Shown here piece by piece: positions 1 through 64,000 of a DNA stretch of 64,000 nt. Below the pieces are notes generated by a model. It was not told the origin of the DNA and did not search any database. It was given only the letters and a program-made list of their open reading frames with translations. The stretch's first letter is position 1, and each line of letters opens with the position of its first letter. Both the position numbers and the translations under genes were made by a program. Origin of the DNA: Candidatus Poribacteria bacterium (GTDB lineage Bacteria > Poribacteria > WGA-4E > WGA-3G). The stretch covers positions 832,001-896,000 of the forward strand of contig OZ219753.1 in assembly GCA_964291315.2 (NCBI GenBank), read 5' to 3'.

Positions 1-55
1 CATCCGTTTTTTCAGCAGCGCCCTATCCGCGGTGGCCATCTCCAAACGTTGTGTT

Positions 56-1924
56 TTATTTCCATGCGGGCTGTGTCAGGTCCCATAGCAGCACTGTTCC
101 ATCCATACTGCCGCTTGCAAGTGTCTGCCCATCCGGGCTCAATGCTATGTAGACTGAACTTGTATGTCCTGCGAATCTGCGGAGATGCAGTCCAGATGTA
201 GCATTCCAGCAGACTGTTCCATCCCAACTGCTACTTACGACGGACTCCGCATCACGAAAGACTACGTTATGGACGGGTCCTGTATGTCCGGTGAGTGTGC
301 GGAGGTGTTTTCCTGTGCTAACCTCCCATAGGCGCACGGTTTTATCGCCACTGCCGGTTGCGAGTGTCTGCCCATCGGGGCTGAATGCGACGCTTTCGAC
401 CGGTTCTTTATGTCCAATGATAGTGCGGAGGTGCTGTCCGGTTGTAGCATTCCATAGGCGCACGGTGTTATCGCCACTGCCGGTTGCGAGGGTCTGTGCA
501 TTGGGACTGAATGCGATGGTATTGACTGCCTCGGTATGTCCGGTGATAGTGCGGAGGGTTTGTGCAGTTGTGGCGTTCCACAGGCGCAAGGTTTTATCCT
601 CACTGCCGGTTGCGAGTGTTTGTTCATTGGGACTGAATGCGACGGTATTGACGGGTCCTGTATGACCTGTGATAGTGCGGAGGTGTTGCCCTGTTGTGGC
701 GTTCCAGAGCCGGAGTGTAGTATCGTCGCTGGCAGTTGCGAGTGTTTGTCCGTTGGGACTGAATGCGACGGTATTGACGGGTCCTGTATGACCTGTGATA
801 GTGTGGAGCTGCTGCCTCGTTGACACATCCCACAAACGCACTGCGTTACCTGTATTCTCCAGAACACCACTGCTAGTTGCGAGTGTTTGCCCATCCGGGC
901 TGAAGGCTACGTTAATGATCAGCCCCGTATGTTCAGCGATTGTGCGGATGGTTTTTCCGGTTGACACATCCCACAGACGAACGGTACTATCAGCCCCGCC
1001 GCCTGCGAGCGTTTGTCCGTCGGGACTGAAGGCTGCGTTCCACCCCATACACCCTATGATAGTGCGGCGGGGTTGTCCTGTTGAAACGTCCCATAGGCGT
1101 ACGGTTTTATCAAAACTACCCGTTGCGAGGGTTTGTGCATCGGGGCTGAAGACTACGTTACCGATCAGCCCTGTATGTCCGGTGAGGGTGTGGATATTTT
1201 CACCTGTTGTGGCATTCCATAGGCGCACGGTTTTATCAGAGCTCCCACTCGCCAGTGTTTGTCCATCGGGGCTGAACGCCACGCTCCAGATCTCCTCCGT
1301 ATGTCCGGTGAGGGTGTGGATATTTTCGCCAGTTGTGGCATTCCACAGGCGCACGGTTTTATCAGAGCTCCCACTCGCCAGTGTTTGTCCATCGGGGCTG
1401 AACGCCACGCTGTTGGTCCCGTTTTCATGTCCGACGAGGGTGCGGAGGGGTTGTCCGGTTGTAGCGTTCCACAATTGCACGGTCTTATCATGACTGGTAG
1501 TTGCGAGTGTTTGTGCATCTGGACTGAACGCTACACTATTGACTGACCCCCAATGTTCTGTGATTGGGCGGAGCTGCCTTCTTGTGTGAAGGTCCCACAG
1601 ACGTACGTGGTTATCCGCGTCCGCAGTTGCGAGTGTTTGCCCGTCGGGGCTGAACGAGACGCGCCAGACTTCGTCCATATCTCCTATGAGTAGGTCGAGT
1701 TCTTCGCCTGTTTGTGCGTCATAGAGCCAGATACCGATACCACTTGCGACGGCTAAGCGGTTGCCGTCGGGAGAATAGGCGATTTCTCCTATCAGGCCTT
1801 TGCCGAGGCGTGCCTTCGCTCCTTGGGGTAGGGCGCGTTGGGTTAGGTCTTCTCCATATGTATGTGCGGTGCAGGCAAATATCACGACTGCTATGGCAAT
1901 GAATGAAAAAAGTGGGTTTCTCAT
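56..1924 (-). CDS. Secreted WD40-repeat beta-propeller protein
   Basis: Signal peptide, then about 13-14 GH...VAFSPDG.TLA.GS.D.TVRLW repeats. Confidence 0.95.
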   Translation of the reverse strand: MRNPLFSFIAIAVVIFACTAHTYGEDLTQRALPQGAKARLGKGLIGEIAYSPDGNRLAVASGIGIWLYDAQTGEELDLLIGDMDEVWRVSFSPDGQTLATADADNHVRLWDLHTRRQLRPITEHWGSVNSVAFSPDAQTLATTSHDKTVQLWNATTGQPLRTLVGHENGTNSVAFSPDGQTLASGSSDKTVRLWNATTGENIHTLTGHTEEIWSVAFSPDGQTLASGSSDKTVRLWNATTGENIHTLTGHTGLIGNVVFSPDAQTLATGSFDKTVRLWDVSTGQPRRTIIGCMGWNAAFSPDGQTLAGGGADSTVRLWDVSTGKTIRTIAEHTGLIINVAFSPDGQTLATSSGVLENTGNAVRLWDVSTRQQLHTITGHTGPVNTVAFSPNGQTLATASDDTTLRLWNATTGQHLRTITGHTGPVNTVAFSPNEQTLATGSEDKTLRLWNATTAQTLRTITGHTEAVNTIAFSPNAQTLATGSGDNTVRLWNATTGQHLRTIIGHKEPVESVAFSPDGQTLATGSGDKTVRLWEVSTGKHLRTLTGHTGPVHNVVFRDAESVVSSSWDGTVCWNATSGLHLRRFAGHTSSVYIALSPDGQTLASGSMDGTVLLWDLTQPAWK

Positions 1925-2001
1925 AAGAAATGTCTCCTGGAGGTGTCTTTTTTTATCTGTTCTATTCTGCTAAGTAAGCTTAGCAGCGCAAGAGATTTGG
2001 T

Positions 2002-3039
2002 TTATTCGTTCCAGATGCCGATTTCGCGATAGAAGCGGATGGCGCCGGGGTGGAAGGCGGTGCCGGTGTTTTTGACGGCATTTTTCGGGTTGATGGCTTT
2101 TCCGGCGCCGTGTCGTTTGACGACTTCGGCTCGGTGCGTGTACAAAGTTTTTGTGAAGGTGTAGACCATATTTTCATCTGCGTTTTGGGCGGTAATGAGA
2201 TGCATGGCTCCTACGTTCATACTGTCCAAGGGTTGTGTTTGTCCTTTGTAAGTGTTTGCGGGTATGGTTATGGGGTTAAAGAAGGGGTATTCTGCGGAAA
2301 GTTGCTGTTTTGCGTTGTCGTCAAACGGTATGAAAAAGATGTTTTGAGATGTGCTGGCTTGTGTGGCTGCGGGTGTGGGTATGGCGCCGCCGATGAATGC
2401 GGCTGCGGCTGATCCGTCTGCTAATAGGTCTACTGCGCCGATGTAGGTGCTGTTAATAGGTGTGAAATCGTCGTAGGTGATACCGTGTGCTGCCAAGATG
2501 GGTTTGAGAAAATATTGGAAGCCTGCGCCTGCGGGTCCGACGACAATTCGTTTTCCTGTGAAGTCCTTAATTTTACGTATATCTGAGTTTTGTGGTGTAA
2601 GAAAGAGTCCGACATTTGGTGCTAGCGTCATGACGGTGCGGATGGGGTGTTGGGTTTCCCATGCGCCTTCGCCTCGTGCTGCGAAGTATGAGATTGCTGC
2701 GTTTGCAAGTGCGAATTCTAATTCGTTTTTGACGATGCGTCGGATGTTTTCCTGTGTGCCTTTTGTGGCTTCGGCTGTGATTTCCCAGGTGGTATTGGGT
2801 GTATTTCCGGCGACGACTTCTGCGATTGCGGAGCCGACGACAAAGAATGCGCCGCCTGCGGGTGCTGTTCCGACACTAATATAGCGGCGTTTTGAGGTGT
2901 CGTCGTTGACTAACTTGGGCGTTGTACCGTTCTTCTGAGCTTGCCGGGTGTCTTGTTTTGGGGTGTTATTGCATGCGAAGGCGAAGAGCAGAGAGAGAAT
3001 TGATAGATAGTATAGGCCTGATTTCATGGGGTTCTCCAA
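2002..3039 (-). CDS. TAXI-family TRAP transporter solute-binding lipoprotein
   Basis: Lipobox-like FAFAC; GTAPAGG, TKGTQEN and C-terminal FHPGAIRFYRE motifs. Confidence 0.9.
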   Translation of the reverse strand: MENPMKSGLYYLSILSLLFAFACNNTPKQDTRQAQKNGTTPKLVNDDTSKRRYISVGTAPAGGAFFVVGSAIAEVVAGNTPNTTWEITAEATKGTQENIRRIVKNELEFALANAAISYFAARGEGAWETQHPIRTVMTLAPNVGLFLTPQNSDIRKIKDFTGKRIVVGPAGAGFQYFLKPILAAHGITYDDFTPINSTYIGAVDLLADGSAAAAFIGGAIPTPAATQASTSQNIFFIPFDDNAKQQLSAEYPFFNPITIPANTYKGQTQPLDSMNVGAMHLITAQNADENMVYTFTKTLYTHRAEVVKRHGAGKAINPKNAVKNTGTAFHPGAIRFYREIGIWNE

Positions 3040-3064
3040 TCTATGATATAGCGCGTGTTCTGTA

Positions 3065-4327
3065 TTACTTGAGGGGCATCTCAGGTGGGAGTGGGCACAT
3101 TTTGGCCATCGCTGGGAAAATGTGGGTTACGTCTTTTCTAAATACGTCGCCACTCAGAATGTCGATGATGCCTGCTTGATGTTCTGGGTATTGGGTCAGA
3201 AATCGCGCGAAGCTAAATTCTTTAGTGTAAAAAGCGTAGACGAGTTTTCGGAATGTTTCCATGCCGTCTACGAATGTTTGTCCGAAGCTGCCGAGTTTTT
3301 CTTCGGAGAAGTTATTTTTTTTGAATGCTTCGAGGATTGCGTCTGCTGCCATTTCGCCGGATTTGAGTGCCAAAAAGAGTCCTGTTGAGTAGACGGGGTC
3401 TAGGAATCCGAATGCGTCGCCTACCAAGACCCATCGGTTTCCTGCGATTCGTTTGGCGCGATATGAGAAATCTTTGGTAGTTTGGATGGGGAAGAGCTGC
3501 GTTGCTCCTTTAAGTCGTTTCTGTAGGGGTGTGCATTTTGTGAGTTCTTCGGTGAAAATTTGCTGCGCATCAAGTTTACGGTCGACATTTCGTCGGTTTT
3601 GCAGGAGGTATCGGAGTTCGCCGACGACTCCGATGCTTGTGCGGTTATAGGGTAGCGGGATGGACCAGAACCAGGAGTCTTTTTCTTTTGTGTGTAGTAT
3701 GAGGGTTGCGCCTGCGTCGATGCCGTTGTCTCTATATGCGCCTTCGTAGTGTGTAAAGAGGGATGCCATTTTGAGATTTGGTTCTGTGGTATTGATCTTG
3801 AGTTGTCGTGCGATAAGGGATCGTTGTCCTGTAGAATCGGCGATGATCGTTGCGTTGAGGGTTTCGTGTTTGCGGTTTACCCCTTGGATCACAACACCGG
3901 TGGCTGCATTTCCGTCAAAAATCACCTCTTGCACCCTGATTCCACGTTGCACTTGTACGCCTTTTTCTTTTGCGTTGTCTAGGAGCATTTCGTCAAATTC
4001 GCTTCGTAGGACCTGCCATGTGACAGCGCTCTCATGTGGGTTGGTTTGGAAGAAGTAGAAGGGTTTTGCGGCTTTGCCGGTGCGTGAATAGAATTGGACG
4101 CTGTGTTTCTGTGGGAAGTGGCTGTTTCGCAATTTTTCGAGCATACCGAGTCTCTTGAATGTCCAGTAGGTTGCGGGTATGAGCGATTCACCGATTTTGA
4201 ATTTGGGTTCGGTTTCTCGTTCTAGGAGTAGGACGCGATGTCCGTGTTCGGCGACGAGGGTTGCGACGGTGCTTCCGGCGGGTCCGCCGCCGATAACGAT
4301 GAGGTCGTAATTTGAATGTGTGTTCAT
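3065..4327 (-). CDS. Flavin-dependent halogenase-like oxidoreductase
   Basis: GGGPAG FAD motif, KIGESL, WFWSIP (WxWxIP), GDAFGFLDPVYSTG. Confidence 0.8.
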   Translation of the reverse strand: MNTHSNYDLIVIGGGPAGSTVATLVAEHGHRVLLLERETEPKFKIGESLIPATYWTFKRLGMLEKLRNSHFPQKHSVQFYSRTGKAAKPFYFFQTNPHESAVTWQVLRSEFDEMLLDNAKEKGVQVQRGIRVQEVIFDGNAATGVVIQGVNRKHETLNATIIADSTGQRSLIARQLKINTTEPNLKMASLFTHYEGAYRDNGIDAGATLILHTKEKDSWFWSIPLPYNRTSIGVVGELRYLLQNRRNVDRKLDAQQIFTEELTKCTPLQKRLKGATQLFPIQTTKDFSYRAKRIAGNRWVLVGDAFGFLDPVYSTGLFLALKSGEMAADAILEAFKKNNFSEEKLGSFGQTFVDGMETFRKLVYAFYTKEFSFARFLTQYPEHQAGIIDILSGDVFRKDVTHIFPAMAKMCPLPPEMPLK

Positions 4328-4398
4328 AGTTTGTTTTTAGGGAGTCTCTTTTCGTGTGTTTTCGGGATTCTTGAACTTCTAATAGAAGGTTTATGCTT

Positions 4399-4428
4399 AT
4401 TATACACCTTCACAAAAGGGTATGTCAA
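4399..4428 (-). promoter_or_regulatory. sigma70-type promoter for the halogenase-TAXI-WD40 genes
   Basis: Minus strand TTGACA-18 nt-TATAAT upstream of 4327. Confidence 0.7.
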
Positions 4429-4557
4429 GGGAAACAGAGCTTGGATAAAGGAGGTTCTTGCATAGTCTAATAGGTTGTATGAGAGGCGTTGAAGTGGCCC
4501 AGGCTGCTAGTGTTTCTGCTCCAGGTAAATCTATTCTGGAGAAGTTGGGTTCTTCTT

Positions 4558-5265
4558 TTAACTGGCGGCAGCAATAGCGTCGCGCAGGGCCAGATCTCCG
4601 GTATATAAGGCGCGTCCTATAATTGCGCCGGTGGCTCCGATTTGTTTCAGGGCGGCTATGTCGGTGAGGGATGTGACGCCGCCTGAGGCGATTACGTTTG
4701 CAGAGGCTGCGTTGACGATATCGGCGGTTGCGTTGAGATTTGGTCCGTTGAGCATACCGTCGCTTTTGATGTCGGTGTAGATGATGGTGTGGACTTCTGC
4801 CATTTCTTGTGCGAATTCGGTGGCGGGTTTTTGTGAGATCTCTAGCCATCCTTGTGTTGCGACCATGCCGTCTTTTGCGTCAATGCCGAGGGCGATGCGT
4901 TCTCCGTATTTAGTGCATGCGTGTTTCACGAAGTCGGGTTGCTTGAGAGCGATAGTGCCTAATATGGCGCGGTCGACGTGCAAAGATAGCACAGTGTCTA
5001 AGTGTTCGAGGCTGCGGATGCCGCCGCCGAGTTGGACGGGTATTTCGAGGGCGTCGATAATGTCGCTGACGATGTGGAGGTTCGCGGATTCGTTTTGAAA
5101 TGCTCCGTCTAGGTCTACGAGATGGAGGTATTGGGCGCCTTCTGCCTGCCATTTTAAGGCGATTTCTACGGGTGCGTCTGAAAAGATTGTTTCTTGTGTT
5201 GCGATGCCTTGAATTAGGTTGACACACTTGCCGTCGCGGAGGTCGATTGCGGGTAGTATTTGCAA
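4558..5265 (-). CDS. hisA: ProFAR isomerase
   Basis: ILPAIDL, HLVDLDGA, QLGGGIR, YTDIKSDGMLNGPN, ASGGV. Confidence 0.95.
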   Translation of the reverse strand: MQILPAIDLRDGKCVNLIQGIATQETIFSDAPVEIALKWQAEGAQYLHLVDLDGAFQNESANLHIVSDIIDALEIPVQLGGGIRSLEHLDTVLSLHVDRAILGTIALKQPDFVKHACTKYGERIALGIDAKDGMVATQGWLEISQKPATEFAQEMAEVHTIIYTDIKSDGMLNGPNLNATADIVNAASANVIASGGVTSLTDIAALKQIGATGAIIGRALYTGDLALRDAIAAAS

Positions 5266-5478
5266 AGTTTTTCCTTTCGGCTGCTCATGTTGGAAGATAG
5301 GGTGCAGCTTCGATTGTTCGATTGAGATAAGGTTTGTTGTCAGAGTTCTTATTTCGGAAAAAAACTTGACTTTTGTCTATGTAGCGGTTAAAATTTACCA
5401 AAATTTTGTATTTTTATCAACAAACTTTTCAATAGTAGTTGGGATTTATGGATATGCTGAAATGGAGGATGGTTTTAT

Positions 5479-5793
5479 ATGCCTACATACGAGTATAAGT
5501 GCCTTGCCTGTGATGTGCGTTTTGATCGGTTTCAGGGCATTACTGCCGCGCCGATTAAGGCGTGTCCGGAGTGTCATGGCAAGGTGAAGCGGCTGATTGG
5601 TGCTGGTGCTGGTTTGATTTTCAGAGGTTCGGGGTTTTACACCACGGATTACCGCAGTGAGGGTTATAAAGAATCTGCGGAGAAAGAGAAAAGTGGTTCG
5701 TCGGACAAAGGGAAATCGGACAAAGGCGAAAAAAAAGAGAAGAAGACGGATACGGGTAGCGAATCGAAGAACGCCTCTACGGATTCGGATTAA
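5479..5793 (+). CDS. FmdB-family zinc-ribbon protein
   Basis: MPTYEYKC..C, CPEC, FRGSGFYTTDY, low-complexity tail. Confidence 0.9.
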   Translation: MPTYEYKCLACDVRFDRFQGITAAPIKACPECHGKVKRLIGAGAGLIFRGSGFYTTDYRSEGYKESAEKEKSGSSDKGKSDKGEKKEKKTDTGSESKNASTDSD

Positions 5794-5847
5794 ACGGGTC
5801 GGCATTATAGGGCGAGGTTCTCTATTCGGTGAAGAAAGGGGGACGTT

Positions 5848-6792
5848 GTGCAGGGTCACAGTCACGATCATCCGCATTCTGGCGATGGGTGCGGGCATGG
5901 GCATCAGACTCATCTTCAGAAGAAGTTCAAGTTTGCAGTCGTTGTGACGTTGTGTGTTTTTCTGTTTGAGCTGATCGGTGGTATCTGGTCAGGGAGTCTG
6001 GCGTTATTAAGCGATGCGGTGCATGTGATGTCGGATGCGTTTTCGCTGTTAATTAGCTGGTTGGCGATTTACCTGTCGACTCGTCCTGCGACTGCGTTTC
6101 GGACGTATGGGTATCATCGGGCGGAGGTGTTCGCTGCTTTTGTGAACGGTGTGTCCCTCATCGCGATCTCTGCTTGGATTTTCTACGAGGCGTATCAGCG
6201 TTACGTGTCTCCGTCGGAGATAAAAGTGGCGGGTATGTTTGTTGTGGCGTGTCTCGGTTTCGTGGGTAACCTGCTTATCTTATGGCGGCTGCATGGTGAG
6301 AGTGATGGCAATCTTAATGTGCGGAGTGCGGTGCTGCATGTGATAGGGGATACGCTCTCTTCGGTGGCTGTGGTGGTTGGTGGTGCGATTATCTATTGGA
6401 CTGGTTGGTATTCGGTTGACGCTTTGCTGAGTTTTCTGATTGGTGGCATTATCCTGATTGGTGCGGTGAATGTGACGCGTGAGGCGGTGCATATCTTGCT
6501 GGAGAATTCGCCGCGGGACGCGGACGCGCACACGGTTGCTGCACATCTTCGAGGCTTAGATATGGTGGAAGATATTCACGATTTGCACATTTGGTCGTTG
6601 TGCTCCAACTATTGTGCGTTGAGTGCGCACGTTGTGGTTTCTGAAGAGGCGGTTGTAGCTCCTGATCGGGTTCTTGAGCGGCTTAACGTCGAGTTGCAGA
6701 CACATTTCGGCATCAGTCATGCCACCTTACAACTTGAGCGGACGGCTTGCGCCCAGGGTGGGAATTTGCTGTGCAATGCGCAGCATTCGTAG
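5848..6792 (+). CDS. Cation diffusion facilitator (CzcD/ZitB-like) metal exporter
   Basis: His-rich N-terminus, SLALLSDAVH, TYGYHRAE, HVIGD, HDLHIW. Confidence 0.92.
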   Translation: MQGHSHDHPHSGDGCGHGHQTHLQKKFKFAVVVTLCVFLFELIGGIWSGSLALLSDAVHVMSDAFSLLISWLAIYLSTRPATAFRTYGYHRAEVFAAFVNGVSLIAISAWIFYEAYQRYVSPSEIKVAGMFVVACLGFVGNLLILWRLHGESDGNLNVRSAVLHVIGDTLSSVAVVVGGAIIYWTGWYSVDALLSFLIGGIILIGAVNVTREAVHILLENSPRDADAHTVAAHLRGLDMVEDIHDLHIWSLCSNYCALSAHVVVSEEAVVAPDRVLERLNVELQTHFGISHATLQLERTACAQGGNLLCNAQHS

Positions 6793-6807
6793 TTTGGACG
6801 TAGCGTG

Positions 6808-7350
6808 CTATCTGTGTTGTGCTTCTAGACGGTGTGCTTGCCGGATCAGTGCGGGGTTTTTGGCGAATTTTTGGGTTGCCTTAACCAGTCCGGTTACGTG
6901 TGATACCATGTCTTTCTCGACTTGCACGATTCTGTCCATCAGATAGGGTTGATTGCTCTGTTGGATGGCTTGTCGCATAATAGAGAGGAGGTGCATGTAG
7001 ATGGTATCGGCTTCGCTTCCCTCAATGGCGATTGCGATTTCAAATGCTTCGTCGAGTGAAATCTCTCCGCTGTTGACTTTCTGCTCGTGTGCTTTTAGTG
7101 CGTCTGTAATTTGTTGAACGGGTATATCCTCTAATTCCGTTATAGGTGAATCAATGCCGAACGCATCAACAGAGACGGAACGCCCGAAGTCGACGAGGAT
7201 GTAGTGCTGCCATTCCTCCATGCTCATCTGTTCCCAGAAGCGTGCGACCCGTTCGTCAACATCTCCGAGGAGGAGCGAGAGGGCGGCGTATAGTTTTGCT
7301 TGTCGTAGTTCTATATCTTGACAAAGATTAAAGAGTTCTCCTAATGTCAA
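6808..7350 (-). CDS. Ferritin/rubrerythrin-like four-helix protein
   Basis: E...LY and EEWQH (ExxH) di-iron-like pattern repeated in the second half. Confidence 0.6.
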   Translation of the reverse strand: MTLGELFNLCQDIELRQAKLYAALSLLLGDVDERVARFWEQMSMEEWQHYILVDFGRSVSVDAFGIDSPITELEDIPVQQITDALKAHEQKVNSGEISLDEAFEIAIAIEGSEADTIYMHLLSIMRQAIQQSNQPYLMDRIVQVEKDMVSHVTGLVKATQKFAKNPALIRQAHRLEAQHR

Positions 7351-7378
7351 CTGTTTCTCCTTTAAGTGTGTTGAAGAT

Positions 7379-7488
7379 GCACAGACTCACAGTCTATGCT
7401 ACAAGGGCGTTGCACAGACTCACAGTCTATGCTACAAGAGTATAAGCGCGTTGAAGATGCACAGGAAACTAACAACCTATGCTACAAG
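7379..7488 (-). repeat. Cluster of three GTAG-type REP-like hairpins
   Basis: gcacagactcacagtctatgctacaag at 7379 and 7412, variant at 7459; minus strand reads GTAG followed by a palindrome. Confidence 0.75.
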
Positions 7489-7496
7489 TATCTTGC

Positions 7497-8531
7497 CTAG
7501 TCTAGTGGCAGGGCAATGGTTGTGCCGGTCTGCATGCTTTGTGTGACGGCTTGTGTAAATTCCATATACTTCACGCCTGTTTCAAAGTCGGTGTGGGTTA
7601 TAATTTCTTTGCCACGGATTGCGTTCACGAATTCTTCTTCGACGCGCCAGGTGCCGGCTTCGGTGTCGGGAATATCTATTTCGGTGAGGTTGGGGTTGCT
7701 CTTTTGCCCGGCGAAGAGGCGATTCTGTGAGAAGCGCAAGGTTCCGTTGCTGCCGAAGAGATAGACTTCTGGTGCTCCTGCGAGTCCTGCGACGTTAGAG
7801 ATTTGTAGGTGCAGTTGTGCGCCACAGGCGAGCTCTCCGACGATGTCGATGTGTTCGGGGATTCGGACGGGGCGCATTGTGCCTTCAGGGTCTGGTCGCA
7901 TTTTGACAAAGGTTTTGCCCATGGCGAAAACTTGTGTGGCTTCTCCGACCCATCGGATTAATGCTTCGTACCAGATTCCCATGCTCATGATGTTAAGCCC
8001 GCTGAGGTCGAAGTCTTGTCTCCACTGAAGTGGTGCTTGTGTGTCAAGGAATGTGCCGCCTGCGCGTGTTTCTACGGCGAGTATGTCGCCGATGTATCCT
8101 TCGGCGATGAGGCGTTTTATGGTGTTATCTACTCTGAGCGTCATGGGTGAGGGGACGATTTGGGCGATGAGATGCGTTTTTTGGCGTGATGCGTCGCGCA
8201 TGATATGTGCTTCTTTTGCGTTCATTGCCATTCGGGCTTCACACATCACGTGCTTATCTGCTTCTAGTGCTGCTACGGTAGCGCGGCAGTGCATATAGGG
8301 CCATGTGCCGATGACGATTGCGTTGGTATCTGGGTCGGCGATAGCGTGTTGCCAGTTGTTGTAGGTTTTGGGGATGCCGAACGTATCAGCTACCTGTCGT
8401 GAGGATGCTTCGCTGCGGTTGCAGACGCCGATGATTTCGACGTTTTCGAGGGCTTGTAGTCCGGGAATATGTCGTGATTTTGTATTTGCACCGGCGCCGA
8501 TAATACCGACCTGAATTGTATCTTGTGCCAT
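7497..8531 (-). CDS. Gfo/Idh/MocA-family oxidoreductase
   Basis: GIIGAG Rossmann motif, HVMCEARMA. Confidence 0.9.
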   Translation of the reverse strand: MAQDTIQVGIIGAGANTKSRHIPGLQALENVEIIGVCNRSEASSRQVADTFGIPKTYNNWQHAIADPDTNAIVIGTWPYMHCRATVAALEADKHVMCEARMAMNAKEAHIMRDASRQKTHLIAQIVPSPMTLRVDNTIKRLIAEGYIGDILAVETRAGGTFLDTQAPLQWRQDFDLSGLNIMSMGIWYEALIRWVGEATQVFAMGKTFVKMRPDPEGTMRPVRIPEHIDIVGELACGAQLHLQISNVAGLAGAPEVYLFGSNGTLRFSQNRLFAGQKSNPNLTEIDIPDTEAGTWRVEEEFVNAIRGKEIITHTDFETGVKYMEFTQAVTQSMQTGTTIALPLD

Positions 8532-8566
8532 TTATTTTGCTCCTTGGATTTTTTTAGTTGAAAGTG

Positions 8567-8590
8567 GCACAGGCTGCCAGCCTATGCTAC
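8567..8590 (-). repeat. GTAG-type REP-like hairpin
   Basis: gcac-aggct-gcc-agcct-atgctac. Confidence 0.75.
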
Positions 8591-8685
8591 AAGTGCGGGG
8601 TATGGAACGAAAGCGCCTCTCTTAACCTTTTTCAAACCCATGTTATTTTAGCAGAAATTCAGAAATATCTCAAGTGGAATTTGGA
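8583..8685. repeat. ~105-bp direct repeat, copy A, containing a minus-strand promoter
   Basis: Near-identical to 13485-13591; contains TTGAGA-17 nt-TAAAAT (8645-8673, minus strand). Confidence 0.9.
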
Positions 8686-8724
8686 TAGGCATACGTCATA
8701 CCTACCGCAGATCATTGTTTATTC

Positions 8725-8811
8725 TCAAACCTTCATATGTTCGTTAGCTTTCGCCAATAAAATAATGTTTGATGCTGTCAAGCGAAGGGCGTACCCAGCT
8801 ATGTATTCAGG
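8725..8811 (-). pseudogene. 3' remnant of a putative abortive-infection (Abi_C/STM4504-like) gene
   Basis: Manual translation PEYIAGYALRLTASNIILLAKANEHMKV*; no N-terminal portion present. Confidence 0.35.
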
Positions 8812-8972
8812 GAAGGAGGTTTAGCGCGGGCTTTACCATTCTCTCTGTCCGTTGTCAAGTTTTTCGCATATGTCAGATGTGAGTTGATAATTGTGTGTCA
8901 AACTCACGTTATTAGAGTTCATAGAGCTTGACAATATTCATACTTACAAGTTATCATGCCTAAAAGAGGCAT

Positions 8973-9600
8973 ATACAGAGACACGGGCGGACGCTCAGCC
9001 GGTGCTTGGTGTTGTTAGTGATGTGTGGACTCTTTTTCAGCAGCACACCTGCCGCACAAGGATTTAGTGTAAGCCGGGTAAAACAGTCGACCATTCTGAT
9101 AAAGCATGTGCATGAGCCGCAGTGGGTGGTGACGTATAATTTCACGCACGGCTGTTTCGATAGATTCAAGAGGTCTTGCTAGCACCCAAGGCAAGCAGCC
9201 GTCGTCGTCGATGTCGAGTTTAGATCATCTCCACGGCCAGCCACAGCCGTATATCGCCGAGGACGACAAGAACGGTATTATCTGGATGTATAAGACCCTT
9301 CACGAGGGGCAACGTGATGGCGACTGTTTTTTCCCCGATTATTTGCATGTAGAACGTCGCCGAGGGGACAAGTTCGGTGGTAACTGCGAGCCGCGTTATC
9401 CGTTGATATTTGGGGTGAGGCATGGCGGGGAGGATAATGTGCGGGACCTCTTGCGTGACGGTCCTAATCTCGAGCACAACGCTCGTGACTCTTTCGGCAA
9501 CACAGCGTTGCACTATGCGGTGTTGTTGGAGCGTCCCGCTATAAGCGAGTTGGGCGGAAGTGAAACGCAGGCGATGCGTCCTCCGGATGCCAACCGCTAG
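8973..9600 (+). pseudogene. Fragmented secreted ankyrin-repeat protein gene
   Basis: 8973-9182 encodes signal-peptide-like LSRCLVLLVMCGLFFSSTPAAQG; 9211-9600 ends in ankyrin NARDSFGNTALHYAVL, then diverges. Confidence 0.55.
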
Positions 9601-9645
9601 CTCGGACTATGGCAGCTCGTCTCAGGTACAACCTAACAGGTTATG

Positions 9646-10638
9646 CTAGAAGGCCGAGTGGTTTGCGTTAGTGTTTCGGCTGCTGTCTAACGCCTCTTGG
9701 AATGCGGTGAGGCTTTCTGTCTGGAGTGCCTCTCTGCGGAGCGCCTTGAGGCGGGGCAGGGCGTGGATCTGCTGGAGTGTGGTTGCCACCTCTGATAAGG
9801 TGCTGCCGCTGAACCGCAGTTCCAAGGTCTCGAGGATGCCTTCTATCAGGCTCTCTCGGGTGCCTTGCTCTCTGCCTTCCTCTCTGCCTTCCTCTCTACC
9901 GCGCTCTATGCCGCGTTCAATGCCTTGCTGAAGGAAATGTTGAATAACCGATGACTCTTGCATGATCGCCTCCATTATCGTCTCACGAATCGAGGAATAC
10001 TCAAATATCAATCCGCTCAGAATGCCTAAATCTGTCAAATACTCACCTTTTGATACACTCTCCGCATACACTGACTCCGCAACCGATACACACCGCCGAA
10101 GCCACGCATCGCCCGACGACGCATCCGCCGAGGGACGCATCAACGGCGTAAACGGGATCAAACCTTTCACACCCGCATCCAGAAAATGAGAGCCTTCTAT
10201 ATCATACAGACGGATCACCTTGTAGCCGATGCGCACCTCATACCCAGGAGCCGATTGCACATACGCTCCAGGATCCCGCCGGCCCGCACGCGGATGCAGG
10301 TAGATGACGTGTGAGTAAATCGGGAGTTGAAACTGCTCTATGCCCCTGCCGATGTAGCCCGCCATCCGATACTGCATCGGCACTGCTCCGCTATCCCGCG
10401 TCTGTATCTCCAAATGCACAATCGCAGGCTCGCCACCCAGACGCACCTCTATGAAACTATCGGCTCTGTTTGATTGGATGGTGGGCTGCTCGGTCTCTAA
10501 GACGCGGATTGCCTCCACGTCTGCTGTGCCGAGGGCGAACTCTGTCCAATCTTGTGGGTTTTGATGGATAATCGCTTTGGAAACAGTATCATATTGGCTA
10601 TGGCGCTTAGGCGTTGAACGCTCTTTTTGCTCTCTCAT
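9646..10638 (-). CDS. Rpn/YhgA-like PD-(D/E)xK nuclease family protein, copy 1
   Basis: YD.VSK, RADS...VHLEIQ, MQYRMAGY, MQESSVIQ plus GIER/GREE repeats, LELRF tail. Confidence 0.85.
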   Translation of the reverse strand: MREQKERSTPKRHSQYDTVSKAIIHQNPQDWTEFALGTADVEAIRVLETEQPTIQSNRADSFIEVRLGGEPAIVHLEIQTRDSGAVPMQYRMAGYIGRGIEQFQLPIYSHVIYLHPRAGRRDPGAYVQSAPGYEVRIGYKVIRLYDIEGSHFLDAGVKGLIPFTPLMRPSADASSGDAWLRRCVSVAESVYAESVSKGEYLTDLGILSGLIFEYSSIRETIMEAIMQESSVIQHFLQQGIERGIERGREEGREEGREQGTRESLIEGILETLELRFSGSTLSEVATTLQQIHALPRLKALRREALQTESLTAFQEALDSSRNTNANHSAF

Positions 10639-10695
10639 AGTAGCTGGAATGCTCGGGCGCTCCTTTCTCTTAGCAGGAGTGAGTGTATATGGTAT

Positions 10696-10725
10696 AGTCT
10701 ACCACACACCGATTGCAGAAGTCAA
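10696..10725 (-). promoter_or_regulatory. Promoter of Rpn copy 1 (same sequence upstream of copies 2 and 3)
   Basis: Minus strand TTGACT-18 nt-TAGACT. Confidence 0.55.
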
Positions 10726-10906
10726 ATACAAAACGAAATATCTCTATGAGTGGTGCTCATCTATCTTCCACTGGGCGTGTCTGCTGGTAACACAGCGTTG
10801 CACTATGCGGTGTTGTTGGAGCGTCCCGCTATAGTGGAGCTGTTGCTGGCACATCCGCTAGCTCGGACTATGGCAGCTCGTCTCAGGCACAACCTAACAG
10901 GTTATG

Positions 10907-11923
10907 CTAGAAGGCCGAGTGGTTTGCGTTTGTGTTTCGGCTGCTGTCTAACGCCTCTTGGAATGCGGTGAGGCTTTCTGTCTGGAGTGCCTCTCTGCGG
11001 AGTGCCTTGAGGCGGGGCAGGGCGTGGATCTGCTGGAGTGTGGCTGCCACCTCTGATAAGGTGCTGCCGCTGAACCGCAGTTCCAAGGTCTCGAGGATGC
11101 CTTCTATCAGGCTCTCTCGGGTGCCTTGCTCTCTGCCTTCCTCTCTGCCTTCCTCTCTACCGCGCTCTATGCCGCGTTCAATGCCTTGCTCTATGCCGCG
11201 TTCAATGCCTTGCTGAAGGAAATGTTGAATAACCGATGACTCTTGCATGATCGCCTCCATTATCGTCTCACGAATCGAGGAATACTCAAATATCAATCCG
11301 CTCAGAATGCCTAAATCTGTCAAATACTCACCTTTTGATACACTCTCCGCATACACTGACTCCGCAACCGATACACACCGCCGAAGCCACGCATCGCCCG
11401 ACGACGCATCTGCCGAGGGACGCATCAACGGCGTAAACGGGATCAAACCTTTCACACCCGCATCCAGAAAATGAGAGCCCTCTATATCATACAGACGGAT
11501 CACTTTGTAGCCGATGCGCACCTCATACCCAGGAGCCGATTGCACATACGCTCCAGGATCCCGCCGGCCCGCACGCGGATGCAGGTAGATCACGTGTGAG
11601 TAAATCGGGAGTTGAAACTGCTCTATGCCCCTGCCGATGTAGCCCGCCATCCGATACTGCATCGGCACCGTGCCGCTATCCCGCGTCTGTATCTCCAAAT
11701 GCACAATCGCAGGCTCGCCACCCAGACGCACCTCTATGAAACTATCGGCTCTGTTTGATTGGACGGTCGGCTGCTCGGTCTCTAAGATGCGGATTGCCTC
11801 CACGTCTGCTGTGCCGAGGGCGAACTCTGTCCAATCTTGTGGGTTTTGATGGATAATCGCTTTGGAAACAGTATCATATTGGCTATGGCGCTTAGGCGTT
11901 GAACGCTCTTTTTGCTCTCTCAT
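10907..11923 (-). CDS. Rpn family protein, copy 2
   Basis: As copy 1, +8 aa of repeat, with a few substitutions (RILE, PTVQ, SGTV). Confidence 0.85.
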   Translation of the reverse strand: MREQKERSTPKRHSQYDTVSKAIIHQNPQDWTEFALGTADVEAIRILETEQPTVQSNRADSFIEVRLGGEPAIVHLEIQTRDSGTVPMQYRMAGYIGRGIEQFQLPIYSHVIYLHPRAGRRDPGAYVQSAPGYEVRIGYKVIRLYDIEGSHFLDAGVKGLIPFTPLMRPSADASSGDAWLRRCVSVAESVYAESVSKGEYLTDLGILSGLIFEYSSIRETIMEAIMQESSVIQHFLQQGIERGIEQGIERGIERGREEGREEGREQGTRESLIEGILETLELRFSGSTLSEVAATLQQIHALPRLKALRREALQTESLTAFQEALDSSRNTNANHSAF

Positions 11924-12191
11924 AGTAGCTGGAATGCTCGGGCGCTCCTTTCTCTTAGCAGGAGTGAGTGTATATGGTATAGTCTACCACACACCGATTG
12001 CAGAAGTCAAATACAAAACGAAATATCTCTATGAGTGGTGCTCATCTATCTTCCACTGGGCGTGTCTGCTGGTAACACAGCGTTGCACTATGCGGTGTTG
12101 TTGGAGCGTCCCGCTATAGTGGAGCTGTTGCTGGCACATCCGCTAGCTCGGACTATGGCAGCTCGTCTCAGGCACAACCTAACAGGTTATG

Positions 12192-13220
12192 CTAGAAGGC
12201 CGAGTGGTTTGCGTTTGTGTTTCGGCTGCTGTCTAACGCCTCTTGGAATGCGGTGAGGCTTTCTGTCTGGAGTGCCTCTCTGCGGAGTGCCTTGAGGCGG
12301 GGCAGGGCGTGGATCTGCTGGAGTGTGGCTGCCACCTCTGATAAGGTGCTGCCGCTGAACCGCAGTTCCAAGGTCTCGAGGATGCCTTCTATCAGGCTCT
12401 CTCGGGTGCCTTGCTCTCTGCCTTCCTCTCTGCCTTCCTCTCTGCCTTCCTCTCTACCGCGCTCTATGCCGCGTTCAATGCCTTGCTCTATGCCGCGTTC
12501 AATGCCTTGCTGAAGGAAATGTTGAATAACCGATGACTCTTGCATGATCGCCTCCATTATCGTCTCACGAATCGAGGAATACTCAAATATCAATCCGCTC
12601 AGAATGCCTAAATCTGTTAGATACTCACCTTTTGATACACTCTCCGCATACACTGACTCCGCAACCGATACACACCGCCGAAGCCACGCATCGCCCGACG
12701 ACGCATCCGCCGAGGGACGCATCAACGGCGTAAACGGGATCAAACCTTTCACACCCGCATCCAGAAAATGAGAGCCTTCTATATCATACAGACGGATCAC
12801 CTTGTAGCCGATGCGCACCTCATACCCAGGAGCCGATTGCACATACGCTCCAGGATCCCGCCGGCCCGCACGCGGATGCAGGTAGATGACGTGAGAGTAA
12901 ATCGGGAGTTGAAACTGCTCGATGCCCCTGCCGATGTAGCCCGCCATCCGATACTGCATCGGCACTGCTCCGCTGTCCCGCGTCTGTATCTCCAAATGCA
13001 CAATCGCAGGCTCGCCGCCCAGACGCACCTCTATGAAACTATCGGCTCTGTTTGATTGGATGGTGGGCTGCTCGGTCTCTAAGACGCGGATTGCCTCCAC
13101 GTCTGCTGTGCCGAGTGCGAACTCTGTCCAATCTTGTGGGTTTTGATGGATAATCGCCTTGGAAACAGTATCATATTGGCTATGGCGCTTAGGCGTTGAA
13201 CGCTCTTTTTGCTCTCTCAT
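12192..13220 (-). CDS. Rpn family protein, copy 3
   Basis: As copy 1, +12 aa of repeat, with synonymous differences. Confidence 0.85.
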   Translation of the reverse strand: MREQKERSTPKRHSQYDTVSKAIIHQNPQDWTEFALGTADVEAIRVLETEQPTIQSNRADSFIEVRLGGEPAIVHLEIQTRDSGAVPMQYRMAGYIGRGIEQFQLPIYSHVIYLHPRAGRRDPGAYVQSAPGYEVRIGYKVIRLYDIEGSHFLDAGVKGLIPFTPLMRPSADASSGDAWLRRCVSVAESVYAESVSKGEYLTDLGILSGLIFEYSSIRETIMEAIMQESSVIQHFLQQGIERGIEQGIERGIERGREEGREEGREEGREQGTRESLIEGILETLELRFSGSTLSEVAATLQQIHALPRLKALRREALQTESLTAFQEALDSSRNTNANHSAF

Positions 13221-13484
13221 AGTAGCTGGAATGCTCGGGCGCTCCTTTCTCTTAGCAGGAGTGAGTGTATATGGTATAGTCTACCACACACCGATTGCAG
13301 AAGTCAAATACAAAACGAAATATCTCTATGAGTGGTGCTCATCTATCTTCCACTGGGCGTGTCTGCTGGTAACACGGCGTTGCACTATGCGGTGTTGCTG
13401 GAGCATCCTCACGTAGTGGAGCTGTTGCTGGCACATCCGCTAGCTCGGACTATGGCAGCTCGTCTCAGGCACAACCTAATAGGT

Positions 13485-13591
13485 TATGCTACAAGTGCGG
13501 GTTATTATGGAACAAAAGCGCCTCTCTAAAACTTTTTCAAACGCATGTTATTTTAGCAGAAATTCAGAAATATCTCAAGTGGTAATTTGGA
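13485..13591. repeat. ~105-bp direct repeat, copy B
   Basis: Matches 8583-8685; overlaps the intact REP at 13469-13492. Confidence 0.9.
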
Positions 13592-13600
13592 CTTACAAGG

Positions 13601-16510
13601 CTAGGACTCAGCGAATTTAACCTTAGATTTTTTTCCGCCGTGGATGCTCGGCTCTTGGCATAGCATTTTGCGGAGGAGGGCAAGCCCCTCGTGAACGTCC
13701 GGGCGTTCTTCCTCCGTTATACAGAGCACCTCCGATAACAGCCGTCGATCCAATTCATGACGGACAGGGTCGGAGTCTATCTCATTAAACGGTAACATTT
13801 TCTGACGCTTCAGCTCGTTGAAAACCTGTTTCGCGCTTGTGAGAGATTCGTCGGAGAGCGCCTGGACATCCAACGTGGGCATGGCGTTAAAAGTGGCACG
13901 ACTTAGGATTCCGCGCCCTTGCTGCTGCTTGCTGCTCCGATACCAATGACAAAGCAGACCGAACGTTGAATTGCACCACAACGTCCATGCATATTCATAA
14001 ATTTTGTTGTCAAAAACAACATTCGGGAGTTTGTTGACACCGATAACATTTTGTTCTGTGAACATCTGTATGAGCGAATTGGCATTAAACTGCAATTCCA
14101 TATTGTAATGGGCTCGTCCGTTTAATCTCATGATTTTCTGAACTTTTTCAGCGGAGTTTGGGCGCGGTTGGGCGTGGGAATCTGGTTGAACGAGCATTGC
14201 CCGCTGGGAGTCTGAATTTGAATCTAGATGCCACAAGCATGGATATATGGCGGTATCAGGGCATCCCTTTTGCACGTCAAACGCTCCTCTGCCGCCGCCG
14301 CCTTTTATATCACTTCCGCCAATACCTAGCGTCCCGATTGCTGAAACTGGACATATAGCGATTTGAATATCTGAGGTTTGTCGGGGAGTCCGTATTAGTC
14401 CGTTGGCGAGAGCGTGAGCTGTCTGGACGACGTTCATGTCTTTAACCCGTGAAAGGGGCCATCCTGCATCTGCTTGAGCGATAGGGGCGGCTATTGCATG
14501 TCCAATAATCTCATCGCCTATGTGGAGGGGTTCGCCGCCACTAAGGGTGTCGTCCAGCTGGCGGATATTTTTCAACCTATGGAATTCTTTCGCGACTTCT
14601 AACGCTTCCAATTCACCGTGCGGGCATCGCGTGAGACAGACGAATGTGCCGTGTCCTGTATTTTTACGTTTCCCTTTTTTCGCGACGACGAGGCATTCCG
14701 CCATATTGGTATCTGCTGAGAAGGCGCATTTTTCAATTTCCTCGTGTGCGATAGTGATGACAAGCACATCGTGATATTCTTCTGCCCACAACCTTCGGAC
14801 CTTCTTCCAACTATCTCCGGTGATAGCTGGGACAGGCAGTACAAATGCCATTGAACCGTTGCGTTTCAGCATTCTGTCTGCCAAATCAACGAAGTCTGGT
14901 CCCGCTCCTGGGTTGTTCCCGGTAAGTCGACGTCCCTGCGCCATTCGCGATGCACGCATTGCTGCAGCTTCTTTTTGGTCGGCGAAAATATTTTTGAGGA
15001 TATTAGTGTTACTATCGGCACCGCTCCGTGTGTAGGGTGGATTTTGGATGACGATGTCAAATTCGTTATGTTTGAAGGCGTCGCGCAGGTCGGTGGTTTC
15101 GGAGCCTTTTCCGGTGGCGGTTTCGGTTGCGCCGAGGTTTAAAGGGAGCGTGCCTGCTGGGTCGCTGAGCAGGTTAAGTGCGCCGATGGCGTAAAGTCCG
15201 TCGGCGCGTTGGGTGCCGTAGGGCATTGTGTGGATGCGCGTGCCGCCGATGCGGACGTCGGGATAGGTACTTGCGATGATGGATGCGGTCAGGTGTGCTG
15301 CGTTCGGTAGGATGTCGCATCCGACGAGATTGTTTTCCATCATATATTGATGGATGGTTTCCGCGTTGCCGCCGGCTTGTTCGTAAAGCATGAGTAGGCG
15401 TTGATAGACGCCGTTGAGGAGTGATCCTGTGCCGCAGGCGAAGTCTGCGATTTTAATTTTTTTAGGGTCTTTTGTGAGTTCTGGTAATGCGAGTGCGGAG
15501 AGGAGAGCAGAGGATTCGGGTCGCGTGTAGTTGGCTTTGAGAATTTTTCGGTTGTCGATGAGTTTCTGGAACACAATGCCGGCGAGTTCATGTTCTTGTG
15601 CGAGTCCCATTTTTTCTAGTTCGCGTGCGGTATCTCGCAGTACGCTGAGGATCTCGCCGACGAGTCTGTCGTCGGCTGCGAGTGTTTCGACGAGAGTGTA
15701 GGCGACGTTAAAAATTGGGGCGTAGTTAACTTTTTGGATTTCGCGCCATGCGCGGAGTACTTCGTCTGAGTCGAGGTGTCCGTAGGTTGTGGTAAATTCG
15801 CTGAGGGAGGGGACGTTTTCCAGGTCTGGTTTTCGGGCGATGGAGCTCTGGAAGACGAGTGCGTTGCTGATAATCAACATCGCCATTTGGGTTGTTTGTT
15901 CGCCGGGTTCTTGTATAAGGAGTTGGGCTATTTTTTCGCCGATATGGGGTCGGTGTTGGATGGCGGTGTTGACGATAACGGCTGCGCGATAGATACCGTT
16001 TTCGAGTAGTGCTGCGGCTTCCTCAATTTTAGCGATAGGCGTTGCGCCGATTCGGATGGCTGTTGCGATGTCTGCGATTCGTCCTTTAAGCCATCCTTCT
16101 CTTGGGAATCTGTCGGGCGTTTCAAGACTGAGCAGGACGTACTTGAAGTCGTCGGTGCTTTTTAAGTGCTCTTGGATGTCGTGGCGTGGCATTGTGCGGA
16201 ATCTGTGCGGAATGCGGATTGCTATTGCACTAGCAACGGTTTCGAGGGTGGTGCGGAGGGTTTTGCCGAGGTAATGTTCGCGTGCCTGCTCTATGCCGGT
16301 TTCGTTGGAAGTGTGCTTAGGGTCGATTTTTACTTCGACCGCCATCGGATAGCGTTCGACTGTGCGGATAATTATATCGGGTTTCCGCTGATTTTCGACG
16401 AGCGGTTTTGTTGTTTGTTCGTAAATGCGCCAGGTGGTGCTCATCGGCATTAGGTGTTCGACGAATAGGGTTGTGATGGTGTCTTCGCTGTTGGTGTGTT
16501 GGCGGTTCAT
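13601..16510 (-). CDS. Single-chain restriction-modification enzyme (Type IIG/IIL-like, amino-methyltransferase)
   Basis: N-terminal KPD...VEVK nuclease motif, motif I DFACGTG, motif IV NPPY, C-terminal TRD-sized region. Confidence 0.8.
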   Translation of the reverse strand: MNRQHTNSEDTITTLFVEHLMPMSTTWRIYEQTTKPLVENQRKPDIIIRTVERYPMAVEVKIDPKHTSNETGIEQAREHYLGKTLRTTLETVASAIAIRIPHRFRTMPRHDIQEHLKSTDDFKYVLLSLETPDRFPREGWLKGRIADIATAIRIGATPIAKIEEAAALLENGIYRAAVIVNTAIQHRPHIGEKIAQLLIQEPGEQTTQMAMLIISNALVFQSSIARKPDLENVPSLSEFTTTYGHLDSDEVLRAWREIQKVNYAPIFNVAYTLVETLAADDRLVGEILSVLRDTARELEKMGLAQEHELAGIVFQKLIDNRKILKANYTRPESSALLSALALPELTKDPKKIKIADFACGTGSLLNGVYQRLLMLYEQAGGNAETIHQYMMENNLVGCDILPNAAHLTASIIASTYPDVRIGGTRIHTMPYGTQRADGLYAIGALNLLSDPAGTLPLNLGATETATGKGSETTDLRDAFKHNEFDIVIQNPPYTRSGADSNTNILKNIFADQKEAAAMRASRMAQGRRLTGNNPGAGPDFVDLADRMLKRNGSMAFVLPVPAITGDSWKKVRRLWAEEYHDVLVITIAHEEIEKCAFSADTNMAECLVVAKKGKRKNTGHGTFVCLTRCPHGELEALEVAKEFHRLKNIRQLDDTLSGGEPLHIGDEIIGHAIAAPIAQADAGWPLSRVKDMNVVQTAHALANGLIRTPRQTSDIQIAICPVSAIGTLGIGGSDIKGGGGRGAFDVQKGCPDTAIYPCLWHLDSNSDSQRAMLVQPDSHAQPRPNSAEKVQKIMRLNGRAHYNMELQFNANSLIQMFTEQNVIGVNKLPNVVFDNKIYEYAWTLWCNSTFGLLCHWYRSSKQQQGRGILSRATFNAMPTLDVQALSDESLTSAKQVFNELKRQKMLPFNEIDSDPVRHELDRRLLSEVLCITEEERPDVHEGLALLRKMLCQEPSIHGGKKSKVKFAES

Positions 16511-16571
16511 GCGAATTCCTTTGCGCAGGTTGATAGGTTATGCTGCAAGGGCGGTCTCTGCTGCAAGACGG

Positions 16572-16614
16572 TTAAAAGACGTTGGGGGTGAAACGTGCGT
16601 TCCACCCCCAACGT
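16572..16614 (-). terminator. Intrinsic terminator after the lamin-tail gene
   Basis: 12-bp perfect inverted repeat acgttgggggtg/cacccccaacgt followed by CTTTT on the minus strand. Confidence 0.75.
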
Positions 16615-16659
16615 TCGGTTAGTTTTAGATGTGTATTATCTGTGTTAACGCAGTGTCTG

Positions 16660-19395
16660 CTATTTGTCAGACGATTTGAGCTCACTCCAACGGGTTGTGA
16701 GTTTACCACTTGCGGAGACGTTCCCGCGCAGGTGCGTCGTGCGTAAGGTCGTGCGCACGCCGTCCATAGAGACGTCTTGTATCTGGTAGTAATAGACCAC
16801 GTTGGGTTTCGCTGTGGTATCCGTGTAGGTGTAGACATGCTTTTCGGATGTCGTGCCGTGTCCAGCGATTAGCCCTTTGGTGTTGATAGTCTTGAATGCG
16901 CCGGTTTCGCTCTCACTGCGCAGGATGTTGAAGCCTGCGTTGTTGAGTTCGGACTGCGTTATCCAAGTAATCTGGACGTGTCCTGTTGCGTTGTTGCGCA
17001 CGGGCCGGAAGCTGGAAAGTGAAACGGGTAGCGGTCCGCCGCTGCGGTAGCCGGGTGTGCTGACATCGTTCCGGTGTCCGTAGAATGCGAGCGATGCATC
17101 CACAGAGTCAGATTTCCGCCAAGAGGTTTGCATTAGCCCGTTATCCGCAGCATTTGGTCCAGAACCCGCCATTTCGCCGGTGAACACCCCGCCATAGGTT
17201 CGCACAATAGAGGCTCGCGTTTCGCCGCTTTCGGGCAGTGCCCATGCCTGTTTGCGCATCCCGTCTTCTATGGTAAGGTTGCTGGCTGTGTCCATAACTG
17301 TTGGGCTGCCTCCGCTGATTTTTGCGCGCAGCTCTAGGTGAAAGCCTTCGGCGCTCAGCAGTAGTCGCCCGCGGGTTGCTAGCCCGAGATCGTTTTGGTG
17401 CTTCTCATTTAGGTTATAGACGTAGTTTTCTGCGACGTTGTTTACACCGCTACGGGAGACGATCAGCAGGGTCTGATTGGGTGGAATGTATGTTCCTGCC
17501 TCAAAGGTGAGAGTTGCGTCGACGTATGATCCTATGCCTGCTGCCTTGTTGAGGATCTCTAACTGCCAGCCTTCGAGGTTCACCGTATCCATCATAGAGC
17601 TGTTGTAGAGTTCTATCCATTGGGCTAGGTTAGCTCGGGGCCCCGCATCGTACATAATTTCACTGATCGTTACTTTTCCGTCGAAGGAGTAGTCTCCGTT
17701 GGAGATTTCGTTGACGGCCATGTTCGGATATCCTGGTGTGCCGGGGGAGGTTGCGGTATCCATTTCTTTATCTTTACCGCGGTCGTAGCCGGTGCCGGTG
17801 AATCCGAATGACTGCCAGTCGTCTTTGTGGACGCGGTTTGCGCGCGACTTTGCCACGTACTTACCGCCGGTGATGTTAACGCCTCGGCCGAACGACATAT
17901 TTTGAGAGGCGAATGTGTTCATACCGCCGAAATCATTATCATCAAGGTCTCCGGGCTTTGTCCATCCTACGAACGGCCAGATTCCGGTATTGAACTTCTT
18001 ATCTTCTTTTCGTGTGAAGAATCCGTTGCCGGCGTAGTCTTTGATATTTGTGGGTTTGCCGACGTCATCGGCGTGGTTTCGGGTTCGTAGCAGGATCAGG
18101 AACTTGCCTGTAGCGGGCAGGTTGAGGTCGCTAGCGACCACGTATTTGTGTGAGGCGCCCTTGTTGACTTGTGTATTGTCCAAGATGTCTTGAAGGTTTG
18201 TGCCTCCGGCGAACCCGACGTTTTTCCCGGGGTCTCGGTTATAGATGACGAGATACTCGCCGGGCTTCATTCTGTATTTCGGCAGTACGGCGAGGCTGGT
18301 GTCTGCGAAGTTGGCGTCGCCTGATTCTTGATAGCCGGTGCCGTCGGCCTTCATTTTCCCTGTGACGAGGCTGAGCTCATAGTTCTCTATATTGATGGCG
18401 CGATCTGATGCATCACTGCTATTATAGAAGAGCTCTATCCAGTCCAAGTTTGCGCTTGAGGGGTCGTTGCGCACTTCGTTGATGATGATGCCTTTATCGG
18501 AGAAGGAGGCGGGGTTTTTATCAAACTTCACTACATCCGGACCGCCGAGTGGCACGTGAACGCTCCCTGGGGAGCCGATGTAACGGCCTGTGAGGTTAAT
18601 TCTGCCTGCGGAAGCTTCCCAGGAACCGGGTTCTCGGCCGTCGCCGATTCCCTTGAGTTTTCCACCTGCGAGTGCATAGGCTTTCCCTGTGCTATCTAGG
18701 TCGATCTTCCGGTACATAGAGACCATATCCGTGGGAGGAGTGCCGGCCTCTTGGTTGCCGTCGATGTCGCCGTTGTTGCCTTTCAGCTGCCATTGTCGGC
18801 CAAAGCCATCGGTGGTCATTACGCGATCTAGAACGACATACTTGCCGTTATCGTCGGAAAACATCATACCCGGAGCACGTTTTTCAAGGTCAGCAAGGTA
18901 CCACCAACTGAGGCCGATCAGGTCACTTTCTTTCAAAGTGCCATGGCCATATACTTCTATCCACTGCGCTGTGTTTCTACTAGGGGAATCCGTTCCCCAC
19001 ATTATTTCGGTGACAACGAGATGGTGCTTGTACTTCATCGCCTCGGCCTCTGTCAGATCGGGCTTTAACGTGTTCATAACGTTTCCACCATCAGAAGTTT
19101 CAAGCGTTGTTGGCAATTTCAATGTAAGGATAAACCCTTCACCGCCATTAAGTCTATCCTTTAGGTCATTCCAAAGCGTACCGCCGGTGTACGCCTTCCC
19201 TTTTGCTGTTGCTCTGATGCCGTTATCAGCTTGATCGCTAGATTTAGCCATGACAAAGAACTTTTTGGCTTCATTGAAGTAACCTGCGGTTGCTCCAGTC
19301 ACAAGTTCCAGCTGTGCGGAAACCTGCGTCGTTGCGAAGAGACACACAAGTCCCAATACTACCAAGAGTCTCATTTTATTCGATAACATTAACAT
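16660..19395 (-). CDS. Secreted lamin-tail-domain (LTD) protein
   Basis: Signal peptide; VVTEIMW..QWIE, IINEV..DWIELF, TISEIMY..QWIELYN; PLPVSLSSF domain; GKLTTRWSELK end. Confidence 0.85.
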   Translation of the reverse strand: MLMLSNKMRLLVVLGLVCLFATTQVSAQLELVTGATAGYFNEAKKFFVMAKSSDQADNGIRATAKGKAYTGGTLWNDLKDRLNGGEGFILTLKLPTTLETSDGGNVMNTLKPDLTEAEAMKYKHHLVVTEIMWGTDSPSRNTAQWIEVYGHGTLKESDLIGLSWWYLADLEKRAPGMMFSDDNGKYVVLDRVMTTDGFGRQWQLKGNNGDIDGNQEAGTPPTDMVSMYRKIDLDSTGKAYALAGGKLKGIGDGREPGSWEASAGRINLTGRYIGSPGSVHVPLGGPDVVKFDKNPASFSDKGIIINEVRNDPSSANLDWIELFYNSSDASDRAINIENYELSLVTGKMKADGTGYQESGDANFADTSLAVLPKYRMKPGEYLVIYNRDPGKNVGFAGGTNLQDILDNTQVNKGASHKYVVASDLNLPATGKFLILLRTRNHADDVGKPTNIKDYAGNGFFTRKEDKKFNTGIWPFVGWTKPGDLDDNDFGGMNTFASQNMSFGRGVNITGGKYVAKSRANRVHKDDWQSFGFTGTGYDRGKDKEMDTATSPGTPGYPNMAVNEISNGDYSFDGKVTISEIMYDAGPRANLAQWIELYNSSMMDTVNLEGWQLEILNKAAGIGSYVDATLTFEAGTYIPPNQTLLIVSRSGVNNVAENYVYNLNEKHQNDLGLATRGRLLLSAEGFHLELRAKISGGSPTVMDTASNLTIEDGMRKQAWALPESGETRASIVRTYGGVFTGEMAGSGPNAADNGLMQTSWRKSDSVDASLAFYGHRNDVSTPGYRSGGPLPVSLSSFRPVRNNATGHVQITWITQSELNNAGFNILRSESETGAFKTINTKGLIAGHGTTSEKHVYTYTDTTAKPNVVYYYQIQDVSMDGVRTTLRTTHLRGNVSASGKLTTRWSELKSSDK

Positions 19396-20051
19396 TACTT
19401 TGATTCTCCTCTGTTGTTAAGTTAAACATAACGTGATCTTCATAAATGACCGGGTTCAGCTCTTGTGGCACAACCTGTTTGGTTCAGCGAGGGTGCTTTG
19501 TATCCAAAGATGAATCCGATATTTATCAAGTCTGTGTTAAGCATAGACAAGATTAAGAGATAGAATAGAGATTGGAGGTTTGTTTTCTCCGTGAACCCGG
19601 CTTTATGCCGAGGTCCCCTTCAGTTCTCTATATTATCCGTTGATTTGATTTCCTCTTTTGGTTGCGTCTTAAACGTCAGTGCTAAAAGAGTTTTAATATG
19701 ATACAATAGTATAACACAAAAAGTCAATAAAGAATAACAAAATCTTTTGTTGATGGGTGTGAATATTGCTCCTGACTATCTTCTGTGTGCGATGCTCTTA
19801 CGGTTTGGGCTAAAAGGAATAAATTGGTTTTCATACGTGAAGTAAGGGAAAGGGCGGAGACGGCCCAAAAGCGACGAAACATCAGAACCTAAATGATATA
19901 GCGATCACCTAACAGGAAGAGGGTTGCTAAGTCCTCTGTGAGTATATGCAGAGTCTTCGCGTGCCTTAATGGGTTAAAAAAGGTACGTTTGACAGAGCCG
20001 ATCAGTTTCATTTTCGGGTTATCTCTTGTTCCATATTTCCCCTATAATATA

Positions 20052-20080
20052 ATTATATCTTAAAGCGCCCATCATGTCAA
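20052..20080 (-). promoter_or_regulatory. Consensus sigma70 promoter
   Basis: Minus strand TTGACA-17 nt-TATAAT. Confidence 0.7.
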
Positions 20081-20267
20081 GTTTTTTTATCAAAAAAAAT
20101 CGGAGGTACCCAGTTGCCCTATAAAAGTGCTTAAAGGTCTGATACTGGTTTTGATAGAAGGCAATGTGGATCTGCATCATCTTGCTCGGAGGCGATCGCG
20201 CCTTCTGACACAGGATACTTTGCTAGGTGCTGCAGCCCCTGCTTTCTCTTCGGATGTGAGAAAAAAG

Positions 20268-20296
20268 TTGTCTATTCTGCAGAAGAGTGATACAAT
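20268..20296 (+). promoter_or_regulatory. sigma70-type promoter with extended -10
   Basis: TTGTCT-17 nt-TACAAT with TGn. Confidence 0.5.
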
Positions 20297-20650
20297 ACAG
20301 ATGTGAGAACTCCTTTAGTATAAGATGTGATCCCCTTATTATACTACTTGTTATACTAAACAGGGGTCTCTTTATACGACAAAACATCAATTATTTTTTA
20401 TCAAGCTCACATTATGTTACGGCTTCAACTTGAAAATGTGTTTTCTGGCGGAAAGTTCTACTTATGAATAGTTATCAGCGGTTAGGCCAGTTTTTTTCAG
20501 TGAATTTTTTCGGTGTGCGCTTGTAGAACAGCGGTTGACTCGCGACTCTGCCAGTTAAGATAGCGTGCAGCTTGAAACGAAATAAAACCGGGATTACGGA
20601 GTGGAACCGGAAAACTGCCCACTCACCGAACCGCAAGGGACATTAGAAAA

Positions 20651-21475
20651 ATGACACCGAAACAACGTTACCTGTTTGATGTAACCGGATACCTTCATTT
20701 GGAGGAGGTCATCGCCGGTGATGCGTTAGCAGAAGCTGCTGAGGCGGTTGATAGGTATATTACATGTCCTGCTGACCAGCTGCCATCGGGCTTTGAGATT
20801 CGAGGACTTCATCAGCACGGATTTGCTTTCGATAAATCGCTTGAGTGTTTAACCGTGCACAGAGCACTATGGCCCATTATCAAAGAGTTGACTGACAATC
20901 AACCGCGATTTGTCAGAGGTTCACTGAAGCACGATACGCACGATTTGTGGGAGGTTGGCGAACGCGCGCGAGTGAACCCAGGTGGTCTCCACTGTGCACG
21001 TGATGATTTCGGACGGTATAGTACCCGTTATGAGGTTAACAACGGACATATCTACTGTGACAATTTTGTCTGCTTTCCTTATTTCACAGATGTCTACCCC
21101 GGTGATGGTGGTCTCATCGTGGTTCCGGGCTCACATAAAAGCGAGTTTGATCGTCCGAAAGAGCTATTGACCCTTAATGAGGTTGACGGCATAGACCCGC
21201 TTGAGGATCCGGTTTTCGTCAATATTACACCGAAAGCAGGCGACATTGTGATTATCTCAGAATTGCTGACGCATGGTGTGTTGCGCTGGAAACCGAAAGC
21301 GCGGGATCGAAGGTTTCTCGTTTTGCGGTATGCCCCGCAATATTCAGGTGCACATAGTTTCCCGCAGCCCATTCTCGATCGATTGTCCCCGGAAACGTTA
21401 GAGTTAGTAGCATCTGCAGCGTATGGACATATCAAGGAGATTGTGAAACAGAATGAGGTTACGCTGACAGTGTAA
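20651..21475 (+). CDS. Phytanoyl-CoA dioxygenase (PhyH)-family Fe(II)/2OG enzyme
   Basis: YLFDVTGYL, DGGLIVVPGSH, KAGD...THG, distal Arg. Confidence 0.88.
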   Translation: MTPKQRYLFDVTGYLHLEEVIAGDALAEAAEAVDRYITCPADQLPSGFEIRGLHQHGFAFDKSLECLTVHRALWPIIKELTDNQPRFVRGSLKHDTHDLWEVGERARVNPGGLHCARDDFGRYSTRYEVNNGHIYCDNFVCFPYFTDVYPGDGGLIVVPGSHKSEFDRPKELLTLNEVDGIDPLEDPVFVNITPKAGDIVIISELLTHGVLRWKPKARDRRFLVLRYAPQYSGAHSFPQPILDRLSPETLELVASAAYGHIKEIVKQNEVTLTV

Positions 21476-21552
21476 CTCGTTATTTTTTAGTATTCTATAG
21501 CGTTTGCCTTTATGGGGTCTGTGTTTTTCTGATTGAGGAAGAGTAAATAAAG

Positions 21553-22242
21553 ATGCAAGCTGTCATTCTATGTGGGGGGCTCGCGACGCGGCTGGGTGAA
21601 GCGGTGAAGACACTCCCGAAAGTCTTATTAGAGATTGCTGGGAAAACCGTTTTGGAGCGGCAAATCCAATTGTTGGAGGCTGCGAATGTTACCGAGGTTA
21701 TCTTGGCGTCTGGGCATCTACACGATGCGCTTTATGAGCATGTGGGTGAGATTTACGCTGGGATGCGTATCCGATACGCGCAGGAGGGAAAAAGGCTTGG
21801 TACAGGGGGTGCAACTCAGAACGCTATGAAGCAGGTAGACACTTCTCCGTTTTTCGTGTTGAACGGAGATATCTTACTTTCGGGCTTTTCACTTGCGGAG
21901 ATGTTGTCCCGGTTTTGTGAAGGGATGGAGGGGCTACTGTTAAGTGTGCATGTCCCGGATATCCGTCCTTACGGTGAAATTGTGTGTGACAAGGATGGGA
22001 AGGTTCGGGGTTTCCACGAAAAACAGTCGGCGTGTCGTGCTGGATATGTTAATGGTGCGATATATCTTTTTGATAGAGGTATTGGTGAGGTGTTTCCGCA
22101 GGGGCAGGAAGTCTTTTCGCTGGAGCGCGATGTTTTCCCGTTTGTTTCTAATCTTTATGCGTTGCCAACAGTTGCGGATTGGATTGATATAGGTGTGCCG
22201 GAGCGTTTGGCTTATGCGCGGGAGCGTTTTTCCTCGGTATAA
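21553..22242 (+). CDS. Sugar-phosphate nucleotidyltransferase
   Basis: AVILCGGLATRL, PK.L, LGTGG, LNGD, WIDIG. Confidence 0.88.
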   Translation: MQAVILCGGLATRLGEAVKTLPKVLLEIAGKTVLERQIQLLEAANVTEVILASGHLHDALYEHVGEIYAGMRIRYAQEGKRLGTGGATQNAMKQVDTSPFFVLNGDILLSGFSLAEMLSRFCEGMEGLLLSVHVPDIRPYGEIVCDKDGKVRGFHEKQSACRAGYVNGAIYLFDRGIGEVFPQGQEVFSLERDVFPFVSNLYALPTVADWIDIGVPERLAYARERFSSV

Positions 22243-22475
22243 AAAATTATTAAGATGAATTCAAAGGACATAACATTGTATTCTGAATCTTACCGTTGTA
22301 TCCGCGAGAATACCTAAACTTTCCGCTTGTCTGTAAAGAATGTTTTGTTGTGCTGGATGTGGCATATCCATTGGTGGGCGTGTCCGGGTACTTCGTCTAT
22401 GGAATTTTTAGCTGTGTGCAAGGCGTTACGCCTACGGTGAAGTCTACAATTAACGTGGGTTTGATAAAAAAAAAT

Positions 22476-22612
22476 GTATCTTCCAGCTGCGTCCGATTTT
22501 TCAGAACCTTGATCACCGAATCAATGAGAATCCGCTTTTTCAGAAACACCTCATCGGCGACAGACAGCGTCACGGACGCCAGGTGTTTACTGACCTTGTA
22601 AACAAACGACAC
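22476..22612 (-). mobile_element. Degenerate IS982-family transposase fragment
   Basis: GVSFVYKVSK...DEVFLKKRILIDSVIKVLKNRTQLE resembles the IS982 C-terminal D..LL.KR..IE.V...LK...Q.EH segment. Confidence 0.5.
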
Positions 22613-22637
22613 CCCTGCAGCGCACAAGGGAAGAAAA

Positions 22638-23906
22638 ATGAACTTTCAGGAAGCCTTTTCTACCGCACTTTTGGCGATATCACAGGAAAAATTTCGTTCT
22701 GTGTTAACCCTGTTAGGAATCACTATTGGAATTGCTGCGGTGCTTGCAATGCTCGCTATCGGCGATGGCGCGAAGGTTATTGTTCAGCAAGAGCTTCAAA
22801 AGTATGGCTGTGAGTTTACGGTGAGTCGGAATCCCTGGATTTGGCGTGGTGACCGAGTGATCCCCAACCGTAGCGGTGAACATTTGACGTATGAAGATGC
22901 CCTAGCAATTGAAGCCGAATCCCCTTCCGTTGCGTATGTGATTCCGAGTATTTCTTCTACGGTGCTCGCGCAAGCCGAAGAGGGAACCGCAAAATGGACC
23001 GAATATGATGGTGTTGATGCTTTCTTCCCGGTTGCGATGAATTGGAATCTTCAGCACGGGCGTTTCTTTTCGGAAGACGAGTTCGATAATCGGAGAAAGG
23101 TCTGTGTCCTTGGAAGTGAAGTAGCAACGGAATTGTTCGGCACTCAGAACCCCGTTGGAAAAGAAATCAGATTGACGAAGCAAACTAGCAGTAGAGGCAG
23201 ACCCGTGCGTTTTACTGTTGTAGGCGTAATGGTAGAGCGCGGAAGAAGCCTTCAATGGGGATTTAGTTGGGATGACATTGTGTTCCTGCCCTTGACAACC
23301 GCACAAGCTAGATTTACAGGGAAGCACCATCTCAACTATCTCCAGGTCAAAGTGAAAGGCAAAGGCAGGGAGTCTTTTGGAAAAGCCGCCGAGGAAGTAA
23401 AAGCCGTTCTCAGAAAACGACATCGGAATCAGGACAATTTTTTTGACATCAGTTTTCATACTGAAAGTATAAAATCACTCGATAAAATCAGTCGAATTCT
23501 AAAGGTCATGCTAAGCAGTATTGCGAGCTTTTCGCTCTTTGTCGGGAGCGTCGGTATTATGAACATGATGCTCGTTTCTGTGAACCAACGGACTCGGGAG
23601 ATTGGCATCCGCCGCGCCATTGGTGCCCCCCGGCGAGATATTTTCTATCAGTTTTTAATCGAGTCCGTTGTGTTGTGCTGTATGGGCGGTCTGTTTGGTA
23701 TTGGGCTAGGGATTGGTGTTGGATATGGTTGTGCAATCCTCGCTGTTAAGATAGTTAAAGTAGTTCCGCAGTGGCCGGTTGTGCTGTCTCCACAATGGAT
23801 TACAATCTCGGTAACCATTTCAGCCTGCATCGGTATTTTCTTTGGACTTTATCCCGCGGTGAAAGCCTCACAATTATCCCCTCTTGAGGCACTGAGAACA
23901 GAATGA
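22638..23906 (+). CDS. MacB/FtsX-family ABC transporter permease
   Basis: RSVLTLLGITIG, VGIMNMMLVSV..RTREIGIRRAIGA, FFGLYPA..AS.LSPLEALR. Confidence 0.92.
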   Translation: MNFQEAFSTALLAISQEKFRSVLTLLGITIGIAAVLAMLAIGDGAKVIVQQELQKYGCEFTVSRNPWIWRGDRVIPNRSGEHLTYEDALAIEAESPSVAYVIPSISSTVLAQAEEGTAKWTEYDGVDAFFPVAMNWNLQHGRFFSEDEFDNRRKVCVLGSEVATELFGTQNPVGKEIRLTKQTSSRGRPVRFTVVGVMVERGRSLQWGFSWDDIVFLPLTTAQARFTGKHHLNYLQVKVKGKGRESFGKAAEEVKAVLRKRHRNQDNFFDISFHTESIKSLDKISRILKVMLSSIASFSLFVGSVGIMNMMLVSVNQRTREIGIRRAIGAPRRDIFYQFLIESVVLCCMGGLFGIGLGIGVGYGCAILAVKIVKVVPQWPVVLSPQWITISVTISACIGIFFGLYPAVKASQLSPLEALRTE

Positions 23907-23953
23907 GATGATCTTCTATGTTCTCAGCGGTTTCTCTATTGAGAGAGGTTTTC

Positions 23954-25852
23954 TCAAACATACCCTTGAGCTTGTGCTTTGAAAAACTTGGCATAAAGCC
24001 CGCCTTTTGCTAATAATGCCTCATGACTGCCGTCCTCAACAAGAGTACCATTCTCAAGAACGAGAATCCGATCACAGGTGCGGACAGAAGACAGACGATG
24101 CGATATTAACACCGATGTGCGTCCGGTACTTCGTTGACTAAATTGTTCATAGACCGCTTGTTCTGCTAATGGGTCGAGTGCGGCGGTAGGTTCATCAAGG
24201 ACGACTAGCCACGGTGTTTCCCGCATGAAACTTCGGGCGGTCGCTAGCCGCTGCCATTCGCCGCCTGAAAGCTCGCGGCCTCCGAACGTGGGCCCTAGCA
24301 CGGCATCGTATGCTTCTGGGAGTCTGTCAATGACATCAACTGCACCCCCGGCAACAGCTGCCTCCTCCATACGCGCGGGACGCTCCACATCCCCAAAGAT
24401 AATATTATCTCGTGCGGTGAGGTGGTACTGCGTGAAGTCCTGAAACACTGCACTGCACTGCTTCATCCACTGCTGGTGATTTTCAGGAGCTAAGGGTACA
24501 TTCCCAACACGAATGACACCTGTGTCCGGACGATAGAGCCCCAGCAGTAAACGGGCCAGGGTGGTTTTACCCGCACCATTGGGGCCAACGAGTGCAACTC
24601 GCTCACCTCTTTTGAATGTCAGTGTTATGTGATTTAATGCCGGTTCTTGGGCGTTCGGATAGAAGAACGCAACGTTCTCTAACACAATGTCTGTTTTCGT
24701 ATCACTGCTATCTGGCTGCAATTCGGTTTTGGGAAAATCAGACTGCGGTTCCACAACCGATGGGGTTTTCTGTCTTGCGGCGGAGAAAGTCGGTTTCTGA
24801 GCCAGGGGGTCTGGATTCTCGTCCAAAAACGGATACAGATCGCCTGACAATCGGCGCATATCGTCTCCTATCCATTGAAAATAACTCGCAACCTCGTTCC
24901 AGATGCCATCCAGACTGATTAGGGCAGCGGCAGCGGCAATATAGGTGCCGACACTCAGTCCGCCCTGAAAAACAACACGCAATAAGAAAATAAGGGAGCA
25001 AACATACAACCCGCCGCGCATGAGGTCGATAGCAAGATGCGCCAGAAATTTCCGTCGTTCAATTGCTCGTTGTCCGTTTATCAACGCTCGCCATAATTGT
25101 TGCCAGTGCTCTATCCAAATCGCATGTGCTTGATATAACCTGACTTCCTTGCCAGCCCGCCGCTCTGTCAGGATCCCCTCTATTGCATCTCGCTCTCTCC
25201 GTTTGGGTGTCTGTTCCACGTCAAAATTGTAGACATCTGCAGCAAAACGCGAACCACTCCACCAAGACGCCGTGCCACTCACCACAGGGAGTAAAGTCAG
25301 CAACGGATGATAACGCCAGAGCACGATGCCAAGTGTTGCAACACTGATTAATTGTTGAAGGCTGTCAACGATCCACCATAGAATCTCCTCAAGTTGCTCG
25401 CCCGAGATGGCACGCGCTCGTGCTAATGCGTTCTGAAACGCGGCGGTTTGGCATTCGATGAACGGTGTTGTCTCTGCTCTCTCAACGATACGTTCGTTAA
25501 CGCTGGCTTCGATGTTTTCCCGCACATGGTGTCGCATCGGTTCGCGTAAGAGGTCTATGCTGGTGCTAACAATTCGTAAGACGATCAATCCGATGAGCCA
25601 AGGCCCCACTGTACGCAACCAGCTTGCATCGCCTATCGAGGCAGTGATTGCATTGACTAAGTGCTCTGTCACGAAGAAATCGCAGGCGGGCAGAACACCG
25701 AGGGATAATGTCAGAATCATCATGCCCAAGACGGTGATTGGGCCGCTCTGCCAAATAAGGTGCAGTGTTCGGATGTAGGTGGAGAGGCTCTCCTTGGCGG
25801 CTACGCCCCATTCCTCTACTTTTTCTTTCACATTTCGCATTGCGGTTTTCAC
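23954..25852 (-). CDS. ABC exporter (fused TMD-NBD)
   Basis: GPNGAGKT, LSGGEWQR, VLDEPT, SHR. Confidence 0.92.
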   Translation of the reverse strand: MKTAMRNVKEKVEEWGVAAKESLSTYIRTLHLIWQSGPITVLGMMILTLSLGVLPACDFFVTEHLVNAITASIGDASWLRTVGPWLIGLIVLRIVSTSIDLLREPMRHHVRENIEASVNERIVERAETTPFIECQTAAFQNALARARAISGEQLEEILWWIVDSLQQLISVATLGIVLWRYHPLLTLLPVVSGTASWWSGSRFAADVYNFDVEQTPKRRERDAIEGILTERRAGKEVRLYQAHAIWIEHWQQLWRALINGQRAIERRKFLAHLAIDLMRGGLYVCSLIFLLRVVFQGGLSVGTYIAAAAALISLDGIWNEVASYFQWIGDDMRRLSGDLYPFLDENPDPLAQKPTFSAARQKTPSVVEPQSDFPKTELQPDSSDTKTDIVLENVAFFYPNAQEPALNHITLTFKRGERVALVGPNGAGKTTLARLLLGLYRPDTGVIRVGNVPLAPENHQQWMKQCSAVFQDFTQYHLTARDNIIFGDVERPARMEEAAVAGGAVDVIDRLPEAYDAVLGPTFGGRELSGGEWQRLATARSFMRETPWLVVLDEPTAALDPLAEQAVYEQFSQRSTGRTSVLISHRLSSVRTCDRILVLENGTLVEDGSHEALLAKGGLYAKFFKAQAQGYV

Positions 25853-25994
25853 TTCTCTTTACATTGTCTACAGTCAGCTGTGGTTTCTTTACTGCCGGGC
25901 GGTTGGCTATTTCGCAAAAAGTGTCAGAATGCCAAAACAGGTAAAAAGCGACCTAGACCGAAAAAGCACATGTTTTTCGTCATGTCTGCTACTT

Positions 25995-27836
25995 TCAACG
26001 GTACCAATGTGCTTGGGTGTAAAAAAGCTGTGCGTAGAGTCCTTCCCTTGCAAGCAGCTCCACATGGGTGCCGTCTTCGACAATACGCCCCCCATCTAGT
26101 ACCAAGATCCGGTCAGCGAGGCGGGCGGATCCCATTCGATGTGAGATCAAAAACGTCGTGCGCCCCGCTGCGAGTTCAATGACCCGCTCGTAGAGTTCGA
26201 GCTCGGCTTCTGGGTCCAGTGTGGCAGTTGGTTCGTCAAGCACAAGCACTTGCGGATTCCGAACCAAAGCGCGTGCTAGTACTATCTTTTGCCATTCACC
26301 ACCAGAGAGCTCGGCACCTTCACCTTCTTCACCGAGTGAAGGGTCTAGGAATGTATCCAAACCGCGTGGAAAGGACCTCAAAGTGTCCTGCAGCCCGAGT
26401 TGTGTGACGACTTGCCAAAGCGCGTCGTCGTCAATATGGAAGTTCGGGGGGCCAGGGACCAGCTCTTCCCGCACGGGTCGACGAAAACGAGTAAAATCTT
26501 GGAAAACAGCGGCACAGTTGCGTGCAAACTGATCAGGGGCAATAGACGCGACATTTACCCCATCGTAGCAGATCGTTCCAGCCTCTGGCTTATACAAACC
26601 AAGCAATAGTTTGATAAGTGTTGACTTTCCAGCTCCGTTGACCCCTACGATGCTAATTATCTCCCCGGGACACACCTGAAAATTTATGTCCTGTAGCACA
26701 TCTTCTTCGGCTTCCGGATATCGGAATCGGAGATTACGAACCGTCACGCCTTCTTGTAGCGGCTGAGGAAACCTCTCAGTTCCTGCCTGAATGCGATGCT
26801 CTTCTGCGCGTTCAAGAAAGACATGTAAATCTCGAAGCAACGGCAAATCTTCAAGTAGGTCTTGTATTTGGGTGAGTAAGGTCTCCAAATTTCCTTGGAA
26901 GGATGCCGCAGCACCCGTGAGGACAACATAATCTCCGAGCGTGAGATTGCCATCTACGATCCGCGCCGCAAGGATGCCTATCGCTATCGCATAGGCGACA
27001 AGTTCAGCGAGTGTTGTACCGATTGAGGCTCTTGCTTCCATCCAAAGCTTTGCAAGCGATTCTTTCCGCCATTTTTGATGGTTCGTTCGCCACCGTCCGA
27101 AAAGCAGATCGAAAAGTCCATAGAGTCGCACTTCCTGTCCAGAGGACGTACCGAGCAATAGGCTCAGCAGGTAGGCCATCATACGGCGGACAGGCGTTGC
27201 ATCGTAATCGTGGGTATACCCACGCTCGGCTGCCTTGACTTTGAGCCAAGCGGAGGGAAACGCGGGAAACACCACCACAAGCACAAGAAGTGGATCGGCA
27301 CGCCACAACAGGATACCGTATCCGACCAGCGTTACACAGAGCTGCCCGATCTCCGTGAGAAACCGTAGGAGATTCGTGAGACGATGGTTCAGTGCTTGCC
27401 GCGCTCGTTGTATCAAATCATATGTCTGCGGTTGATCGAAAACCACGTAATTTATATGGGTTGCGGCTTCAATCAAAGCACGCTGCTGATGGAGTCTTAT
27501 GAGGTTTTGCATATTCCACCTCAAGTATCCATCACAAGTGCCTGCTATGTTTCTGACTATCGCCAAAAGGAATAACGCAATCACCCAAGGGGCAGCGGTT
27601 TCTAAACTGGGTTGGGTTTCCTTGGAGAGAATAGCCGTAATGAGGTTCACCAGCCCCCGACTGGCCCAGAGGACCCCTATTGGGATACAACCGTGTATGA
27701 GCGTCAGAAGTGCCTGTGCGATTGCCCCAAATGGGCTGACTTGCCACGTCACGAAGAAAAAACGCCGCAACGTCTTTATGGCAGAAGGGCGATTTTCTGT
27801 TTCGGCGCTGGGGGAATTAGACGTATCGGAAACCAT
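25995..27836 (-). CDS. ABC exporter (fused TMD-NBD), likely heterodimer partner of the adjacent gene
   Basis: GVNGAGKST, LSGGEWQK, VLDEPT, SHR. Confidence 0.92.
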   Translation of the reverse strand: MVSDTSNSPSAETENRPSAIKTLRRFFFVTWQVSPFGAIAQALLTLIHGCIPIGVLWASRGLVNLITAILSKETQPSLETAAPWVIALFLLAIVRNIAGTCDGYLRWNMQNLIRLHQQRALIEAATHINYVVFDQPQTYDLIQRARQALNHRLTNLLRFLTEIGQLCVTLVGYGILLWRADPLLVLVVVFPAFPSAWLKVKAAERGYTHDYDATPVRRMMAYLLSLLLGTSSGQEVRLYGLFDLLFGRWRTNHQKWRKESLAKLWMEARASIGTTLAELVAYAIAIGILAARIVDGNLTLGDYVVLTGAAASFQGNLETLLTQIQDLLEDLPLLRDLHVFLERAEEHRIQAGTERFPQPLQEGVTVRNLRFRYPEAEEDVLQDINFQVCPGEIISIVGVNGAGKSTLIKLLLGLYKPEAGTICYDGVNVASIAPDQFARNCAAVFQDFTRFRRPVREELVPGPPNFHIDDDALWQVVTQLGLQDTLRSFPRGLDTFLDPSLGEEGEGAELSGGEWQKIVLARALVRNPQVLVLDEPTATLDPEAELELYERVIELAAGRTTFLISHRMGSARLADRILVLDGGRIVEDGTHVELLAREGLYAQLFYTQAHWYR

Positions 27837-28142
27837 TTACGGATTCTCTTTTATGAGGCCTGCATCGACAAACTGGCACAGCAGCTCTGCTATATCTGCT
27901 TTGATTTCTCAAAATCAAGCTTTTCGTAAGGTAAATTCAACTGCTGCAACTTCATAGCAAAACACTTGGAACTGTCGGGAATTTGTTGTATTCTCACTGG
28001 TTTCACATGCGCTAGCCATTTAAAATGGACACGATAGATCAAGCCGCGCTAAGGTTTAAACTTTTTTTAGCTCAGGTTAGTTTAAAGGAACGGATACTTC
28101 CGTTCTATATCCATCTAAATTTATATTGCATTCACCTTAAAA

Positions 28143-29099
28143 TCACATTTCCGTTGTGTTGTCTGTGCGCAGCACGACGTAGCTTCGATAGCGCTCAGCG
28201 TGTATTTCTCCGGTTTCAACGGCCTCTTGAATAGCACAGTCGGGCTCTGTGACATGCGCACAATCGTTGTATCTACAATCGCCGAGGTAGGGCTTCATCT
28301 CAGGGAAATAGTGTTCTAAATTTTCTGTATCAACACCCCACAACCCGATCTCGCGGATGCCAGGGGTATCGGCGACTTCGCCGCCGCAGTCTAGGGTGAA
28401 AAGTTCCACAAGGGTTGTTGTATGTCGTCCCTTCTGTGTTTTACTGCCGATTTCCGCGGTTCGTAGTTTTAAATTCGGTTGAAGTGCGTTCAACAAGCTG
28501 GATTTTCCGACCCCAGAAGCCCCGACGATCACACTGAATTTATGTTGTAGCACGTGCCGCAGTGCTTCAAGGCTCTTAAGGTCGTTGATGCTTGTATATA
28601 AAACCTGAATCCCCAATTTTTCATAATTAGCAAAAACATCAGAGAGTTCTTTTTGTTGTGTAGGGTCCACTAGATCCATTTTATTTAGACATATAATTGC
28701 TTGCATATCGCCTGCCTCCGCTAAGATCAGGAATCTGTCTAGCGTTCTAAAGTTGAGTGCGGGCATGAGTGTAGAAACAACGGCTATGATTTGATGTGCG
28801 TTGGCAACAATAACTTGTTCGATATCGCCATGTTTGCCGGCGTATTGCCGCGAGAATTTTGTCTCGCGAGGTAGAATGTCCTCTATTACGCCTTCTTCTT
28901 GATCGATCTGTGTGAAGATGACGTGGTCCCCGACAGCGGCCGGGTCTGCGTATACTCTACGTCCGGTTTGAGAACGGCGTTTCCGTTTGAGGTTGCCGCG
29001 GAGTGTGCATCGCAGGGTAAGGTCTTTGTATTGAACATCATAAAGTCCTGTTCGTGCGCGGATGACTCTGCCTTGTTCTTGTATAAGGATAAATTCCAC
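28143..29099 (-). CDS. rsgA: Ribosome small-subunit-dependent GTPase A
   Basis: NKMD, GASGVGKSS, GRHTTT, DTPG, C-terminal CRYNDCAH..EPDCA. Confidence 0.95.
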   Translation of the reverse strand: MEFILIQEQGRVIRARTGLYDVQYKDLTLRCTLRGNLKRKRRSQTGRRVYADPAAVGDHVIFTQIDQEEGVIEDILPRETKFSRQYAGKHGDIEQVIVANAHQIIAVVSTLMPALNFRTLDRFLILAEAGDMQAIICLNKMDLVDPTQQKELSDVFANYEKLGIQVLYTSINDLKSLEALRHVLQHKFSVIVGASGVGKSSLLNALQPNLKLRTAEIGSKTQKGRHTTTLVELFTLDCGGEVADTPGIREIGLWGVDTENLEHYFPEMKPYLGDCRYNDCAHVTEPDCAIQEAVETGEIHAERYRSYVVLRTDNTTEM

Positions 29100-29121
29100 C
29101 CCCTAAAAGTGTAAAGGTCTC

Positions 29122-29889
29122 TTAGACGTAAAACTTCATAGTTTTCAGGGCGGTCTCGACATCTTCATCAAAGTTATCAAATTTACATTCACACGAGACG
29201 CGGCCGTCATATCCAGCTGCCTGTAATGCTGCAAAGAAATTTGTAAAGTCAAACTCGTCATTTCCCGGGTAGGAGCGTTTGACAGGTTCCGCGATGTGGG
29301 CGTGTGCAAGCCACTCTGCGGCATTGATGATGTTTTGCATTGGTTCTTTTTCCTGCCACATATGGTAGAGGTCTGCTAGTACTTTGATAGGTTTGCGGTT
29401 CACTCGTTTTGCCATGGCGAGTGCGTCTGCAACTGTCCGCAGAATGTTTCCTTCTTGTGAGCAAATTGGTTCGATGACAATAGTCATGTTGTGTGTTTGT
29501 GCGTGCTCTGCTGCCATTTCTAAGAATTCTGCGATCTGTGCTAACGCCCGTTCGCGTGAGTAGCCTTCTCCTATGTTCCGTGAAGCGCTGCTTCCGTAGA
29601 CAATAATCTTGCCGCCGATTTCGCTGGCTCTGCGACAGGCGGTTTCGACATAGCGGGCTAGGCGTGGCAGGTCCACTGTATCGCCTACGACGCGCAGATC
29701 GCGCGGGATGAACCCTGAGAACGTCTCGGGGTTTAAAGGTGCGTTTGCCGCTTGATCACGGATTTTCTGAAATTCGGTTTCGTCTGCCTCCGGCATTAGC
29801 GCCGGTTGTACTCCTAATTCGATGTAGTCGTATCCAACTTCTGCAAGTCTGTTGACATTTTCTAAACTCGTACAAATTCCAAATCGCAT
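29122..29889 (-). CDS. Sugar phosphate isomerase/epimerase (xylose isomerase-like TIM barrel)
   Basis: GYDYIEL, VIEP, ADLYHM, HAHIAE, R..PG, SCEC. Confidence 0.85.
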   Translation of the reverse strand: MRFGICTSLENVNRLAEVGYDYIELGVQPALMPEADETEFQKIRDQAANAPLNPETFSGFIPRDLRVVGDTVDLPRLARYVETACRRASEIGGKIIVYGSSASRNIGEGYSRERALAQIAEFLEMAAEHAQTHNMTIVIEPICSQEGNILRTVADALAMAKRVNRKPIKVLADLYHMWQEKEPMQNIINAAEWLAHAHIAEPVKRSYPGNDEFDFTNFFAALQAAGYDGRVSCECKFDNFDEDVETALKTMKFYV

Positions 29890-30033
29890 GTGTTCACTCC
29901 TTAGTAGCGGGCTCCTGGGTTTTTAAGTGTTAGTAGAGCGTGTAATGGTTACGAACGTTGGTAGCGTTGACAAAGCTCTCTTCGCTTTTCTCACAGTAAA
30001 AGTTGGAAGCGAGGCGGTTTGGTGCGAGTCACT

Positions 30034-30837
30034 TTATTTTCCGAATCGTCGCTTGCGTTGGCTATAAGCGCGCAGTGCGCGAAGAAAGTCGATCTTTCGA
30101 AACGATGGCCAGTATGTGTCACAGAAGTAGAATTCTGAGTAGACGCTCTGCCAGAGCAAAAATCCGGATAGCCGGACCTCTCCACTTGTCCGGATGATTA
30201 GCTCCGGGTCGGGGAGGTCTGAGGTATAGAGATAGGGCGTTATTTTGTCCACAGTTAGTTCGTCTGCGACTTGGCAGATTGTTTTGCCGCTATCCCTTTC
30301 GGCTTTTAGGTGTCCTCGGAGTGCCTCTATAATTTCCTCGCGTCCGCCATATGCGACGGCGACGTTTAGGATAAACTTGTCGTAATGTTGGGTTGCTTCC
30401 TCTGCGTGCCGAATTGCTTCTTGAAGGCTGAGGGGTAGTAGTTCTATTTGCCCCATTGCTCGAACTTTAATTTGATTCTCATGGAGTCCCTCAATTGTGA
30501 CGAGTTCGCGCATTTTTCCTTCGATTAGTCCGAGGATACCTTCCACTTCATGTGCTGCGCGTTTAAAGTTATCAAGCGAGAATATCCAAATTGAGAAGAC
30601 TTTGATGCCTAATTCGTCACACCAATGCAGCACCTCTTCCAATTTATTTGCGCCTTCGTGGTGGCCCTTGATGACATTATCAAGTCCACTGGCTTTAGCG
30701 TAACGGCGATTGCCGTCAAGGATCACGCCAATATGCCGTGGAACGTTCCATTTATTCGCCTCGGACTCCAAACGTCTCTGATAAGCGTTGTAGAAAAATT
30801 TCTCGATTCGTTTTTTAATGTAACGGAATGGATTCAT
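30034..30837 (-). CDS. uppS: cis-prenyltransferase (UppS family); start moved to ATG 30837
   Basis: HIGVILDGNRR, YGGREEI, IRTSGEVRLSGFLLWQ, RRFG. Confidence 0.88.
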   Translation of the reverse strand: MNPFRYIKKRIEKFFYNAYQRRLESEANKWNVPRHIGVILDGNRRYAKASGLDNVIKGHHEGANKLEEVLHWCDELGIKVFSIWIFSLDNFKRAAHEVEGILGLIEGKMRELVTIEGLHENQIKVRAMGQIELLPLSLQEAIRHAEEATQHYDKFILNVAVAYGGREEIIEALRGHLKAERDSGKTICQVADELTVDKITPYLYTSDLPDPELIIRTSGEVRLSGFLLWQSVYSEFYFCDTYWPSFRKIDFLRALRAYSQRKRRFGK

Positions 30838-31163
30838 TTTCGCGTCCAGGTTTGTTGCGGCAAGTTGCAGATTAAAGTGCGCTCCTGAAGACCCACATGA
30901 CAAAATTTATTATATCATGTGGAAGTTATTAAGAAAAGTCTATTTTGCTACTGCAGTTTTTCTTTAGCATTCTTTGATAATTAACATCGGTTTGGCTAAC
31001 GCCTGGGCTATTCTGTTTTCTAATCTCTTCGGTTTCCCTACAAATAGTCGCGGGCAGGCGCTTATTTCTACAATAAAAGGAGTCAACGTTGGATGCATGG
31101 GTAGCATCCGGCAGAGATTATGATGTCCTATGGGGAAAACTGAATGGCTATGTCTTTAAAGGG

Positions 31164-31192
31164 TTGACAGGTCGTGGTTTGTGTGATAAAGT
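31164..31192 (+). promoter_or_regulatory. sigma70-type promoter
   Basis: TTGACA-17 nt-TAAAGT. Confidence 0.55.
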
Positions 31193-31302
31193 TGTTAAAA
31201 ATATGCATGAGGCCATTGTAGAATGTGGTGTTAAGCAACCCGTCTACCAATGGATTTGTAAAAAAGCAAAATCATTTCGCAGTTACCGAGGCAGTATTTT
31301 AT

Positions 31303-33270
31303 ATGAAAGATGAAACCCTTCCTTCCTTAGCAGCATCTCACATTCCTGCCCACGGTGTCACACTCAAATCTATACTTATTGCTGTTATCCTCATACCGAT
31401 TAACTGTTATTGGGTTATTGAGATGGAGGTTATCCGATATTCAGGGCATCCTGTGACGATTTCTCTCTTTTTCAACGTAATCTTTAGCCTCTTCGTGGTA
31501 ATAGGTGTGAATCAATTGTTGCGGCGTTTTCTACCGAGGCTGACCTTGGCGCAGAGCGAATTAGTAGTTGTTTACCTGATGTTATCTATTGCTTCAGGTA
31601 TCGCTGGTCATGACATGCTTGAAATTTTGGTGCCGATGTTGGGACATGCGTTCCGCTTTGCAACGCCAGAAAATGAGTGGCAGCAGTTGTTTGTGCCATT
31701 TCTCCCAGAGTGGCTTACTGTTAGTGACACAAAGCTCTTATACGGCTATTATGAAGGGGAGCTGCCCCTTTATACGGTTAGAACGTTATTGGGTTGGGCA
31801 ACTCCTGTTCTGTGGTGGACTGCTTTTATTACGTTGTTGGTTTTTGGGATGCTTTGCATTAATATAATCGTCCGAAAACAGTGGATTGAACACGAAAAGC
31901 TCAGTTATCCTATAATTCAGTTACCACTTCAATTAACAGAGACACCCCAAAATCGTCTTTTTCAAAACAGGCTGATGTGGATCGGCTTTGGGATTGCAGG
32001 TGCGCTTGCTCTCTGGAATGGTATCAACTTTCTGTATCCGATTTTACCTGAATTACGAACGCGTGTGCGGAGTGTTCAAATCTTTACAGAGAGTCCGTGG
32101 AACGCTATGGGTAGAATCCCGTTTTCATTCTATCCTTTTGCTATTGGACTTGGTTTCTTTATCCCGCTGGATCTTTCGTTCTCTTGTTGGTTTTTCTTCT
32201 GGTATTGGCGGTTTATGCGGGTTTTTGGTGCTGCGCTTGGGCTGCGCAGCCTCCCTGGCTTCCCTTATATGAGTGAGCAAGCGTCTGGTGGCTATCTTGC
32301 GCTATGCATTTTGGCAATTTGGGCAAGTCGAAGGCATCTTTTGCGGGTTGGAAGAACTGTTCTTGGCCTGAATACCCAGCGGAAAAACAGTGAAACGTCT
32401 GCTTCAAGCGAACCGATGTCGTATCGGGCAGCTACTTTCTGCCTGATAGCCGTAATGGGGTTTCTTACTGTTTTCTGTTACTACGGTGAGGCTGAAGTGT
32501 GGGTGATGTTCACATTTTTTGTAGTTTACTATATGATTTCCATTGCTATAACTCGGATGCGCGCTGAGTTAGGTACTCCTGTTCATGACTTACACTATTC
32601 TGGTCCGGATGAAATATTGACTCGCACTGTCGGCACACGCCGGTTGGGTAGAAACAACCTTATTATGTTTTCCATGTTTTGGTTTATCAATCGTGCATAT
32701 CGGAGTCATCCGATGCCGCACCAGTTGGAGGGTTTCAAAATCATGGAGCGTACAAACATGACAATGCATCGCATAGTTTTCGCTTTGACGTTAGCAACTG
32801 TTTTGGGTTCATTGGCGGGGTTTTGGGCGTTGATTGATCGTGCTTATCGCTTGGGCATGGAAGTGCGGGCTTATTCGCCGTCTCTGAGTGCTTTCGGCAT
32901 AGAGCCGTATCGTCGCCTTGCTGGATGGTTACAAGCGCCTGAAGGGGCGCTTATACCGGAGAGCGGGTTTATGGGGGTCGGTTTTCTGTTGACAACGGTG
33001 CTTATGTTTTTTCGGATGCGTTTCGTTTGGTGGCCATTTCATCCTGCTGGATTTGCTATCTCAACAAGTTGGGGCATGAACGTTACGTGGAGTTGTCTAT
33101 TCCTGAGCTGGTTGATCAAGTGGCTTATTCTTCAATATGGCGGTGTGATTCAACATCGCAAGATATCTCCGTTCTTCTTGGGATTAATCTTAGGAGAGTT
33201 TACAGTCGGCAGTCTGTGGACAATTCTCGGAATTATCGCTGGAATTCCTACCTACGGGTTTTGGGTTTAA
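31303..33270 (+). CDS. Polytopic membrane protein (DUF6785/DUF6784-like, putative transporter)
   Basis: Many TM segments; RKQW..HEKLSYP, TRMRAE.G, WWPFHPAG, FFLGLILGE; GAGG RBS before ATG 31303. Confidence 0.7.
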   Translation: MKDETLPSLAASHIPAHGVTLKSILIAVILIPINCYWVIEMEVIRYSGHPVTISLFFNVIFSLFVVIGVNQLLRRFLPRLTLAQSELVVVYLMLSIASGIAGHDMLEILVPMLGHAFRFATPENEWQQLFVPFLPEWLTVSDTKLLYGYYEGELPLYTVRTLLGWATPVLWWTAFITLLVFGMLCINIIVRKQWIEHEKLSYPIIQLPLQLTETPQNRLFQNRLMWIGFGIAGALALWNGINFLYPILPELRTRVRSVQIFTESPWNAMGRIPFSFYPFAIGLGFFIPLDLSFSCWFFFWYWRFMRVFGAALGLRSLPGFPYMSEQASGGYLALCILAIWASRRHLLRVGRTVLGLNTQRKNSETSASSEPMSYRAATFCLIAVMGFLTVFCYYGEAEVWVMFTFFVVYYMISIAITRMRAELGTPVHDLHYSGPDEILTRTVGTRRLGRNNLIMFSMFWFINRAYRSHPMPHQLEGFKIMERTNMTMHRIVFALTLATVLGSLAGFWALIDRAYRLGMEVRAYSPSLSAFGIEPYRRLAGWLQAPEGALIPESGFMGVGFLLTTVLMFFRMRFVWWPFHPAGFAISTSWGMNVTWSCLFLSWLIKWLILQYGGVIQHRKISPFFLGLILGEFTVGSLWTILGIIAGIPTYGFWV

Positions 33271-33319
33271 CCGGTTCAGGTTATCCGGGTGCTGCTGTTC
33301 TCTAACGTCTGATGTAATG

Positions 33320-36193
33320 TTAATACCCTTCATCAGGGCGTGTATTTATCGCTAGGTTTAGTGGTAAGAAAAATAGTGTCAGACTGAACAAAACTGCCCA
33401 CTGCCATTCCCATTTGAGATGTGCCATCCCCAAGAATTGCCTAATAGGTTCGACATAGACAGCAATCAGATGAAGTGCGATGCAGGTGAAGAAGACGATG
33501 AGGAGTTGGGTATTGGCAAACATCCGCTGGAAGAGCGGTTCCCATGGATACCGCAATGTTTGCCAACATGTCGTCAATTGTGTAAGAATCAGCGTGGTAC
33601 ATGCGACTGTTCGCGCTATTGAGATATCCGGGATTTCCTGATTTGTCGGATTTGAAGTGGAGAATACATTTTTCAGTAATGTCGAAATGCCGAGCGGATC
33701 AGAGAGGGCAGGCGAGTTCCAAAGCAGGAAGAAAAACGGGATAACCGTCATCAGCGCGATGGTTGCAGAACGGCAAATAATATCTACAAGTGTTGTTTTC
33801 GAGAAGAAGCGGGAAGTGGAAAAAAGGGTTGGTCGGTGATGTTTTTCATCTGCAAATATTTTTTCTGTTCCGACCGCTAATGAGGGCAGTAAGGTTAGGA
33901 GGAATTGCACCCAAATGACTTGTGTTAACGTCAAAGGCATAGGCAGTTTATAGAGGTAATGTAAGATTGTGCCGAAGGTAAGTGTTAGGAGTAAGGAGAG
34001 CGTGCAGGAGAAACTCCATCTTAGAAAGCCGGCGATATTGTGATATGCTTCTCGTGCGTAAAGTAGTCCGTCTCTTACTGCTTGAAAGCCTTTTGTGTCG
34101 ATTAATCCGTCAGCGACGGCTTGAACGACATGTGATGCTCGGTTGCTATCTGCGAGCGTAGTGTTGGCGACGTTCATGGCGCGCAGGTCTGCGCTATTTT
34201 CGCCGAGGAATCCCACGATTTGTCCTTGTCGTTTCAGGCTGAGAACAATATTTCTGCGTTGTTCCCAGTTGGGTTGAGAATAAGCAAGCCACTTTGAGTT
34301 TTCTGCGTCGAATTTTTCACGTGGAATTTCTTCTAGTTCGTCGGCGGATACGACTGATTTTCTGTTGTGAATTAACCCGAGGTCCTTGGCGAAATCGATT
34401 GTCTGTTGTTTTGTATCTTCTGCCATGAGGATAATTTTAAGTCCGGTATCAAGGCTGGATTTGAGCACCTTCTTTGTTTGTTCACTGTTGCTGACAGAGA
34501 GCGCGATAAACCCCAAAAATGTTGCGCTGTTTTCCATTTCCTGTGGTTTCAAAATAACGTCGGAGGAGTGGAAGGCGACTCCGTAAATCTGGGCTCTAGT
34601 GGTAAGTAGGTAGTTAATAGCTTCGCAGTATTTCTCGTATCGGTCATCTTGCATCGGTACAATTTCGCCACCGATAAAGACTTCTGCACAAGTATCAAGC
34701 ACTATCTGTGCGTCCCCAAAAATGACATTGGAATAGTTCTCTGGTTCTGCCTCGAACACCTTCATCTGATATCCGTAATTACGTGTGGCGGGGTATGAAT
34801 CTACCAAGGGGAGTTTGTGGTGCAGCGCATTGAGTTGGTAGCCGAGTTGTTGGATCGCTTTTTGAATGGTTGCTTGTGCTGAAAGAGCCTCGTTTGGTGT
34901 TCGTGTGTTTGAGTCTTCCTCTATATTGGGAGTCTCGGAATTATCTGTTTGTTGTTGGTTAGAAATACAGAGTCCAGCTGTAAATAGCAGGTGAGGCACA
35001 CCTTGCGGGATTTTTCCGCGGGTCGGCATTGTCTCAACCGTCTCTTGTCGTTCTCTGGGGGACAGGCTTTGCAAAGAGTCTAACCACTGCTGCAAGGCGT
35101 TACCGTCAACGAGTTGTTCATCCACAAAGAGATTAGAGATTGTTAATGTTCGTGTTGTAGAGAGGCCTTCTTCATTTGCGCAGAAGGCGGTAATGCGGCT
35201 CAATTTTTCAAGGCTGCGTGGGTTTCGTAATATAATGCCTTTTGCCAATAGTTTTTGGGTATGCTGCGAAAAAGAGACCCGCAGCAATGAAATGGCATCG
35301 TGTGGTGTAGCGGCAAGGATGAAGAGTACTCCAAGGTATAGCAGTGCGTACCAATCGGTTGACTGCTTCTGATATTCAAACCACCAAGCGACTCCAACAG
35401 TTATGCTGGCAACAATTGCTCCTGCCACTTTCATAGTGTTGTGGAGGTTTTGCGCCTCATTTTCTGCCAGGGTGTTCCGGGTTTTCGGTGCATGGACATC
35501 ACGTCGTTGTTTTCGTATTTCCAGGTCTTTTCCTGTCTGTACAACAATTGCGAATCCGTGTCCTGCCGTGATGTATGTTCCCCCGAATGCCATATTTTTT
35601 TGTTTTTGTGGTGGTACGCCTGCCTCAGTAATATCCGAGCTTGTTTTCATTACTGGTTCTTGAGTACCAAAGAGTGCGGATTCGTCGATCCTCAGTCCTT
35701 CAGATTCGATAATTCGGGCATCAGCTGGCACATAGTCGCCTGCCGTGAGGGGGAGTAGATCACCCGGCAAGATGTCTTCGGGGGGGTATCTGTCTGTTTT
35801 TCCGTCCCGGATGACTTTGACACTGTGTGCCATAAGTTGGCGTATGCTCTTGTCGCGGTTGCGGTTTTGATGGTTTGTCAGATACGCCCATCCGATATGC
35901 AGAATTAAGACAGCTGCAACAACTCCTATCGTAGAAAGACTAATACCGCTTGCTTCCTTGGTAAAGGCGATAATCAAGGTAATCATTGCTAATGTCAGAA
36001 CGATGATGCGCCATGTAACCAGTGGCCCTAGGATCTCTTTAAGAGGCGGCGTTTTTTCCATGGGTTCCAGATCGTTCGTGCCATACTGTGCTTTCGCTTT
36101 TTCTACAGCGGAAGCGCTCAACCCTTGGTTGATACTGGAGTTGAATTTATTCAATATGGATGCAATGTTTTCGGTATAAAAATTTGGTATCAT
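33320..36193 (-). CDS. P-type ATPase (type II-like) homologue with degenerate catalytic motifs
   Basis: GLS...YGTN, VIRDG...PGD...GDYVPADARI and PMPL..QVIW retained; DKTGT replaced by NEEGL. Confidence 0.85.
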   Translation of the reverse strand: MIPNFYTENIASILNKFNSSINQGLSASAVEKAKAQYGTNDLEPMEKTPPLKEILGPLVTWRIIVLTLAMITLIIAFTKEASGISLSTIGVVAAVLILHIGWAYLTNHQNRNRDKSIRQLMAHSVKVIRDGKTDRYPPEDILPGDLLPLTAGDYVPADARIIESEGLRIDESALFGTQEPVMKTSSDITEAGVPPQKQKNMAFGGTYITAGHGFAIVVQTGKDLEIRKQRRDVHAPKTRNTLAENEAQNLHNTMKVAGAIVASITVGVAWWFEYQKQSTDWYALLYLGVLFILAATPHDAISLLRVSFSQHTQKLLAKGIILRNPRSLEKLSRITAFCANEEGLSTTRTLTISNLFVDEQLVDGNALQQWLDSLQSLSPRERQETVETMPTRGKIPQGVPHLLFTAGLCISNQQQTDNSETPNIEEDSNTRTPNEALSAQATIQKAIQQLGYQLNALHHKLPLVDSYPATRNYGYQMKVFEAEPENYSNVIFGDAQIVLDTCAEVFIGGEIVPMQDDRYEKYCEAINYLLTTRAQIYGVAFHSSDVILKPQEMENSATFLGFIALSVSNSEQTKKVLKSSLDTGLKIILMAEDTKQQTIDFAKDLGLIHNRKSVVSADELEEIPREKFDAENSKWLAYSQPNWEQRRNIVLSLKRQGQIVGFLGENSADLRAMNVANTTLADSNRASHVVQAVADGLIDTKGFQAVRDGLLYAREAYHNIAGFLRWSFSCTLSLLLTLTFGTILHYLYKLPMPLTLTQVIWVQFLLTLLPSLAVGTEKIFADEKHHRPTLFSTSRFFSKTTLVDIICRSATIALMTVIPFFFLLWNSPALSDPLGISTLLKNVFSTSNPTNQEIPDISIARTVACTTLILTQLTTCWQTLRYPWEPLFQRMFANTQLLIVFFTCIALHLIAVYVEPIRQFLGMAHLKWEWQWAVLFSLTLFFLPLNLAINTRPDEGY

Positions 36194-36283
36194 ATTTTTT
36201 TAAGTGCAAGGCTTTAGCGGATTGGGGAACCTATGTCCCCATGAAATTCCAAAGTTAGCAATCCTGATTGATATTTCGGGGTG

Positions 36284-37207
36284 CTAGCAAAACACATGCA
36301 CCTTTGTTCCGTGTGCATCTGGCTTTAGGATCTTGCTGTTGCAGATTATTTGATGGTTTTTGAATGCACGCTGCATCTCTTTTGCAATCTTTTCGGGGTT
36401 TTCTAGACAATAGGCTGCTATGGTTGGACCTGCGCCGCTCAGAGCAACGCTAAGTGCCCCAGCGTCAGTGGCAGCTTCAGCAACCTCTTTAAACCCTGGG
36501 ATCAGTGAGGTTCGATAGGGCTGATGGAGTTTATCCTTCATAGCGACTCTCAACATTTCAAATTGCTTGGTGGCGATGCTAGCAATGAGGAGTGTACTGC
36601 GGCTTGTATTATAGATCGCATCCGAGAAGGGAACATATTGTGGTAGAACCGTGCGTGCTCTTTGGGTTGAGAGCGGAAAATCTGGAATAGCGAGTACAAC
36701 AGAGAGTTCAGGCGGACATGGCATCTGAATGGTATGCACTTCTCCATTCTCTTGTGCTGAGACAACGATACCCCCATATAAAGATGCTGCCACGTTGTCT
36801 GGGTGTCCCTCCATTTGTGTTGCAAAGTTAAGGAGTTCAACGTCAGAAAATGGTGTGTGACACAGGGCGTTTGCGGTCAACAATCCCCCGAGAATAGCTG
36901 TACCACTGCCCCCCAATCCGCGAGTTGCCGGTATGCCGTTGTTTATATATAATTTGAAGCCGTTTGGGCGTTTGGTTCCACTTTGCTTGAAAACTAGTTC
37001 TACTGCTTGGAACGCTATGTGTTCTGGTGTACTTTGTATTTTATCGGTGTCTACGCCGCTTACAACGACTTCAGTTTTTGTTTCGGATGGTTCCAATGTG
37101 ACTGTACTATAGAGCTGTAAAGCGAGTCCTAGCACATCAAAGCCGGGCCCCAAATTTGTTGTGCTGGCTGGGATCCGGGCGGTAGCTTTCTTGAAATTGT
37201 GAGGCAT
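36284..37207 (-). CDS. thrB: Homoserine kinase
   Basis: PASTTNLGPGFDVLG, IP.TRGLGGS, EGHPDNVA, DKLHQPYR, LSGAGP. Confidence 0.95.
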   Translation of the reverse strand: MPHNFKKATARIPASTTNLGPGFDVLGLALQLYSTVTLEPSETKTEVVVSGVDTDKIQSTPEHIAFQAVELVFKQSGTKRPNGFKLYINNGIPATRGLGGSGTAILGGLLTANALCHTPFSDVELLNFATQMEGHPDNVAASLYGGIVVSAQENGEVHTIQMPCPPELSVVLAIPDFPLSTQRARTVLPQYVPFSDAIYNTSRSTLLIASIATKQFEMLRVAMKDKLHQPYRTSLIPGFKEVAEAATDAGALSVALSGAGPTIAAYCLENPEKIAKEMQRAFKNHQIICNSKILKPDAHGTKVHVFC

Positions 37208-37310
37208 ATAAAAAAGATCCTATTATCCTCTACGATTGTTTGTCAGTCTTAGGTTATCAGTTAGGAGTTTTCGTTAACAGAGGTCTCTGAACTGATACCT
37301 ATTGGTGTTG

Positions 37311-38483
37311 CTACAATTTCATAATTGCAGTTTTCATTCTATCCAATGCCTCTTGGATATTTTCCAATGAGTTCGCGTACGACAGGCGGAGATAACCGTC
37401 GCCATATTTGCCGAAGGATGTGCCTGGCAATAAAGCGACATCTGCTTCATCCATTAGATGATCAGCGAGCGTTTCACAGGAAAGAGGGAGTTGTGTGACG
37501 TTGGGGAATACATAGAATGAGCCGAGCGGTTTAATGCAGCTCACTCCTTCGATAGCGTTCAGTCCGTTCACAATAGCGTCACGTCGTTTCTGAAATTCGC
37601 TTACCATTTCTGTGACAAATGTTTGTGGGCCGGTGAGTGCCTCTATTCCGGCGATTTGTGTGAAGGTAGCGGTACATGAATTGGAGTTAATCGTTAGCTG
37701 TGTAATCTTATCTGCGATTTCTCGTGGAGCGATTCCGTATCCGAGTCGCCATCCTGTCATTGCGTAGGTTTTAGAGTGACCATCAATGAGAATAGTTCGC
37801 TTCTTCATGCCGGGGAGGTTGATGATGCTGTGGTGTTGTCCTTCATAGAGAATGCGAGAGTAGACTTCATCGGTAAGCACATAAAAGTTATGTTTTTCTG
37901 CAAGTTCTGCGATGGCTTTGAGGTCTTCTAGGGTTAGTGTTCCGCCTGTGGGGTTCTGCGGGGAGTTGAGAATCAGTAATTTTGTTCGATCGGAGATTGC
38001 GCTGGACAGCTCGTCGAATCGGAACCGGAAATCTACTTCCTCGCGGAGCGGCAGGGGTACAGCTTTCCCGCCGATGAAGTCGATGACTGATTCATAAACG
38101 GGGAAGCCCGGTTCTGGATAAATTACTTCATCGCCATCATCGATGAGTGCCAAGATCGTAAAGAAAATGATTGGCTTAGCCCCAGGTGTCACCGTCACTT
38201 CGTCGGGGTGTATATTGACTCTGCGGGTTTCTGTTATGTGTTCTGCGATAACTTCTCGAAACTCTGGTAACCCTGCGGATGGACAGTAGCCGGTATGCCC
38301 GTCCTTCATTGCTTGGTATGCTGCCTCGATGATGTTAATCGGTGTTGTGAAATCTGGCTGCCCTATCTCTAAGTGGATGATGTTTCTGCCTTGTGCTTCT
38401 AATTGTTTTGCTTTGGCAAGCACTTCGAAAGCGGATTCTGTTCCCAATCGATTCATCCGCGGGGCGAATGTGGATATTTCCAA
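37311..38483 (-). CDS. PLP-dependent class I/II aminotransferase (aspartate aminotransferase-like); probable TTG start at 38483
   Basis: IGQPDF, NSPQNPTG, DEVY, SKTYAMTGWRLG; GGAGG RBS before TTG. Confidence 0.9.
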   Translation of the reverse strand: MEISTFAPRMNRLGTESAFEVLAKAKQLEAQGRNIIHLEIGQPDFTTPINIIEAAYQAMKDGHTGYCPSAGLPEFREVIAEHITETRRVNIHPDEVTVTPGAKPIIFFTILALIDDGDEVIYPEPGFPVYESVIDFIGGKAVPLPLREEVDFRFRFDELSSAISDRTKLLILNSPQNPTGGTLTLEDLKAIAELAEKHNFYVLTDEVYSRILYEGQHHSIINLPGMKKRTILIDGHSKTYAMTGWRLGYGIAPREIADKITQLTINSNSCTATFTQIAGIEALTGPQTFVTEMVSEFQKRRDAIVNGLNAIEGVSCIKPLGSFYVFPNVTQLPLSCETLADHLMDEADVALLPGTSFGKYGDGYLRLSYANSLENIQEALDRMKTAIMKL

Positions 38484-38629
38484 AATTATACCTCCTATAC
38501 CACAAAAAATGGTTCGTTCAGGTTTGGACGGCAAGTGGCAAACCTGAGTTCTAGAATTGTATATTGGTTTCAGATGTGGATCTAAGGAGTAGCAGTATCT
38601 GTGATGCTTCTACTCCGTTATGTGATGCT

Positions 38630-39688
38630 TTATTCCAGATGCATGATGGTTCCTGTGGAGCTTGCTAGCCACACGTTTTTTTCATCAAGTACAAAGACTT
38701 TGACCAATTTTTCCTTATATTCTTCGAGTTGCCAAGTTTTGCCGCCATCTGTTGTATGTAGGATGGCCCCAACTCCCAGGTCGCCTCCGGTGGCCCATCC
38801 GTTATTTTCGTCAGCGAACCCGACGCTTCGCAGGGTTTCCTGTGTGCCGCTGGTCTGATCTGTCCAAGTTTCGCCGCCGTTGTTGGTGTGAAGGATTACG
38901 CCATTTTCGCCGACTGCCCATCCTATTGAGGCATTAAGAAAGAAGATGTCTTCGAGAATGTCTTCTCTCCCGGTGTCTTGCGTGACCCAGCTCCGCGCCC
39001 CGTCAGTGGTTTTCTGAATGAGGGAGCTCTGCGTTTTTGCGCTGGGGCTCACGTGGACTCCTGCGAGCCAGCCTGTTTCTTCATTTAGGAACTGGACAGC
39101 GTTGTACATATTCGCGTCGTCATCACCAATTTGCCCGAGGAGTCCTCCTTGGAGGACTTTCCATGAACGTCCGCCGTTTCTTGTGGAAAGGATTGTGTCG
39201 CTTTCTCCTACGGCGAACCCGATATCTTTATTAGCGAAGTAGATGTCTTTAAGACCGTTTCCGACTTTGCTTGCTTGCAGGTCCCAGTCTTGACCGTTAG
39301 TAGTTGCTACGATTGTACCGTTTGCGCCGACTGCCCATCCGTATTTATCATCTAAGAAGTAAACTTCGGCTAAATCGGCGCTAATTTTGACCTCCGATTT
39401 CTTCCAGGATGCTCCGCCGTTTGTCGTGTAACCGATAAACCCGGGGTTCTCGAAGTCCTCGAATGATGCTGCGCCGACTACCCACCCCGTGTTTTTGCTA
39501 GTAAAGGTGAGCGACATGTAATCTCGGAAGTCTGGATCACGTTCTTGCAGGACTGTCCAGGCTTCCGCGGATGGTAAAGCAGCAAAAATGGAGTAAGCGG
39601 TTGCTACGGCTAGAAGGGTTGCTAAATGCAATGTGAGTTTTAAACTGTTTCGTCTGAACCGAAGTCCGTGTGACTTCAATTTATTCAT
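38630..39688 (-). CDS. Secreted YCF48-like / BNR beta-propeller protein
   Basis: Repeated F.....GWAVG..G.I..T.DGG.TW. Confidence 0.88.
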   Translation of the reverse strand: MNKLKSHGLRFRRNSLKLTLHLATLLAVATAYSIFAALPSAEAWTVLQERDPDFRDYMSLTFTSKNTGWVVGAASFEDFENPGFIGYTTNGGASWKKSEVKISADLAEVYFLDDKYGWAVGANGTIVATTNGQDWDLQASKVGNGLKDIYFANKDIGFAVGESDTILSTRNGGRSWKVLQGGLLGQIGDDDANMYNAVQFLNEETGWLAGVHVSPSAKTQSSLIQKTTDGARSWVTQDTGREDILEDIFFLNASIGWAVGENGVILHTNNGGETWTDQTSGTQETLRSVGFADENNGWATGGDLGVGAILHTTDGGKTWQLEEYKEKLVKVFVLDEKNVWLASSTGTIMHLE

Positions 39689-40006
39689 CTTTATTCTTTC
39701 TCCTTTATTTTATCAGCTTCTATAAGCAGGTTTTCAAGCGTTGAGGTACACCGAAGATATTATTACACTAGCGGTGTGCCTTTAAATATGAGGCTGTGAA
39801 TAGAAGGTGTCTTAGTCTATCTCTCGGGAGATTGGGTTCTGAACACCTATAGCCAAGGCATATTGTGTTGACAAAAGCCATTTTTATATTATAACCGTGA
39901 ATTAAAAAATAAGTCAATAATTTTTTTTGTAATTTCAGTTGTGTTCGTGATCTTCTCACGTTCCTATGTAGAAATGCGGGTTTGGCATTGCTTGCGACGT
40001 TGCAAT

Positions 40007-41392
40007 CTACTTAGCAACAATCAAAGTGCCTGTTTCAAAACTTTCGCCTACTTGAAGTTGATACACATAAACGCCGCTTTCTACAATTTCCGCGTTTTCG
40101 TCGCGTCCGGTCCATGTCAAGACTGTTTCTCCCGGCATCGCGGTTAAGGTTTTGACGAGGCTTCCATCAATACTGTAAATAAGCACTGTGAATTCGCCCG
40201 AGGCATCTTCAAGTGCGCGTGCGGGGAACACAACTTGATTGAAATCTGGATTTGGAGAGAGCGGTGTGAATGGGTTTGGATAGGGTTTGTCAAACAGACG
40301 GAGTTTTTTCTGTATAGGTTCGGATCTGTTATTTGCTTCGTCAACAGCGATAACTGCGTAAGTAAAGCTTCCTATAGATAAAGGTCGGGTATCAATAAAT
40401 TTATATTCTGTTTTTGTTTCGCGTATTTCTCCGTTTGGGAGAGGGGTGAGTCGGTTGGTTTCAGGTGATCCGAAGAGTACCCGGTAGGTTGTTACGTCGC
40501 GACTGACGCTCGGTTTCCAAAGCACTTCGACACCATCGCTTGAGTTAATAATGCTCAGCATCGACGGCGGTTCTGGTGCAGCAGTATCGGTTGATACTTC
40601 TACTGTTTGAACTGTGGAACGTTCGGATTGCAAAAAGAGCGTTTTATAAGCGGTTATCTGATATGTGTGACTTCCTGGTGGCACGTTTATCTCGCGAAAC
40701 GTTGTTGCGGAACGGTTTTCAACATTGATAGGGGGTTCTTTATCTCTGTAGATGAGGTAGCCGTTGATGTCCAAGTCCTCGGATTTCTGCCAGCGTAGCG
40801 TCACATCGTTCTCGCCTGTTGCATCGGGGCTAGCAATAAAATCGATGACTGGCTCGGGCGGGACGTTGGCAATTACCTCTAAGGTAAAGTCATCATTGTT
40901 GAGTTTCCCGTCTGCCTGGCCGGATCGGATAAATTCTCCGATAGGAGTGTCTTGGAGGTTACGCAGTCGAGCTCTGAACACCGTTTCTAAGATGACGGTA
41001 TTTGGTGTTCGGGCGTCGAACGTAATTTCATAGATTGAGTTCTGAAAATCGACGACGGCATCTGCTAACTCAACGCGTAGGACGGTTCCGCCAGAGACTA
41101 CCGCTCTCGCTGCAATTGGATTTCCGTCTCGTCTGATTTGTTTAAAAGAGGGCGGTTGGGTCAGAAATCCGGTGGGCATTAAGACTTCGATGGTTTTAAT
41201 TTCTTCACCTGGTTCTGCCAAAGATCTATCAACGACAAGGGTTACAACCAATGGCACTGTTGAACTAGCGGGGACAACGCCTTTGGTTTCGCCTGTGACA
41301 TTAATTTCTCCGACGGAAGTAACTGCCCCAAAACTCTTGCTGTTGCTGAACAAACTACAGATGATTATGAGAACGATGACTGTTTTTTTCAT
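40007..41392 (-). CDS. Secreted FN3-containing protein with FlgD-Ig/T9SS-like C-terminal domain
   Basis: Signal peptide, two FN3-like modules, PYPNPFTP...IYSIDG.LV...WTGRD...SGVYVY. Confidence 0.75.
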   Translation of the reverse strand: MKKTVIVLIIICSLFSNSKSFGAVTSVGEINVTGETKGVVPASSTVPLVVTLVVDRSLAEPGEEIKTIEVLMPTGFLTQPPSFKQIRRDGNPIAARAVVSGGTVLRVELADAVVDFQNSIYEITFDARTPNTVILETVFRARLRNLQDTPIGEFIRSGQADGKLNNDDFTLEVIANVPPEPVIDFIASPDATGENDVTLRWQKSEDLDINGYLIYRDKEPPINVENRSATTFREINVPPGSHTYQITAYKTLFLQSERSTVQTVEVSTDTAAPEPPSMLSIINSSDGVEVLWKPSVSRDVTTYRVLFGSPETNRLTPLPNGEIRETKTEYKFIDTRPLSIGSFTYAVIAVDEANNRSEPIQKKLRLFDKPYPNPFTPLSPNPDFNQVVFPARALEDASGEFTVLIYSIDGSLVKTLTAMPGETVLTWTGRDENAEIVESGVYVYQLQVGESFETGTLIVAK

Positions 41393-41407
41393 GAAGCGAA
41401 GTCCTCT

Positions 41408-42376
41408 TTAAAATAGTAGGTTAAGTGAGAACCGTTGGGTTGTACCGTTTTGGAGGTCTCCGGTGAGCGTTTGAAGGCCATAGTCGAGTTGGAGATGGGT
41501 GCTGCTGATCGGAATTTTAGTGCTTCCGCCAAAACAGAGCATTGTTGCGGTGTTTACACCATTTTTCGCGGCATATCCGCCGCGGAGGGCGATGTTTGTG
41601 TTTAGCCAGATTTCTATGCCTGTGCGTATATAGATTTCACCGTTTCGGGAGGCGATCTCGAGCGTTCCTAGACTTGATTTCAACAAGTTGCTAACGGTTT
41701 CGCCTTGGGTACTCATTTCCGCTATAGATTCGAGTCTATATACTAGACCTGCGCGGACGTTCAGTGGCACCGAGTCTGTGTGTGTCTCAGAGATACTTGT
41801 GTTTGCTGGAAGTAGGTTTTCTACGGAGGCGCCGAGGCTCAAGCTCTGAAATGGTTTGGCAATCACGCCGAGGTCTAATGAGAGGGCTGAGCTGGAGGTA
41901 TTGACAAAATACGGATTCTCGGCGACGAATTCGTTTGTTTCATCGAAAGCGGTACCGAAGAGTTTCAAATTGACACCGATCGCCAATTGTTTGAGAGGGG
42001 CGTTTCCGTAAGAGATACGGATTACCTGTTCCTGATATATCTCGGAATCTTCTGCCAAGACCTCGAGGCTCGCGCCGAGGGATCCTATTCGTTGGAGCGG
42101 GATAATACCGCTGATACTATTGTACGTGATAAACCCATTGAATCGCCGTGCATGTGTTGCTCCAATTTGAGTTGTGTCTATATAGCCGAGTCCAGCGGCA
42201 TTGTAGCTTGCAGCGTTGCTATCATCGGCGAGGGCAACAAAAGCGCCTGCTAAACCCAAGGGTCTTGCCCCGATCCCGATGTCGTTGAAGGTCGCGGAGG
42301 CACCTATTGGGAAAAATAGGGCGATCAGTAGAATTATATGAGGTCTGTGTTTCAAGCTATTGTTTCCTTTTAGCAA
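41408..42376 (-). CDS. PorV/PorQ-like outer-membrane beta-barrel
   Basis: GARPLGLAGAFVALADD.NA..YN.AGL signature; terminal Phe. Confidence 0.75.
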   Translation of the reverse strand: MLKGNNSLKHRPHIILLIALFFPIGASATFNDIGIGARPLGLAGAFVALADDSNAASYNAAGLGYIDTTQIGATHARRFNGFITYNSISGIIPLQRIGSLGASLEVLAEDSEIYQEQVIRISYGNAPLKQLAIGVNLKLFGTAFDETNEFVAENPYFVNTSSSALSLDLGVIAKPFQSLSLGASVENLLPANTSISETHTDSVPLNVRAGLVYRLESIAEMSTQGETVSNLLKSSLGTLEIASRNGEIYIRTGIEIWLNTNIALRGGYAAKNGVNTATMLCFGGSTKIPISSTHLQLDYGLQTLTGDLQNGTTQRFSLNLLF

Positions 42377-42465
42377 TATTCATTTTTGCGGTTTGCACGC
42401 TTCAGGTTCGGTAGGTGTGCTTTGTCAATGAATCGCTTGTCTTTTGGAGAATCTTGATAAAAAGT

Positions 42466-43128
42466 TTAGTTAGAAGAACCGGTCATAGGTACGAAGCTGA
42501 CTCCTATAACCTTTGTAGTTTCCAGCAATGGTTCGGAGTCCGCTTTAGTGTGTGCTTTTTTCTGAATTAAAAGGAGGTCTTGTTGGTCGTCACCGATTGG
42601 AATAACCATTCTTCCATCGTTCTTGAGTTGCTGGACCAAGGGCTTTGGAACGGTTGTGGGTGCGGCTGCTACAAGCACAGCATCATAGGGAGCATGTTCT
42701 TGCCAGCCGTAATGGCCGTTGCCTTCTTTAAAATAAATATTCCGATAGTTAAGGTGCGTTAATCGGGTTTTGGCAATTTTGGCAAGGTGCGGTAAAATCT
42801 CGACTGAATAAACCTTATTCGCTAGTTCTGCTAAGATAGCTGTTTGGTAGCCACATCCTGTTCCGATCTCTAGTACTTTTGAAGCGGGTGTCAGTTTCAA
42901 CAAATCCGTCATTAATGCAACGATATATGGCTGGGACACTGTTTGTTGAGAGTTGATTGGAATTGGGCTGTCTTGGTATGCTATATTCAGATATTCTGGT
43001 TCTACAAAAAGGTGCCGCTCTATTTTTTTCATGACAGCAAGTATTTGCGGGGTGTGGATGCCGCGCGCTTTGATTTGCTTCTCGACCATCTTCTTGCGTA
43101 GGTTCTCATAGTTTTGGGATAATAGCAT
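42466..43128 (-). CDS. pcm: Protein-L-isoaspartate O-methyltransferase
   Basis: QTVSQPY, VLEIGTGCGYQTA, APYDA, FVPM. Confidence 0.95.
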   Translation of the reverse strand: MLLSQNYENLRKKMVEKQIKARGIHTPQILAVMKKIERHLFVEPEYLNIAYQDSPIPINSQQTVSQPYIVALMTDLLKLTPASKVLEIGTGCGYQTAILAELANKVYSVEILPHLAKIAKTRLTHLNYRNIYFKEGNGHYGWQEHAPYDAVLVAAAPTTVPKPLVQQLKNDGRMVIPIGDDQQDLLLIQKKAHTKADSEPLLETTKVIGVSFVPMTGSSN

Positions 43129-43214
43129 TTTAATGGTGGCTCCGAGGCGCTGTTTTTCGTTTTTTCGTCATTTGAAAGGTTCTGTCAGAGATTCATGAAA
43201 CGATCCGTTGCCAT

Positions 43215-45647
43215 TTATTGACCGATCGCTATGTGGTACGGCATCAGGAGAAAAGTTCGCTGTTGCTTAAGGATATTTATGAGTTTCAGTGTGTCCGTGA
43301 AACCTCCGTACTGTGTTGTGGCTGGCAGGTTCACGGTTGGGTTCTGCGGATTGGTCTGGTTGGATGCAGCTTTATAGAGTGGGTGAAGGCCTCTGAGAAG
43401 TTGTGACATCCATGTCTGCTTAGGGAGATAGACTATGTCAGCTGTTTTTCCTTTTAGGTCGGCATATTCTTGTGCAATCGCGAGGGCGAGATTCAGTCCA
43501 CCGAGTTCATCTACCAAGCCGTTTTCTTTTGCCTGTCTGCCTGACCAGATGCGTCCTTGTCCAAGTTTATCGACCTCATTTATTGTTAATTGGTTTCGTC
43601 CGAGGGCGACTTTTGCAATGAATTCATCATAGATTTCCTTAATTTGTTTGTGTATAATTGCTTGTTCGGAGGGCGGGTAGTCGCTGTAGTCTGTATAAAA
43701 ATCGGCGTGTTCTCCGCGTTTAAGGATTTCCTTTCGGACTCCAAGTTTTTCATAGAGGCCTTTCAAGCTATACTTCCCGCCAATTACCCCGATGGAACCA
43801 GTGATTGTCCCGGGTTCGGCAACGATAATGCTTGCGGGTGCGGCGATGTAGTAGCCGCCTGATGCTGCCACGTCGCCCATTGAGACTATCAAGGGTTTCA
43901 CCTTGGTAAGTTTGACCAATGCCCGCCATATAGTGTCAGCGGCGACAACAAGTCCTCCGCTACTGTCGATTCGTAAGACAACGGCTTTAATAGTATGGTC
44001 ATATTTTGCTGTCTCGATTGCGTCCACAATCGTGTCCGCGCCCATTACTTGTGTGCCCGTAAACGGGTCGATGAAGCTGTTTCCTGTTACCATTAATCCT
44101 TTGGCTTCGATGACTGCAATCTTCGGTCGCGGGACCTGCCAGTTCTGTGTATACAATCTATTTCCTGCGTATTCATCGAGGGTTAACAGGTCTGTTGGTT
44201 TATCGGTGAGTTGGGTGACAACTTCTTTCAGCTGGTCTTCATAGACAAGTCGATCGACGAGTTCTGCGCGGAGGGCCTGGCGTGCTGTATAGGGTCCCTC
44301 GTCGATGCGTTTTTTGACTGTCTCGGGGGTCCACCCTCGTCCGGCCGCGATGGCGTTTACGAGTTGTTGATAGAGGTCGTCCAAGATGATGTTCTGGACT
44401 TCGCGTTGTGCCTCGGACATTTCCTTTTTTGTGAGTGATTCAGATGCCGATTTATATTTGCCGATGTGTTCGATATCGGCTCTAATGCCGAGTAGGTCTA
44501 AGCTGCCTTTGTAGAAGGAGCGTTCTGTCCGCAATCCGATCAATCGGACTTCGGCGAAGGGGTGTATTAGGATGCCATCACAGGCGGATGCGACAATATA
44601 GTCTCCGGTGGAGCAGTTGGTCAGGTAGCAGAGAACAAGACGGTCAGATTCCTTGAATTTCTGTAGGGCGTCGGCCATTTCTTGAAGTTCCGCCATGCCG
44701 TATTGGCTGCCGTTGATACGGACAAGGATACCGGCAACATCTTCATCCGCTCTCACAATTGACGAAACGTGTTTGAGGGAATCCATCTGGAGATCAATGA
44801 ACATACGCCGGCGCCGCAACCGCTTGGTTGTCTGGGTATTAGAAAAATGAAAGTAACCGACACTGGTTTGTGTTTCCCTGTTTTTGCCGAAGCTGTTTTG
44901 TGTGCCGAATCCCCAATTTCCGATGTTAATGCCAAACCTGATGTCGAAACTCATATCGCTATTTAAAGTGCTTTGAAGCATCACTTCGCGAATTGGACGT
45001 ATTTCTAAAGCGTACCGGAGATCGATGCCTTCTATCCCTTGTGTTTTTTGCATATCGATAGAGAGCGTTGTTCGCCATGTTCTGGGTCGAATGGCTAAAC
45101 CTACATCGTAAGTGCGCCCGAGCTTTTCACCGGGCAACTTGGGTTGATTCAGGTCGCGAGCCATTGCCCCGATTGAAAAGTAGCGTTGGCGGTACATCAG
45201 TCCAAGGGAGAGGGATCGGAAATCGTTATAGGTTTTATTGTCTGAATTTATCCAACTGTAGCCGGTACCTAAGTAGAGCGAATTTCCGAGGTGCCGTCCA
45301 CCGGAGAGTGTATAGCGCGTAAAGGTTGTATCTGTGTCAGCGGTAGCGAATTCGATACCAAAACCCGCATTTGGTACAGCAAGAAAGAAAGCATCGTCCC
45401 CTGACCAATTGCTCTGATATGTTCGGAGATAATATAGGTTTAAGCCCCGCCCGGTAGCGAGTCCAGATGGATTAAAAAAGGTGGCTAAAGCATCATCGCT
45501 GACAGCGATAGAGCTAACGGGTAGATGTGTGCGTGCCTTAGGGGACGCGGCAGCCGACATACTGATCCCGTAAATCAGGGCAACCGAGATGATAATTTTA
45601 CCAATAATATAGCGCAGGCAATTGTTATAGGTTGATATGACAATCAT
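43215..45647 (-). CDS. sppA: Signal peptide peptidase SppA (S49) with an extra N-terminal domain
   Basis: GKYKSA, LRIDSSGG, SMGDVAASGGY, TGSIGV, GLVDELG. Confidence 0.88.
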   Translation of the reverse strand: MIVISTYNNCLRYIIGKIIISVALIYGISMSAAASPKARTHLPVSSIAVSDDALATFFNPSGLATGRGLNLYYLRTYQSNWSGDDAFFLAVPNAGFGIEFATADTDTTFTRYTLSGGRHLGNSLYLGTGYSWINSDNKTYNDFRSLSLGLMYRQRYFSIGAMARDLNQPKLPGEKLGRTYDVGLAIRPRTWRTTLSIDMQKTQGIEGIDLRYALEIRPIREVMLQSTLNSDMSFDIRFGINIGNWGFGTQNSFGKNRETQTSVGYFHFSNTQTTKRLRRRRMFIDLQMDSLKHVSSIVRADEDVAGILVRINGSQYGMAELQEMADALQKFKESDRLVLCYLTNCSTGDYIVASACDGILIHPFAEVRLIGLRTERSFYKGSLDLLGIRADIEHIGKYKSASESLTKKEMSEAQREVQNIILDDLYQQLVNAIAAGRGWTPETVKKRIDEGPYTARQALRAELVDRLVYEDQLKEVVTQLTDKPTDLLTLDEYAGNRLYTQNWQVPRPKIAVIEAKGLMVTGNSFIDPFTGTQVMGADTIVDAIETAKYDHTIKAVVLRIDSSGGLVVAADTIWRALVKLTKVKPLIVSMGDVAASGGYYIAAPASIIVAEPGTITGSIGVIGGKYSLKGLYEKLGVRKEILKRGEHADFYTDYSDYPPSEQAIIHKQIKEIYDEFIAKVALGRNQLTINEVDKLGQGRIWSGRQAKENGLVDELGGLNLALAIAQEYADLKGKTADIVYLPKQTWMSQLLRGLHPLYKAASNQTNPQNPTVNLPATTQYGGFTDTLKLINILKQQRTFLLMPYHIAIGQ

Positions 45648-46260
45648 AAGGTGTTTAAATATGAATTTATGAAATTTATCAATTGTAGGCGATGCGCGGT
45701 TTTATATGATCAGATAGATCGCCCTCTTCGCAAAACAGCGAGAATTGAATATCTACATACTATAGCAGGCATTGTATCTATCCCGCGATTTCTGCAGTAC
45801 CGTGTTAAAAAATCAGTTAACTTTATACTATCATAGTCAACGTAATTTGTCAAGACAATCTGAAGATGTTTTTGACAACATTCGTGCTTGTGTATAATTC
45901 CAACAATCTGTTTAGTTCTCATTGCACAATCCAGCAGTTATGCTGCACAGGGCATCGTTCCGATTGCACAACCCAAGTCATCTGCGTTAATCCTCACAGT
46001 AGTAAGTAACTGCCAGCTGCCTTGGTTAGAGACTGAAAAGTGTTAGCATTTACGGTTCAGAGGGTGTATAATGTCTGTTAATGTGAGTTTGAAAAAGATT
46101 TAGAGGTCCAAAAAGCATCGGTAACTCTGCCCGGTGAAAAAAAAAGAAAAGGTTCCTCTTTATTTTTTCTTTATCAAGCCTGTGTTAAGTTAATATCTGT
46201 GAAACGTAGTGCACGAAATAGCAGAGACGAGATCGCCTTGGATAAAAGGATTGAACACCG

Positions 46261-47289
46261 ATGAAACACTGCCTTCTCACTTTTTCGTTATTACTTTTCG
46301 TTCTTTTTGGTACAGTGGCTGCTGACTATGCCGATGATTCGATCAGAACGTTGCTCCCTTTTGATGCTATTCCGGCTATTACGGATCCACAATTTGTGTC
46401 TGCTAACGAGGCGGAGCTTGATGCGGCTGCCCCTGTTATTGGGGTCAGTTTCAATGGCGAAAACCGTGTCTACTCGCTCTATCTGCTCAATGGGCACGAA
46501 ATCGTCAACGATGTTGTTGGTGGGCGCAAAATTGCGGTTACTTGGTGACCCCTCTGCAAAACGGCTATCGTGTATAGCCGGGAGCTTAAGGGTAAAACCT
46601 ATATCTTCGGTGTCAGTGGTAAATTATGGCGGGATGCGCTCTTGATGTACGACCATCAGACGCGCACCCTTTGGTCACATATAACAGGAGAGGCAGTAAA
46701 GGGTCCTTTAAAAGAGGAGCGCCTAAGACCTTTGGTTTCTACCCCACAGATTGCGTGGCAAACCTGGCGGCTGAATTATCCTGAAACCAGGGTGCTATCT
46801 GTTTCTACGAGAGGTGAGATGCGTGAGAGTCTAGGCCAAGATATCTACGCAGACTATCACGCTAGCGATCGTGCGGGTGTCATCGGAATGAAGTACACCG
46901 ATGATAGGTTACCGAACAAATCCGTTGTGATAGGTGTTCGGGTGTCAGCGAAAGATGGTACGCCGCGTTTCCGTGCTTACCCATTAACGCGCTTCGCTAA
47001 AAATGCGGTGATTAACGATACACTTGGCGGGATTCCGCTGCTTATTTTTCACGACAAGAGCTCGTTCGCGACGGCAGTCTTCACGCGGCATGTGGCGGGC
47101 GAGACCCGAACCTTTAGCACACAAGACCGGCAATTTGTAGAGGACAACACCGGCATTCGGTGGAATCTCATTACAGGTGCGGCGGCATCTGGAAGAGAAA
47201 AAAGAACGAAGTTGGAGCGTTTGCCTGCTGTTAACATTTATTGGTTCGCTTGGGCACGCTACCATCCTGAAACTTCTATCTATCGTTAG
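46261..47289 (+). CDS. DUF3179-family exported selenoprotein (Sec at TGA 46546-46548), 342 aa
   Basis: The two track ORFs are in frame; read-through gives VTW-U-PLCKTA at the family CPLC position; DAIPAI..P, HEIVND, FGVSGKL, YWFAW. Confidence 0.85.
46562..46580 (+). promoter_or_regulatory. Candidate bacterial SECIS hairpin
   Basis: cggctat-cgtgt-atagccg: 7-bp stem with G-containing loop, 13 nt after the UGA. Confidence 0.65.
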
Positions 47290-47317
47290 TTCGGACTCAC
47301 CGGGGCGTATGCGGCAA

Positions 47318-48079
47318 TCAGTTGTCTAGTTCGACAATTTCGCCTGTCATATTGCGATGCATTGTCGGGCGTATAACTAATTCTGGAATGTTGCTGCGCT
47401 GCGGCAGAGCTGCGATGAGTAGGATAGCGGCTGAGGTTTCGTCAACGTCTACCATTGTTGCGCGAGCATCGGCATCTGGTGGGATTGGGCGTTTGTCCAG
47501 AATGGGTGTTGCTACCTCGCCTGGTACTACGACACTCGCGCGGATGCCGGTATTCCGTAAGTCGGCATTGAGAAATTCAGTGAAGTTGATAATGGCTGCT
47601 TTCGCGGCGCCGTAAGCAAAACCGCTAAAGGGTCCTGGGGTGACCGCCGCAAGCGATGAGATATTAATGATAGTGCCTGATTTTGCTTTCAGCATTGCTG
47701 GTACAACTGCTTTTGTGCAGAAAAATGTACCAATCAGGTTTGAATTAATAACCGATCGTATTTCTTCAGGGGTTGTGTTCAGAATTCGCCGGTGATGTGA
47801 GCTGTGTCCGGCGTTGTTCACAAGCACATCGATTTGTCCGAAGGTGTTGAGCACATCGGTAACCATTTGTTCGACGGCGTCATAGTCAGCCACGTTGAGG
47901 ACGTAACTCACTGCTGTTCCCCCGGCTGCCGCAATTTTGGAAGTGACAGTCTCTAATTTTGATTCGGTTCTACCTACGATAACAACGGTTGCTCCTTCTT
48001 CTGTCATCGTCAAGGCGGCGCCGCGGCCAATGCCGCTTCCGCCGCCTGTAATAATACATACTTTGTTCTTTAAACGCAT
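47318..48079 (-). CDS. Short-chain dehydrogenase/reductase
   Basis: TGGGSGIG, NNAG, YGAAK. Confidence 0.92.
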   Translation of the reverse strand: MRLKNKVCIITGGGSGIGRGAALTMTEEGATVVIVGRTESKLETVTSKIAAAGGTAVSYVLNVADYDAVEQMVTDVLNTFGQIDVLVNNAGHSSHHRRILNTTPEEIRSVINSNLIGTFFCTKAVVPAMLKAKSGTIINISSLAAVTPGPFSGFAYGAAKAAIINFTEFLNADLRNTGIRASVVVPGEVATPILDKRPIPPDADARATMVDVDETSAAILLIAALPQRSNIPELVIRPTMHRNMTGEIVELDN

Positions 48080-48259
48080 TCTGCTCCTCCGTTGGCGATT
48101 AGATAAACATTGATTCCACTCCGTGGTTTCTATGCTTGTTATGTATAGAGGTTAGCAGGATTAGATAAAGTTTTCAACGTTATTATTTGATTAGCGTAAG
48201 GGCATATTTAGGCAGGAATTGGGAAGGGTTAATTGTCTGCTCTAGAGTCTTTTTGTATA

Positions 48260-48295
48260 AGAGAGGACACCTTCGACGTTGGAGGGTGCCTCTCT
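48260..48295 (-). terminator. Hairpin downstream of 48401..49762
   Basis: Imperfect stem agagagg(a)cacc...gggtgcctctct. Confidence 0.5.
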
Positions 48296-48400
48296 ATAAC
48301 GTTGCGCGTGTTATATTCTATGTCCGCAGACAGTTTTCAAACTGCTGATGACGATGTGCATTCGCCCCAAGGGGTAACACGCGATTTAGTTGTAGTCGGT

Positions 48401-49762
48401 CTATCTTTCGTTTGCTTTCTCTTGTGGGAGGTGGGGTTCCAGTTGTTTTGCGATGTCTGGATCAACCTCCTTGACTCTACGGAGCCCTTCCTCAGGACCA
48501 TACTGATTTATGATAGCGACAGCGCGGTTCACACGTACTGGAGAGAAACGGGTGCGAAGATCCTCTACAAAGCTGCCTTCTGATGTGTTGGGTATCTGGC
48601 CTTGTTGCGGTAGGCGTGAGCTTCTAATTTCTGAGGGGCTGGAGGTAAATAGTTTTCCTAGTGCTTCTTCAATTTCTGCGTCACTCATTTCTAGGAACCG
48701 ATCTATCGGTATGCCGATGGCTGTCTCTAAGAACTTAGAAAGTTCTTCTGTTGGCATCTCGCGTGTGTCCGTATTTTCCAAGGTGTCCTGCAGCGCAAAC
48801 GCCTTATCTATGGTATGCTGCAATTCTGTCGGATCTGTGGGGCTGTTTGCTGCCGTATCAGGATCAGCTGCAGAAGGGGCGGTAGCTGTCTCCTGCTGCG
48901 TTTCGCTTGTTGTGATGCCGCCTTCCGTAGTGGGATATACCTCTTCGAAATCAAAAGAGATTCGTAATCCTTCAATGTCCGGGGTTTGAGGAAGTGGCTC
49001 CCAAGGCGGGGTATTTTCTACTGCCTTGCTATACGCTTCTAATGCTTGTTCATTCGCTGGACTGTTGGACATCGCCGATAGCCCTGTAACGAACCTTTCG
49101 ATGGTTCCGTCGGCGTGATGGATTCTCCGCCCTTCAACGGTCAGCATATTGGGGTAGAGTTTTATATATTCGCCTGTTTTTAAGTTTTTCTCTACACCGA
49201 CGATTTCTGGGTCGGTCTTTAAGTATTCTGCGAAAACGTTGTTCAGCTCCGCAGTTTCTTCCTCGGTTCGTAGAAGCGAGCGCTTCCGCAGAGAGAGAAT
49301 CGCGCGGAGCCCCTCTTTAGTGCCCTCTGGCAGGTCTGATGCCTCCAATTCTTCCATGGCTTGCTGAATGCTATCAAGTTCTTCCTGTTTTTCCGAATCC
49401 GCATCCGCGTCTAAGGTTCCGTGTGTATGTCCATGGAGGTGTCCACCCCGGCGGTCATATTCCTGGGCACTCAGAATCAGGTCTGGATTGTGAGCGACTA
49501 ATTGCCGGAGGTGTTTTGTCAGTAGGTCCATCTCTTCCTGAGGGAATCTCCCCTCTTCGACAGAGATTTTTTCTAAAGTCGAAGCGCTCTGAAAATAGGT
49601 CTCTTTTTGTTCAGGGGTGAGTTTTCCTGAGAGAGAATAGATTTTGTCAAAATGTGTGCGGGCTTCTGCGCTTATTTGCTGGCGCGGTTTGAGGAGAAAA
49701 AAAACGCTGACGATGAGGGTGATGCCCAAGAACCCGCCTATGATAAGATTTTTTCGTGACAT
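48401..49762 (-). CDS. Hypothetical N-terminally membrane-anchored acidic protein
   Basis: One N-terminal TM helix, HLHGHTH patch, helical C-terminus QYGPEEGLRR; AAGGA RBS. Confidence 0.8.
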   Translation of the reverse strand: MSRKNLIIGGFLGITLIVSVFFLLKPRQQISAEARTHFDKIYSLSGKLTPEQKETYFQSASTLEKISVEEGRFPQEEMDLLTKHLRQLVAHNPDLILSAQEYDRRGGHLHGHTHGTLDADADSEKQEELDSIQQAMEELEASDLPEGTKEGLRAILSLRKRSLLRTEEETAELNNVFAEYLKTDPEIVGVEKNLKTGEYIKLYPNMLTVEGRRIHHADGTIERFVTGLSAMSNSPANEQALEAYSKAVENTPPWEPLPQTPDIEGLRISFDFEEVYPTTEGGITTSETQQETATAPSAADPDTAANSPTDPTELQHTIDKAFALQDTLENTDTREMPTEELSKFLETAIGIPIDRFLEMSDAEIEEALGKLFTSSPSEIRSSRLPQQGQIPNTSEGSFVEDLRTRFSPVRVNRAVAIINQYGPEEGLRRVKEVDPDIAKQLEPHLPQEKANER

Positions 49763-49858
49763 GGCTTCAATCCTTTTTAGTTAAGAGCCCTTTCTACCTT
49801 CGTAAGGATAGAAAGGAGTTTTCATAATTGACGTTTTGCCTCTTAAGAATTGTTTATA

Positions 49859-49874
49859 AGCAAGTCTTGTGCCA
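49859..49874 (-). promoter_or_regulatory. sigma-54 (-24/-12) promoter
   Basis: Minus strand TGGCAC-AAGAC-TTGCT. Confidence 0.8.
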
Positions 49875-49924
49875 ATTTAAAGTATCTATACTGTTAGAGA
49901 GATTTAGGTATGCTTCGGCGTTTA

Positions 49925-49975
49925 TAAAATATGGTAATTTTCCATATTTTGGAAAATTATCCTCCAAAATATGGA
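49925..49975. promoter_or_regulatory. Candidate upstream activator sequences
   Basis: tccatattttgga (49941-49953) and its exact reverse complement (49963-49975), plus a partial third copy. Confidence 0.6.
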
Positions 49976-50185
49976 ATATATTCTACGTCAAGCTACTATT
50001 AGAAACATCAGAGACTAAACATTTCGCTTGTCACGTTTTGCGTAATGTGTTAGCATTTTGAAATATACGCAGTTTCTCCTCGCTGTATCTATGAAGTACT
50101 AAATAGCAGCGAACGTGCTTGAAAAGTTCATGACTCTATTTCAGTAAGATCAGCACTCCAAAAAGTGAAAGGGGAGGTAGAAGTG

Positions 50186-51292
50186 ATGAAAAGCAGCAAA
50201 AGGTCTCATGATAGGAAAAGAGCTAGAACGGAAGAGGATCGGAGTCGGTACAGATTGCATGGAAATTATACCGGTATCTTTGGCACAAGTCCAGAGCTTG
50301 TTGCGGCCCTCGAAAAGGTGCAGACTGTTGCGGACACAAACGCCCCCGTGCTGATTCAAGGGGAAACCGGAACAGGCAAAGAGCTGATCGCGCATGCCTT
50401 ACATCAAAGTAGTAGTCGTTCGCCGGAGGAGATGGTGGTTGTCAATTGTGCAGCAATACCGGACACCCTATTCGAAAGCGAGCTGTTTGGACATGAAAAA
50501 GGAGCATTTACGGGTGCTACGGCGCGACGCATAGGTAAGTTTGAAAGGGCACACAAGAGCACGATTTTCCTTGATGAAATCGGTGAAATGCCCTTGTGCC
50601 TCCAACCGAAGTTGCTACGGACACTTCAAGAACGGAAAATTGAGTGTGTCGGCGGCACGAGGTCAATCCCGGTGGATTTTCGGGTTGTTGCAGCGACCAA
50701 CCGCGATCTTCAGCAGTGTGTTAAAAATGGCAGCTTGCGCGAGGATCTCTATTATCGATTGAATGTAGTTTCTCTGTCGTTGCCTGCGTTGAGAGAACGG
50801 CGGGGAGACATTCACTTGTTGGCAGAACACTTTGTGTGCAAACACTGGCAACCCCAAGGGGCCTCTGGCCCCAAAATAGCATCCGCTACCCTAGAATGTC
50901 TCCAAAGTTACCCCTGGCCGGGCAATATACGCCAATTAGAAAATGTCATCTTCCGCGCCTGCCTTTTCGTCAAAAATGGCGTTATCTTACCGCAGGACCT
51001 GCCGCAAGAAATTCAGGATTCGAAGGGACAAAGATCGTCTTTAGTGTTGGAAAGGGGCAGATCGTGTACGCCAGACACGGTGGAACTGCCGATCGGGTTA
51101 ACGCTAAAGGAAGTAGAAAGAATGTGGATCTTGAAAACTCTGGCGCAGTTCGATGGGAATAGGGCAAAAACAGCAAAAATACTAGGAATGAGTTTAAGTT
51201 CTTTGTATAACAAATTAAATGGCTATAAAGCGAAGCGAGAGCGAGAGGCAAAGGGTATCTCCGATTCTGCAGATACGTTGTCGTTGCCTTAG
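50186..51292 (+). CDS. sigma-54-dependent enhancer-binding protein (AAA+ and Fis HTH), no sensory domain
   Basis: GETGTGKE, ESELFGHEKGAFTGA, FLDEIGE, WPGNIRQLEN, HTH; GGAGG RBS. Confidence 0.92.
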   Translation: MKSSKRSHDRKRARTEEDRSRYRLHGNYTGIFGTSPELVAALEKVQTVADTNAPVLIQGETGTGKELIAHALHQSSSRSPEEMVVVNCAAIPDTLFESELFGHEKGAFTGATARRIGKFERAHKSTIFLDEIGEMPLCLQPKLLRTLQERKIECVGGTRSIPVDFRVVAATNRDLQQCVKNGSLREDLYYRLNVVSLSLPALRERRGDIHLLAEHFVCKHWQPQGASGPKIASATLECLQSYPWPGNIRQLENVIFRACLFVKNGVILPQDLPQEIQDSKGQRSSLVLERGRSCTPDTVELPIGLTLKEVERMWILKTLAQFDGNRAKTAKILGMSLSSLYNKLNGYKAKREREAKGISDSADTLSLP

Positions 51293-51344
51293 TAGTATAC
51301 TCCGGGGGACTAATCCTTAACTCTTTTCGCGACCTCAAAATGCC

Positions 51345-51372
51345 TTGACAAAAATCTGTAAGTCTCTATAAT
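51345..51372 (+). promoter_or_regulatory. sigma70-type promoter
   Basis: TTGACA-16 nt-TATAAT. Confidence 0.65.
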
Positions 51373-51658
51373 AAAACTGACACTATCTTAATAAGACAGA
51401 TGCCATTTTTAACGCAAGATGCTTCAGAACCTGCGGCGTTTTGTAGTGAAAGCTGAATAAAGATTCAGAATTTGACTGATAATGTAAAGATGAATTTTCT
51501 GAATCACGGATGAGGCGGAAAACGGGTTTGTTAATTGGAGGTGTCTTTTCGTAGAAGGTCCGAAATATTTTTTCAAACTTCAGACAGATTGGGCATCAGC
51601 GGAGGCTTAAAGTTATAATAATTACATAACTTAATTGGTCTCCAAGGAGGATAGCATA

Positions 51659-52324
51659 GTGTCTTTAAAGCAGCGTATTCATAGTAAAGCAGCGATTAAC
51701 ATCGCCTCTGGCATCCCGTTTGGTTGCACGCGAGATGACATGGAAGCTGTTCTCGGTCAAAGCAACTACGATTTAGTCAGTGTTGACCATCAACACGGGC
51801 CCGCAAATGAAGACAAACTGGTCGAATATTGCGCAATGGCGAGCGAATTCGATGTGGGTGTGCAGCTTCGCATCAAACATACTCGCCACGCGTATCTCAT
51901 AGGTAATCTCTTGGATCTGGGTCCTCTGGCGATTGTCGTGCCGCAAGTGGAGACTGTGGAGACAGTGAACGAGGCAATTGATGCTTTCTACTATCCTCAG
52001 ATGGGGAGACGGAGTTGGGGTCCTAGCAGTAGCTACGGCATAAAACAGGGCTTGGGCCGTCTTGGCTACGCTGAGTGGTGGAACAGCACCGGTATTCTTA
52101 TTTTGCAAATCGAATCAGTTAATGCTGTGATTAACGTCAGCAGATTTGCCAAACCCGGTGTAGATATGGTAACCTTCGGCGAAAATGACCTTAACTTTAG
52201 CATAGAGTCCTATCCGCATTCGCCCTTCAAAAACTTGCAAGAGTGCATTGCACATGTGCAAACCCAGTTAGCTGATACACACGTCAAAGTAGGAGCGGGA
52301 CATACGCCCTCAGGCTTATTGTAA
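51659..52324 (+). CDS. HpcH/HpaI aldolase-family protein (GTG start after AAGGAGG)
   Basis: DHQHGP, LDLG...IVVPQVE, YYPQMGRRS, LQIES, G.NDL. Confidence 0.8.
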   Translation: MSLKQRIHSKAAINIASGIPFGCTRDDMEAVLGQSNYDLVSVDHQHGPANEDKLVEYCAMASEFDVGVQLRIKHTRHAYLIGNLLDLGPLAIVVPQVETVETVNEAIDAFYYPQMGRRSWGPSSSYGIKQGLGRLGYAEWWNSTGILILQIESVNAVINVSRFAKPGVDMVTFGENDLNFSIESYPHSPFKNLQECIAHVQTQLADTHVKVGAGHTPSGLL

Positions 52325-52445
52325 AGTACTCCGTTGATTGCTGTGAGGTTCTGGCATTGAAAAGTAGTAGGTTCCATAGTGGGAGATATACACATCAACG
52401 CTCGCGGTTAGGAAAACAGTATCAACGTTATCAAGGAGCATCAGA

Positions 52446-53690
52446 ATGTCAAAACGGATCAAAATTGGACTTATTGGATGTGGTATGATATCGGGTTCCC
52501 ATATCCGTGGATACCTTGCACATCCGCAGCATGCCGACATCGTGGCTATCTGCGATACGGTGGAGGCGAACGTAAGACGGAGAGCCGCGGAGGTAGTTTC
52601 TGTTGCAGCGTCTAATGCGGAGGCGACGTCTGCTGCTGCGGAAAAAGCAGAGACCTCGGAGGCACGCGAGCATTTGAGGGTCGATGCTGCACTCTTGAGA
52701 GAATATGCTAACAAGGGAGTCAAAATCTTTAGCGACTACAACGAGATGTTGAAGGTATGCGATTTAGACGCGGTCAGTCTTGCGTTACCGCCGTTCGTTC
52801 ATGAACCTGCGACAGTTGCAGCTGCGAAAGCGGGGTTGCATGTTTTCTGTGAAAAGCCGATGGCTCGTACCGCGACAGAGGCGCGGAATATGCGGGATGC
52901 TTGTGATGCAGCTGGCGTTAAACTCGCTTATCAGAGCGGGGGTACTTGTCTGGATCCGACAAGTTATGCGATTCGCGATTACATCACCTCTGGCAAGCTC
53001 GGCGATGTCTACTACGGACGCCTGACTAGTTACCGCGTCCGCGGCAGACCCAATGTGGATATGTTCGGTTACGGCGGGTGGTTCCTCAATTCCGTTTTTA
53101 GTGGTGGTGGAACGATATATGATACCGGTGTCTATCTCATCAACCGTTCTCTGTATTTGCTCGGTTCTCCGCAACCTGCGACTATTAGCGGGATTGCCTA
53201 CCGTGGAATGCTTCCTGAGTACACAGGTAAAGAAATTAACGATGTTGAGGAACATGCCTCTGTCTTTGTGCGGTTTACCAACGGCATGTCCTTCACTTAT
53301 GAAAATGGTTGGTCAAGTAATATGTCAGGCCAGCCACAAGGCATCTTTATTTTTGGGTCTAAGGGTTCGTTTAACAACGATAAGCTCTTCCTTGAAAAAG
53401 GCAAATGGGACACTGACGATCAAGGCAATCGTAGGCGTTATCAAGGGGATCTCGTCGAGACTTCGTTGGAGCTGCCAGATAAGGCTTTCCCCGATAAGTT
53501 TCGTGATTTTCTTGATGCTTGTAACAGCGAGGCGCAGCCTGTTAGCAACGGTGGTATCGGTCTGAATGTTACCGAGATTATGAGTGGTGCACTTTTGTCT
53601 GCCAAACTCGGTCGCGAGGTTAGTGTTGAGGAACTTTATCAACTAGAGGCGCTCCGCGCTGAACCGATACCGGGTTGGCCGATTCCATAA
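52446..53690 (+). CDS. Gfo/Idh/MocA-family oxidoreductase
   Basis: GLIGCG, HVFCEKPMA, GGG...DTGVY. Confidence 0.88.
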   Translation: MSKRIKIGLIGCGMISGSHIRGYLAHPQHADIVAICDTVEANVRRRAAEVVSVAASNAEATSAAAEKAETSEAREHLRVDAALLREYANKGVKIFSDYNEMLKVCDLDAVSLALPPFVHEPATVAAAKAGLHVFCEKPMARTATEARNMRDACDAAGVKLAYQSGGTCLDPTSYAIRDYITSGKLGDVYYGRLTSYRVRGRPNVDMFGYGGWFLNSVFSGGGTIYDTGVYLINRSLYLLGSPQPATISGIAYRGMLPEYTGKEINDVEEHASVFVRFTNGMSFTYENGWSSNMSGQPQGIFIFGSKGSFNNDKLFLEKGKWDTDDQGNRRRYQGDLVETSLELPDKAFPDKFRDFLDACNSEAQPVSNGGIGLNVTEIMSGALLSAKLGREVSVEELYQLEALRAEPIPGWPIP

Positions 53691-53708
53691 GGTTGTATTC
53701 TGAGGAAT

Positions 53709-53743
53709 TTAAGGTTGACAATAAACCCTTAATCAGATATGAT
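53709..53743 (+). promoter_or_regulatory. sigma70 promoter with an operator-like inverted repeat over the -35
   Basis: TTGACA(53715)-17 nt-TATGAT; ttaagg...ccttaa arms at 53709-53732. Confidence 0.6.
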
Positions 53744-53820
53744 TTAAGATGTCGCTGGGTGTGCGGCACCTATAGACTGCAAACTCCTTTTTTGGAGGAA
53801 CGTAAAACGGAGGATTAAAT

Positions 53821-54669
53821 TTGAGAAGTTTTGAGTTTTTTGAACCGACTACCCTTGCAGAGGCATCTCGTCTGTTTAGGGAGGAGCAAGCGCAGCTTCT
53901 TGCTGGCGGGACTGACCTTGTTATCGGTATGAAAGCGCTCACTGAAACGCCACAATCTGTGATTAGTCTTCAGAAAATTCCCGGGTTGGCTGGCATTAGC
54001 GCTGCAGCCGACGGTAGCATTAAGATTGGTGCGATGACGAAAGTTCGAACGGTTGAATTATCAGCGGATATCCAACAACGGCATGCTGCTTTGGCAGAGG
54101 GTGCTGCAGAAATTGGTTCTATCCAGATCCGGAACCTCGCTACTATCGGTGGAAACATTGCGCATGCTTCTCCGGCAGCGGATACTGTTGCCGGTCTGCT
54201 TGTTGCTGATGCTCAGGTCGACATCGCCGGTGCTGATGGTGAGCGGACTCTGCCAATCAGCGAGCTCTTCACGGGCCCGGGTCAGACCGCCTTGGTACCG
54301 GGTGAGATCATTACGTGTTTTCGTCTGCCGGGTGCTGTATCTGGATCCCACTATATCAAGCACAAAATCCGGGAGGTTATGGATTTAGCGTTTATCGGAG
54401 TTGCTGCTGCTGTCAATGTTGACAACGGTGTAATTAGAGAGGCGCGGATTGGACTTGCAGCGGTTGCCCCTACCCCGATTCGCGCGATTGAAGCAGAAAA
54501 TCTACTATCAGGGAAGGAGCTGACGGCTGAACTTCTAGCACAGGCGGGTGAAGCCGCTGCGGCTGCAGCTAGTCCGATATCTGATTTACGGTGCTCCGCG
54601 CAACATCGCAAAGAAATGGTTGACGTGCTTACGAAGCGAACTTTACAAGAGGCTGTCGCGAGAGCATAG
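53821..54669 (+). CDS. Xanthine dehydrogenase-family FAD subunit (CoxM/CutM-like)
   Basis: LAGGTDL, QIRNLATIGGN, ASPAAD. Confidence 0.92.
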   Translation: MRSFEFFEPTTLAEASRLFREEQAQLLAGGTDLVIGMKALTETPQSVISLQKIPGLAGISAAADGSIKIGAMTKVRTVELSADIQQRHAALAEGAAEIGSIQIRNLATIGGNIAHASPAADTVAGLLVADAQVDIAGADGERTLPISELFTGPGQTALVPGEIITCFRLPGAVSGSHYIKHKIREVMDLAFIGVAAAVNVDNGVIREARIGLAAVAPTPIRAIEAENLLSGKELTAELLAQAGEAAAAAASPISDLRCSAQHRKEMVDVLTKRTLQEAVARA

Positions 54670-54770
54670 ATCCCAAAATTTGTTTCCAAACAGATCTGCC
54701 CGGGAATAAAGATGCGGCTCGTTTTGAACTATGGCATTATTATAAATATGTTATATATAAAGGGAAAAAT

Positions 54771-55250
54771 ATGGCAAAATACCAAGTCAATCTGAAGGTT
54801 AATGGCGACACACACGATTTACTCATCGAACCACGTAAGACCTTGTTGGCTGTACTTCGCGACACGGTTGGTTTGACTGGAACCAAAGAAGGGTGTAGCA
54901 CAGGGGACTGTGGTGCCTGCACTGTGATCGTTGACGGCAAAGCCGTCACCTCTTGTATGGTGCTTGCTGTCACTGCTTCTGGCAAAGAGATCACGACGAT
55001 TGAGGGCCTAGCGAGCGGAGGTGAGCTCCATCCTATTCAACAGGCGTTTATTGACACTGGGGGGTATCAGTGTGGTTTCTGCACGCCCGGTTTTATTATT
55101 GCATCAAAAGCGCTCTTAGATGAAGATCCGGATCGGAGCGAAGAAGAATTCAGGCATGCTCTTGGTGGGAATATCTGTCGCTGTACAGGATACACGAAGA
55201 TTCTTGAGGCGGTCATGAAAGCCGCGGAAGAGATTCGCGCAACTGCTTAA
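54771..55250 (+). CDS. Xanthine dehydrogenase-family 2Fe-2S subunit (CoxS-like)
   Basis: GCSTGDCGACT, QCGFCTPG, CRCTGY. Confidence 0.95.
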   Translation: MAKYQVNLKVNGDTHDLLIEPRKTLLAVLRDTVGLTGTKEGCSTGDCGACTVIVDGKAVTSCMVLAVTASGKEITTIEGLASGGELHPIQQAFIDTGGYQCGFCTPGFIIASKALLDEDPDRSEEEFRHALGGNICRCTGYTKILEAVMKAAEEIRATA

Positions 55251-55331
55251 AAATTATTGGACTGCCTGAAAGGTTATTTTAATAGGTACGTTTTTGAGTG
55301 CGCCTATGCTATCTGCTGAAAGGAGTATTAG

Positions 55332-57629
55332 ATGTCAGAATATACTGTTGTCGGTCAAAAGGTCGAACGGGTTGATGCGGTTGAAAAAGTGACTGGTGCT
55401 GCGCAATACGGGGCGGATGTACATCCGCCCGGAATGCTCTACGGTAAGCTTGTGCGTAGCAAGCATGCCCATGCTAACATACTCGGTATTGACACTAGCA
55501 AAGCCGAGAAGCTTCCCGGAGTCAAGGCGATTATTACCCAGGACGCTGTGCCGAGCGGGCGTAGGGTTTTCGCAACAGGTAAGGTGCTTTATTTCGGTGA
55601 ACCCGTTGCTGCTGTTGCTGCAACGGATCCTGATATTGCTGAGGAAGCAGCTGAACTCATTAAGATTGATTATGAGGTTCTACCGGTTGTTCAGGACGTT
55701 ATGGAGGCGATTAAACCGTCTGCTCCGCGTCTACACAGCGATGACACAAAGGATGGCCCCAACCGACGGGAGACCGCAGCGAAAATCCGCAGACTTTCGC
55801 GTGATAAAGAGAACGATCATAGTGATGAAATTAGCAAGCTTGAAGCTGCATTAGAGGCCTATCCTGATGAAGTTTATTACAACATTTCTGCCGAAAGCCA
55901 TTCTGAGGCGGGGGATGTTGAAAAAGGGTTTGCTGAGTCCGATGTTGTTGTTGAAGATACGTACGTGATTCCCCGTGTTCATCAAACCTATATGGAACCT
56001 CATGTTTCTGTTGCAAGTGCTGACTCGTCTGGCAAAATCACTGTCTGGGCGTCGACCCAGGGTCCCTTCGCTATCCGTTCTGGCATTGCTGGAACATTGG
56101 GGATTCCGTTGACTCGAATTAATGTTATCGGGACAACGATGGGCGGCGGTTTTGGTGGACGTTTTGGGGTTATCATTACGCATGTTCCGGCTGTTCTGCT
56201 TTCCCAGAGAACAGGTCGGCCGGTTCGGGTCCAGATGACGCGCGAAGAGGAATTTACAGATGGGAGACCGGCCCCGGGCTGTGTTATTAAGTTGAAGACA
56301 GGTGCTTCTAAAGATGGTCGTATCCTTGCGCGCCAAGCACTCGCTTTTTGGGATTCTGGTTCTGTCTCCGGTGCGTCGATCGGTAGCACAATTCGTGTTC
56401 GTGGGGTCTACAAGATTCCCAATCTCAAGGTAGACGCTTACGGTGTTCATACCAACAAGTCTGGTACAGCTGCCTATAGGGCACCCGGTGCGCCACAGGC
56501 CATTTTTGCGGGAGAATCCCAGCTCGACGAAATTGCTGAGCGGGTCGGTATGGATCCAGTTGAATTCCGTCTGCTGAATATGCGCGAAGAGGGTGATTCT
56601 GTTCCGGCGGGTGGGAGTGAACCTAAGGTCGGATACAAAGAGACTTTACAAGCTGTGGCTGATGCTGCTGGATGGTGGGATCGGAAAGCAGGTGAAAACC
56701 AAGGATGGGGCGTTGCTGTCGGGGATTGGACAAACGGATGTGGGCCTGGCGGCGTCTATGTTTCTGTGCATGAGGATGGCAGTGTTCGTATCTTTCACGG
56801 TTCTATGGACATCACTGGAACAGACACTGCAATTTCACAGATTGTTGCCGAAATTTTGACTGTGCCTTATGAGAATGTCACGATTCGGCGGGGAGATACT
56901 GACTCTGCCCCTTATTCAACGGGTTCGGGTGGAAGCGTTGTCACCTTCACAATGGGTAACACTGCTAAATTAGCGGCTGAAGATGCACACTGCCGTATTC
57001 TTGAGCTGGCATCGGAGCGACTCAACATGAACGTTGACAACCTTGAGCTCAGGGAAGGTGCTGTTCATGTTGTCAGCGCTGATCCACCGAAATCTATTTC
57101 ATTGGGTGAACTCGCTGCGTATAGTCTCTCCACAACAGGTGGGCCTATTGTTGGAAAGGGTGCCTTCGCGCGCCAATCCAGTACACCTGCACTTGCTGCG
57201 CAGATTGCCAAGGTTGAGGTGGACCCGGAGACCGGCAGGACTCGGGTGCTTAAACTGGTGGCTTCGCAAGATGTGGGCTTCGCTATTAATCCAATGGCCG
57301 TCGAAGGCCAGATTGAGGGCGGAACCGTTCAAGGCTACGCTTGGGCGATGATGGAGGAGATGCAATACTGCGAAAGCGGTAATATCAATCCTGGGTTTGT
57401 TGACTACCGCGTCCCGACCTCTGCAGATCTTCCTACAGTAAAGTCTGTTATCGTTGAAGTCCCGGCACCCAATGGTCCTTACGGTGCTAAAGGTGTTGGT
57501 GAACCGCCAATCACGCCGACATTGGCAACCATGGCAAACGCCGTCAAAAATGCTGTCGGTGTGCGGATTACCGAATTGCCCATTAAACCTGAAAAGGTTG
57601 TTCAGGCATTAAGAAACAACGGACGCTAA
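55332..57629 (+). CDS. Xanthine dehydrogenase-family molybdopterin subunit
   Basis: GGGFGG, AYRAPG, EGQIEGG, GAKGVGE. Confidence 0.92.
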   Translation: MSEYTVVGQKVERVDAVEKVTGAAQYGADVHPPGMLYGKLVRSKHAHANILGIDTSKAEKLPGVKAIITQDAVPSGRRVFATGKVLYFGEPVAAVAATDPDIAEEAAELIKIDYEVLPVVQDVMEAIKPSAPRLHSDDTKDGPNRRETAAKIRRLSRDKENDHSDEISKLEAALEAYPDEVYYNISAESHSEAGDVEKGFAESDVVVEDTYVIPRVHQTYMEPHVSVASADSSGKITVWASTQGPFAIRSGIAGTLGIPLTRINVIGTTMGGGFGGRFGVIITHVPAVLLSQRTGRPVRVQMTREEEFTDGRPAPGCVIKLKTGASKDGRILARQALAFWDSGSVSGASIGSTIRVRGVYKIPNLKVDAYGVHTNKSGTAAYRAPGAPQAIFAGESQLDEIAERVGMDPVEFRLLNMREEGDSVPAGGSEPKVGYKETLQAVADAAGWWDRKAGENQGWGVAVGDWTNGCGPGGVYVSVHEDGSVRIFHGSMDITGTDTAISQIVAEILTVPYENVTIRRGDTDSAPYSTGSGGSVVTFTMGNTAKLAAEDAHCRILELASERLNMNVDNLELREGAVHVVSADPPKSISLGELAAYSLSTTGGPIVGKGAFARQSSTPALAAQIAKVEVDPETGRTRVLKLVASQDVGFAINPMAVEGQIEGGTVQGYAWAMMEEMQYCESGNINPGFVDYRVPTSADLPTVKSVIVEVPAPNGPYGAKGVGEPPITPTLATMANAVKNAVGVRITELPIKPEKVVQALRNNGR

Positions 57630-57728
57630 TCTATTTACAGGTGTCAGCTACTTGCTGGTGGCAGAGAAAGCATCTCTAACGACCACACCTCTTAATTGAC
57701 ACCTGATTCCGATATAAGCAGGGAAAAT

Positions 57729-58445
57729 ATGTTTGGTGAAATTAGAAACGAACACGGTGAACGTCTCGATTATACCTTTCATGAGGGCAAGGCCGGCAGA
57801 ATTGTGGTGATTGGACATGGTGTCACTGGCAATAAAGATCGTCCTGCCCTCGTTGCTTTGGCGGAAGGGCTTGCGGCTGCAGGTATCTCTGCCCTGCGCT
57901 TCTCATTTTCAGGCAACGGTGAATCGGAAGGCGCATTTACAGATTCAACTATCACAAAAGAGGTTGCGGACCTGGGGAGTATCATTGATACGATCAAAGG
58001 ATATCGTGTGTGCTATGTCGGCCATAGCATGGGTGGCGCGGTTGGTGTCTTGCGCGCCGCTGGCGATCAACGCATCCAAATTCTCGTCTCGCTTGCCGGG
58101 ATGGTGAATACACGAGCGTTTGCAGCACGCGAATTTGGCGACATCACACCGAACGAGGGCTTCATGTGGGATGAACCGGACTGTCCGCTGTCACAGGCCT
58201 ATATGGATGACATGGCAACGATTGGCAGTGTTGCAGAACGTGCAAGTGAATTCGAGGTGCCCTGGCTGCTCGTCCACGGCACCGAAGACGATATTGTCCC
58301 TATCGAAGATAGCCACGACATTCTTCAATACGCAAGTGAGCAAACAGATCTCCTTGAGATGCCGGGCGTAGATCATGTTTTTTCTGGCGAGGGTAGTGCT
58401 GTCATGGTCGAAAAAGTTGTGGCGTGGATTGATAAAAGGTTGTGA
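57729..58445 (+). CDS. Alpha/beta hydrolase
   Basis: GHSMGG nucleophile elbow, HGTEDDIV, DHVF. Confidence 0.88.
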   Translation: MFGEIRNEHGERLDYTFHEGKAGRIVVIGHGVTGNKDRPALVALAEGLAAAGISALRFSFSGNGESEGAFTDSTITKEVADLGSIIDTIKGYRVCYVGHSMGGAVGVLRAAGDQRIQILVSLAGMVNTRAFAAREFGDITPNEGFMWDEPDCPLSQAYMDDMATIGSVAERASEFEVPWLLVHGTEDDIVPIEDSHDILQYASEQTDLLEMPGVDHVFSGEGSAVMVEKVVAWIDKRL

Positions 58446-58565
58446 TGGAATACATCTGATATCGAGTCAAGTGTCTAAAAGGCGATAAGAAACACATGGA
58501 TTTATCCGTTGTGGGTATCACAAATTGATTTGCATCAAAAAAAAGAGTTTAGTAGACTTTAACAT

Positions 58566-58916
58566 ATGTTGAACTCGTTTTTCTTCGGTGGTAAAAGTCG
58601 GGGTCCCCTTCGATTTTTACGTTTTCTTTTTCATATTCCAAACTTTGCCAAACTCACATGGCGACTCTTTGGCGATCAACGGATCCCTATCCATCGCAAG
58701 GCGATTCTGATTCTCGCTGAATTCATCGCTATTATATTTGCTGCTGCCTACTTACTCAACCCCCTCGATTTCGATTTTCTCCCGATTTTCGGTCGCATTG
58801 ACGACATTTTCATCGGAGCTTTTGTGATTCTTGTACCGGGGGCATGGTTGTTCATTCGATTATGTCCGAAGAATATTGTCCAAGAACATGTCGACCAAAT
58901 TTCACGTGGCACGTAA
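58566..58916 (+). CDS. YkvA/DUF1232-family membrane protein
   Basis: YLLNPLD..FLPIFGRIDD. Confidence 0.8.
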   Translation: MLNSFFFGGKSRGPLRFLRFLFHIPNFAKLTWRLFGDQRIPIHRKAILILAEFIAIIFAAAYLLNPLDFDFLPIFGRIDDIFIGAFVILVPGAWLFIRLCPKNIVQEHVDQISRGT

Positions 58917-59090
58917 ATACAACCTCACCACGCAGCTATTCCAACACAGTATTTTGCCAGAGACGCTACGTTTTTCTTTTTTGCAACTTTATTTTGTAAT
59001 AGGTGTATCTGTAAGGCGAAAAAACGGACCAATTAAAAAAAGGTTACCAGATTCGGTACCTGCTCAAAATTACATCAGGAGGTTTATATA

Positions 59091-60656
59091 ATGTCCAAAC
59101 TCAGGAGCAGACTACATAACCCAGTACGGGTATTATTGATTTTAGCGGCGTTTGTCATCGTAGTAGCGGTTGTTATTGACCGGGAAGCGGATGATCTCAC
59201 GTTGCAAACTGCAATCGGGCAGACCAATGACACACTTCAAACATCGGATGATTTTCAGTACTTGGAGCGCTCGAATCGTGCTTTTATTGATCTAGTAGCA
59301 CGAACGCGCCCGGCCGTTGTGCAAATTACGACCAAAACAGTGCGTGAACAGAGGCGGCCGCCGAGCAGTCGTTTCGGTGATGATTTTTACAGGTACTTCT
59401 TTGGTCCTGAATTCGAAGTTGATCCAGAAGCTGAAATAGAACCAATCACGGGCCTCGGTTCAGGCGTGATCGTTCGCGAGGATGGCTATATTTTAACGAA
59501 CAATCATGTCATTGACGGCGTTGACGATATTACTGTCATCCTCGCAAACGGTCGGGAGTATGAAGGCGAATTAGTCGGTAGTGATTCGGCAAGTCGAAGG
59601 GGTGGTGGCAGCGATCTTGCCCTCATTAAAATAGATGAGAAAGCCCTACCCACTTTACAATTCGGCGATTCAGATGCCCTTGAAGTTGGCGAATGGGTGA
59701 TTGCAATAGGATCACCGCTGGGTCTTTCGCAGAGTGTAACGCGCGGCATCGTTAGTGCAAAAAGCAGGACTGAATTCAGCGCTAGTGTTCCGTACAGTGA
59801 CTTTATTCAAACCGACGCACCCATTAACCGTGGCAACAGTGGCGGTGCCCTGATTAACATTCGCGGTGAGCTAGTCGGTATCAATACCTTAATCGCCACT
59901 GGCGGTTATTCTAGAGGGAACATCGGTCTCGGTTTCGCTGTTTCGGGTAACATGGCGAAACAGCTGATACCAGATCTGATCGAAAACGGAAAAGTTGTAC
60001 GCGGCTGGCTCGGAATCCAGATGGATGCAGTCGGATATGATTTAGCAGATAAACTGCAATTTGAAGAACCAAAGGGTGTCATTGTCGAACGAGTTATCAA
60101 AGATAGCCCCGCTGAAAAAGCCGGAATCCAACCCCGCGATATCATCCTCGAATTTGATGGAAAAACGGTTCGAGGCATACAGCATATGATGTACACTGTT
60201 GCTGCCACAAAAGTAGGCAAACCTGTGGAATTAAAGGTGCTACGACGGGGGAGTCAAGAGAAACAACTCACTGTCGAGTTAGCAGAGAGAACAGCTGAAG
60301 TTGTCAATACACCCGAAGACAGAATATTTCGCCGAGAGCAAGAAGAATTGTTTGCGGGCATCCGCGTTCAAGATCTAAATCCGGTAATTGCGCAGCGCTA
60401 CGGATACTCTCCAAGCGAAACGGGTGTAATCGTCACGGAGGTCGAAAGACGTAGCGATGCTCAGAAAAAAGGTATCAGACGCGGGTATCTCATTCAAGAG
60501 ATAGAATGGAGATCCGTGGAGGATCTTAAGACGTATTCTGAGCATGTTAAGAAAGTGAAAAAAGAGAAAAAGGAAAAAGTTCTCCTCTATGTCAAATCGC
60601 CAGATGGACGTGGCGGGGGCTATGTTACGGTGAAAGTTTCGACATCGGATCGATAA
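59091..60656 (+). CDS. DegP/HtrA (Do) serine protease with two PDZ domains
   Basis: GSGVI, TNNHV, SDLAL, INRGNSGG. Confidence 0.93.
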   Translation: MSKLRSRLHNPVRVLLILAAFVIVVAVVIDREADDLTLQTAIGQTNDTLQTSDDFQYLERSNRAFIDLVARTRPAVVQITTKTVREQRRPPSSRFGDDFYRYFFGPEFEVDPEAEIEPITGLGSGVIVREDGYILTNNHVIDGVDDITVILANGREYEGELVGSDSASRRGGGSDLALIKIDEKALPTLQFGDSDALEVGEWVIAIGSPLGLSQSVTRGIVSAKSRTEFSASVPYSDFIQTDAPINRGNSGGALINIRGELVGINTLIATGGYSRGNIGLGFAVSGNMAKQLIPDLIENGKVVRGWLGIQMDAVGYDLADKLQFEEPKGVIVERVIKDSPAEKAGIQPRDIILEFDGKTVRGIQHMMYTVAATKVGKPVELKVLRRGSQEKQLTVELAERTAEVVNTPEDRIFRREQEELFAGIRVQDLNPVIAQRYGYSPSETGVIVTEVERRSDAQKKGIRRGYLIQEIEWRSVEDLKTYSEHVKKVKKEKKEKVLLYVKSPDGRGGGYVTVKVSTSDR

Positions 60657-60692
60657 TTAACGCTCATTGGTATTGAGAGGAACAGACTGCTG

Positions 60693-61694
60693 ATGAAAGC
60701 CCAGCGGGTCGTTTGGCCCAGTCATGCCAAGGTTGAAATTGAGACGTTTACCTTGCCCTCTGTCGGGGATGATGAGGTGCTTGTTGCTACGGAATGCACG
60801 CTCATCAGCCCCGGCACAGAGCGTGCCTTTTTATTACACCTCCCGAACGCCCAGGGCCGATATCCGTCGCGCCCTGGGTACAGCAATATCGGTAGAGTCG
60901 TAGAGGTTGGAAAATTGGTTACGAGCTACAAGGTGGGCGAACGGGTTGCTTCAACCCAGGGACACACTAGTCACTTTGTAACCTGCCCCAGCCGCTTGTT
61001 AAAGGTTACCTCTAGCGATGTTCCTGCCGAAGAAATTGTCTTTTTCAATTTGGGTGCGATCGCATTACAGGGCGTTCGCAAGGCAAGGATTGAATTAGGT
61101 GAGGCTACGTTGGTTTTAGGACAAGGTCTTATCGGCTTACTTGCTATGCAACTCTCAAAACTTAGTGGGGCTATGCCGCTTATTGCAGCTGATCTTACTG
61201 ATGCTCGACTTGAGCTTGCTAAAGAGGTCGGAGCAGACTATGTTCTCAATCCAGAGGCTGCCGATTTCTCCGCACAGCTAAGGGATGCCACTAACGGTAA
61301 TGGTCCGTCGATCAGCATTGAGGCAACCGGGCATCCAGATGGCATTAGGACCGCCTTGGCTGCAGCTGGTTGGGGGGCGCGTGTAATCCTATTGGCAAGC
61401 ACACGCGGGGAAACGTCGAGTGTGAACTTCTACCGAGACGTGCATAAGAAGGGACTTATCCTTTATGGCGCACACAACTCAATCCGTCCACGGCAAGAAT
61501 CTTCATCGAATTTCTGGACGCTTGAAGACGATAGTCGCTTGTTACTATCGCTGATCGTACAGAAACGGCTTAATGTTGCCTCGTTGATTAGTCATCGTGT
61601 GCTTGGCGAGGATGCCCCGAAGGCGTATCAACTGCTCATGGAATGGGATCCCGGTTTCCTCGGTGTTGTCCTGCAGTGGAACAACGGCCGGTAG
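60693..61694 (+). CDS. Medium-chain (zinc-binding-family) dehydrogenase
   Basis: ISPGTE, PGYSNIG, LGQGLIG, IEATG. Confidence 0.85.
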
Positions 61695-61714
61695 GGGCGG
61701 GACCAAAGGAAAAG

Positions 61715-63844
61715 ATGGCACGCGAATACCCGATTGAAAATGTTCGCAACATCGGCATTGCTGCACACATTGATGCTGGTAAAACAACTACAACTGAACG
61801 GATCCTGTTTTACACCGGAAAAAAGCATAAAATCGGTGCAGTAGATGATGGCACTGCTGAGATGGATTGGATGGTACAGGAACGGGAACGCGGTGTGACG
61901 ATTACAGCTGCCGCGACTACCTGTTTCTGGCGTCAACATGCAATTCATCTCATTGATACCCCTGGACATGTAGATTTCACCGTAGAGGTGGAGCGCTCAT
62001 TCAGGGTCTTAGATGGTGCTATTGCACTTTTTTGTGCTGTTGGCGGTGTCGAACCGCAATCTGAAAATGTCTGGTGCCAGGCGGAACGTTATAACGTACC
62101 ACGTATCGTTTTCATCAATAAAATGGATAGAGTTGGTGCGAATTTCGATCGCGTTCTAGAGATGATTCAAGAGCGTTTAGATGCAACGCCTCTTCCGCTC
62201 CAATTACCTATCGGTGAAGGCCCCGATTTCACGGGTATTATCGATGTGCTGACACAAAAGGCGATGCATTGGGATGCGACTGATTCTGGACAGACCTATA
62301 CAGAAACGGAGATTCCTTCTGAACTTGAAGCTGAGGTGGCCCAGGCGCAAGAGAGTCTGCTTGAAAATATCGCTGTTGAAGATGAAATCTTGCTTGAAAA
62401 ATACTTAGGCGGGGCGGATATCAGCTACCGCGAGTTATTGGCAGGTATTCGCGCAGCGACGCTAAAAGGAGCATTAGTGCCTGTATTGTGTGGAAGCTCC
62501 CTCAAGAATCAGGGGGTTCAGCCTCTGCTTGATGCGGTGATCGATTTTCTTCCTTCTCCTGTTGATGTCCCGCCCATCGAAGGCACCTTGCCACATACAG
62601 TCTCTCTAAAGCGGCATTCGGGAAGCTCAAAAGATACAACTACCGAAACAGGTAGGATGACTCGCACTGCAGATGAAGCAGGCCCCCTCGCAGCTTTAGC
62701 GTTTAAGGTAGTAAGTCATCCGACTGTAGACAAACTCGTGTATTGTCGTCTCTATTCAGGCGCGTTGAAACGGGGAGACGTTGTTTATAACGTCCGTTCT
62801 GAGAAGCGAGAACGCGTTAATCGGATTTTGCAGATGCACGCGAATAAAGAGACTGTATCTGACACTGCTTATGCCGGCGATATTGTCGCCTTGGTCGGAC
62901 TCAAGCACACGAAAACGGGTGACACGGTCACCGATGAAAAAGAACCGATTCTGCTCGAAGCGATCACATTTCCAGAACCGGTGATATCTATCGCTATTGA
63001 GCCTGAACGTGCTAGCGATGCGGATACATTGGAGGAAACCCTCGAAAAATTGATGGACGAGGATCCGACGTTTACAGTCGGGATCGACAAGGATACCGGG
63101 CAGCGGGTTATCTCAGGAATGGGCGAACTCCATCTGGAGGTTTTGACCGACCGGATGATACGTGAATTTGGTGTTAAGGCCCGGGTTAGTAAACTTCAGG
63201 TCGCGTATCGCGAAACGATCGGCATTGTGGCAGAAGCTCGCGGGACATATATTCATAAAACGGATGAGGAAGGTATTTATGGCGACGTGTTGCTCAGGGT
63301 CGAACCCTTAGAACGCGGCAACGGATTTCAGTTTGAGGATGAGACAGACGAAACGCAGATTCCGCGGCAATATATAGCATCTATTGAGAATGCACTTGAA
63401 GGTGCGATGGGAACCGGACCACGTATCGGCTACCCGCTGCAAGATGTCAAAGTAACACTGACGGGAGGTACTTATCATCCGACTGATTCCTCGGAAATTG
63501 CATTCGAAGCAGCAGCTGTTCTTGCGTTTGAAAATGCTGTCGGAAAGGCGAGGCCCTTACTCTTAGAACCGATTATGCGGATACATATCACCGTTTCTAA
63601 TGAACATGTCGGCAGCGTTATCGGAGACCTAAATTCACGTCGTGCTCAGATTAATGAGAGTGCTATGCAAGATGCCTCTGTAAACGTCATCAATGCCTTT
63701 ATCCCTTTGTCAGAAACGTTTCAATACACAACCCAACTCCGCTCGATGACGCGGGGGCGTGGGGCTTTTACATTGGAATTTTCGCACTACGATGTTGTGC
63801 CGGAGTCTCTTGGCCCCGGAGTCAAGGGTTCTACTTCGGCTTAG
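61715..63844 (+). CDS. fusA: Elongation factor G (stand-alone, divergent); start at ATG 61715
   Basis: [39 protein letters not shown]; AAGGA RBS. Confidence 0.9.
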
Positions 63845-64000
63845 GCGAAGTTCGGTTTTTGTTGGCTTTCATCACGTCTTGCAACTCGTCCAAGGGAATT
63901 GCAAACATCGTCCGTCCGTTAATACCGGTTGTTGTGGTTGCCATCGTCATTGAATTGATAATAGCTTCCTCTGTTGCCTCAATGACTGCTTGGAACAGTG
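63831..64000 (-). CDS. 3' end of a DmpA-like (P1/S58) aminopeptidase, truncated by the window edge
   Basis: Manual translation [39 protein letters not shown]...*; overlaps the fusA stop. Confidence 0.7.

Follow-up and report, generated by a model that had tools for sequence, protein, structure and literature searches.

The assembly of a sponge-associated Poribacteria genome contains a tandem array of 3.1 units (1290, 1285 and 1297 nt), in each of which the stop codon of a nuclease-like gene lies within a REP hairpin. This locus, which was analysed within a stretch of 64,000 nt (the window), raises the question of what multiplied the genes and whether the REP had a part in it. The array is probably a young local tandem amplification of a gene from a distant branch, specific to Poribacteria, of the Rpn (YhgA-like) PD-(D/E)xK nuclease superfamily, in which self-contained cassettes were duplicated and their short repeats changed in number by slippage.

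The units start at 9496, 10786 and 12071 and are followed by a partial fourth 'A' segment from 13368, and the alternating A/R layout with a promoter in every R, as described in the original prediction, was found throughout. Every unit carries one minus-strand ORF with its own sigma-70 promoter, TTGACT-18-TAGACT with a TG extension, which is kept across 11 paralogs. Copy 1 (9646..10638, 330 aa) is served by the promoter at 10696..10725, copy 2 (10907..11923, 338 aa) by that at 11981..12010 and copy 3 (12192..13220, 342 aa) by that at 13278..13307, all on the minus strand; their first hexamers lie at 10725, 12010 and 13307, respectively. Copy 1 contains the four-residue repeats GIER (twice), GREE (twice) and GREQ; copy 2 has two GIE(R/Q) repeats more than copy 1, and copy 3 one GREE repeat more than copy 2. 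The motif STAGCATAACC occurs four times in the window, where 0.05 occurrences are expected: three CTAG copies coincide exactly with the stop codons of the three genes and an intact GTAG copy ends at 13492, as had been claimed. The TAG stop of each ORF is thus part of the hairpin (CTAGCATAACC at all three genes, GTAGCATAACC at the array end).

The A segment is indeed a repeated fragment; however, it is not a free-standing element but consists of a piece of an ankyrin-repeat pseudogene, a spacer and the REP. On the plus strand, A1 (9496..9645) comprises the ankyrin fragment (GNTALHYAVLLERPAI...) with an internal deletion of its own, the pseudogene stop, the spacer and the REP (9626-9649). A2 (10786..10906, REP at 10887-10910) has a different deletion, and A3 (12071..12191, REP at 12172-12195) agrees with A2 in the 57-nt and the 69-nt repeat family, the two that were reported over this stretch. 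A4 (13368..13492, the segment ending at about 13496) has the junction and the deletion of A2 and A3 and is closest to the ancestral ankyrin fragment.

The whole insert is bracketed by a direct repeat of about 120 nt, which consists of a REP hairpin and the sigma-70 promoter (TTGAGA-17-TAAAAT) of a Gfo/Idh/MocA gene. Its left copy lies at 8566..8682 and its right copy at 13468..13587, both on the minus strand; the right copy, 13 nt from the methyltransferase stop, has its promoter (13578-13550) directed into the array. A decayed zincin-ankyrin pseudogene occupies 9006..9600 on the plus strand (ORFs 9006-9182 and 9211-9600), and the array begins at its last ankyrin repeat. The pseudogene is devoid of the HExxH protease core, which is kept in a paralog at C4:2657775-2658964 of the genome. 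The other neighbour, at 13601..16510 on the minus strand, encodes an N6-adenine DNA methyltransferase (type IIG/PglX-like, 969 aa). Its position next to the Gfo gene is conserved throughout the genus, with a variable hotspot in the gap that separates both genes. Apart from this adjacent methyltransferase, defence models gave no match among the scanned neighbours, which belong to ordinary domain families or to none.

The copies are inexact, as stated before. Units differ from each other by 18-24 substitutions and by in-frame repeat changes of 12 and 24 nt, and the proteins differ at 4 residues and in repeat number, the latter being the main difference. Comparison of the copies codon by codon gave 8:5, 10:2 and 14:3 for synonymous against non-synonymous differences, and the copies are under selection. 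Within the 5' half of the gene, private substitutions are absent from copy 1 and number about 9-10 in each of copies 2 and 3, a pattern that is not clock-like. In the ankyrin tail the deletion of A1 differs from that of A2-A4, and A1-A3 share substitutions that are absent from A4. Therefore, the history of the array needs extra deletions or gene conversion.

To which family the proteins belong was addressed by sequence, fold and relatives. PF04754 (Transposase_31) gave no match for the window protein at E<=10, nor for the three copies at E<=0.01; a scan of the whole genome returned 0 matches, and only 2 of 64 homologs matched weakly (best E 0.0067). TIGR01784 scored 14.7-16.2 bits against a cut-off of 52.1 and covered the repeat region only. 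PADLOC 2023 gave no match for the array proteins, and PDB sequence searches none for the array protein. The residues D17, D60, E77, Q79 and R91 are invariant in 64/64 aligned homologs and, in a comparison made without residue-level alignment to RpnA, fit its D11, D63, E82, Q84 and R94 in pattern, order and similar spacing. According to the available text of PMC5350276, mutation of these RpnA residues abolishes or alters activity. With the AlphaFold model of the array protein (mean pLDDT 82.6) the top Foldseek matches in the PDB were the PD-(D/E)xK nucleases NucS/EndoMS, Cap4 and BstEII, all weak at E 0.03-0.08 (the best matches span 0.03-0.3), and VIA-align gave middling Z scores of 6.6 for 2vld_B, 5.6 for SdaI and 5.5 for Can2. 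Among 25 distant full-length relatives from a family profile search, DUF4351 was above cut-off in 2 (68 and 42 bits, at the C-terminal position aligned to the window family) and Transposase_31 in 1. The nearest named protein-atlas clusters (score 0.96-0.97) are DUF2887/DUF4351, the cyanobacterial and Chloroflexota 'transposase family' proteins; in contrast to these, the window proteins miss both DUF4351 and DUF2887, and function is putative in both groups. In the accessible part of PMC10327210, DUF4351 is equated with free-standing RpnS. By remote homology only, the array genes thus appear as distant Rpn-type PD-(D/E)xK nuclease genes: the predicted Rpn identity holds for homology and catalytic residues, but not at any curated threshold.

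At the sequence level, the variable C-terminal domain with four-residue repeats and a candidate internal start, as in Rpn, is present as well. In 11/11 close paralogs GGAGG or GGGGAGG inside the ORF is followed after 5 nt by an ATG, and the corresponding Met226 is kept in 55/64 homologs. In all 11, copy 3 included, this internal GGAGG-N5-ATG lies 12 residues ahead of the repeats, which is within the 8-20 residues given for RpnS in the available text of PMC10327210. For residues 226-342 a homodimer was predicted with a score of 0.72 compared to 0.00 for the best control, with at least 97% contact agreement between runs and a partner pLDDT of at least 85; the predicted contacts lie in register along the repeat helix. 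This mark was reached by 20/30 proteins solved as pairs and by 1/23 solved as single chains, and the high score may be due to the predictor having learned the solved RpnA-S dimer.

The original prediction placed the unit boundary at the REP, which is contradicted by the junctions. One novel junction, GTCTGCT joined to GGTAACAC, is identical at 10785/6 (directly before A2), 12070/1 and 13367/8. Here the gene block meets, with its upstream end, the decayed ankyrin pseudogene at a codon inside the latter; the junction lies about 120 nt away from the REP. Both REP flanks, in every unit, are colinear with single-copy paralog loci and hence ancestral: the ankyrin tail-REP-gene segment is colinear with the loci at C4:811 kb and C4:2659 kb, and the homology of the unit to the paralog at C4:946 kb reaches the unit's last base (position 1285) and ends at GGTAACAC. 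The units stand head-to-tail, share this single novel junction and are closest relatives as neighbours, which is what defines tandem amplification by unequal recombination. They are 97-99% identical to each other, whereas identity to any dispersed copy is at most 92%. At three loci the closest relative is the tandem neighbour, with nucleotide identities over the N-terminal part of 97-99%, 96% and 98%, and the four tandem loci of the family in the genome, i.e., the array and three others that were duplicated independently, have four junction types.

In the course of events that we propose, each unit is a self-contained cassette of a sigma-70 promoter and a full-length nuclease ORF, presumably the toxic RpnL form. 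The internal Shine-Dalgarno sequence and ATG, 12 residues before the repeats, would give a small C-terminal protein, presumably the RpnS antitoxin form. The first duplication would have arisen by an illegitimate join between the internal codon of the adjacent pseudogene and the gene block's upstream end, and unequal homologous exchange between units would have raised the copy number later. Slippage of the 12- and 24-nt repeats would lead to different repeat counts per copy, which, by analogy with E. coli RpnC, might render each small protein specific for its own nuclease and the copies orthogonal; a toxin/antitoxin action and an anti-phage role of the array are likewise putative. The REP over the stop codon is an inherited trait of the 3' end of this gene lineage, and recombination between REPs affected the array at its outer right end only.

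Alternatively, the gene could have propagated itself, breaks made by the Rpn-like nuclease seeding its own tandem duplication and dispersal in an enzyme-driven burst. The genome contains 11 copies of at least 80% identity at 7 loci, whereas in 40 congeners the best matches reach 66-69% identity; three or four local duplications are independent, and dispersed homology among the 7 loci covers promoter, gene and REP only, its ends differing from locus to locus. RpnA is described as promoting RecA-independent recombination in the available part of PMC5350276, and the discussion of Zhong et al. (PMC10327210), as far as its text is accessible, raises this possibility. However, neither terminal inverted repeats flanking the units nor target-site duplications were found in the units and the 7 loci compared, any connection of enzyme and junctions is putative, and the junctions are heterogeneous, as ordinary illegitimate recombination would leave them. 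In addition, the copies could look more recent than they are through gene conversion among paralogs. We consider such an enzyme-driven burst unlikely.

An assembly artefact, by which strain alleles were concatenated or a repeat was mis-resolved and the true copy number is one or two, appears very unlikely. The genome is derived from a metagenome, no unit is spanned by the short Logan contigs, which come from two runs of a single study, possibly that of the source sample, and in one of these contigs 13398 is linked to 9527, a junction that the assembly lacks; the substitution pattern described above would also fit. Nevertheless, the array is located on a 3.26 Mb contig of a 4-contig assembly, its units have distinct lengths and private substitutions, the structure of A1 differs from A2-A4, and the unique flanks are defined. 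Moreover, three other tandem loci of the family exist in the same genome, and rpn arrays are known from isolate genomes according to the available text of PMC10327210.

Hardly probable is the predicted REP-directed capture or amplification, in which a RAYT or REP-REP recombination sets the unit boundaries and drives copy number. The repeat itself is a genuine REP, i.e., an imperfect palindrome with a 9-bp stem, a 5' GTAG and many dispersed copies (81 strict matches genome-wide; 127 nhmmer hits at E<=0.01; GTAGCA in 134/183 hits at E<=1). With about 130-180 copies and REPIN-like inverted doublets at paralog loci it resembles REP/BIME-REPIN families. Each of the three stops falls within a REP, and an intact REP ends the array. 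This last REP (13469-13492) has Gfo-promoter sequence as its far flank, its stem coming from the gene-type and its flank from the Gfo-type REP; therefore, the array ends on the right in a product of REP-REP recombination, as in REP-mediated duplication. REPs at duplication join points are known elsewhere, reportedly from the work of Shyamala in 1990. The available part of Slack 2006 (PMC1428787) describes them as well. Yet this right end is the only REP-REP junction in the array, the REP is off the repeating junction in every unit, and the junctions of the three other tandem loci do not contain this REP. In contrast to REP/BIME-REPIN systems, no cognate Y1/RAYT transposase is encoded: PF01797 (Y1_Tnp) gave 0 matches in the array genome (95.2% complete) with positive control genomes, whereas it is present in 40/40 other genomes of the genus.

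Whether other genes of the lineage end on a REP had been named as a check, and they do. The ankyrin-REP-gene module, stop-in-REP included, is found at two dispersed paralog loci, and by sequence comparison the overlap is inherited through common descent with them. It is rare, as only 5/152 REPs end a frame of at least 150 codons, and 4 of these 5 belong to the array's gene lineage. The junction analysis largely refutes the REP-directed mechanism, while a young tandem array of Rpn-type genes with diversified copies is retained from the original prediction. The copies differ in the four-residue repeats, the part by which toxin/antitoxin pairing is set in E. coli Rpn according to the available text of PMC10327210. 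An insertion sequence or transposon was rejected since the units have no inverted repeats and the ends of homology vary among the 7 loci.

The preferred reading, local tandem amplification, also places the array among known systems, contrary to the claim of an undescribed one. In the available text of Zhong et al. 2023 (PMC10327210), rpn arrays formed by tandem direct duplication are described, the rpn genes have variable ends without terminal inverted repeats or target duplications, and RpnL/RpnS specificity is set by repeat number. Since both the arrays and the repeat-number-tuned pairing are part of that work, the Poribacteria array is a distant addition to a known kind. As far as the available parts of PMC5350276 and PMC10327210 allow comparison, it shares with E. 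coli Rpn the D/D/ExQ/R pattern, the N-terminal nuclease followed by a variable C-terminal helical domain, four-residue (12-nt) repeats of varying number with an in-frame start 8-20 residues upstream, multi-copy arrays of the kind just described and a position adjoining a restriction-modification-type gene. In contrast to E. coli Rpn, the array proteins fall below all curated Rpn thresholds (PF04754, TIGR01784) and belong to a lineage of Poribacteria that is uncultured, the stop codon lies within a REP hairpin, an ankyrin pseudogene fragment is carried in the duplicated unit, and toxicity, small protein and defence are putative.

A more far-reaching, and distinctly unlikely, reading combines these features into a self-amplifying Rpn-like nuclease. 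Its own cleavage would seed duplication and dispersal of the promoter-gene-REP cassette, slippage of the 12-nt repeats would instantly make orthogonal toxin/antitoxin pairs, and the REP would be a preferred break or join site or control the ratio of long to short product via translation or mRNA stability. On this view, defence specificities would be generated by the array itself, which would then not have arisen by passive duplication.

Three tandem units, each with an 'A' segment, an Rpn-like nuclease gene and a promoter, start head-to-tail at 9496, 10786 and 12071, with lengths of 1290, 1285 and 1297 nt. They are followed at 13368-c.13496 by part of a fourth copy, comprising the first ~125 nt of a unit. 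The Rpn-like open reading frames are encoded on the minus strand at 9646-10638 (copy 1, 330 aa), 10907-11923 (copy 2, 338 aa) and 12192-13220 (copy 3, 342 aa). Upstream of each the same promoter, TTGACT-18-TAGACT with a TG extension, was found, as expected from the original prediction that every unit carries its own promoter; its -35 and -10 boxes are kept in 11/11 close paralogs of the same genome. The motif STAGCATAACC is present four times in the window (0.05 expected), and three CTAG copies coincide exactly with the three Rpn-like stop codons, while the GTAG copy ends at 13492. The units differ from each other by 18-24 substitutions and by in-frame repeat changes of 12 and 24 nt. The anatomy described earlier is therefore present, including the TAG stops that fall on the TAG of a REP hairpin and the copies that vary in single bases and repeat number.

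The assignment of the genes to the Rpn nucleases was also tested against curated models. Pfam Transposase_31 does not match the window protein even at E≤10 and has no match in a scan of the whole genome, TIGR01784 reaches 14.7-16.2 bits (cut-off 52.1), limited to the repeat region, and PADLOC does not recognize the Rpn-like protein. Neither this protein nor a family profile retrieved any PDB entry by sequence. The 64 aligned homologs are almost all unnamed metagenomic proteins, two of them with Poribacteria names; D17, D60, E77, Q79 and R91 are invariant among them, and the pattern and spacing of these residues match D11, D63, E82, Q84 and R94 of RpnA, residues whose mutation is reported to abolish or alter activity (PMC5350276). 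The AlphaFold model (pLDDT 82.6) has PD-(D/E)xK nucleases as its first PDB matches, which are weak (Foldseek E 0.03-0.3, VIA Z 6.6). A profile search of 1.84 billion representatives yielded 4309 relatives; among 25 distant full-length relatives scanned, DUF4351 was above cut-off in two and Transposase_31 in one, and the nearest atlas clusters carry DUF4351 and DUF2887. Residues, the weak fold matches, domains of the relatives and atlas clusters agree on an Rpn-type protein. The Rpn identity thus stands on remote evidence, although the protein stays below every curated model, and the locus can be regarded as a probable distant, unannotated member of the Rpn toxin/internal-antitoxin family.

For Rpn, an internal start yields a small C-terminal protein, RpnS, which blocks the toxic full-length nuclease, and one added repeat in one partner breaks neutralization, which is restored when both carry it, as Zhong et al. 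report (2023; PMC10327210). In 11/11 close paralogs GGAGG (or GGGGAGG) is followed after 5 nt by an in-frame ATG. This ATG encodes Met226, present in 55/64 homologs, and the run of four-residue repeats begins 12 residues past it. The three window proteins differ by four residues and by repeat count, with GIER/GIEQ present two, four and four times and GREE two, two and three times in copies 1, 2 and 3, respectively. Codon differences between the copies are mainly synonymous (8:5, 10:2 and 14:3), so that all three look maintained, as would be the case under purifying selection. The C-terminal domain 226-342 is predicted to form a homodimer (score 0.72, best control 0.00), with at least 97% contact agreement between runs, a partner pLDDT of at least 85 and contacts in register along the repeat helix. 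The mark used was reached by 20/30 proteins solved as pairs and 1/23 solved as single chains. However, since the RpnA-S dimer has already been solved, this result may only show likeness to it. In E. coli the repeat count decides which small protein neutralizes which nuclease, and it is this count that varies among the array copies.

The 'A' segment consists of a fragment of one ankyrin repeat (GNTALHYAVLLERPAIVELLLAHP), a short spacer and a REP hairpin, and its reading as a free-standing element was rejected. The ankyrin fragment derives from a decayed gene at 9006-9600, with better-preserved paralogs at genome positions C4:2657775-2658964 and C4:811.5 kb, of which the former, itself frameshifted, encodes a protein combining a zincin (HExxH) with ankyrin repeats. 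These zincin-ankyrin genes form a small family in which 3/3 copies are decayed or frameshifted, and each faces a convergent Rpn-like gene, with a REP or a REP doublet between the two. The REP has the form GTAGCATA, followed by a variable 9-bp stem and TGTGC, and represents a real genome-wide family with 81 strict matches and 127 nhmmer matches at E≤0.01; GTAGCA starts 134/183 matches at E≤1 in the same genome. Further copies in the window are a cluster of three at 7380-7500, downstream of the Gfo/Idh/MocA gene, and one at 16527-16560, upstream of the methyltransferase start codon; their stems differ yet remain paired through compensatory changes, and the GCAC...ATGCTAC ends are conserved. The genome carries ~130-180 GTAG-headed hairpins yet no Y1 (IS200/RAYT-type) match, and these are possibly orphaned REPs.

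The original prediction placed the unit boundary at the REP and proposed that the REP directs capture or amplification of the nuclease gene. At the two single-copy paralog loci the ankyrin gene and its stop are followed by a REP doublet and then by the stop of the convergent nuclease gene, and there too the nuclease stop TAG lies within the REP GTAG (TCGTAGCAT). Because these loci share both the order and the stop within the REP, both REP flanks inside the array are ancestral neighbours. The fusion of stop and REP is accordingly not peculiar to the array. The sole join without a counterpart at a single-copy locus is that of CACTGGGCGTGTCTGCT to GGTAACAC, identical before A2, A3 and A4 (the second to fourth 'A' segments) and about 120 nt away from the REP, so the boundary does not fall where it had been placed. 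The sequence to the left of the join comes from the distal upstream edge of the nuclease gene block, where BLAST homology to the C4:946 kb paralog reaches the last base of the unit and ends; the sequence to its right comes from inside the ankyrin gene, at a Gly-Asn-Thr codon run. For the 36 nt that precede each GGTAACAC, an origin as diverged ankyrin sequence was considered and rejected, as they are homologous to the region upstream of the C4:946 kb paralog. The junction is the signature of a tandem duplication that began with an illegitimate join and later grew through unequal exchange.

Insertion of the gene and its promoter into an 'A' segment with a long target duplication can be rejected, as the ankyrin-tail deletions of A1 and of A2-A4 are different and non-nested, and as the REP flanks are ancestral.

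The REP-directed mechanism was examined across the family. Other copies that stop on the REP TAG do exist, but they amount to two further loci with the same ankyrin module, giving 5/14 copies examined together with the three in the window; the shared module makes the five one event by descent. Of the other copies among the 14, three have a TAA stop with a different palindrome after it, and no REP is present at the remainder. Genome-wide, 5/152 xTAGCA-headed REPs close an open frame of at least 150 codons (two control frames gave 0 and 1), and four of these five belong to the Rpn-like gene lineage. No Y1 transposase was detected in this genome by a search that found it in the control genomes and in 40/40 other genomes of the genus (1-15 each). 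Family tandems at three further loci have other junctions, namely gene-palindrome-promoter, a gene fused to a partial gene and a gene abutting the next promoter. Within every full tandem locus, copies have their tandem neighbour as nearest relative (97-99%, 96% and 98%), so the duplications were local and independent. With no Y1 transposase, an inherited stop within the REP and different junctions at the other tandems, a REP-directed mechanism is unsupported, and a striking coincidence of REP and stop codon may simply be inherited without reflecting any mechanism. REPs at duplication join points were reportedly noted by Shyamala in 1990. A role for them at such points is in any case an old idea (Slack, 2006; PMC1428787).

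Odd junctions were also seen at the tandem loci C4:738487-740042 and C1:130472-132556. At one of them a partial copy from residue ~160 is joined five bases past the stop of the full gene, and at the other the stop of the first gene lies inside the -35 box of the next promoter.

Among the joins of the array, a REP is involved only at the outer right end. The A4 hairpin has the stem of the gene-type REP, and its far flank leads on into another copy of the REP-plus-promoter stretch of the Gfo/Idh/MocA gene, a direct repeat of ~120 nt (8566-8682 and 13468-13587). This end is a REP-REP recombinant. Rfam gave no match (whole window at gathering thresholds; 8400-13800 at E≤5), and hence the REP-plus-promoter repeat is not a known RNA. 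The repeat, with its REP and strong sigma-70 promoter, brackets the whole 4.9-kb insert, and its right copy is oriented toward the array, with possible read-through into gene copy 3. Substitutions common to A1-A3 are absent from A4, which is closer to the paralogs. Over the 5' half of the gene, private changes number about ten in copy 2 and about ten in copy 3, while copy 1 shows none. This uneven pattern of substitutions and deletions probably stems from gene conversion, either within the array or with dispersed paralogs as donors.

Two public sequencing runs, both from one study and possibly from the source sample, contain the stretch in the form of short Logan contigs. A whole unit is spanned by none of the pieces, and the summed word depth is not a copy number. 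One contig, from one of the two runs (X1), joins 13398 to 9527, a joint absent from the assembly, combining the left part of A4 and the right part of A1 with a back-joint of 3872 nt and a shorter side of 53 nt; this hybrid may represent an excised circle, an additional unit or a variant present in another strain. An exact match to the 25-nt tandem junction was found in neither metagenome_contigs nor genome_contigs, collections that may omit the own genome. The count of three copies is an assembly-based one and is suggested by the contig of 3.26 Mb, by the way the units differ in structure and by the further tandems of the family.

The family is present in 41/41 genomes of the genus with 2-14 copies at E≤1e-40. 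In this genome 11 copies at seven loci share at least 80% identity, while other species offer at best a match of 66-69% identity, which points to a lineage-specific burst. At dispersed loci homology covers about 135 nt upstream, the gene and the REP only, with variable ends and no terminal repeats; the rpn genes described by Zhong et al. (PMC10327210) are alike in this respect. In congeners the gap between the Gfo/Idh/MocA gene and the 969-aa type IIG/PglX-like methyltransferase gene (13601-16510, minus strand, in the window) measures 0.1-3.4 kb with unrelated content, so that the array sits in a variable hotspot adjoining a modification enzyme. At two such loci in relatives this gap holds unrelated small genes, e.g., ORFs of 206 aa and 195 aa. 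The conserved methyltransferase has no obvious partner nuclease, and the other neighbours scanned belong to ordinary domain families or to none, without a match to a defence model.

Taken together, ordinary tandem duplication on the spot appears to have amplified the array, whose copies have diversified in the number of their repeats. Zhong et al. (PMC10327210) have already published both behaviours for Rpn, so the array does not represent the undescribed kind of system proposed originally, and the supplements of that study (SI Fig. S1B on array types, Dataset S1) may already include such arrays or closer precedents. What is new here is the clade, the clean diversification within one array and the inherited stop-in-REP arrangement. 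The Rpn toxin-with-internal-antitoxin architecture would thereby extend to a lineage-specific family of Poribacteria, uncultured sponge symbionts, which current Pfam, NCBIfam and PADLOC models miss. The array offers a clean natural example of a process that Zhong et al. (PMC10327210) were able only to infer, and its three sister copies, nearly identical save for repeat number, make a simple cross-neutralization experiment possible.

Follow-up and report, generated by a model that had tools for sequence, protein, structure and literature searches.

The gene at positions 33320 to 36193 of the window (the whole 64,000-nucleotide stretch of Ca. Poribacteria DNA analysed here) is best understood as encoding a conserved protein that descends from a bacterial P2A pump (a Ca2+-ATPase of the LMCA1/PMR1/SERCA-like kind) and can no longer be phosphorylated. 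We put the probability of this reading at roughly 0.8; the features of the protein are observed, and the absence of catalysis is inferred from them. P-type ATPases are defined by the aspartyl-phosphate of the DKTGT motif. Here the acyl-phosphate Asp is lost, together with the Glu of TGES, the Lys, Phe and Arg of the nucleotide site, most of the Mg and phosphate ligands and all acidic residues of the cation site. Because the protein is kept intact and under selection in nearly every genome of one order of the sponge-associated Poribacteria despite these losses, it must do some other job. The evidence, which comes from sequence and includes no biochemical, expression or genetic data, supports an old, selected and non-catalytic pseudo-pump family, whose function can only be inferred. 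That the protein is non-catalytic but functional is, in our judgement, very likely.

Ancestry and predicted fold

The open reading frame runs without interruption from its ATG start for 957 aa and contains no internal stops. Three Pfam models (PF00122, PF00689 and PF00690) pass their cut-offs on its product (Table 1), and G24, L25, G38 and N40 of the Cation_ATPase_N segment are conserved throughout alignment A2. The Hydrolase (PF00702) and Cation_ATPase (PF13246) models, on the other hand, give no match in the Pfam search even at E ≤ 1. Against PDB sequences, HMMER finds 93 distinct matches at E ≤ 0.001, the best solved one being the Listeria Ca2+-ATPase LMCA1 (6zhf_A, E 1.8e-50), and homology to P2A Ca2+-ATPases is far beyond chance. 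A less degenerate family member (P0128) has bacterial P2A Ca2+-ATPases as its nearest named relatives (LMCA1; PMR1/SERCA-type, Bacillota), and the nearest ESM Atlas clusters are pumps of this kind as well. The NCBIfam equivalogs stay far below their cut-offs, with 189.1 bits against 798.3 for the best, TIGR01522, and 146.1 against 703.4 for TIGR01116.

The AlphaFold model (mean pLDDT 82.9, pTM 0.74) predicts a complete P2 pump, with an N-terminal segment, A, P and N domains, 10 transmembrane helices and an unwound, proline-containing M4 that breaks at residues 295–299. At E ≤ 0.001 Foldseek matches the model to 271 PDB entries, of which the 50 listed are without exception P2-type pumps. Among the matches listed, several E1-type states reach a TMq of 0.70–0.71, most E2 entries reach 0.54–0.59 and two E2 entries reach 0.67; nothing follows from the modelled conformation about the state that the protein adopts in the cell. 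By descent and by fold the protein thus belongs to the P-type ATPase superfamily, as the Pfam matches, the LMCA1 match and the AlphaFold/Foldseek results agree.

Table 1. Features of the pseudo-pump gene, in window coordinates
Feature	Position	Strand	Basis
Complete CDS (957 aa, protein P0001)	33320..36193	-	ORF without stops; P-type ATPase homology
Cation_ATPase_N segment (residues 7-71), N-terminal part of A domain	35981..36175	-	Pfam PF00690, E 2.9e-09
E1-E2_ATPase region (residues 120-308), A domain and M3-M4	35270..35836	-	Pfam PF00122, E 7.3e-27
FGTQ replacing the TGES dephosphorylation loop (residues 175-178)	35660..35671	-	LMCA1 alignment
PHDA replacing M4 PEGL (residues 297-300); proline kept, ion-gating Glu lost	35294..35305	-	LMCA1 and MAFFT alignments
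NEEGL replacing DKTGT (residues 340-344); phospho-Asp to Asn340, codon 35174-35176	35162..35176	-	LMCA1 and MAFFT alignments
Low-confidence, length-variable acidic/polar N-domain insert (residues 413-437)	34883..34957	-	pLDDT <50; gapped/variable in alignment A1
FGDAQ replacing the KGAPE nucleotide-binding motif (residues 492-496)	34706..34720	-	LMCA1 alignment
VSNS replacing DPPR (residues 567-570)	34484..34495	-	Alignments
AED replacing TGD (residues 591-593)	34415..34423	-	Alignments
Arg646 at the catalytic Lys (HAD motif III Lys) position	34256..34258	-	Alignment; R in 78/78 orthologues
GENSAD replacing GDGVND (residues 664-669); only first Gly and last Asp kept	34187..34204	-	Alignments
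M6 VQFLLT (residues 762-767) replacing the cation-binding segment, V-N-L-V-T-D in aligned canonical sequences	33893..33910	-	Alignments
Cation_ATPase_C region (residues 751-946), M6-M10	33356..33943	-	Pfam PF00689, E 4.3e-18

Loss of the catalytic and ion-binding residues

Motif replacements were read from a residue-by-residue HMMER alignment to LMCA1 and from MAFFT alignments to canonical sequences. Counted over 24 catalytic or ion-binding side-chain positions, whose SERCA numbering we take to be correct, the canonical residue is kept at only two. First of all, the phosphorylation site is gone, DKTGT reading NEEGL here. Among 78 orthologues its first position is Asn in 60, Asp in 17 and His in one; in the wider set of 88 the counts are N 64, D 22, H 1 and S 1, with at least seven changes of state, and the carboxylate is therefore dispensable. 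Where Asp is retained it stands in D-E-x-G contexts; the +1 position is Glu in 77/78, the +2 position is hypervariable and the Gly is universal (78/78). Second, the dephosphorylation loop has been remodelled across the 78 orthologues: F in 78/78 and G in 77/78 are followed by T/S and then E/S/Q, and the position of the catalytic Glu holds T, S, A or V in all 78. Third, the N-domain nucleotide site lacks its Lys, Phe and Arg, in keeping with the missing PF13246 match. The KGAPE Lys position is F492 here (F in 73/78 and V in 5/78 orthologues), the adenine-stacking Phe is Ala at residue 469, a position that is hypervariable among orthologues, and the Arg is Gln at residue 535. The HAD elements fare no better: the TGD Thr, the catalytic Lys and GDGxND are represented by AED, Arg646 and GENSAD, consistent with the lack of a PF00702 match, and in GDGVND only G664 and D669 are invariant (78/78), the first Asp position being Q in 62/78 and E in 15/78. 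Finally, no P2A cation site remains in M4, M5 and M6, where H298, T731, L734, Q763, L766 and T767 occupy the ligand positions and every acidic residue is lost. The M4 Glu position is hypervariable (Y/Q/H/G/F; 94th entropy percentile), and in M6 the Asn position is Q in 78/78 and the Asp position T in 77/78.

The preliminary description had held that every catalytic motif was replaced. The alignments bear out all eight replacements that it named, and codon 35174–35176 does code for residue 340, the Asn it placed at the phospho-site; not literally every residue within these motifs has changed, the proline of M4, four glycines (G176, G343, G493 and G664) and D669 at the end of GDGVND being retained. 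Its intact 957-aa frame, without stops or frameshifts, agrees with the ORF list and translation, and the domain order and transmembrane layout that it described are matched by the 10 helices and A/P/N order of the predicted model.

Constraint at the former functional positions is mosaic. Some of them drift freely (the equivalents of E309, T353, F487, N706 and D627 lie at the 86th–99th entropy percentile in 78 orthologues), and at others a new residue has become fixed (K352 to E in 77/78, K684 to R in 78/78, N796 to Q in 78/78 and D800 to T in 77/78). Another possibility is that the protein is still an enzyme with unorthodox chemistry, one that binds and perhaps hydrolyses a phosphate compound through Asp/Asn340, Glu341, Arg646 and Asp669. 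An Asp at the phospho-site in 22/88 orthologues, the invariance or near-invariance of D669, R646 and E341, and a bare pass, on overall similarity, of the HAD-IC P-type ATPase subfamily model TIGR01494 (63.3 bits, cut-off 62.3) speak for it. However, the nucleophile position carries N, H or S in close orthologues and has switched at least seven times, the T353, N706 and D627 equivalents are hypervariable, the TGES Glu and the K515, F487, R560 and D703 equivalents are all replaced, and no HAD hydrolase Pfam model matches. We thus consider an active enzyme quite unlikely. As far as the alignments can tell, phosphate or metal chemistry of some kind cannot formally be excluded, given the 22 orthologues with Asp and the retention of D669, Arg646 and the Glu next to the phospho-site.

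Distribution and selection in Ca. Poribacteria

Of 121 Poribacteria genomes sampled, 111 have a single match at E ≤ 1e-100; within four families the counts are 80/81 (f1), 9/9 (f2), 19/19 (f3) and 2/3 (f4). The orthologues form a monophyletic clade (support 100; FastTree, 77 rows), single-copy and syntenic across these four families of one order; thrB and an aminotransferase lie upstream in 77/79 loci, including all 20 loci with 38–44% identity. Other lineages of the phylum carry more distant degenerate relatives. Over 372 pairs, NG86 dN/dS ranges from 0.073 to 0.290 around a median of 0.126, and it stays at about 0.13 in each comparison band. By domain (209 pairs) it rises from 0.09 in P through 0.115 in M5–M10, 0.13 (0.129) in A, 0.14 in N, 0.16 in M3–M4 and 0.17 at the N-terminus to 0.23 in M1–M2. 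This order resembles our untested expectation for an ordinary pump and alone shows no new function. No domain has been shed and all 10 helices are kept even where identity has fallen to about 31%.

That the gene is a pseudogene, a relic on its way to being lost, or an artefact of assembly or annotation might be suspected from the disappearance of all the catalytic motifs, from one locus (L078) that is frameshifted and truncated, and from a dN/dS somewhat above that of the neighbouring housekeeping genes in the same pairs (0.046–0.106). Yet 77 of 78 Poribacteria-type loci are open, L078 being the sole exception, and 111/121 genomes hold a single full-length match. Stops inside matches are reported in genus g9 only; in the two such loci retrieved, L089 and L098, the stop-to-stop frame measures 918 aa, which places the stop at the gene end. 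Moreover, dN/dS is 0.13 in all bands, synteny is kept, and the same substitutions recur in more than 100 independent assemblies. Open frames, selection, synteny and recurrence effectively refute this explanation. Loss of catalytic residues under purifying selection (dN/dS 0.126, 111/121 genomes) is what is expected of a pseudoenzyme, and the single-copy, syntenic state, low dN/dS and few disruptions therefore support the earlier view of an old, maintained, non-catalytic protein that is not a recent pseudogene, non-catalysis being deduced from the residues. Neither outcome that had been set to overturn that view occurred: DKTGT is kept in 0/78 scored and 0/10 deeper orthologues, and dN/dS is nowhere near 1 (domains 0.09–0.23), with 1/78 loci disrupted.

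Possible functions of the pseudo-pump

Without the residues listed above, a Post-Albers cycle would be impossible, with neither ATP-driven autophosphorylation nor Ca2+ occlusion. The preliminary description had named scaffold, sensor and passive conduit among the possible roles, each of them a matter of inference. Coupling between the headpiece and the membrane domain is, we think, still in use, because constraint extends to every domain, the remodelled P domain among them, and none has been shed. The mechanism that we prefer is a transducer independent of ATP hydrolysis, either a passive pathway that can be gated or a sensor in the membrane. The remodelled cytoplasmic pocket, with its fixed residues Glu341, Arg646/Arg647, Asp669 and Arg671, would be the binding place of a ligand or partner, which would in this way act on an uncharged polar membrane core containing Thr731, Gln763 and Thr767. 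Within the non-catalytic but functional reading, we lean towards such a coupled gate or sensor at rather less than even odds; it has no direct support, and neither pore nor pocket has been inspected in the model.

It is also possible, though we would not call it probable, that the protein is a static scaffold or an obligatory subunit, the pump fold serving as membrane anchor and docking platform around a core that neither gates nor transports. The neutralization of all acidic ion-site residues and the hypervariable M4 gating position give the look of a silent core, and a conserved cytoplasmic interaction surface would account for the P domain being the most constrained. Indeed, the variable M4 Glu position, which suits a silent and self-satisfied membrane core, fits a scaffold as well as a conduit. 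On the other hand, the retention of all domains and 10 helices to about 31% identity exceeds the needs of a simple anchor, and no partner is indicated: the nearby genes are housekeeping genes, and the adjacency of a DUF6785 gene is non-specific because that family has many copies per genome. Little room is left, within the same reading, for a function other than gate, sensor or scaffold.

The preferred gate or sensor can be extended to the whole phylum, a pump having been turned into an ATP-independent channel or sensor in which A/P/N coupling gates an uncharged polar pathway or reports a membrane or cytoplasmic signal. This extension is speculative and, as it stands, unlikely. If true, the protein would be to P-type pumps what CFTR is to ABC transporters, and no pseudo-P-type ATPase would have been recognized at the level of a family before it.

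Comparison with known systems

Bacterial P2A Ca2+-ATPases such as LMCA1 (PDB 6zhf) share with the pseudo-pump the domain order, 10 transmembrane helices, M4 proline and overall fold. They differ from it in that the pseudo-pump has other residues in place of DKTGT, TGES, KGxP, DPPR and TGD and of most of GDGVND, that the acidic or amide ligands of M4, M5 and M6 have become H, L/Q, Q and T, and that the HAD hydrolase and Cation_ATPase N-domain Pfam models do not match it. A precedent for pump architecture acting as a gated conduit, by analogy only, is the palytoxin-bound Na+,K+-ATPase channel (9vj0), a good structural match (TMq 0.70). Among ABC proteins, CFTR and SUR use the architecture of a primary pump as a gated conduit or a regulatory subunit, and they still bind ATP; in the pseudo-pump, by contrast, the nucleotide-binding residues are replaced, and there is no evidence of flux or gating.

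The P-type-like domains of alveolate guanylate cyclases likewise show a P-type module serving something other than classical ion pumping. Those of ciliates, fused to cyclases, were reportedly described by Linder et al. in 1999 with changed conserved residues. The alveolate domains are eukaryotic, P4-type and cyclase-fused, whereas the Poribacteria protein is bacterial, stand-alone and P2A-derived. In Plasmodium GC-alpha the catalytic Asp is apparently essential, as substituted parasites could not be selected (PMC7858053), and so this domain is not a pseudoenzyme.

In a survey of 9,634 P-type ATPases, 99.77% carried DKTGT, and the 22 exceptions were single point changes in the motif and possibly sequencing errors; its authors suggest that some DKTGT-less sequences may be non-functional or highly specialized (Pedersen et al. 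2014, PLoS One, PMC3896382). Like these sporadic cases, the pseudo-pump has clear homology to the family and lacks the signature. It differs in that replacement has reached all its motifs, and has done so under purifying selection throughout a clade of more than 100 genomes.

No published description of the pseudo-pump family was found. Its members are publicly annotated as "Ca2+-transporting ATPase" or "cation-transporting P-type ATPase", i.e. as active enzymes, and such names would mislead metabolic reconstructions of Poribacteria. A clade of more than 100 genomes in which essentially all catalytic, nucleotide- and ion-binding residues are replaced while a full machine of about 950 aa remains under selection shows that the P-type fold is useful beyond ATP-driven pumping. 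It also provides a natural experiment for finding out which elements of the pump still count once the Post-Albers cycle is gone, and it points towards an as yet unidentified membrane role shared by nearly all of these abundant, uncultivated sponge symbionts.

Other P-type pumps in the same genomes

Many pseudoenzymes regulate active paralogues, which counts in favour of a protein that regulates an active P2-type pump of its own cell, as partner or decoy; the preliminary description had entertained the role of regulatory partner. This role is disfavoured, and we rate it very unlikely, because the genomes inspected lack a canonical P2-type cation pump: an E1-E2_ATPase search found no such paralogue in the pseudo-pump's own genome (95% complete) nor in 61 genomes of the order. 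The only other match in its own genome is a 744-aa CPC/DKTGT pump of the P1B type. Across the 61 genomes, E1-E2_ATPase matches number two in 45, three in 14, four in one and one in one. The high-scoring matches (160–220 bits) lie in open frames of 646–915 aa and include all frames below 900 aa. A 915-aa frame (G062, 210.5 bits) is among them with its residues uninspected, the own genome's second pump being the only one inspected residue by residue. All other frames of at least 900 aa score no more than 107 bits and resemble the pseudo-pump.

Pump architecture without pump chemistry

Sequence and predicted fold show that the pseudo-pump combines a complete pump architecture with the absence of the residues for pump chemistry, and that selection has long retained it in this condition. 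The gene is a single ORF, and the three Pfam domains matched by its product (see the table) are the three non-catalytic hallmarks of P2-type pumps. The HAD hydrolase model PF00702 and the N-domain model PF13246, on the other hand, find no Pfam match in the protein even at E<=1. In NCBIfam, Ca2+-ATPase equivalogs take the top ranks, all far under their cut-offs (TIGR01522 at 189 bits against 798), and the generic TIGR01494 is the sole model passed, at 63.3 against 62.3. A comparison with solved structures yields matches to 93 distinct sequences at E<=0.001, led by the Listeria Ca2+-ATPase LMCA1 (E 1.8e-50), and a search of the ESM Atlas returned nothing but ordinary bacterial Ca2+-ATPase clusters. 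Scoring of 8,000 candidate proteins gave 254 matches at E<=0.001; among the best 120 of them, the closest are 59-78% identical to the window protein. Wherever the source names an organism for the close relatives among the matches listed, it is Candidatus Poribacteria, and the source labels range from 'cation-transporting P-type ATPase' and 'Ca2+-transporting ATPase' to 'cation transporting ATPase C-terminal domain-containing protein' and 'hypothetical protein'.

An AlphaFold2 model built on a 40-sequence alignment (mean pLDDT 82.9, pTM 0.74) has ten long membrane helices, with M4 broken at 295-299 around its kept proline, and a single disordered, length-variable N-domain insert at 413-437. Foldseek with this model gives 271 PDB matches at E<=0.001, and the best 50 are all P2-type pumps (Na,K-, H,K-, SERCA, SPCA, LMCA1). 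Among the matches listed, TMq is highest, at 0.70-0.71, for several E1-type entries, and is 0.54-0.59 for most E2 entries and 0.67 for two others; the predicted conformational state is no evidence for the state in the cell.

Motifs were placed by aligning the window protein to LMCA1 and to canonical relatives. The canonical residue is kept at two of 24 catalytic or ion-binding side-chain positions, namely the equivalent of D627, which is variable among orthologues, and D669, the invariant last Asp of GDGVND. SERCA1a numbers serve only as labels for these 24 positions, which were mapped through the alignments. The preliminary description had reported an intact 957-aa frame, which is indeed one unbroken, ATG-started ORF, an intact membrane layout, with which the predicted helices agree, and eight motif replacements, all reproduced exactly. 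Its wider statement that every catalytic motif is replaced needs qualification: the replacements hold, but the window protein retains the D627 equivalent and D669, together with the proline of M4 and the glycines of the motifs.

Features of the pseudo-pump and its neighbours (nucleotide positions are those of the window)
Feature	Position	Strand	Remark
Pseudo-pump ORF	33320-36193	-	957 aa, ATG start, uninterrupted
Cation_ATPase_N	residues 7-71		Pfam match
E1-E2_ATPase	residues 120-308		Pfam match
Cation_ATPase_C	residues 751-946		Pfam match
FGTQ			opposite TGES
PHDA			opposite PE(A,G)L
NEEGL			opposite DKTGT
FGDAQ			opposite KG(G,A)P(D,E)
VSNS			opposite DPPR
AED			opposite TGD
GENSAD			opposite GDGVND
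VQFLLT			opposite (V,I)NLV(T,N)D
Asn340	35174-35176	-	codon; in place of phosphorylated Asp
Arg646			catalytic Lys equivalent (alignment)
Ala469			adenine-stacking Phe equivalent (alignment)
Gln535			nucleotide Arg equivalent (alignment)
DUF6785 + DUF6784 membrane protein	31225-33270	+	681 aa; convergent neighbour of pseudo-pump
Ycf48-like BNR protein	38630-39688	-	352 aa, secreted-looking; PSII_BNR, E 4.4e-26

Conservation and selection

The gene is conserved as a single copy in a stable gene order. When one genome per species was scanned, 79 loci were found, of which 78 are of the Poribacteria type and one (L081) is a canonical gammaproteobacterial pump. The frame is open in 77 of the 78, at about 910-990 codons from stop to stop, two of these frames running off contig ends. 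The only disrupted copy, L078, lies on a contig binned and titled as a Caldilineaceae MAG; it is 60-62% identical over L078:6001-8185, carries a frameshift near residue 394-402 and loses similarity after residue 730, although the locus runs on. Possible explanations are a true pseudogene, an error in long-read assembly or a Poribacteria contig put in the wrong bin. Both L078, as broken, and L081, as canonical, were left out of all orthologue counts. In-match stops were flagged in genus g9; at two of the flagged loci (L089 and L098) the stop-to-stop frame is 918 aa, and the stop there sits at the gene end.

A whole-genome search at E<=1e-100 gave a single match in each of 111 of 121 Poribacteria genomes. 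Within the window's order, family f1 has a match in 80/81 genomes, f2 in 9/9, f3 in 19/19 and f4 in 2/3, and at the same threshold none of eight genomes from other orders or classes (f5-f8) has one. Identity drops to about 31%. The genes thrB and an aminotransferase lie upstream in 77 of 79 loci, including 20/20 loci of only 38-44% identity, a Ycf48-like gene is present in 76/79 and the convergent downstream DUF6785 gene in 71/79; this conserved gene order identifies the distant forms as positional orthologues. Orthologues from f1-f4 form one clade with support of 100 in a tree of 77 rows; every tree was built with FastTree alone, and a warning of long branches goes with the result.

Pairwise Nei-Gojobori estimates, which are not codon-model values, give a median dN/dS of 0.126 (range 0.073-0.290; 372 pairs with dS 0.05-1.5). 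Over 209 pairs of 85-97% identity, dN/dS by domain is 0.09 for both halves of P, 0.115 for M5-M10, 0.13 for A, 0.14 for N, 0.16 for M3-M4, 0.17 for the N-terminus and 0.23 for M1-M2, so that all domains are under constraint. The same pairs give 0.046 for the neighbouring aminotransferase, 0.051 for DUF6785, 0.055 for UppS, 0.079 for thrB and 0.106 for the Ycf48-like protein; constraint on the pseudo-pump is thus slightly looser than on core enzymes, and very far from neutrality. With this median and an open frame in 77 of 78 loci, the earlier view of a maintained rather than decaying gene is upheld, and a decaying relic, for which L078 is the only disrupted copy at hand, is scarcely credible.

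Fate of the active site

Loss of the phosphorylation motif is a property of the family. DKTGT is absent from all 88 orthologues examined, a point on which the notion of an old loss could have failed. At the former nucleophile position they carry Asn (64), Asp (22; of the DEKGI type at locus L056, for example), His (1) or Ser (1), with at least seven state changes on the tree, or five if D and N alone are counted; the phospho-site column, one of about 950, was left in the tree alignment while changes were counted. Such toggling between Asp and Asn within one equally conserved orthologous family rules out an essential acyl-phosphate at that position. We infer that the pseudo-pump undergoes no autophosphorylation, binds no ATP in the canonical manner and occludes no Ca2+. 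Some residual, unorthodox catalysis seems improbable to us.

Constraint on the former functional positions is a mosaic, some being highly variable and others refixed. Across 78 orthologues, the 24 positions do not differ from the average site in mean entropy, 1.14 bits against 1.07, a value that 32% of random position sets attain. The equivalents of E309 (the M4 gate), T353, F487, R560, D627 and N706 lie in the 86th-99th entropy percentile, and new states are fixed at T181 (F, 78/78), K352 (E, 77/78), K684 (R, 78/78), N768 (T, 76/78), N796 (Q, 78/78) and D800 (T, 77/78). In the deeper orthologues of f2-f4, M4 keeps PEG(I,L) or PDGI, and in those of f3 and f4 the K684 equivalent is still Lys; DKTGT, TGES and GDGVND are already absent from every one of these f2-f4 orthologues. 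As far as sequences can tell, catalysis looks to have been lost early, with drift and refixation afterwards.

Poribacteria of other orders and classes have P2-like ORFs of 899-959 aa with degenerate phospho-sites. Four of these (L082, L083, L084 and L085, in genomes G002, G101, G008 and G046) are 23-27% identical to the window protein and read NKKGI in one f7 genome, DPQGV and DPKGV in two of f5 and EREWG in one of f6; TGES is also degenerate, and the combination of retained motifs differs between them. The sole f8 genome examined has a canonical gene with DKTGT, TGES and PEGL. Of the full-length representatives in a 50%-identity library, the 144 closest to the query were compared: a DKTGT-like signature is present in 124 and missing from 20. 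A search with a distant degenerate relative (P0128) matched mostly canonical Bacillota pumps, and the two of ten distant degenerate representatives examined that carry an organism name are both Ca. Poribacteria. Because the tree has long branches, we make no claim that the degenerate forms of the phylum all go back to one origin; the loss in the f5-f7 relatives may have been shared or repeated.

Possible modes of action

How might such a protein work? All domains are still present, and the headpiece, the P domain especially, is constrained like the membrane domain; we thus favour a function that would keep using the coupling of headpiece to membrane domain. The pseudo-pump may be a gate controlled by a ligand or partner, or a transmembrane sensor. 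It would then employ the former phosphorylation pocket, now remodelled and rich in charges (E341, E592, R646, R647, D669, R671), together with an uncharged polar membrane core (T731, Q763, T767 and an invariant C/T/Q/W face of M8, CTT..TQ..CWQ). All of these residues but E592 count among the invariants specific to the clade. Given a functional, non-catalytic protein, we put the probability of this gate or sensor at roughly 0.4. A static scaffold also remains a serious possibility: it fits the hypervariable M4 gate position just as well, while the retained, constrained headpiece is what inclines us to coupling.

The preliminary description also suggested a regulatory partner, and as far as a partner of an active paralogue is meant, the genomes speak against it. 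The own genome (4.4 Mb, estimated 95% complete, with the window on contig 4) has one E1-E2_ATPase match besides the pseudo-pump, a 744-aa ORF (locus L001, match at G000:C4:1520135-1520674) whose CPC, TGES, DKTGT and GDGIND motifs indicate the P1B heavy-metal type; the PF00122 search of this genome found no canonical P2 pump and no KdpB-like match. Across 61 genomes of the order there are two E1-E2_ATPase matches in 45, three in 14, four in one and one in one. Open frames of 646-915 aa carry the high-scoring matches (160-220 bits); these frames comprise every one under 900 aa and one of 915 aa (genome G062, 210.5 bits, residues not inspected); all other frames of at least 900 aa score at most 107 bits and are pseudo-pump-like. 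Residues of the second pump were inspected in the own genome only. Since no canonical P2 paralogue is indicated in the genomes searched, a regulator of such a pump in the same cell is unlikely.

Precedents

We rate the pseudo-pump as a family-level pseudoenzyme derived from P2A pumps, its absence from print being unproven. An analogy is offered by the P-type-ATPase-like domains of ciliate guanylate cyclases, in which conserved residues are reportedly changed (Linder et al. 1999). In the literature searched, coverage of which is incomplete, neither a P-type ATPase clade devoid of the motifs nor the Poribacteria protein is described, and the passages of a 2023 review consulted describe no such clade (PMC10654040). 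The closest published precedent found is a statement that single point changes break the DKTGT motif in 22 of 9,634 P-type ATPases, which are perhaps errors, non-functional or specialised (PMC3896382).

Genomic surroundings

The flanking genes (thrB, aminotransferase, Ycf48-like BNR protein, UppS, RsgA and PCMT) give no hint to the function of the pseudo-pump. The DUF6785/DUF6784 protein was considered as a specific partner and dropped, the family being multi-copy in all 121 Poribacteria genomes sampled. DUF6785 matches occur in 121/121 of these and in 0/14 control genomes, with 7-12 scored matches and 8-94 first-look candidates per Poribacteria genome; this family of membrane proteins, whose function is unknown, has undergone a very large expansion specific to the phylum. 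In 76/79 loci the Ycf48-like gene stands together with thrB, the aminotransferase and the pseudo-pump as a conserved block; Ycf48 assists the assembly of photosystem II and is unexpected in a non-photosynthetic lineage. A promoter and terminator scan gave 9 against 6.8 and 6 against 5.1 in shuffles, not above the shuffles. Most of the long ORFs in the 24-46 kb interval are on the minus strand. GC skew stays positive in almost all 2-kb bins, and the cumulative skew climbs steadily over the 64 kb.
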